The notes: a model not told the origin generated them from the letters alone. 25,176 nt of DNA from Promethearchaeota archaeon (GCA_048938025.1 JBHLMP010000011.1:1-25176); one strand, 5' to 3'. Shown: positions 1 through 25,176, numbered from the stretch's first letter. A program made the numbers and translations.

Positions 1-117
1 AGAGATGAAGTTGGAATTCCTATGTTATTAATTGATTTGGATGTTGGAGATGCTCGGTTTACATCAGAGAAAATAATTCGAGAGAAAATTAAGCTGTTTG
101 CTCAAACACTCCTATAA
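1..117 (+). CDS. 3' end of a probable 2-hydroxyacyl-CoA dehydratase (HgdAB/FldBC-like) subunit, truncated by the window edge
   Basis: Frame 1 reads RDEVGIPMLLIDLDVGDARFTSEKIIREKIKLFAQTLL* (TAA 115-117). This resembles the 'GIPxLxxexD...x.R.eaF' C-terminus of the family. Confidence 0.65.
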   Translation, partial: RDEVGIPMLLIDLDVGDARFTSEKIIREKIKLFAQTLL

Positions 118-208
118 AAGGAATCAAAAATAGAAAATGCAAATTCTTTTTTTATCTTATTATATTTCTTAATTTATCTGTTATTATTCTCAAATAGGGT
201 ATACATAA

Positions 209-724
209 ATGAGAAAAGATTTAGAGAATTTATCAAAAGAAGAATTGCTAGACTATATTGAACACTTATCTAAGATTTGGTTAGCAATTGACGGTACTTG
301 GTTTCAAGCTATTGAAAAAGAATATGGACTCGATAAGGCAATAGATATTGACGTTAAACAATGGAAGAGATTTACAGTAATAGAAGCACAAAGAATAATG
401 AAACTACTTAATCTTCCTGAAAATGGAGGAATTAGCGCTTTAATAAAAGCTCTTAAATTTAGAGCATATGCCAACATAAACATTCAAGAATTTGTAGATA
501 TATCAGAAAAAAGAGTTATTTTTCGTATGAATAATTGTAGGGTTCAATATGCTCGAAAAAGCAGAAATCTTCCAGATTTTCCTTGTAAACCAGTTGGTTT
601 AGTAGAATATGGGGATTTTGCTAAGACAATTGATTCACGAATAGAGACAAGATGTATTTGTTGCCCCCCAGAATCTCATCCCGAAGAATATTACTGTGCT
701 TGGGAATTTATTTTAAAAGACTAA
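209..724 (+). CDS. DUF6125 / V4R-like small-ligand-binding protein
   Basis: WLAIDGTWFQAIEKEYG, CRVQYAR, FPCKPVG and C-terminal CICCPP...YCAWEF, a conserved Cys pattern typical of this anaerobe family. Confidence 0.65.
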   Translation: MRKDLENLSKEELLDYIEHLSKIWLAIDGTWFQAIEKEYGLDKAIDIDVKQWKRFTVIEAQRIMKLLNLPENGGISALIKALKFRAYANINIQEFVDISEKRVIFRMNNCRVQYARKSRNLPDFPCKPVGLVEYGDFAKTIDSRIETRCICCPPESHPEEYYCAWEFILKD

Positions 725-824
725 GACTTCACATAAATGTAACCAATTTCATATAAAATTAATACTTAAATCTTATTTTAAATAATAATTCAATATTACG
801 AAATAATAAAAAAATGAGCTAACT

Positions 825-1850
825 ATGTTTAATAAATCAAATTGTGAAAAATGTGAAAATATCGATTGTTTAACTCATTGTCAATGGATCAATTTTGGTG
901 GTATTGAAGAAGCAAGAATAGAGTTGATGAAATTGATTAATAGAGAGAATTCTCGTGTATTGAGTGAATGTGTGACATGTTATGCTTGTGATGAGTATTG
1001 TCCTTATGATTCTCATCCATTTGATTTAATTGTGGAACTACAAGAGAAATACAAATCACATAATATAGCACCAAATTTAATAGAGACAACAAAAAATAGA
1101 TATAAACCTCATGATGAATTAAGAATTAAGCAAATTGATCCAGGAAAACCAGTTCTAAATAAATGTGCTTTTGTAAAATCGCACGCTAAACATATGGAGG
1201 GTCAATTGTTTGAGAACTTACAATATGTCGCTGGTCTTGATTATTTTTGTAACCTCTTGTACCATCACAATGAAAGAGATTCAATTATAAGAGAGAGGGT
1301 CCCTCTAATAATTGAAAATATTCAAAAACAAAACATACAAGAGATGATTTGCTTTCATGATGAATGCTATGGATTATATGCTTCATACTGTCCAAGAAAT
1401 AATATTGAAGTTCCTTTTAAACCTATTCATTTATTCGAATATCTTTATAACTATCTAAAGGAACACGAGTCAGAGATAAAGCCACTTAATATGAAAATCG
1501 CTTATCAAAGAAATTGCTCTAATAGATTTATTCCTGAAACCGATAAATGGGTCGATAAAATCTGTGAATTAATCGGGATTGAGAGGGTTGCGAGAGAATA
1601 TGATAGAGAAAACGCCCTTTGTTGTGCAGCACCCTTTGGAATGCTAGGGAAAGCAAACTTAGTGAGACCGACACAAACTAAAAATGTAAAAGATATGTTA
1701 GAACATGGAGCCGAAGCCTGTGTATATAATTGTCCAATGTGCTTGGATACTTTAGGGTCCAAAACTCAACGGAAAGGTTTAAAAAACTATTTATTAAGTG
1801 ATTTATGCCGACTTGCATTAGGAGAAAAATTAGATTACAAAATAGATTAA
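825..1850 (+). CDS. Fe-S binding protein with ferredoxin-like N-terminus and CCG-type domain (HdrD/GlpC-like)
   Basis: CEKCENIDCLTHC and CVTCYACDEYCP; CFHDEC; YQRNCS; ALCCAAPFG; YNCPMC. Confidence 0.75.
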   Translation: MFNKSNCEKCENIDCLTHCQWINFGGIEEARIELMKLINRENSRVLSECVTCYACDEYCPYDSHPFDLIVELQEKYKSHNIAPNLIETTKNRYKPHDELRIKQIDPGKPVLNKCAFVKSHAKHMEGQLFENLQYVAGLDYFCNLLYHHNERDSIIRERVPLIIENIQKQNIQEMICFHDECYGLYASYCPRNNIEVPFKPIHLFEYLYNYLKEHESEIKPLNMKIAYQRNCSNRFIPETDKWVDKICELIGIERVAREYDRENALCCAAPFGMLGKANLVRPTQTKNVKDMLEHGAEACVYNCPMCLDTLGSKTQRKGLKNYLLSDLCRLALGEKLDYKID

Positions 1851-2077
1851 AATAACCTATATTGACTTTATATATTTTAAAAAATCTAATTTTTTTTATT
1901 TTTGATTTGAAAAAGTTTAGAAATGTTAAAATATAATAAGATATCTAAAAGCAGCAAATAGTTTTGATATATTATCTTCAAATTAATCTTAGGCATAAGT
2001 ATAAAATAAAATTTATAATTTAGAAAAAATAACAAAACCTAATAGAAATACGAAAAAATTCATAAGGAAGTAATAAA

Positions 2078-2494
2078 ATGACAGAAGAAGAATTGAGGAT
2101 TCAAATTAGTGATAAAGAAGACGACATAACTAGAATAGAAGAAGATGCTGCAAAGAAAGATGCTGGGGCAGAAAAAGAAATTGAAGCCGATTGGGATGCT
2201 GATATCAATGAAACAAAATCTAAATTGGAAGTTGCAGAAGTTGATTTGAAGGAGGCTAAAGAAAAAGCATCAGAATGGGTTTCTAAAAGAGATAAATTAA
2301 CAAACGAAGTAAATTCTTTAAGTACAAAACTCACGAATTTAAAGAAGGGAAAAGCTAAAGCATTAAAAAAGAAGCTAGATGGCATTGAAAACGAAAAGAC
2401 TACAAAGATTAAAAAAATTGAAAAAGAAATTAAAGTTATAAAAAATAAGATAAAAAAGCTAGAAGCTGTAAAGTTAAAACAACAAGAAGGCTAA
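2078..2494 (+). CDS. Charged coiled-coil hypothetical protein
   Basis: 138-aa ORF, K/E-rich with heptad periodicity; acidic N-half, basic C-half. Confidence 0.6.
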   Translation: MTEEELRIQISDKEDDITRIEEDAAKKDAGAEKEIEADWDADINETKSKLEVAEVDLKEAKEKASEWVSKRDKLTNEVNSLSTKLTNLKKGKAKALKKKLDGIENEKTTKIKKIEKEIKVIKNKIKKLEAVKLKQQEG

Positions 2495-2570
2495 ATAAAT
2501 CTTAATTTAAGCCAATTTTTATTTTTTTAAATTTTTTTCATTTATTTCTGAACCATGGAAATTTTAAAAA

Positions 2571-3125
2571 ATGATAATTATAACTGGTTTTGAAAGATAT
2601 GGTAAATATTCATATAATCTTAGTAGTGAAATTGTAAGGAATTTTAAAGATAAATTAGATGAATACTTAATAAAAAAAGTTATTTTACCAGTAGCTTGGA
2701 AGAAAAGTATTGATTTATATAAAGAGATATTGTTACGAGTTGAAAAAAATCCAAAATTAGTAATTCTCTTAGGAATTTATTCGAATAATTCGATATCTAT
2801 TGAGAATATTGCATGGAACTTTGCAATAGGAAATGATATAGAGAATAAGGTTAAATTTGGTCCCATTAGATTATGTTCAACACTTTACATTAAAACAGAT
2901 TTAGATTTAAAAAAGATCTATTCTATTCTCAGAGATAAAATAAAAATTCAAATATCCAACAGTCCAGGGTTATATTTATGTAATTATCTTTATTACTGGG
3001 CTTTATATTTATCAAATAAAAGTTATCCAGTTATTTTTATACACATACCTTATAATGGAAAATTAATTAGATACATTCAGATAATTGAAATAATAATAAA
3101 ATTAATTATTAAATTAAGTAATTAA
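2571..3125 (+). CDS. pcp: Pyroglutamyl-peptidase I (peptidase C15)
   Basis: IIITGFERYG..NLS start, LPVAW, candidate triad Glu (SIENIAWN), Cys (GLYLCNYLYY) and His (FIHIP). Confidence 0.8.
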   Translation: MIIITGFERYGKYSYNLSSEIVRNFKDKLDEYLIKKVILPVAWKKSIDLYKEILLRVEKNPKLVILLGIYSNNSISIENIAWNFAIGNDIENKVKFGPIRLCSTLYIKTDLDLKKIYSILRDKIKIQISNSPGLYLCNYLYYWALYLSNKSYPVIFIHIPYNGKLIRYIQIIEIIIKLIIKLSN

Positions 3126-3143
3126 GAAGGAGAATTCGTTCAT

Positions 3144-3287
3144 TTAAAGGTTAAGTGGTAATTTTTGCCCTTTTTCGTTAATAAAATCTCTATTTTTCTC
3201 TGGATGGATATGAAGTTCCTCATATAACCAATTTAGAAGTCGCATTTTAGAATTATAAATCTCCACTTCTTCTTCAAATAATTCCAT
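3144..3287 (-). CDS. Small hypothetical protein (47 aa), below the ORF-track cutoff
   Basis: ATG at 3287 to TAA at 3146-3144: MELFEEEVEIYNSKMRLLNWLYEELHIHPEKNRDFINEKGQKLPLNL. Fills an otherwise empty gap, has protein-like composition and is co-directional with 3427-3840. Confidence 0.5.
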   Translation of the reverse strand: MELFEEEVEIYNSKMRLLNWLYEELHIHPEKNRDFINEKGQKLPLNL

Positions 3288-3426
3288 TCTAAAACACTTT
3301 TAATAATTCTGTTTATCCTAATCCCAATTTATTTAAAAATACATATTTACTGATATAATATACAGAGGATATCCAATTCAAAAAATGCAGAATATCTTTT
3401 TGAAAATAAAGAAATTTTATTGAAAA

Positions 3427-3840
3427 TTAGGATTTCTTATAATTTTTTTCTATTTTTTCAAGATCATAAACAATATTTTCTATAGGATCTCCATTTATCA
3501 CTTGATGTAATTTGTCAATTAATTCTTTTGGAAACATTTTAAATTGAGCTATTGAATCTTTGTATTCTTTAAACTCATCAGTAATAGTATATTCACTTGT
3601 ACTTCTCTTAGCATCAAATTCTTTCATTACAATCTTCAAAAATGAATCAATCATTTCATTAATGATTTCATTTTCAAATTTTTGTACTTCGTAATTAATC
3701 TCATAAATTAAATGGTCATATTTTTTGTTAATTTCTGCGATTTCTTCTTCTTTCTTCGTATTTAATTCTTCGATTTTTGGTTGAAGTTCTTTCTTTCGTT
3801 GTTCTAACTCTTCCAGTTTAGATTTAAATTTATTAATCAT
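3427..3840 (-). CDS. Hypothetical protein with N-terminal coiled coil
   Basis: 137-aa ORF; KLEELEQRKKELQPKIEELNTKKEEEIAEINKK heptads. Confidence 0.65.
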   Translation of the reverse strand: MINKFKSKLEELEQRKKELQPKIEELNTKKEEEIAEINKKYDHLIYEINYEVQKFENEIINEMIDSFLKIVMKEFDAKRSTSEYTITDEFKEYKDSIAQFKMFPKELIDKLHQVINGDPIENIVYDLEKIEKNYKKS

Positions 3841-3944
3841 AATTCATTTAATAATAGAATTTATTTAAAAACTTAATTAATCAAAATTTTTTATTTAAAA
3901 AGATTTTTAAATCAACCGATTTAATAAATTGATTATTGATTTAA

Positions 3945-4850
3945 ATGATAAAAAATATTTCTGTTCCAGAACCAAAAGTAGATCTAAAATTTATAGATGT
4001 CCATTGCCATTTGCCATTTCCTAGACCTAAAAAAAATGATAGATTACCTTCTGATGAGGAACAATATTATAATTATTTTAAGGATGGTGGCATTTTTCTA
4101 ATTACATGTTCTATTGACATAAATACATTAAAAATAATCTTAGCTTTTTTAAAAGACAAGGATAAGATCGGTTTTTCCTGTGGTTGGGCACCTCAAACAG
4201 TTACTTACACATCAAAAAATAAACATGACAAGGAATGGAAGGAATGGATTAACTTTTTAAAAGAAAATCCTGGAAAATATCTAGCTATAGGAGAAATTGG
4301 CTTAGACTTCCATCACGCTCGAACATTGGATAATAGAAATAAACAGGTTGAAGTATTTAAAAAAATTATTGAAAATACTATGGATCTTCAAAAACCCTAT
4401 ATTTTACACGTGAGAAATGCTTCAGAACGTGAATTTGATAGGGACAACCCAAAACATCGATTTAATAAAAGAGATGGTGCAAATCAGGAATTATTAAAAA
4501 TATTAAAAGATTATAACATTGATCCAGAAAGAGTTATATGGCATTGTTTCTCTGGTCCCGAGCAATATGGGATGCTTCTATCTAAGCAAGGATTTTTACT
4601 TTCTGTTCCAAGTTCCGCATATGGAAATAATAAATGGCGAAAAGTAACAAGAAATGCTTCTCTGGATTCTTTAGTAACAGAAACAGATAGTTATTATCAA
4701 CATCCATTCCTTAGAGGACCATTTAATGTACCATCAAACGCAAAATATGCAGTTGCCGCAATAGCATACTCCCATAATGTTTCACAAGAATTAGTTAGTA
4801 AAAAGACTATTGAAAATGCTATAAGATTTTTTAATTTAGATTTAGTATAA
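3945..4850 (+). CDS. tatD: TatD-family metal-dependent hydrolase/DNase
   Basis: DVHCH, AIGEIGLDF, ILHVR, WHCFSG and TETDS metal-binding motifs. Confidence 0.9.
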   Translation: MIKNISVPEPKVDLKFIDVHCHLPFPRPKKNDRLPSDEEQYYNYFKDGGIFLITCSIDINTLKIILAFLKDKDKIGFSCGWAPQTVTYTSKNKHDKEWKEWINFLKENPGKYLAIGEIGLDFHHARTLDNRNKQVEVFKKIIENTMDLQKPYILHVRNASEREFDRDNPKHRFNKRDGANQELLKILKDYNIDPERVIWHCFSGPEQYGMLLSKQGFLLSVPSSAYGNNKWRKVTRNASLDSLVTETDSYYQHPFLRGPFNVPSNAKYAVAAIAYSHNVSQELVSKKTIENAIRFFNLDLV

Positions 4851-4945
4851 AATCTCCACATAGCTATTGAAATTAAAAAAGATTTTAATTAAAATTAATA
4901 CTTTAAGCTTTAACTTATAACTTCAAAAATCACAAGGTTGATACT

Positions 4946-5461
4946 TTGAAAATTTTAATAACCTATTTTTCTCAAACAGGAAATACTGAAAAAGTTGCAA
5001 TTAGCATGAAGGAAGCATTAACAAATGAAGAAGTCGATTTATTACCTGTTAAAAATGTGGATCCCACTAATTTAAGTACCTATGATCTTATCTTTTTAGG
5101 CTCAGGAGTTTATGCTAGTCGAGCTCATAATTCTGTTGTAAATTTAATTAAAAATGCACCTGATCTCCCCCCGAAATTTGCTTTTTTTTGTACTCACCAA
5201 AGTTTAGATTTTTATCAAAAGCCATTTATTAAGATCAACAAAATATTTGAAAAGAATAACTGCAAATTACTGGGTACTTTTGACTGTGTAGGAGAAAATC
5301 TAGGGATCCCTAAAGAAACCCAAATTGCAATGCTTAATAGATTACCAGAGGAACAAAGGAAAAAAGCGGAAGAAGACTGGAAGAAAAGCAAAGATCGTCC
5401 TAATAATGATGATCTTGAGAACGCCAAAAAATTTACTCAATCAATTATAAAGTTGTTGTAA
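4946..5461 (+). CDS. Flavodoxin-family protein
   Basis: ILITYFSQTGNTEKVA FMN phosphate loop, YDLIFLGSGVY, FAFFCTH, RPNNDDLENAKKF; TTG start. Confidence 0.85.
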   Translation: MKILITYFSQTGNTEKVAISMKEALTNEEVDLLPVKNVDPTNLSTYDLIFLGSGVYASRAHNSVVNLIKNAPDLPPKFAFFCTHQSLDFYQKPFIKINKIFEKNNCKLLGTFDCVGENLGIPKETQIAMLNRLPEEQRKKAEEDWKKSKDRPNNDDLENAKKFTQSIIKLL

Positions 5462-5592
5462 ATCTATTTTTTCTTATTTTTTTTTACAGATAAACAAAAT
5501 TTAAAATCACAAAAATCAGTCTAAATTTTGTTTAAATATAAATTAGAATTTTCTTCAATTAGGAATTGAAAATATTATATAAGTGATTTTAA

Positions 5593-6609
5593 ATGAAAAA
5601 AGGTCTAAGATTAGGGTTAATAATAACTTCTCTTATAATTGTCTGTGGGGTTACTGTTTTTGGAATTGCTATAATTGTAACATGGGATGAATATAATGAT
5701 TCTTATGTTTTTTATTACAAACCAGAAACTTCATCATCGATTGAGAAAATTAGTATAAACACTGATATTGGAAAAATTAATCTGAAATACAATACTACTC
5801 CTACAGATTATTACGCAAAAATAGATGCCGATATACATGTTGTAGGTCCTTTTGTTAAAGAAAAATCATTTTCAGATTTCTTTAAACCAATTATTTGGAT
5901 TAATGAAAGTACGACAGTAATAAAGTTTTCATTAGAAAGCAAACCAATGTCATGGATTATGTTTATTGGAGGATCTAAAATAAAAATTAATGTTACCCTT
6001 AGAACAGATGTTATTTATGATATAAACGCAGAAGCAACAACTGGAGCTGTAGTAGCGATTATCCCAGATAACACTACTCACGATCAAATTAATCTTGAAG
6101 TAACAACAGGTTCAGTAAAACTATATGCTACTGGCGCAAACTTCACCAACAATTTAAGAGCAATAGCTACTACTGGTAATGTAAAATTAAATTTTACTAA
6201 TTGCATTTTAGCAGGAAATATAACAAGTAGAATTACCACAGGCAGTCTTACATTAAAGTCTTTTAATATGGTTTATACTCAGAGTAGTAATTGGAATTTA
6301 GATTCAACTACGGGTAATGTGAACATTTACATTTATCAGCATTCTAATATGGGTGCTGATGTAATTGGATCTGTGGATGCAACTACAGGAAACATCAAAA
6401 TAGTATATGAAGATACAAGTCCGCTCGTTGGATCGTTTTATACTGCTGATGTAACTACTGGTGATATAGATTATCATGATTTAGGTGGATTCTCTCAACA
6501 ATCTAGTGGTTTTGGTTCCGATGACTTTCTTGCTACTGCAATTTATACATATATTTTAGATTTAGAAACAACCACTGGTAATATTGATATCTACGGAAGG
6601 AGTAGTTAA
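5593..6609 (+). CDS. Membrane-anchored beta-strand-repeat surface protein (DUF4097/adhesin-like)
   Basis: N-terminal TM helix; about eight repeats of [A/V/T/S/I]TTGx[V/I/L]; several N-x-S/T sequons; paralog of 22380-23384. Confidence 0.7.
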   Translation: MKKGLRLGLIITSLIIVCGVTVFGIAIIVTWDEYNDSYVFYYKPETSSSIEKISINTDIGKINLKYNTTPTDYYAKIDADIHVVGPFVKEKSFSDFFKPIIWINESTTVIKFSLESKPMSWIMFIGGSKIKINVTLRTDVIYDINAEATTGAVVAIIPDNTTHDQINLEVTTGSVKLYATGANFTNNLRAIATTGNVKLNFTNCILAGNITSRITTGSLTLKSFNMVYTQSSNWNLDSTTGNVNIYIYQHSNMGADVIGSVDATTGNIKIVYEDTSPLVGSFYTADVTTGDIDYHDLGGFSQQSSGFGSDDFLATAIYTYILDLETTTGNIDIYGRSS

Positions 6610-6618
6610 ATAATTAAT

Positions 6619-6665
6619 AAAAAAAAATTTTATTTCTTTTTTTTTTTTAGATTTTCTTATTTATT
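6619..6665. terminator. Putative bidirectional oligo-T terminator between convergent genes
   Basis: A-run near 6619-6627 (T-run on the minus strand) and T-run near 6637-6648, between the stops at 6609 (+) and 6666 (-). Confidence 0.45.
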
Positions 6666-7511
6666 TTAGAAAGTTAGGATAGTAACCACTGGTAAATGAT
6701 CAGAACCAAATTCTGCAGGATCATCATCTATATTTGGATCAAAATCTCTAATCACATAACTATTTATCACACTACTGTACCCTGTAGCAAAAATATAATC
6801 TATTGATGTTTCTGGAACGTCATATAGATTATAACTGGGAAATGTAATTGGATCAGTTTCGAATCCATCCATCGTATCGTTAAAAAAATTTCTAACCGTT
6901 TGAATTTCTGTTGTGCTATTGTCTAAATTAAAATCTCCCATCAAAAATTTCGGATTCCCTACAACTGCATTAGTTTTAGAAAGAACATAATTAACTTGAG
7001 CAGTTAGGTCTTCATCACGTTCAACAAGTCCAAGATGTGTTACAAATACATCTATACTTAAGGTTGAATTTATTTCTATCGTTCCATGAATCAGAACTCT
7101 TTGTAAATCGATGCTAGGAATCATATAGCCCTTTTGGAATGTAATTGGATATTTGCTAAGTAAAGCACATCCTAAGGTATGTTCGTTTTCTCCTGGAAAA
7201 TAAAAATAATACATTTTTAGTCTATTTGCTAACCAAAAAGCCATATCAATTCCTTGAGTAGTTATCCTTCCATTATCTACTTCTTGTAAACCTAGAATAT
7301 CGGGTTTGTCTGTTAAAATATTTTGTGCTAATCGCTCCAAATTTATTTCATCATCCATCCCCTGACCAAAATGAATATTATAAGTCATAAATTTAAACTG
7401 GGTTTTTGTAGGTGTTTCAATCGGAATTTCACTAATACCATACATTATGAATGCTGATATTAATGGTAAAAAGAATAAAATTACAGCTATTACTTTATAC
7501 TCTTTTTTCAT
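6666..7511 (-). CDS. Membrane-anchored endonuclease/exonuclease/phosphatase (EEP) domain protein, similar to the Cwh43/PGAP2IP C-terminal domain
   Basis: N-terminal TM; MTYNIHFG, DILGLQEVD, HTLGCALLSKYPI, VTHLG, LMGDFN, IDYIF, GSDHLPV. Start overlaps the upstream stop (ATGA, 7508-7511). Confidence 0.85.
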   Translation of the reverse strand: MKKEYKVIAVILFFLPLISAFIMYGISEIPIETPTKTQFKFMTYNIHFGQGMDDEINLERLAQNILTDKPDILGLQEVDNGRITTQGIDMAFWLANRLKMYYFYFPGENEHTLGCALLSKYPITFQKGYMIPSIDLQRVLIHGTIEINSTLSIDVFVTHLGLVERDEDLTAQVNYVLSKTNAVVGNPKFLMGDFNLDNSTTEIQTVRNFFNDTMDGFETDPITFPSYNLYDVPETSIDYIFATGYSSVINSYVIRDFDPNIDDDPAEFGSDHLPVVTILTF

Positions 7512-8785
7512 CTTTTAAGCTCCTCCTGATTTGATTTAAATATAATTGCACAAAAAGTAGAGACGGAAAAAATAATTCCCGCAATTAACATTACTATAGG
7601 TCCTAACCCCTTAAGAAATTCACCAATAGTAGCCCATTCAGTTGTAAAGATATGAAGAACACTGAATAAAAGCATAAAAAGAAGACCAATGGTAAAGACA
7701 TTAGACATTGTCTTTACTTTCTCCCATTTAAATGTAATTTTAGCCATTCGAGAAAATAATAGGTATAAATTTATATACATGACTATTAATGAAATTGAGA
7801 TAAAGATACTTGCCATATAGGTTAAATCCTTTGGAAAAAAGAAAAATAGTATCAAGGATATTATTAAGAATATATTTAATCCTGCTATGATTTTAATATC
7901 TGAAAGAAAGTCTGATTTTATAAATAGAACGATGCAGATTGTTCCCATTAAAGAAAAAATATTCAAAATATTATTGAAATAATAATTCGTTGCTGTAAAC
8001 TGAGCAATTGCATTTGGATATATGAATAGATTAAATTGAAGGAAAAGAAATAATCCAATTCCTACAAAAATTAATGAATACTTTGTACTATAATTTCCAT
8101 TATTTTGTGGTTTTTCAGGTTTAATCTCATTAGAAAATCTCACAAAGTGTACTTTTGTGAAATAAATACATAAAACACTTAAGGGTATTTGAATGAATAA
8201 CCAAAAATATTGGCTTATCATCCAATCAATGATTAATCCAGGAGTTACTAAAGATAAATCCATAGTTAATCCTAATGTTCTAATAAAATAATCAATTAGA
8301 AAGGCGATAAAGAGTGATAGGATAAAAAATAGAATTTTATGGTTTGTATCAATATCATCAGTTTCTTTAATCCATAAAGTAAGGAATGTACTCATAAAAA
8401 AACCATAAAAAGAAACAATCAATCCAGCAAATATAGTTTCTAGTTTAGAATGTAAATGAAAAACCATTAAAAATCTAATTATAGCAATGATATATACAGA
8501 TAGAATCATTAAACGATTTAATCCGATTTTTTTGCAAATGGTATTTGTTAAAGCAGGTAGAAAGAAAAATATGAAAGCTAATAATATTATTGTATTAATC
8601 AAAACATCTTCACCAAAAACCACATGGGTTAGCGATACATAAATGCCTGGTATAAATGCCCGCATTGCTTGAATGAAAAACAAATTAATAAATATCATTA
8701 CAAATCCAAGGGAAACGAATGTCTTAGTAGATAACTTATTTTCTATTTCTATTAATGAGAAATCAGATTTTATTTTAAATGTCAT
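7508..8785 (-). CDS. Polytopic membrane protein (~12 TM), translationally coupled to the EEP gene
   Basis: About twelve hydrophobic segments in 425 aa; 4-bp stop/start overlap with 6666-7511. Confidence 0.75.
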   Translation of the reverse strand: MTFKIKSDFSLIEIENKLSTKTFVSLGFVMIFINLFFIQAMRAFIPGIYVSLTHVVFGEDVLINTIILLAFIFFFLPALTNTICKKIGLNRLMILSVYIIAIIRFLMVFHLHSKLETIFAGLIVSFYGFFMSTFLTLWIKETDDIDTNHKILFFILSLFIAFLIDYFIRTLGLTMDLSLVTPGLIIDWMISQYFWLFIQIPLSVLCIYFTKVHFVRFSNEIKPEKPQNNGNYSTKYSLIFVGIGLFLFLQFNLFIYPNAIAQFTATNYYFNNILNIFSLMGTICIVLFIKSDFLSDIKIIAGLNIFLIISLILFFFFPKDLTYMASIFISISLIVMYINLYLLFSRMAKITFKWEKVKTMSNVFTIGLLFMLLFSVLHIFTTEWATIGEFLKGLGPIVMLIAGIIFSVSTFCAIIFKSNQEELKR

Positions 8786-9082
8786 TCTTCTCAGATTTTT
8801 TTTAATAATTCATTATTGAAATAAAAATTGTTAATTATTTTATAAGTCTATATTCTTTTAATAAATATCGCTTATTTGAAAGTGAAATATTTGAAGAAAG
8901 TTTTCGTTTATTGGAAAAAGGAGCTATTAAAATTCAACTTCTTTGATTATTATAATGTTTTTACTAAGGCTAAAATTTTCATTCTTTTGATATTTTACAC
9001 TAAAGTTGGAAAATTATTTAATTTCAATCATCTAATACATATTAAATATTGAAATTATTGATTTTTTGTTAGTGATTATAAA

Positions 9083-10558
9083 ATGAATAATAGTAAAGTA
9101 GTTTCAGAATTAGAGCAAATTGTAGGAGATAAATATGTATCCGATGAGCCAGAAATACAATTTTTATATCATTATGACTTTATTACAGCTGAGCCAGAAG
9201 GTAAATGCGATATTGCTATAATGCCTGAATCTGCTGATGAAATCCAAGAAATAATTAAGGTTGCTAATAAATATAAAATTCCAGTTGTTCCATGGGTTTC
9301 AGGAATAAATTTTGGTTCGATTGCCACACCCCGAAAAGGAGGAATTGTTGTAGATTTACGGCGTATGAATCGAGTGCTTGAAGTAAATGAAGATGATATG
9401 TATGCTGTGGTAGAAAGTGGAATAACATGGGCAGATTTAAAAGGATATCTTGATAAACATCATCCGAATTTTAGAGCAGGTATTACTTTTTCTCCTCCAG
9501 GTACGGGAGTTGTTCCTTCATGTCTATGTTATGGAATGTTTGATCTTGGAATGATCGGTGGAACTGGGGCAGAATTTATTAATGGGTTGGAAGTTGTATT
9601 ACCTACAGGAGAATTAATAAGAACAGGATCAAGTAGTCTTTCTAAATATTGGTTTGGAAGACAACCATTACCAGATATCTCTGGTTTATTTATTGGTTGG
9701 GAAGGCACTACAGGAATAGTTACAAAAGCGGCTATAAAATTATGGCCAATACTTCCATATCGAACAGATTTTTTACCTATTGCATCAAGAATGGAAGTTG
9801 GTGCTCCCATGATGGTAAAATTATCAAAAGCAGGATTGGGAATTGTGGATCTGTGTATGATTAATATGGGATGGACTCAATCACTTCAATGTTTTGATCA
9901 AAAAAGTGTAGCTAAAGATCCAGTAGCTCTTGGTATTCCTGATTTCATAGCGTTAATCACAACACAAGCCTATACTGAAGAACAACATAAAGCTCAATGT
10001 GAGGCTATTGAAACAATCTGTAAAGACTATAAAATCGAACCTTTTACTGCAGAAGTACAAGTAAGAAACTTTCCAAAAAATATGTGGGGTCTTATTCCTC
10101 ATATTTTTCCATCTACAGGAGGACAATTACCTATGCATTTTTGGACTTGCTGGGATTTTTCAAGAGGGGGAGGAGGAGAATGGATTGGATGCTATGTTTC
10201 AATACGTAATATAGTGGATTATTATAATTTGGCACGAGAGATATGCCTTAAGTTTGATAAAACTCCTCAATTCTATAGTAGAATTATGTTTGGAGGGCAT
10301 TATTGTGTCGCTCGTATAAATGTAAATTTTGATAAAAATGACCCTGAAGATATCAAAAAGACTAGGCAAATTTTAAAAGAAATTCATGATGCTGTTCAAG
10401 AGCTAGATGGAGTAATTATGTATAAACCTCCAAAATGGGTTGTTCAGTATTATAAAGACAAAACTCTTCCAGCTACAAATAGATTAGTTGAAAATGTAAA
10501 AAAATTTCTCGATCCAAATAATATTATGAATCCAGGACAAGGTATTGGAGAGGATTAA
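9083..10558 (+). CDS. FAD-binding oxidoreductase (VAO/PCMH-type; GlcD/D-lactate dehydrogenase-like)
   Basis: MPESADEIQEIIKVANKYKIPVVP, GGIVVDLRRMNRVLEVNEDDMYAVVESGIT, GLEVVLPTGELIRTG, FIGWEGTTGIVTKA, LDPNNIMNPG. Confidence 0.9.
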   Translation: MNNSKVVSELEQIVGDKYVSDEPEIQFLYHYDFITAEPEGKCDIAIMPESADEIQEIIKVANKYKIPVVPWVSGINFGSIATPRKGGIVVDLRRMNRVLEVNEDDMYAVVESGITWADLKGYLDKHHPNFRAGITFSPPGTGVVPSCLCYGMFDLGMIGGTGAEFINGLEVVLPTGELIRTGSSSLSKYWFGRQPLPDISGLFIGWEGTTGIVTKAAIKLWPILPYRTDFLPIASRMEVGAPMMVKLSKAGLGIVDLCMINMGWTQSLQCFDQKSVAKDPVALGIPDFIALITTQAYTEEQHKAQCEAIETICKDYKIEPFTAEVQVRNFPKNMWGLIPHIFPSTGGQLPMHFWTCWDFSRGGGGEWIGCYVSIRNIVDYYNLAREICLKFDKTPQFYSRIMFGGHYCVARINVNFDKNDPEDIKKTRQILKEIHDAVQELDGVIMYKPPKWVVQYYKDKTLPATNRLVENVKKFLDPNNIMNPGQGIGED

Positions 10559-11804
10559 TTTGAAAAAAGAAAAAACAAATAAATATCTTGAAGATAGAGG
10601 GATATCCCATATTACTGCTGTTCCTGATCAACAAAAACTTGACAGGTATAAAAATCTAGAATATTACAAAGATATCTTATATCAATGTGGAAAATGTGGT
10701 ACTTGTAGAACTGCCTATCACGAAGAAGGTTGGTCCCGCGTTTGTCCTTCTGGAGAATTTGGAAAATTTGAAGCATACTATTTAGGAGGTAAAAACCTAC
10801 TTTCTTGGGCTTTAACCACGGGACGTCTTAAATGGACTGAAAATATGGCAAAAATATTTTATCAGTGTTCAGTCTGTATGGCATGCATGCAGCAATGTCA
10901 AATTCCAGAAATTCATCATTATGCAGGAGAATGGCTCATGGCAATGAGAGAAGAAGCTGTTCAAAAAGGGTTTGGGCCAATGCCAGAACAACAAAGATAT
11001 TCTGAACATGTTTCCAAAGAATATAACCCTTATATGGAAAAGCACAAGGATAGGACGAATTGGATAACTTCAAATATAAAGGAAACTCCAGATGCAAAAT
11101 TAGCTTATTTTGTTGGATGTACTACTAGTTATAGAGAACAAAGTGTTGCTATTGCTACTGCAGAAATATTGAATTCATTAGATGTTGAATTCAGGATTCT
11201 TAAGGATGAGCACTGTTGTGGTTCTCCCGTATACATAACAGGTCAAACTGAAAAAGCAAAATTGATTGCTGAAACAAATATAAATACATTTAAGAATGAA
11301 GGAATTGAAAGAATCATTACATCTTGCGCTGGCTGTTATCGAACTTTGAAAGAGACATATCCTAAGAAATTTGGACTGGAACATGGTATAGAAGTGTTAC
11401 ATCTGCCAGAGTTTCTATTAGAGAAATTAAATAATGGTAAATTACTTTTTAGTAACAAAATTAATATGAAAATAACATATCATGATCCTTGCCATATTGG
11501 TCGACATATGGGGATTTATGAGCCACCAAGAGAAGTTTTAACAAAAATTCCTGGAATTGAATTAATAGAAATGACAAGAAATAGGCATAATGCATGGTGT
11601 TGTGGTTCTGGTGGAGGTGTACGTTCAGAGTTTAAAGATTTATCAACTTTTGCAGCGGATGAGAGAATTAAAGAAGCAAAAGAAACTACTGCCAACGCAT
11701 TAGTCTCATGTTGCCCGTTCTGTCTAAATCAATTTAAAACAAACATTAATAATAACGAAATTCAAGCTTTTGATCTTTCTGAATTGGTTAGAAAGGCAAT
11801 CTAA
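10545..11804 (+). CDS. Fe-S oxidoreductase with 2x[4Fe-4S] and two CCG domains (HdrD/GlcF-like)
   Basis: CGKCGTCR..VCP and CSVCMACMQQC; YFVGC, HCCGSP, TSCAGC, YHDPCHIGR, WCCGSGGG, SCCPFC. Overlaps or abuts the FAD gene; start may be the TTG at 10560. Confidence 0.88.
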   Translation: MERINLKKEKTNKYLEDRGISHITAVPDQQKLDRYKNLEYYKDILYQCGKCGTCRTAYHEEGWSRVCPSGEFGKFEAYYLGGKNLLSWALTTGRLKWTENMAKIFYQCSVCMACMQQCQIPEIHHYAGEWLMAMREEAVQKGFGPMPEQQRYSEHVSKEYNPYMEKHKDRTNWITSNIKETPDAKLAYFVGCTTSYREQSVAIATAEILNSLDVEFRILKDEHCCGSPVYITGQTEKAKLIAETNINTFKNEGIERIITSCAGCYRTLKETYPKKFGLEHGIEVLHLPEFLLEKLNNGKLLFSNKINMKITYHDPCHIGRHMGIYEPPREVLTKIPGIELIEMTRNRHNAWCCGSGGGVRSEFKDLSTFAADERIKEAKETTANALVSCCPFCLNQFKTNINNNEIQAFDLSELVRKAI

Positions 11805-11922
11805 TATTTAAAATCTGCTTTCAATTTTTTTAATTGTTATTTTTATATTTTAAATTTCTTAAGGGAAATAATATTAATTATTAACATTACCTAAATATAA
11901 ACAAAAGAGTAATATAACAAGA

Positions 11923-12702
11923 GTGGAAATTAAAGAGATAATTATACAAATAAGGAAATTCCTTAGAAAACAGGACAAAAGCGGTAAAAAATTAACAACC
12001 TATGAAGCAGTAACTGATTTTTCTCAATATTTCAATGAGTTAGATTTAAGTGTTGATCTAGATAAAAATAAGGAAATAATTCTTCAAGAAGAGACTCAAC
12101 TAGAACTTGGAGGATTAAATAAAAAATCCTTTTCATTAGTATATCCTACGATCGAATTGAACCAGATTGAAGATGGAAAAATCTATTTACTAGGACCTGA
12201 AATACAAGAAACTACTGAACCTAGTATTGATTTTGGACTTTTTCTTTTAATACAAGCAAAAAATTTATCAGAAAAAGAGTTTAATAATCTAAGGTCATTA
12301 AATTTCATTTCTGATGGAATAGAAGGATTCCTAATTCGAACAATTCCTAGAAAATTTTGGTGTAGAATAAGCACAGACGTTATAAAGAAAAACTTCTCTT
12401 TTGAATTTCTAGGAAATGCGATTTTCTATTTATATAAGCAAAAATTCAAGAATTTAATTGAATCTATGGGAGTTTTTTTTATAAATTCTTATCCAAATCT
12501 TATAGATGAGTTTATGAGTATCGTTTCTGAGATTATTGCTCATATCAATGATCAATGGATACAAAAGATTGAAGAATGGAGAAAAAGAATAGATTGTGAA
12601 TATGATTGGGGCTGTGAAATTTGTCCTTACCAAGAAGAATGCTATGAGATAAAACAAGTTTTAATTGAACGAGAAAAAATAAATAATATCCCTAAAAGTT
12701 AG
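11923..12702 (+). CDS. Truncated acetyl-CoA synthase beta (CdhC/AcsB)-like protein with C-terminal 4-Cys motif
   Basis: LELGG..KSFSLV..IEDGKIYLLGPEI..IEGFLIR..WCRIS..SFEFLG matches the non-catalytic domain of CdhC. The A-cluster domain is absent and the protein ends CEYDWGCEICPYQEEC. Confidence 0.65.
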   Translation: MEIKEIIIQIRKFLRKQDKSGKKLTTYEAVTDFSQYFNELDLSVDLDKNKEIILQEETQLELGGLNKKSFSLVYPTIELNQIEDGKIYLLGPEIQETTEPSIDFGLFLLIQAKNLSEKEFNNLRSLNFISDGIEGFLIRTIPRKFWCRISTDVIKKNFSFEFLGNAIFYLYKQKFKNLIESMGVFFINSYPNLIDEFMSIVSEIIAHINDQWIQKIEEWRKRIDCEYDWGCEICPYQEECYEIKQVLIEREKINNIPKS

Positions 12703-12711
12703 GAGAAAATT

Positions 12712-13497
12712 TTGATGGGAGAAGATATAGGTTTAAAGAGACCATTAATAATTGCAGTTGTCGGGAAGGGAGGTGTCGGGAAAACCATAATTACAGCGCT
12801 ACTTGCTCTAACTATTTCAAAAAATTACGATTACAAAATGCTTTTAATTGATGCTGATCCAGCTCATCCACATTTAAGTAATATGGTTAAACTAATTCCA
12901 AAAAAGAGTCTTGAAAAAATACGAACTGATGTTATTGATAAAACTCTAAATAAGAAAAACACTCCTCAAAATTTGGCAGAAATTATCGATTTTGAAGTAT
13001 ATAATGCAATAGCAGAAAGTAAAGAATTTTCTCTGTTTACAATTGGACAACCAGAAGGACCCGGTTGCTTTTGTCCTTCAAATACTCTACTAAAAAAAGT
13101 AATTGAATCTATTTCTCAAGATTTTGATATTGTATTGATAGATTGTGAGGCAGGTCTCGAACAAATTAATCGAATGGTCATTGAATCGGTGGATATTATA
13201 TTAATTATTACTGATATATCTTTAAGAAGTATAGAAACAGCAGATTCTATTAGAAAGAGCGCTAAAAAGTTTACAAAATATAAAAAATTAGGAATTATTA
13301 TTAATAAAGTCAAAGGTAATATTGATATTATTATTGAGAAGTTATCGAAATTAAATTTTCCTATAATAGGTCAAATCCCAGAAGATCCAAATATTATTGA
13401 ATTTGATTTGCTTGGAAATTCAATAATTGATATCCCTGAAAATGCGCCAGGTAAAATAGCAATTAACCAATTTTTAAAAGATATATTAAGCTTTTGA
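12712..13497 (+). CDS. cooC: CooC/AcsF-type nickel-insertion ATPase
   Basis: Deviant Walker A GKGGVGKT, IDADP, EGPGCFCP (CxC Ni-binding motif), DCEAGLEQINR, IINKV. Start may be the ATG at 12715. Confidence 0.85.
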   Translation: MMGEDIGLKRPLIIAVVGKGGVGKTIITALLALTISKNYDYKMLLIDADPAHPHLSNMVKLIPKKSLEKIRTDVIDKTLNKKNTPQNLAEIIDFEVYNAIAESKEFSLFTIGQPEGPGCFCPSNTLLKKVIESISQDFDIVLIDCEAGLEQINRMVIESVDIILIITDISLRSIETADSIRKSAKKFTKYKKLGIIINKVKGNIDIIIEKLSKLNFPIIGQIPEDPNIIEFDLLGNSIIDIPENAPGKIAINQFLKDILSF

Positions 13498-13532
13498 TTT
13501 TAAGAAATTTATTAAATTTAAAAAAAATAGAT

Positions 13533-14783
13533 TTATGGGAAAAAACCTCTTAATTCGATTGCTTTAGCAATCCTAGAAACTGCTAAAACGTAAGCAGCAG
13601 TACGAAGCGAAATATTTCTTTCTTTTGATACTTTATACACCTCTTCAAAAGCTTCGAGAAGAATCCTTTTTAATTCCTTATTTATTCTTTCTAATTTCCA
13701 GAAATAAGAGTGAATATCTTGAATGTACTCAAAATAAGAAACACAAACACCTCCCGCATTAGCAAGAATATCTGGAATCACATAAATCCCTCTATTATGT
13801 AAAATCTTGTCTGCTTCAGGTGTTGTAGGTCCATTAGCACCTTCTAAAATAATTTTACTTTTTATTTTATCTGCATTAGCTTTAGTAATTTGATTCTCCA
13901 AGGCAGCGGGTATTAACACATCACATTGTGATACAATTAAATCTTCATTTGTAATTAATCTATACTTGTCATCTTTAAAATCTTGTAAATAATTTCCTTC
14001 TTTTGTCCAAGTTAATAACTTATCTATATCTAAACCATCAGAGTAATAAATTCCTCCCGAAATATCAGAAACTACTATAATTTTACATCCATAATCATAT
14101 AATAACTTGCTTATCGTCCCTCCAACATTACCAAAACCCTGAATTATGATAGTTTGAGATTTTAAATCAATATTTAATTTTTTACACATTGCTTCAAGCA
14201 CATAAAACAAACCTATACCAGTTGCTGGCTCCCTACCAACTGATCCTCCTATTTCTATTGGTTTCCCAGTTACGACACCAGGGATAGTCCGCCCTTTCTG
14301 CATACTATAGACATCCATCATCCAAGCCATGATTTGCGCATTTGTATTTACATCAGGTGCAGGGATATCAATATCTGGACCAATAATATTTATAATTTCA
14401 GCTGTATATCTTCTCGTAAGTCTTTCTAATTCACCTTTCGATAATTTTCGGGGATCTACCTTAATTCCGCCTTTTGCTCCTCCAAGAGGTAAATTTAAAA
14501 GGCTACTTTTCCAAGTCATCCAAGTAGCTAGAGCTTTTACTTCATCAAGATTAACACTCGGAGCATATCTTATACCTCCTTTTCCAGGACCCCGAACAGT
14601 TGAGTGATGGACTCGATAACCTTCAAAAATCTTAAGAGCTCCATCATCCATCAGAATAGGGATAGAAACTATTAATGCTCGTTCGACTCTCTTAAGATAC
14701 TCTCTTATATTAGGATCCAATCCAATTTCTTTGGCAACAATATCAATTTGCTTTTTAGCTACTTCAAATGGATTAATTTCCAA
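13533..14783 (-). CDS. gdhA: Glutamate dehydrogenase (Glu/Leu/Phe/Val DH family), canonical active site
   Basis: GPGKGGIRY, MTWKSS, GGAKGG, DIPAPDVNT, VTGKP, QGFGNVG, EGANGPTT, NAGGVCVSYFE. Confidence 0.93.
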   Translation of the reverse strand: MEINPFEVAKKQIDIVAKEIGLDPNIREYLKRVERALIVSIPILMDDGALKIFEGYRVHHSTVRGPGKGGIRYAPSVNLDEVKALATWMTWKSSLLNLPLGGAKGGIKVDPRKLSKGELERLTRRYTAEIINIIGPDIDIPAPDVNTNAQIMAWMMDVYSMQKGRTIPGVVTGKPIEIGGSVGREPATGIGLFYVLEAMCKKLNIDLKSQTIIIQGFGNVGGTISKLLYDYGCKIIVVSDISGGIYYSDGLDIDKLLTWTKEGNYLQDFKDDKYRLITNEDLIVSQCDVLIPAALENQITKANADKIKSKIILEGANGPTTPEADKILHNRGIYVIPDILANAGGVCVSYFEYIQDIHSYFWKLERINKELKRILLEAFEEVYKVSKERNISLRTAAYVLAVSRIAKAIELRGFFP

Positions 14784-14825
14784 ATTTTTTCCACCTTGTT
14801 ATTCTTATTTATATAATTTTTTATG

Positions 14826-16079
14826 TTATGGAAATAACCCTCTTAATTCATGTGCTTTTGCTAATTTCTCTGCAGCTATAGAATATGCAGCAGTACGGTA
14901 AGAAATATTAGTCTCTTTTGAAAAATTAAACATTTTTTCAAAAGCTTCCATTAATATCCTTCTCATTTCTCTATTTACTCTTTCTAAATCCCAGAAATAT
15001 GCACGTATATCTTGGATATATTCAAAATATGAAACACATAAACCACCAGAGTTTGCTAAGATATCTGGAATAACAATTATCCCTTTTTCATTTAATATTG
15101 CATCAGCTTTAGAAGTTGTTGGACTATCTGCTCCTTCTAATATTATTTTACAATCAATATCATCAGCGTTTCCACTATATATTTGATTTTCCGTAGCTGC
15201 CGGAATAAAAATATCACATTTAACAGTAAAAATTTCTTCATTAGTTATTCTTTTAATACTAGTGCTTTGAAAATCTCTAAGGCTTTTACCACTTTTCTTC
15301 CAATCAATTATTTTGTCAACATTCAATCCTTTCTCAGAATAAATTCCTCCCTCTAAATCAGTAATTGCAATAATTTTACAACCAGCATTATATAATTTTT
15401 TAGTAACAGCTATCCCTACTTTACCAAACCCTTGTATTACTATATTACTTGCCTTTAAATTGTACTGCTGCTTTTTAGTTAAAGCTTCAAGAATGTAAAA
15501 CATTCCAGTTCCAGATGCATCTTCTCGACCAACAGTTCCTCCTACTTCTATCGGTTTTCCAGTTACTACTTCAGGAACAGTCCTCCCTTTCTGCATCGAA
15601 TATGTATCGAGAACAATAGCCATTGTGCGTGAATCAGTATTTAGATCTGGAGCAAGAATATCTATATCAGGACCTATCATATTGATAATTTCAGTTGTAA
15701 ATCTTCTTGTAAGTCTTCTTAATTCACCAGATGATAATTTTTTTGTATTGACACGAACTCCTCCTTTAGAACCACCCAACGGTAAACCTAATAGACTACT
15801 TTTAAATGTCATCAAAAAAGCTAATGCTTTTATTTCATCTAAAGTTACATCAAGGGAGTATCTTAGACCGCCTAATGCTGGTCCTCGTAAAGTAGAATGA
15901 TGAACCCTATAACCTTCAAAAATGTTAAGTGAACCATCATCCATGACAACAGGGAGTGTAACTATGAGTGAACGTTCTACCTTTTTCAAATATTCTACTG
16001 TATTAGGATCTAGATTGATTGCTTTTGCGGCAATATCAAGCTTTTTTTTAGCACTCTCAAAAGGGTTAATATCAGTCAA
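14826..16079 (-). CDS. Glutamate dehydrogenase paralog with altered substrate site
   Basis: Full-length paralog of the downstream gene, but GPALGG replaces GPGKGG, QGFGKVG replaces QGFGNVG, EGADSPTT replaces EGANGPTT and NSGGLCVS replaces NAGGVCVS. Confidence 0.85.
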   Translation of the reverse strand: MTDINPFESAKKKLDIAAKAINLDPNTVEYLKKVERSLIVTLPVVMDDGSLNIFEGYRVHHSTLRGPALGGLRYSLDVTLDEIKALAFLMTFKSSLLGLPLGGSKGGVRVNTKKLSSGELRRLTRRFTTEIINMIGPDIDILAPDLNTDSRTMAIVLDTYSMQKGRTVPEVVTGKPIEVGGTVGREDASGTGMFYILEALTKKQQYNLKASNIVIQGFGKVGIAVTKKLYNAGCKIIAITDLEGGIYSEKGLNVDKIIDWKKSGKSLRDFQSTSIKRITNEEIFTVKCDIFIPAATENQIYSGNADDIDCKIILEGADSPTTSKADAILNEKGIIVIPDILANSGGLCVSYFEYIQDIRAYFWDLERVNREMRRILMEAFEKMFNFSKETNISYRTAAYSIAAEKLAKAHELRGLFP

Positions 16080-16176
16080 TTTTATTTATAAAATTTTTTT
16101 TATAATATAATGTATATTATCATTGAGTATATAATTTGTATAAGATTCCTTATTAAACTATAGATTGAAAAATAGA

Positions 16177-17223
16177 TTAAAGATTTATAAGGCAATATTG
16201 AACAAACTTTAATGGTTCAATCGCACATCCTCCTGAATCTAATCCTCCAAGCTGGTCTATTAAATCTTGAGGAATCTCAGTATCCTTAATCCATAAATCT
16301 TTTAAGTTCATTAGAGATTCCAGACCTTTGATATTTTTTATCTGGTTATTACTCAAGTCTAATGTTTCTAATTTCGTTAATGGTTCTAAACCTTTAATTT
16401 CAATAATCTGATTTTCAGAAAGAAACAAGCTCTCGAGATTTGTTAATGTATATAATCCTTTAATATGAAGAATATTATTGTGTTTTAAATTTAAAATCTT
16501 TAAATTTGTACAATTATCTAACTCTTTTATTACTTCTATTTGATTTGAATTAAGCCAGAGATTAGTTAAATTTTTTAGAGCTTTTAAACCTTTTATTTCT
16601 TCAATTAAATTATTATTTAAATAGAGTTCTTGCAATTTTGTTAAATTCTCTATATTCGCTATTTCAGTTATATGATTTCCTCCAAGATTTAATACTTTTA
16701 AGTTCTTCAAGTTGTCTAAACCTTCAATTTTTTTAAGTTGATTACCAGCAATCCATAAAACTTCAAGACTTTTTAAATTCTCTAATCCGGATATCTCTGT
16801 AATTAAATTCCAAGAGAAATCTAATTTTTGTAAATCTTTTAGATTCTCGAGACCCTGAATTTTAGTAATTGAATTTCCTCTTAAATATAATTCTTTCAAA
16901 TTAGTTAAATTCTCTAATCCTTTAATCTCAGATATTTGATTACTTATTAAATGTAGAATTTCTAGATTTTCTAAACTTCCGAGACCTTTTATTTCTGATA
17001 TGCTATTACTTCCTAAGTTTAAAATCTCTAAGTTTTTGAGGTTTTCTAATCCCTCTATTTTTGATATCTCATTAGAACTAAGTTCTAAATGCGTTAGATT
17101 TTTTATTTTCTCTAATCCTTCTAGTTCATTTATATCTTTAATTTCCAGTAAGCCTAAATCTAGAAAACCATCCTCTACTTCAAATTTAGTACCAGCAAAT
17201 TCGACAAATTTCATAACTTTCAC
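16177..17223 (-). CDS. Leucine-rich repeat protein (SDS22-like, 22-aa repeats)
   Basis: Twelve complete repeats LxxLxLxxNxIxxIxGLxxLxx plus a partial one; start may be the ATG at 17214. Confidence 0.92.
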   Translation of the reverse strand: MKVMKFVEFAGTKFEVEDGFLDLGLLEIKDINELEGLEKIKNLTHLELSSNEISKIEGLENLKNLEILNLGSNSISEIKGLGSLENLEILHLISNQISEIKGLENLTNLKELYLRGNSITKIQGLENLKDLQKLDFSWNLITEISGLENLKSLEVLWIAGNQLKKIEGLDNLKNLKVLNLGGNHITEIANIENLTKLQELYLNNNLIEEIKGLKALKNLTNLWLNSNQIEVIKELDNCTNLKILNLKHNNILHIKGLYTLTNLESLFLSENQIIEIKGLEPLTKLETLDLSNNQIKNIKGLESLMNLKDLWIKDTEIPQDLIDQLGGLDSGGCAIEPLKFVQYCLINL

Positions 17224-17344
17224 ATAGAAATAACTTTCTTATATTATAATAATCCCTAATTTTTAATTATTGCAGAACTAAAATGTTTATACACTATAAA
17301 ATTAATATTTAAAAGAGATAAAAGTATCTATTTATTGTTATATT

Positions 17345-17458
17345 ATGGTTGTCTGTCAAAAATGTGGTCATTTATTAAATCAAATCGATAGTGGATATTA
17401 TTATTGTCCCTCTTGTAAAGATTTAACTTATTTTTTAGAATTTGTGTCTAAATGTTAA
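17345..17458 (+). CDS. Zn-ribbon/rubredoxin-like microprotein (37 aa), missed by the ORF track
   Basis: MVVCQKCGHLLNQIDSGYYYCPSCKDLTYFLEFVSKC*. Cx2C-x13-Cx2C with the same spacing and GxYYC motif as the ORFs at 18268 and 18537. Confidence 0.7.
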   Translation: MVVCQKCGHLLNQIDSGYYYCPSCKDLTYFLEFVSKC

Positions 17459-17533
17459 ATTAAATCTAAGATTTATACTCTTTAATAATTTATATTCAAT
17501 TACTTTAAATTTAAGATCAGTAGTATATTTAAT

Positions 17534-18058
17534 ATGAACGATGAAGAACCCCCTAGACCAAGTGGATTATCTATAGATACAAAAGCCCCACCATTTGACA
17601 CACAAGATATATATGAAAACGAAATGAAATTATCCAAACTTCTCGAAACTTATGATGGGGTGATGATAGACTTCTTTCGGGGAAATTGGTGAAGTCATTG
17701 CAAAAAACATTTAAAACTTTTGACTGAAAAAATATCAGAATTCAAAAAAAGAAACATAAAGCTTATCTCTATAGCTAGCGACAGTGTAAGATTATTAACA
17801 AAATTTAAAGAAGAAAATGGATTTACTGTTGACATTATCTCTGATCGTGGAGCCAAAATTGCTAAAGAATATGGTGTTTATTGGTTTGCTCCAGGTGGAG
17901 GTAAAAAGTACAAAATTAAACAAGCCGTACCTAGTAAATTTCTTATTAATAAAGAAAGAGAAATAGTATGGACATATATTGGTAAAGATAAAACCGACCG
18001 ACCTTCGATAGAATTAATGATAGAAGTTATTGATACAAAAATTAAAAATCCTGAATAA
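17534..18058 (+). CDS. Peroxiredoxin-like (AhpC/TSA, redoxin fold) selenoprotein, 174 aa, Sec at residue 53
   Basis: ATG 17534 is in frame with ORF 17720-18058. It reads MNDEEPPRPSGLSIDTKAPPFDTQD...VMIDFFRGNW-TGA(17690-17692)-SHCKKHL...LISIASDS...IISDRGAKIAKEYGV...VPSKFLINKEREIVWTYIG...DRP. The TGA sits at the first Cys position of the redoxin WCxxC motif, and a SECIS-like hairpin follows the stop. Confidence 0.9.
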
Positions 18059-18060
18059 GA

Positions 18061-18096
18061 ATGAAGCATGTGTAAAAAAATGAGACACATGCGGAC
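18061..18096 (+). promoter_or_regulatory. SECIS-like element in the 3' UTR (eukaryote-type AUGA/GA core)
   Basis: ATGAA-GCATGTGT-AAAAAAATGAG-ACACATGC-GGAC: perfect 8-bp stem (18066-18073 with 18085-18092), A-rich apical loop, UGA/GA non-canonical core. Begins 3 nt after the TAA. Confidence 0.82.
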
Positions 18097-18267
18097 GACC
18101 TTGCAATGGTTTTGGGATTACTTTCGAATCTTTTTTTAACTATTTCTGTTGAATTTTTTATTTATTTATTTTTTTGTTTAAGGACTTATTGTTAATTTAC
18201 TTGAAAAAAGACTTATTTCTAATCTATAAAAAGAATCTATTAAAATCTAGTTTGTTACATAAATAGT

Positions 18268-18456
18268 ATGAATATAATAGCTTGCAAAAAATGTGGTTTA
18301 ACCATAGAGAATAAGGAACCTGGTAACTATTATTGTGAAAATTGCTCTAAAGATATGAAATTTTTTAAAGTGGATGCATTTTGTGGAGGGAAACCAGGAG
18401 AACTTTATGATCATGATGATGATCATGAAGATAGAGATCATAACGTTATACATTGA
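18268..18456 (+). CDS. Zn-ribbon/rubredoxin-like small protein with His/Asp-rich tail
   Basis: CKKCGLTIENKEPGNYYCENC; tail DHDDDHEDRDHNVIH. Confidence 0.8.
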   Translation: MNIIACKKCGLTIENKEPGNYYCENCSKDMKFFKVDAFCGGKPGELYDHDDDHEDRDHNVIH

Positions 18457-18536
18457 AGTTGAATCTAAACATATTTCTTTATAGAAATATTTTATTTAGA
18501 AATGTTAAATTTGAATCTAAATCTTCTTTTTCTACT

Positions 18537-18695
18537 ATGAAAAAATATGCTATTTGTAAAAAATGCGGATTTACTATTGAAAATAAAGATCCTGGTAATT
18601 ATTACTGTCCTCAGTGTAAGAACGAAGGCCAATTTTTCAAATTAAAATTGTTTGATGGCTCTAAACCTGGTAAAGTATATGAAAAGGATAATTAA
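18537..18695 (+). CDS. Zn-ribbon/rubredoxin-like small protein (52 aa), tandem paralog
   Basis: The start is most likely the ATG at 18537: MKKYAICKKCGFTIENKDPGNYYCPQCKNEGQFFKLKLFDGSKPGKVYEKDN. It aligns without gaps with 18268-18456 (CKKCGxTIENKxPGNYYC..C, FFK, GxKPGxxY). Confidence 0.8.
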   Translation: MKKYAICKKCGFTIENKDPGNYYCPQCKNEGQFFKLKLFDGSKPGKVYEKDN

Positions 18696-18764
18696 GAATC
18701 GTATTAAATTCATTTTTATTATTTTTGCAATAATATTATAAAAATTCTTTCTTTTTTGTATATT

Positions 18765-19472
18765 ATGACAAACGCATTATACATGGATGATAGCTATTTA
18801 AAAACTTGGCAAGCTAAAATTGTAAACGTTAAAGATGATAAATATATCATTCTTGACAAAACGGCCTTCTATCCAAAAGGGGGAGGGCAACCGTGGGATG
18901 AAGGTTTCTTAACAAAAAATGGGGAAAAATTTAGAGTTGTTTATGTTGGTAAGTTCTCTGGTGAAATTAGCCATGAAGTTGATAAACCCGGCCTAAAAGA
19001 AGGGGATAAAGTTTCCTGTGAATTAGATTGGGAAAGGAGGTATACTTATATGAGATATCATACGGCCTCTCATCTAATTTCTAATATTCTCTATAGAAGG
19101 GCTAATGCTAAAATAACCGGTAACCAAATAGAGATGGATAAAACAAGAATGGATTTTTCTATGATTGATTATTCTCCGGAAAAGCTGCGAGATTACGTTG
19201 ATGAAGCAAATAGAGCCATTGGGCAAGATTTACCTGTTACGATAGATTATATGTCTCGAGAAGAAGTATTAAAAAAACCAGAATTAGCACGATTAGCAAT
19301 AGGATTACCAGAAGATATTGAAGAATTTCGCATTGTCAGAATAGGAGATATTGATGAACAAGTTGATGGTGGAACACATATTAAGCATCTAAAAGAGATT
19401 GGCAAGATTGAAGTAACTAAAACAGTAAATAAAGGTAAAAATAATAGAAGGATGTATTTTATTCTTAAATAA
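18765..19472 (+). CDS. alaX: Freestanding Ala-tRNA editing protein AlaX (AlaX-M type)
   Basis: LYMDDSYL, LDKTAFYPKGGGQPWDEG, LDWERRYTYMRYHTASH (HxxxH), DGGTH, GKIEVTK..NKGKNNRRMY. ATG at 18765 preferred over TTG at 18756. Confidence 0.92.
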   Translation: MTNALYMDDSYLKTWQAKIVNVKDDKYIILDKTAFYPKGGGQPWDEGFLTKNGEKFRVVYVGKFSGEISHEVDKPGLKEGDKVSCELDWERRYTYMRYHTASHLISNILYRRANAKITGNQIEMDKTRMDFSMIDYSPEKLRDYVDEANRAIGQDLPVTIDYMSREEVLKKPELARLAIGLPEDIEEFRIVRIGDIDEQVDGGTHIKHLKEIGKIEVTKTVNKGKNNRRMYFILK

Positions 19473-19840
19473 TTTAATTTTACACCTTTGGTATTATTTT
19501 ATATCCCATTTATACTTTATTTAGCTTAATTGAAAAAGGAGAGTCCCTTTTATATTTATTTTTGAATATTCCCATTACAACTCGGAATTGGACTTCGGCA
19601 ATAGAAACTATAAATGTAATTATCTCATCACTTTTTATTGGTCATCATATTGATGATTTCTTTAAATTTATATGGCTTCTCGAATAATCACACCTCAAAC
19701 ACCATTCCTCCATTCTATATACTTTTTTTTTTCTAAATTCTGAAATCACCTTCATTTCTTATTAATACAATTTTGACAAAGTTTTTTATTTTTCAAAATC
19801 TAATCATATTTTAAGTACGATTCTTAACGATTTTTATTTC

Positions 19841-20374
19841 ATGAATGCTGGTAAAAAATTAAAATTTAAAATCACTGTAATTGGGGACGGAAGGGTAGGA
19901 AAAACATCTTTAATTCAAAAATTCACCCTTGGTGACTTTGATACCAATTATGTTGAAACTATAGGAGCCCAATTTTCTAATTACGACAAGGAAATTAATG
20001 GAGATCACATTATATTAATATTTTGGGATATTGCGGGCCAAAGAGATTTTGATTTTTTACGCCCTTCCTTTTATAGGGAAAGCGATGCCGCTATCATTGT
20101 ATTTAGCCTTGAAGAGAATGATCTTGGTAGAGAAAGCTTTAAACATATATCAAATTGGCATGAAGATATTAAACGTTTTTGTGGAGATATCCCTATTATC
20201 TTATTCGCAAATAAGATCGATTTAATTGAGGAAGCTAATTTAAATCACTCTAGAATTCAAGAAATTGTGAATAATAACAATTTTCTTAGGTATTATACAA
20301 CCTCAGCTAAAACAGGGCAAGGAGTTCATGAAGCATTTAAGGCAATTATTGAGAAATTATATTTTCATTCATAA
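19841..20374 (+). CDS. Rab-like (Ras superfamily) small GTPase
   Basis: G1 GDGRVGKTS, G2 YVETIG, G3 WDIAGQ, LRPSFYR, G4 NKID, G5 TSAKTG; no C-terminal prenylation cysteines. Confidence 0.92.
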   Translation: MNAGKKLKFKITVIGDGRVGKTSLIQKFTLGDFDTNYVETIGAQFSNYDKEINGDHIILIFWDIAGQRDFDFLRPSFYRESDAAIIVFSLEENDLGRESFKHISNWHEDIKRFCGDIPIILFANKIDLIEEANLNHSRIQEIVNNNNFLRYYTTSAKTGQGVHEAFKAIIEKLYFHS

Positions 20375-20532
20375 AATAATTATAGAAAAAATCAATTTAT
20401 AACCAAAATCTTTCACTTTTTCGTAATTTATTGAATCCAATTGATCGAAAACTTTAATTAAGTAATTTGGTCTAATATTAATACACACAAAATTGTAAAA
20501 ACCAATTTTATATAAATAATTAAAAATTCAAT

Positions 20533-22290
20533 TTGAGGAGAGTTATATTGGGGGCAGAAACTAAACCAAAAGCTCTTAAACACAAATTAAAAGACCTAAA
20601 AAAGCCAATAATAGGTGCAGGGATCATTGCTGTGGTAGCAATCACCGGCATTGTGGGTGGTATATTTTTTTATTTTAGTGCAGTTGAAAAAGAGAAGGAT
20701 ACTCTTACAAGTAGCTATGGAGGGCTTTGGTGGTATGACACGCTTTTCAAGCCTAGAGGTTTGGGTCCTTCTGCTGCTCCTAGTTCTATAGGGGTAATAA
20801 ACCAAATTGCTGAAGGTCTTTTTGAATATGAGATCACTAATGAATATACCCGTATTGTTCCAAATCTAGCATTAGGGGAGATATGGAGTTCAGATGGTTT
20901 AAATCTTACATGTCTCCTTAGAGAGGGGGTTAAATTTCACGATGGAACACCATTTAATGCGTATGCCGTGAAATGGAACTTCGATAGGCTCCAAAATTTA
21001 TTAAACAATATGTCGTACCCAAATATATGGTATGATGAAGAATGGAATTTGATTCTAAATAGAACTGAAATAATTGACGACTATACTGTAAGGTTTGTAT
21101 TAAACAGACCCTTTGTTCCATTCAAGGCAATGCTGTGTAGTTTACAGTCGTATATTTTATCGCCTAACACTGCTCCATTAAATAATTTTATCGAAATTGA
21201 TACTAATCTCATTGGAACTGGACCATTTAAATACGATTCCTCTACCTTTGCATATGAGCCAGTTTGGATGCTTAATTATACGGTAAACACTACGTTACTC
21301 GCTAATCCTGATTATTGGGATGGGCCTCCTAAACTAAATACATTAATCTTTAAATTTTTTGTGGATGGTGTTGAGGAAAGATATGAAGCACTGTTATCTG
21401 GGGAAATTCAATTGACATCTCTTTGGCCTTACGATCCAGAAAATTACACTAGCCACCCTGGGATTACTCTAAATTATATTGATACTCCAGATATATGGTT
21501 AATATTTATAAAAAACAACTTAATAAACGCAACAATGAGAAAAGCACTCTCTTACGCTATTAATTATACTAAACTATTGGCATATGGAGAGACTCTGTGG
21601 GAAGGTGGTGTTATAAGAGCCAGATCACCACTTTCAAAAGGAATGCTCTACTCTAATTGGAAAGATTTTGATGTACCTTATTATAATATAACAATTGCCC
21701 GTCAAGTGTTAAAAGATATAAATTGGAATGGTACAGCTGGAACCCTGACTGCCAATGATAATATTACTGCTGGAAATGAATGGGAAAGTCTTGTAACTAA
21801 TGGAACACCTCTCGCAATATATAACGTCTCATATAACCCTACAAAACCTTTCCAAATTTTTTATAAAGATCTATTAGTCGAAAGCTTTAAACAAATTGGA
21901 GTTGAGATAAATCAAATTCCCGTGGTATCGGGTGAGGAGTATAAAAATGGATGGTCCCATTTCATATATTGGTTGGGTTGGGGTCCAGACTATAATGATC
22001 CGAGGAGTAATATCAACCCATTATTTTCGAGTAAAGCAGATGGATACGTTAATCTTGGAGAAGTTAATGATACATTAGTCCAGCAATGGATGGAAGCGGG
22101 GTTAACAGAAATGAATGAAACTGTGAGAGCACAATATTATTATGATATTCAAAAACGTCTTATTGAAGTTGTATATCCATGTATATGGACTTATACAGAA
22201 AGACTCTGCAACGTTCATGGTCCAAATTTAAGAGGAATTAATTATTATCTATGGCCCTATAAAGATTTATTAAAGGATGCCCATTTCTAA
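20533..22290 (+). CDS. ABC transporter substrate-binding protein family 5 (DppA/OppA-like), TM-anchored
   Basis: N-terminal TM; IAEGLFEY, VPNLA, LREGVKFHDGTPFNAYAVKWNFDR, IGTGPFK, NPDYW, MRKALSYAINY, GWGPDYNDP. Start codon uncertain (TTG 20533 or 20548). Confidence 0.9.
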   Translation: MRRVILGAETKPKALKHKLKDLKKPIIGAGIIAVVAITGIVGGIFFYFSAVEKEKDTLTSSYGGLWWYDTLFKPRGLGPSAAPSSIGVINQIAEGLFEYEITNEYTRIVPNLALGEIWSSDGLNLTCLLREGVKFHDGTPFNAYAVKWNFDRLQNLLNNMSYPNIWYDEEWNLILNRTEIIDDYTVRFVLNRPFVPFKAMLCSLQSYILSPNTAPLNNFIEIDTNLIGTGPFKYDSSTFAYEPVWMLNYTVNTTLLANPDYWDGPPKLNTLIFKFFVDGVEERYEALLSGEIQLTSLWPYDPENYTSHPGITLNYIDTPDIWLIFIKNNLINATMRKALSYAINYTKLLAYGETLWEGGVIRARSPLSKGMLYSNWKDFDVPYYNITIARQVLKDINWNGTAGTLTANDNITAGNEWESLVTNGTPLAIYNVSYNPTKPFQIFYKDLLVESFKQIGVEINQIPVVSGEEYKNGWSHFIYWLGWGPDYNDPRSNINPLFSSKADGYVNLGEVNDTLVQQWMEAGLTEMNETVRAQYYYDIQKRLIEVVYPCIWTYTERLCNVHGPNLRGINYYLWPYKDLLKDAHF

Positions 22291-22379
22291 GATTTAATTT
22301 CTTTTTTTTATTTATTTTATTATTTTTGTAGATAAATCTAATAATACTACAAAAATAAAATCTCAAAAAACCATCCTTA

Positions 22380-23384
22380 TCAATCATTTTTTAGATTTAC
22401 CAAATAGCTACCCTCATTGTATCCGTAGAATGAGATATTATAGTTACCAATTGCAGGAAAATCAAGGGAATTAAATATATAACGAGTTATCCACAATCCA
22501 TTAGGAGGAAGTTCTTCCTCTTTAAATTCAAAACCTATTACACTAGTAATAGGTTCTGGAGAACGTTGACCCATAGATTTGAAAAAAGTAAACATTGCTC
22601 CCACATTAGTGTTTTTGTCAGTATAAACCAATGTGATTACTCCCTCATTTGTCATGCAATAACCTGTAATATTAGCGGTTAGTGTTGTATTCTGCGTAAT
22701 ATTGATATATATATCTCCTTCAAAATTTTCAGTAAGGTTCCATACACTATTTTGAGCATATTGAACATTAATTGCCTTTAAATCTATATTTCCTACTCCC
22801 ACAATTCCAGTTATATTACCTCCAATAGTACAGAATATGAAATCAATATAAATATTTCCTTCCTCACAATATATGTCTACATTATCAATGGTTATCCCCG
22901 GTGCTAGTAGAGAAACATCTCCTTCCTTTGTTATCGTTGTGTTAATATTGAATAATATGGCAGGATTAAGAGTAACAACCAAATTAATATCTTTTTTTTC
23001 CCATATTATATCATCAAACTCACTTTCTGCTAATAGCTCCATTGTAAATGTGAATGATGAGTCTGTATTATCCCATTCAATATCGAAGTAATCAGAGTAA
23101 TTTTTGCTGGGGATATTTTGACCAATCATCTCAATATTAAGATCTACTCTCGCATGATAATCAATTGGGTCATAAGTGTACTTTATATCGACATTACCGA
23201 CATCAATTTCAAGCTTTAAATCTATAACTGTTGAAGAATTGAAAATAAACTTTCGATATTCTTGATGATCAATGGAAATATAAGGTGAGAATCCTAATGT
23301 AATGAAAAAAATAGGTATTGAAATAATAATGCTGAATCCAAAAACAATCATTATAATTATTGCGACAATTTCTCTTCTTGCCAT
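22380..23384 (-). CDS. Membrane-anchored beta-strand-repeat surface protein (DUF4097-like), paralog of 5593-6609
   Basis: IDVGNVDIKYTYDPIDYHARVDLNIEMIG..YSDYF aligns with TDIGKINLKYNTTPTDYYAKIDADIHVVG..FSDFF; CTIGGNIT aligns with CILAGNIT; many sequons. Confidence 0.7.
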   Translation of the reverse strand: MARREIVAIIIMIVFGFSIIISIPIFFITLGFSPYISIDHQEYRKFIFNSSTVIDLKLEIDVGNVDIKYTYDPIDYHARVDLNIEMIGQNIPSKNYSDYFDIEWDNTDSSFTFTMELLAESEFDDIIWEKKDINLVVTLNPAILFNINTTITKEGDVSLLAPGITIDNVDIYCEEGNIYIDFIFCTIGGNITGIVGVGNIDLKAINVQYAQNSVWNLTENFEGDIYINITQNTTLTANITGYCMTNEGVITLVYTDKNTNVGAMFTFFKSMGQRSPEPITSVIGFEFKEEELPPNGLWITRYIFNSLDFPAIGNYNISFYGYNEGSYLVNLKND

Positions 23385-23546
23385 TATTAAAACTATTTGA
23401 ACTAATTTTATGATACTCTAATTAATTAGTTAAGAGAGATTTTTATTTAAATTAAACCTATAAAACTAAGATGCTAAATTTTTTATATTGAACTCTCTTA
23501 AATTACATATAATTCATACGCTAGCATTATTTAGTGATACCAATTA

Positions 23547-24572
23547 ATGTTATTTATCACTTTTAATCCCATCGAGCGCTTTATTTCGAGTTTAACTATT
23601 TCTGTGTTAATTATTTCTAGTGTATTTTTTTTTTCCCAAGGTCGAAAACGGGAAATTTATCATGAAAAAATGCTGATGTATGGTTTTGCTAGTTCATGGT
23701 TCATTATCGGCTTGGTAAGAATCTTTTTTTATTTTAGCGATTATTTATTAGAAGGCACTTATACTGGTGATATTGAAAGCATCTTTGAGGCAAATAATCT
23801 TGCTTATATTCTTGTTTATTATTTCTACGTGTATGCTTATATATATATTTTTATCAATATAGTAATACTATGTGTACTTTTTATATGGTTTTCTATTAGA
23901 TTGAAAGCTGAATTTAAGGCAATTTCCTCAATGATGGCAATTGGTTTTACCACATTTTTAATTGGATGGACTTTTGAGGCGATACCATTAAAAGGCTTAA
24001 ATCTTATTTTTTCAGGAATATCATCTTTTCTCGTTTTCATTGGGGTACTAATAGCTTTAGCACCATTAATTCTTAATATTGAATTTTTTTATCGACCTTT
24101 AGTTAATTGGATAATTATAATCTTAATTACGGGCATCTTAACATTTCTAGGATTAATTATTTTTACTAATTTAGATTTATCCACAATAGGGCTAATAATA
24201 ATAGGTATTTCTACTTTTATACTTATTGTAGTAATAATATATATAATATTTATTATGGTTAAAAGAGTTAGAGTTCGGGAAACTCCATTAATAGAGGAGA
24301 AAGCAGAACTTAAAGATTTCTTAAAGATCTTTACTAAACCACCAACTATTACTGAAGATGAAATTAATTTTGCTATAGAAAAAAAAATTTGTTTAGTGTG
24401 TAAGAGTAAAGTTTCAAGATTAAATTATTTATGCCCTAAATGTGAAGTACTTTATTGCGTTAGATGTTCCAATGCATTAAGTAGTTTAGAGAATGAATGT
24501 TGGGTATGTAAAACACCTTTTGATATTGGGAAATCTAAAGGAGGAGATCAGGATGATATACTCATTGTTTAA
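23547..24572 (+). CDS. ~7-TM membrane protein with C-terminal C4C4 RING-like zinc finger
   Basis: About seven hydrophobic segments, then CLVC-x10-CPKC-x4-CVRC-x10-CWVCKTPF (24390-24521). Confidence 0.8.
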   Translation: MLFITFNPIERFISSLTISVLIISSVFFFSQGRKREIYHEKMLMYGFASSWFIIGLVRIFFYFSDYLLEGTYTGDIESIFEANNLAYILVYYFYVYAYIYIFINIVILCVLFIWFSIRLKAEFKAISSMMAIGFTTFLIGWTFEAIPLKGLNLIFSGISSFLVFIGVLIALAPLILNIEFFYRPLVNWIIIILITGILTFLGLIIFTNLDLSTIGLIIIGISTFILIVVIIYIIFIMVKRVRVRETPLIEEKAELKDFLKIFTKPPTITEDEINFAIEKKICLVCKSKVSRLNYLCPKCEVLYCVRCSNALSSLENECWVCKTPFDIGKSKGGDQDDILIV

Positions 24573-24801
24573 TCTTTTTTCAATATACAGTGATTTAAGT
24601 TTCCTGATTACATTACTACTTGTAGTTTTTTTGTTAATTCCTTATACGCTTTTGATATTTATTGTTATATGGGTATATAAAGACGCTAAAAAGAAAAAAA
24701 TAAATGCTCATTTATGGGTTTTAATTGTTTGGATAACTCCATTTTTCATTGGGTTTGTTAGATATATGATATTCCGAAAAAAGACTACTTCAAATGATTA
24801 G
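24553..24801 (+). CDS. Small 2-TM membrane protein (PLDc_N-like 'WVYxDA' family), 82 aa
   Basis: ATG 24553 preceded by GGAGGAG; IWVYKDAKKKKINAHLWVLIVWITPFFIGFVRYMIFR; overlaps the RING gene end by 20 nt. Confidence 0.7.
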   Translation: MIYSLFNLFSIYSDLSFLITLLLVVFLLIPYTLLIFIVIWVYKDAKKKKINAHLWVLIVWITPFFIGFVRYMIFRKKTTSND

Positions 24802-24906
24802 AACTGTAATTTCGTTAAAAAGGAGTGAAATTAAAAAAACATTAACTTTTAAATGTTTAATAATCATAATTAAAACATAAAATAGAAATCGAAAGTGTAA
24901 AGAATT

Positions 24907-25173
24907 TTGATAATTTCAGTTGAGGACTCCAGAACAGGAAGAATCATTAAATTAGATGTCAAAGACAATCAACTAATTGAAAGAATTATTGATATAATCG
25001 TAAAACATATGGGTATTATTAGTAGTGAGCAACGCTCCTACACTTTAGTACTTAATAATCGAGAATTACCAAATAAAATAACAATAGCAGATGCTATCCA
25101 TAAATATGGTTTAAAAGAAAACCAGAAGTTAATTTTATGGGCAAGAGTTATAGGCGGTTTTTTAAAAACTTAG
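24907..25173 (+). CDS. Ubiquitin-like (beta-grasp) protein with di-glycine and a short C-terminal extension
   Basis: IISVEDSRTGRIIKLDVKDNQLIERIIDII...YTLVLNNRELPNKITIADA...GLKENQKLILWARVIGG-FLKT*. Follows the ubiquitin hydrophobic pattern and ends like LRLRGG. Confidence 0.8.
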   Translation: MIISVEDSRTGRIIKLDVKDNQLIERIIDIIVKHMGIISSEQRSYTLVLNNRELPNKITIADAIHKYGLKENQKLILWARVIGGFLKT

Positions 25174-25176
25174 TGT

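Follow-up and report, generated by a model that had tools for sequence, protein, structure and literature searches.

Does the in-frame UGA codon that interrupts a thioredoxin-fold gene in this Promethearchaeota genome specify selenocysteine (Sec), and does the RNA structure lying at the end of the gene direct its decoding? The window (the whole stretch of DNA that was analysed, 25,176 nucleotides; GCA_048938025.1, JBHLMP010000011.1:1-25176) is contig C76 of a 3.52-Mb assembly with 88 contigs and 29% G+C. Translation with table 11 yields a 52-codon open reading frame (ORF; 17534-17692) and a 112-codon ORF (17720-18058) in one frame, so that standard annotation breaks into two pieces a gene that is continuous when TGA is read as U. 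Taken together, the evidence given below makes it very probable that 18047-18119 is the SECIS of the mRNA of a Prx-like (PrxL) selenoprotein in a Loki-type Asgard archaeon.

With TGA read as U, the protein matches the Pfam families AhpC/TSA (3.8e-23, 82 bits) and Redoxin (1e-16), and the residues leading up to and flanking the UGA-encoded position, U53, read F-F-R-G-N-W-U-S-H-C. In alignments to solved structures, U53 stands opposite the first Cys of the CxxC motif of ResA, and in the alignment to the peroxiredoxin 2ywn it falls at the Thr of T-x-x-C, with C56 at the peroxidatic Cys. An AhpC/TSA or thioredoxin fold in which U/C-x-x-C replaces the T/S-x-x-C of Prx defines the PrxL family, and both are found in this protein. 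Prx-like selenoproteins with UxxC were reported in Lokiarchaeota in the text of Mariotti et al. 2016 (PMC4989117), and the host gene is, judged from its sequence, a member of the PrxL family of that paper and of Huang 2024 (PMC11227280).

Protein matches to PrxL (E ≤ 1e-10) were found in 66 of the 121 genomes sampled from the same order, and the orthologue alignments span residues 1-2 to 173-174. Every orthologue match covering residue 53 contains one or two in-frame TGA codons, the three match rows that lack a TGA starting at residue 73 or later. No bacterial-type hairpin is present 3' of the UGA: the segment 17688-17752 folds at -5 kcal/mol with z = +0.42, and 128 of 200 shuffles fold equally well, in agreement with a preliminary description of the locus, according to which its element is unlike bacterial in-frame SECIS.

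The element instead follows the gene (Table 1). Its AUGA starts 2 nt past the UAA stop and 369 nt past the UGA, and the stem formed by GCAUGUGU and ACACAUGC comprises 8 perfect base pairs, of which 4 are G-C pairs, the G+C content of the genome being 29%. The register of the element is 4 + 9 + 11 + 9 + 2 nt, with an A·G mismatch at the lowest stem position. From 18061 to 18095, the AUGA, the perfect GC-enriched 8-bp stem, the apical A's and the GA are all as the preliminary description had given them. Folding, which it had named as a check, also bears the element out, with -18.7 kcal/mol and z = -3.23 for the 79-nt element (18045-18123; 2 of 200 shuffles fold equally well) and identical MFE and centroid structures in the shape of a Y; for a looser cut of 96 nt, z was -1.64 and 14 of 200 shuffles folded equally well.

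The fold is three-armed rather than a simple extended hairpin, and the third arm, a side hairpin at 18097-18111, had been overlooked in the preliminary description. Its pairs join 18097-18100 to 18108-18111 around the loop UUGCAAU, and it separates the 3' strand of the lower helix from the GA. The lower helix, proposed as a pairing of 18047-18055 with 18111-18119, is real and does overlap the last codons of the gene; its extent had to be corrected from 9 bp to 8 bp (18047-18054 with 18112-18119).

Table 1. Positions of the gene, the parts of its putative SECIS and the related elements of the genome. Positions in the window are counted from its first letter; elsewhere the contig is given.
Feature	Position	Strand	Basis or score	Gene or ORF
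Predicted PrxL selenoprotein gene	17534..18058	+	174 codons with TGA = U; UAA stop at 18056-18058; Pfam AhpC/TSA	
In-frame UGA, U53 of W-U-S-H-C	17690..17692	+	ORF reading, structure alignments, TGA in orthologues	
Whole predicted SECIS element, three-armed	18047..18119	+	MFE = centroid fold; z = -3.23; R1 88.8 bits on 18045-18123; covariation	
Lower helix, 5' strand, overlapping last codons	18047..18054	+	Pairs with 18112-18119; two-sided changes	
Kink-turn core, 5' side: G18059, A18060, AUGA 18061-18064	18059..18064	+	Conservation in orthologues and paralogues	
Upper helix, 5' strand: A18065 mismatched, GCAUGUGU 18066-18073 paired	18065..18073	+	Sequence, fold, compensatory changes	
Apical loop AAAAAAAUGAG, 11 nt, A-run, AG end	18074..18084	+	Sequence, orthologue conservation	
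Upper helix, 3' strand: ACACAUGC 18085-18092, then G18093 opposite A18065	18085..18093	+	Sequence, covariation	
Core, 3' side: GA 18094-18095, invariant C18096	18094..18096	+	Conservation in plain and model-fitted alignments	
Side hairpin (third arm) GACC-UUGCAAU-GGUU	18097..18111	+	Fold; pairing in orthologues, paralogues and SelD elements	
Lower helix, 3' strand	18112..18119	+	Fold, covariation	
Run of 7 T, possible archaeal termination signal	18132..18138	+	Sequence	
Strict motif	C76 (window)			PrxL
Strict motif	C29			VhuD, two Sec
Strict motif	C85			VhuD, two Sec
Strict motif	C54			VhuU
Strict motif	C87			HdrA
Strict motif	C72			ORF without known family
Strict motif	C77			ORF without known family
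R1 match, E ≤ 5e-5	Window element		88.8 bits	PrxL
R1 match, E ≤ 5e-5	C66		50 bits	36-codon ORF
R1 match, E ≤ 5e-5	C15		47.4 bits	Third VhuD, two Sec
R1 match, E ≤ 5e-5	C29		37.7 bits	VhuD
R1 match, E ≤ 5e-5	C85		35 bits	VhuD

The element is found at the end of the gene in all 30 PrxL loci that were compared, the locus of the window included. Two alignments were used: a plain MAFFT alignment of these 30 loci, and a model-fitted alignment of 41 matches, which is biased towards the model and has among its rows a weak one of 15.8 bits. In the plain alignment, 83.3% of cells pair in the three-helix structure, compared with 72.8% in shuffles, none of 500 of which reach the observed value, a statistic that overstates the support as the orthologues are kin to each other; when the partners are slid by 1-3 columns, pairing is at most 47.5%. 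Two-sided (compensatory) changes are seen in 8 of 9 pairs of the upper helix, 6 of 8 pairs of the lower helix and 1 of 4 pairs of the side hairpin in the plain alignment, the counts in the model-fitted alignment, with its lean towards the model, being 9 of 9, 8 of 8 and 2 of 4. The side hairpin is paired in 94.2% of cells across the 30 orthologues. At the bottom of the upper helix, 18 of the 30 orthologues lack a pair, and the A·G mismatch of the window is therefore the rule for PrxL.

The unpaired parts of the element are conserved in sequence. AUGA is invariant in the 30 orthologues and in seven paralogous elements of the same genome, and the apical loop has 11 nt in 26 of the 30 PrxL orthologues and 12 nt in the other four. 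Also invariant in the plain alignment are three loop A's (18076-18078), the final G of the loop, and the A and C of GA-C, the G of GA being kept in at least 90%. The G two bases 5' of AUGA is present in 40 of the 41 rows of the model-fitted alignment, as is the C after GA. Among the seven paralogous elements, five loop A's and the final loop G are invariant, and compensatory changes are found in each of the 9 pairs of the upper helix. All nine elements folded here, namely the seven paralogous elements and two from SelD genes, have a side hairpin, with stem sequences that differ between them.

The preliminary description had further proposed that the motif be sought at other TGA-containing genes, and it is indeed found there, at VhuD, VhuU and HdrA genes and at two families that are missing from the published lists as given in the texts cited below. 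Scanning the 3.5-Mb genome for a strict motif (ATGA-N9-AAAN7G-N9-[GA]A, 8 or more of the 9 positions paired) gave 9 hits, compared with a mean of 0.3 in simulated genomes (10 first-order Markov genomes, with counts of 0, 0, 0, 0, 1, 0, 0, 0, 2 and 0). Seven of the nine overlap the end of a UGA-containing ORF or are no more than 15 nt away from it (Table 1). The other two (C10:31234-31268 and C82:24568-24602) were rejected as SECIS, since a credible UGA-containing ORF is missing upstream of either; they are treated as chance occurrences, in keeping with the background to be expected.

Searches with a covariance model built from the plain alignment, that is, from PrxL orthologues only (R1), led to the same kind of gene. 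With 150 of 3765 first-look genome candidates scored, five matches were obtained at E ≤ 5e-5, and all five end UGA-containing ORFs (Table 1); when R1 was applied to individual loci, the HdrA, VhuU and C72 elements were matched too. In PrxL, VhuD, VhuU and HdrA, the UGA is at active-site positions. Strong matches associate exclusively with ORFs that contain an in-frame UGA. R1 provides a covariation-supported, three-armed model, which is fuller than the stem-loop presented in the published texts consulted.

The genome also encodes the machinery for selenocysteine. SepSecS was detected at 484 bits, above its cut-off, and adjoining it is tRNA-Sec. The tRNA is matched over its full length, its anticodon loop reads CUUCAAA (UCA anticodon) and its T-loop carries a 31-nt insertion; the score, 34.6 bits, is below the gathering score of 47. 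An intron of identical T-loop position and 31-nt length is described for Loki tRNA-Sec in the text of Mariotti 2016 (PMC4989117). ARAGORN found no tRNA-Sec in three candidate loci, a miss attributable to the 31-nt T-loop insertion seen in the Rfam model alignment. EFsec/SelB (243.7 bits) lies about 3 kb from tRNA-Sec and SepSecS, and a PSTK-like gene was matched at 139 bits, below the cut-off of 290.5. Only two genes of the L7Ae family, on C3 and C14, were detected, which agrees with the reported absence of SBP2, none being known in Archaea according to the texts of Mariotti 2016 (PMC4989117), Sun et al. 2021 and Peiter 2025 (PMC11881835). SelD is encoded by two tandem genes with one in-frame TGA each, and the 3' regions of both carry the AUGA...GA core in a longer, type-II-like structure in which the side hairpin is present.

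Transcript data were sparse at the locus. One metatranscriptome run shares 5% of sampled words, and four contigs from it, which come from relatives and have 90-95% likeness, cover parts of 17580-17867, with none over the SECIS; they bear on neither the expression nor the 3' end of this gene.

An AUGA...GA core is a generic signature of kink-turns, and the element might be bound as a kink-turn, by L7Ae or some other protein, in a role unrelated to recoding; examples are the stabilization of mRNA, or the control of translation, for redox and hydrogenase genes. The UGA would then be a true stop or otherwise read. The two L7Ae-family genes of a genome from a domain with no known SBP2 would suit such a role, as would the C66 locus, where the UGA precedes the AUGA by so short a distance (about 39 nt) that the element may not serve recoding there. 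A true stop that splits a thioredoxin fold, however, leaves unexplained why the UGA is kept in every orthologue that covers it, and a non-recoding role does not account for the full Sec machinery or for the UGA-containing ORFs that end at seven of the nine strict motifs and at the five R1 matches with E ≤ 5e-5. We consider this reading very improbable.

A hairpin that terminates transcription or protects the 3' end, with no decoding role, would likewise be expected in a 3'-UTR, and the run of 7 T at 18132-18138 could belong to it. That run is nevertheless 37 nt from the main stem, and a terminator and promoter scan detected no hairpin-plus-T-tract (bacterial-type) terminator between 17300 and 18400, and nothing relevant among promoters. 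Such a hairpin would moreover have no need of an invariant AUGA, GA, set of loop A's and final G in 30 orthologues and 7 paralogues whose stem sequence varies freely, and we hold this explanation to be very improbable. Hairpins also arise by chance in AT-rich DNA, and the 96-nt cut, matched by 14 shuffles, could be read in this way; the z-score of the exact element, the ninefold occurrence of a motif expected 0.3 times, the presence of the element in 30 of 30 orthologous positions and the covariation refute a chance origin, for which we see practically no room.

The SECIS reading was then compared with the known types of SECIS. Eukaryotic type I elements form the Rfam family SECIS_1, which we take to be RF00031. 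Eukaryotic SECIS covariance models, proposed earlier as a check, gave no match: in Rfam, no family reached its gathering score in the whole window, and no SECIS family was matched at E ≤ 10 on 17900-18300, where RAGATH-17, trypanosomatid mitochondrial rRNA and snR67 appeared (E ≤ 10) and were rejected as chance-level matches. This null is uninformative for SECIS, since the archaeal, eukaryotic and bacterial SECIS models of the 2016 authors were equally blind to the Loki elements and matched no Loki gene, as reported in their text (PMC4989117).

The closest likeness is to the lokiSECIS. As described in the main text of Mariotti 2016 (PMC4989117), the lokiSECIS of PrxL, VhuU and HdrA-VhuD genes consists of AUGA, a 9-bp stem, an 11-nt apical loop and GA (AA in VhuU) near the stop, with A preferred in the first five bases of the loop and an 'ultraconserved' G, mostly after A, as its last. 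The locus of the window has the nearness to the stop, the UGA at a redox position, the AUGA and GA, the stem, the loop, the occurrence at other selenoprotein genes and the Sec machinery that go with this type. The element is most like the published lokiSECIS of PrxL, especially that of the single-Sec PrxL.2, in register, proximity to the stop and UxxC host, and differs from the lokiSECIS in the A·G at the lowest stem position (PMC4989117). The main text of that paper treats stem, loop and core only, to which the window element adds a lower helix and a side hairpin, parts that the supplementary alignments S4 may show. The preliminary description was right that such elements are reported in Lokiarchaeota, and its central claim of a eukaryote-like SECIS serving the UGA-containing gene is supported by the lokiSECIS geometry, the 30 of 30 orthologue loci, the stem covariation and the Sec machinery. 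It was also right that the 8-bp helix is shorter than the eukaryotic one; the helix is not unusual among lokiSECIS, where it is the standard register of 9 positions, the lowest of them mismatched here.

Huang, Xiao and Zhang 2024 (PMC11227280), who surveyed more than 400 Asgard genomes, describe a type I eSECIS-like element as the major form for prxL: its core is GA_[G/A]A, its upper stem has 7-15 bp and no more than 2 mismatches, its loop has 8-20 nt, and there is no ministem. The window element fits this model; the passages of that paper describing the model and results mention a lower stem and an internal loop and make no mention of a conserved side hairpin. With eukaryotic SECIS of type I, the window element shares the 3'-UTR site, a presumed action at a distance, the AUGA/GA quartet, unpaired apical A's and a lower helix. 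It differs in having a shorter helix (8-9 positions) over the core, which the text of the 2016 authors remarks on as well (PMC4989117), in that the 3' side of its internal loop is a structured hairpin, and in that SBP2 is absent in Archaea. Methanogen SECIS, as described in the text of Peiter et al. 2025 (PMC11881835), are likewise archaeal 3'-UTR elements that work with the PSTK/SepSecS pathway and aSelB, but have a GAA_A kink-turn-like bulge, and their core motif and shape are unlike those of the window element; the same text reports that a lokiarchaeal SECIS was non-functional in Methanococcus maripaludis. Within the Asgard SECIS literature, as far as the texts consulted extend, we found no published experiment proving that any Asgard SECIS works. 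The instance described here is already known in kind, being an orthologue of the PrxL elements published in 2016 and catalogued in 2024 (main texts of PMC4989117 and PMC11227280). Apart from this type of element, no link between selenocysteine decoding in archaea and in eukaryotes is known.

If 18047-18119 is a SECIS, decoding would probably proceed as follows. Once the mRNA is produced, possibly ending at the 7-T run 3' of the element, the RNA would fold in the cell into a three-way junction made of the 8-bp lower helix, an upper arm with the AUGA...GA, the 9-position helix and the 11-nt loop, and the side hairpin. Judging from the conserved motif, AUGA and GA would build the core of a kink-turn, with G18063·A18095 and A18064·G18094 as its tandem sheared pairs, and the near-invariant G two bases 5' of AUGA would pair with the near-invariant C 3' of GA, the exception being C72, which can be read as an A with a U. 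The A-rich loop and the kink-turn may then bring EFsec/aSelB with Sec-tRNA(Sec), either directly or via another protein, to a ribosome that has paused at the UGA, 369 nt 5' of the AUGA; candidates for the reader are an L7Ae-family protein and EFsec itself. The UGA at 17690-17692 would be decoded as Sec rather than as a stop, and the product would be a redox protein of thioredoxin fold whose active site is U-x-x-C. The use of UAA as the stop of this gene fits the argument made in the 2016 text that a UGA would be decoded as Sec when it lies far from the SECIS (PMC4989117). Production of the mRNA, its fold in the cell and the insertion of Sec are each presumed steps in this scheme.

The third arm gives the element a further likeness, in secondary structure alone, to the k-junction. 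A k-junction is a kink-turn set on a three-way junction, and in the window element, too, a junction of two helices, closed by a near-invariant G-C pair, takes the place of the helix below the core. It is conceivable, and we advance it tentatively as somewhat less probable than its opposite, that the functional Asgard SECIS is a kink-turn on a three-way junction, and that the archaeal reader recognizes it only when both the lower helix and the side hairpin, whose loop is often GCAA-like, are present. If so, minimal constructs that lack the side hairpin and the lower helix would fail, and the internal loop and helix I of the eukaryotic element would be a remnant of the junction. Neither the side hairpin nor a three-way junction was found in the text of Mariotti 2016, the model and results of Huang 2024, Sun et al. 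2021, or a full-text search combining SECIS, three-way junction and archaea, and supplementary figures may show it.

Finally, the motif used as a probe flags families of UGA-containing ORFs that are outside the published Asgard selenoprotein lists as given in the texts consulted. The ORF at C77:4361-4915 (- strand) contains two adjacent UGA codons (H-A-D-U-U-A-D-V), with a putative SECIS 5 nt past its stop. Of the 121 genomes of the order, 98 contain relatives, almost all matches having two or more TGA codons; the UU pair is retained in all 12 loci compared, and a SECIS was found by pattern in 10 of these. The ORF at C72:81916-82296 (+ strand) reads S-S-S-T-U-T-L-A-F-C-G-N, with a putative SECIS 4 nt past the stop, and has relatives in 40 of the 121 genomes, all 50 matches containing at least one TGA. 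Its U is kept in 12 of 12 loci, with a pattern-found SECIS in seven of the 12. Neither ORF matched a family in Pfam or NCBIfam (E ≤ 1 and E ≤ 0.1), and both families are absent from the seven Asgard families in the text of Huang 2024 (PMC11227280) and from the Asgard families named in the text of a 2026 review (PMC13188914).

The R1 match of 50 bits at C66:23656-23735 lies 3' of a 36-codon ORF (M-K-R-E-K-K ... S-I-S-P-UGA-T-P-UAA) with a hydrophobic middle, and its UGA is only about 39 nt 5' of the AUGA. In one relative, S-I-S-P-UGA and an identical SECIS core are kept, and the sequence differs 3' of the UGA.

Two ORFs of the source genome, on contigs C77 and C72, are each followed within a few nucleotides of the stop codon by a lokiSECIS, the Asgard type I eSECIS-like element, and neither matched a family in scans of Pfam and NCBIfam. 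Of 121 genomes from the same order, 98 contain relatives of the C77 ORF, which carries an adjacent UGA pair; nearly all of these relatives have at least two TGA codons, and the family is not among the Asgard selenoproteins in the portions of Huang 2024 (PMC11227280) and the 2026 review (PMC13188914) consulted. Inspection of 3.5 kb at the C77 locus revealed no obvious ars genes. The C72 ORF has relatives in 40 of the 121; every match (50/50) contains an in-frame TGA, and the ORF itself lacks an in-frame ATG ahead of the UGA.

Coordinates of the features described (C, contigs of the source genome; L, fetched loci; bits refer to the covariance model built from 30 PrxL orthologue elements)
Feature	Position	Strand	Remark
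ORF, ~160 codons	C77:4361-4915, L065/L027	-	two neighbouring in-frame UGA, H-A-D-U-U-A-D-V
lokiSECIS of C77 ORF	C77:4318-4352		5 nt past ORF stop
ORF with S-S-S-T-U-T-L-A-F-C-G-N	C72:81916-82296, L026/L079	+	
lokiSECIS of C72 ORF	C72:82301-82335	+	4 nt past ORF stop
Three-armed SECIS match	C66:23656-23735; L064:2035-2236	+	strong, 50 bits
SECIS with stop in core	C54:16838-16872		VhuU
SECIS with stop in core	C85:3081-3115	-	VhuD
SECIS with stop in core	C87:42198-42232		HdrA
HdrA ORF	C87:40150-42240, L029	+	696 codons when TGA is translated as U
Two tandem SelD (SPS) genes	C35:31639-34000, L030	+	one in-frame UGA each, F-G-U-N/S-C-K
Sec machinery cluster	C48:21260-26818		SepSecS, tRNA-Sec, EFsec
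Leucine-rich-repeat protein, 348 residues	window 16177-17223	-	flanks PrxL locus
Zinc-ribbon-like protein, small ORF	window 18268-18456	+	
Zinc-ribbon-like protein, small ORF	window 18453-18695	+	
Ras/Rab-like small GTPase, 177 residues	window 19841-20374	+	flanks PrxL locus

The C66 element lies 12 nt past a 36-codon ORF that has a hydrophobic stretch in its middle and ends in S-I-S-P-UGA-T-P-UAA, with only ~39 nt separating the UGA from the AUGA core. In one relative (genome G091), S-I-S-P-UGA is kept and the SECIS core is identical, with A-S-E-N as the residues after the UGA. Judged from these sequences, the locus could encode a putative tiny peptide with a C-terminal Sec, or the element could be an orphan SECIS.

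In VhuU, one VhuD and an HdrA, the UGA that terminates the gene lies within the AUGA core of the SECIS itself, an overlap already published for VhuU.1 by Mariotti 2016 (PMC4989117). According to that paper, HdrA always terminates in UAA or UAG, unlike the C87 HdrA, which has two in-frame UGA codons ahead of the core and, rather than a SECIS shared with a downstream VhuD, its own directly at the end of the ORF. Because its stop is the UGA of the AUGA core, comparison of the sequences suggests that a deletion fused this HdrA to a VhuD tail; its last residues (..L-P-E-I-E) are similar to the tail of the C85 VhuD.

Downstream of each tandem SelD gene lies an AUGA...GA structure of greater length, together with a side hairpin whose loop is GCGA or GCAA; Huang 2024 (PMC11227280) mentions that Loki and Thor species can have multiple selD genes. 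In the machinery cluster, the tRNA-Sec is 117 nt long, its T loop carries a 31-nt insertion, and it directly adjoins SepSecS; EFsec lies ~3 kb away on the opposite strand.

Some relatives (loci L039, L049 and L051) carry a second PrxL gene in tandem, ~230 nt downstream of the first, which is of the UxxU type with two UGA codons and has its own SECIS ~740 nt beyond the first. Among the first-copy elements, the loop measures 12 nt in 4 of 30 and 11 nt in the others.

The leucine-rich-repeat protein and the GTPase flanking PrxL in the window are eukaryote-like signature proteins of a kind typical of Asgard genomes. Just 3' of the PrxL SECIS, the two zinc-ribbon-like ORFs are paralogous neighbours, sharing C-K-K-C-G...Y-Y-C-x-x-C and then F-F-K, and the second overlaps the stop codon of the first.
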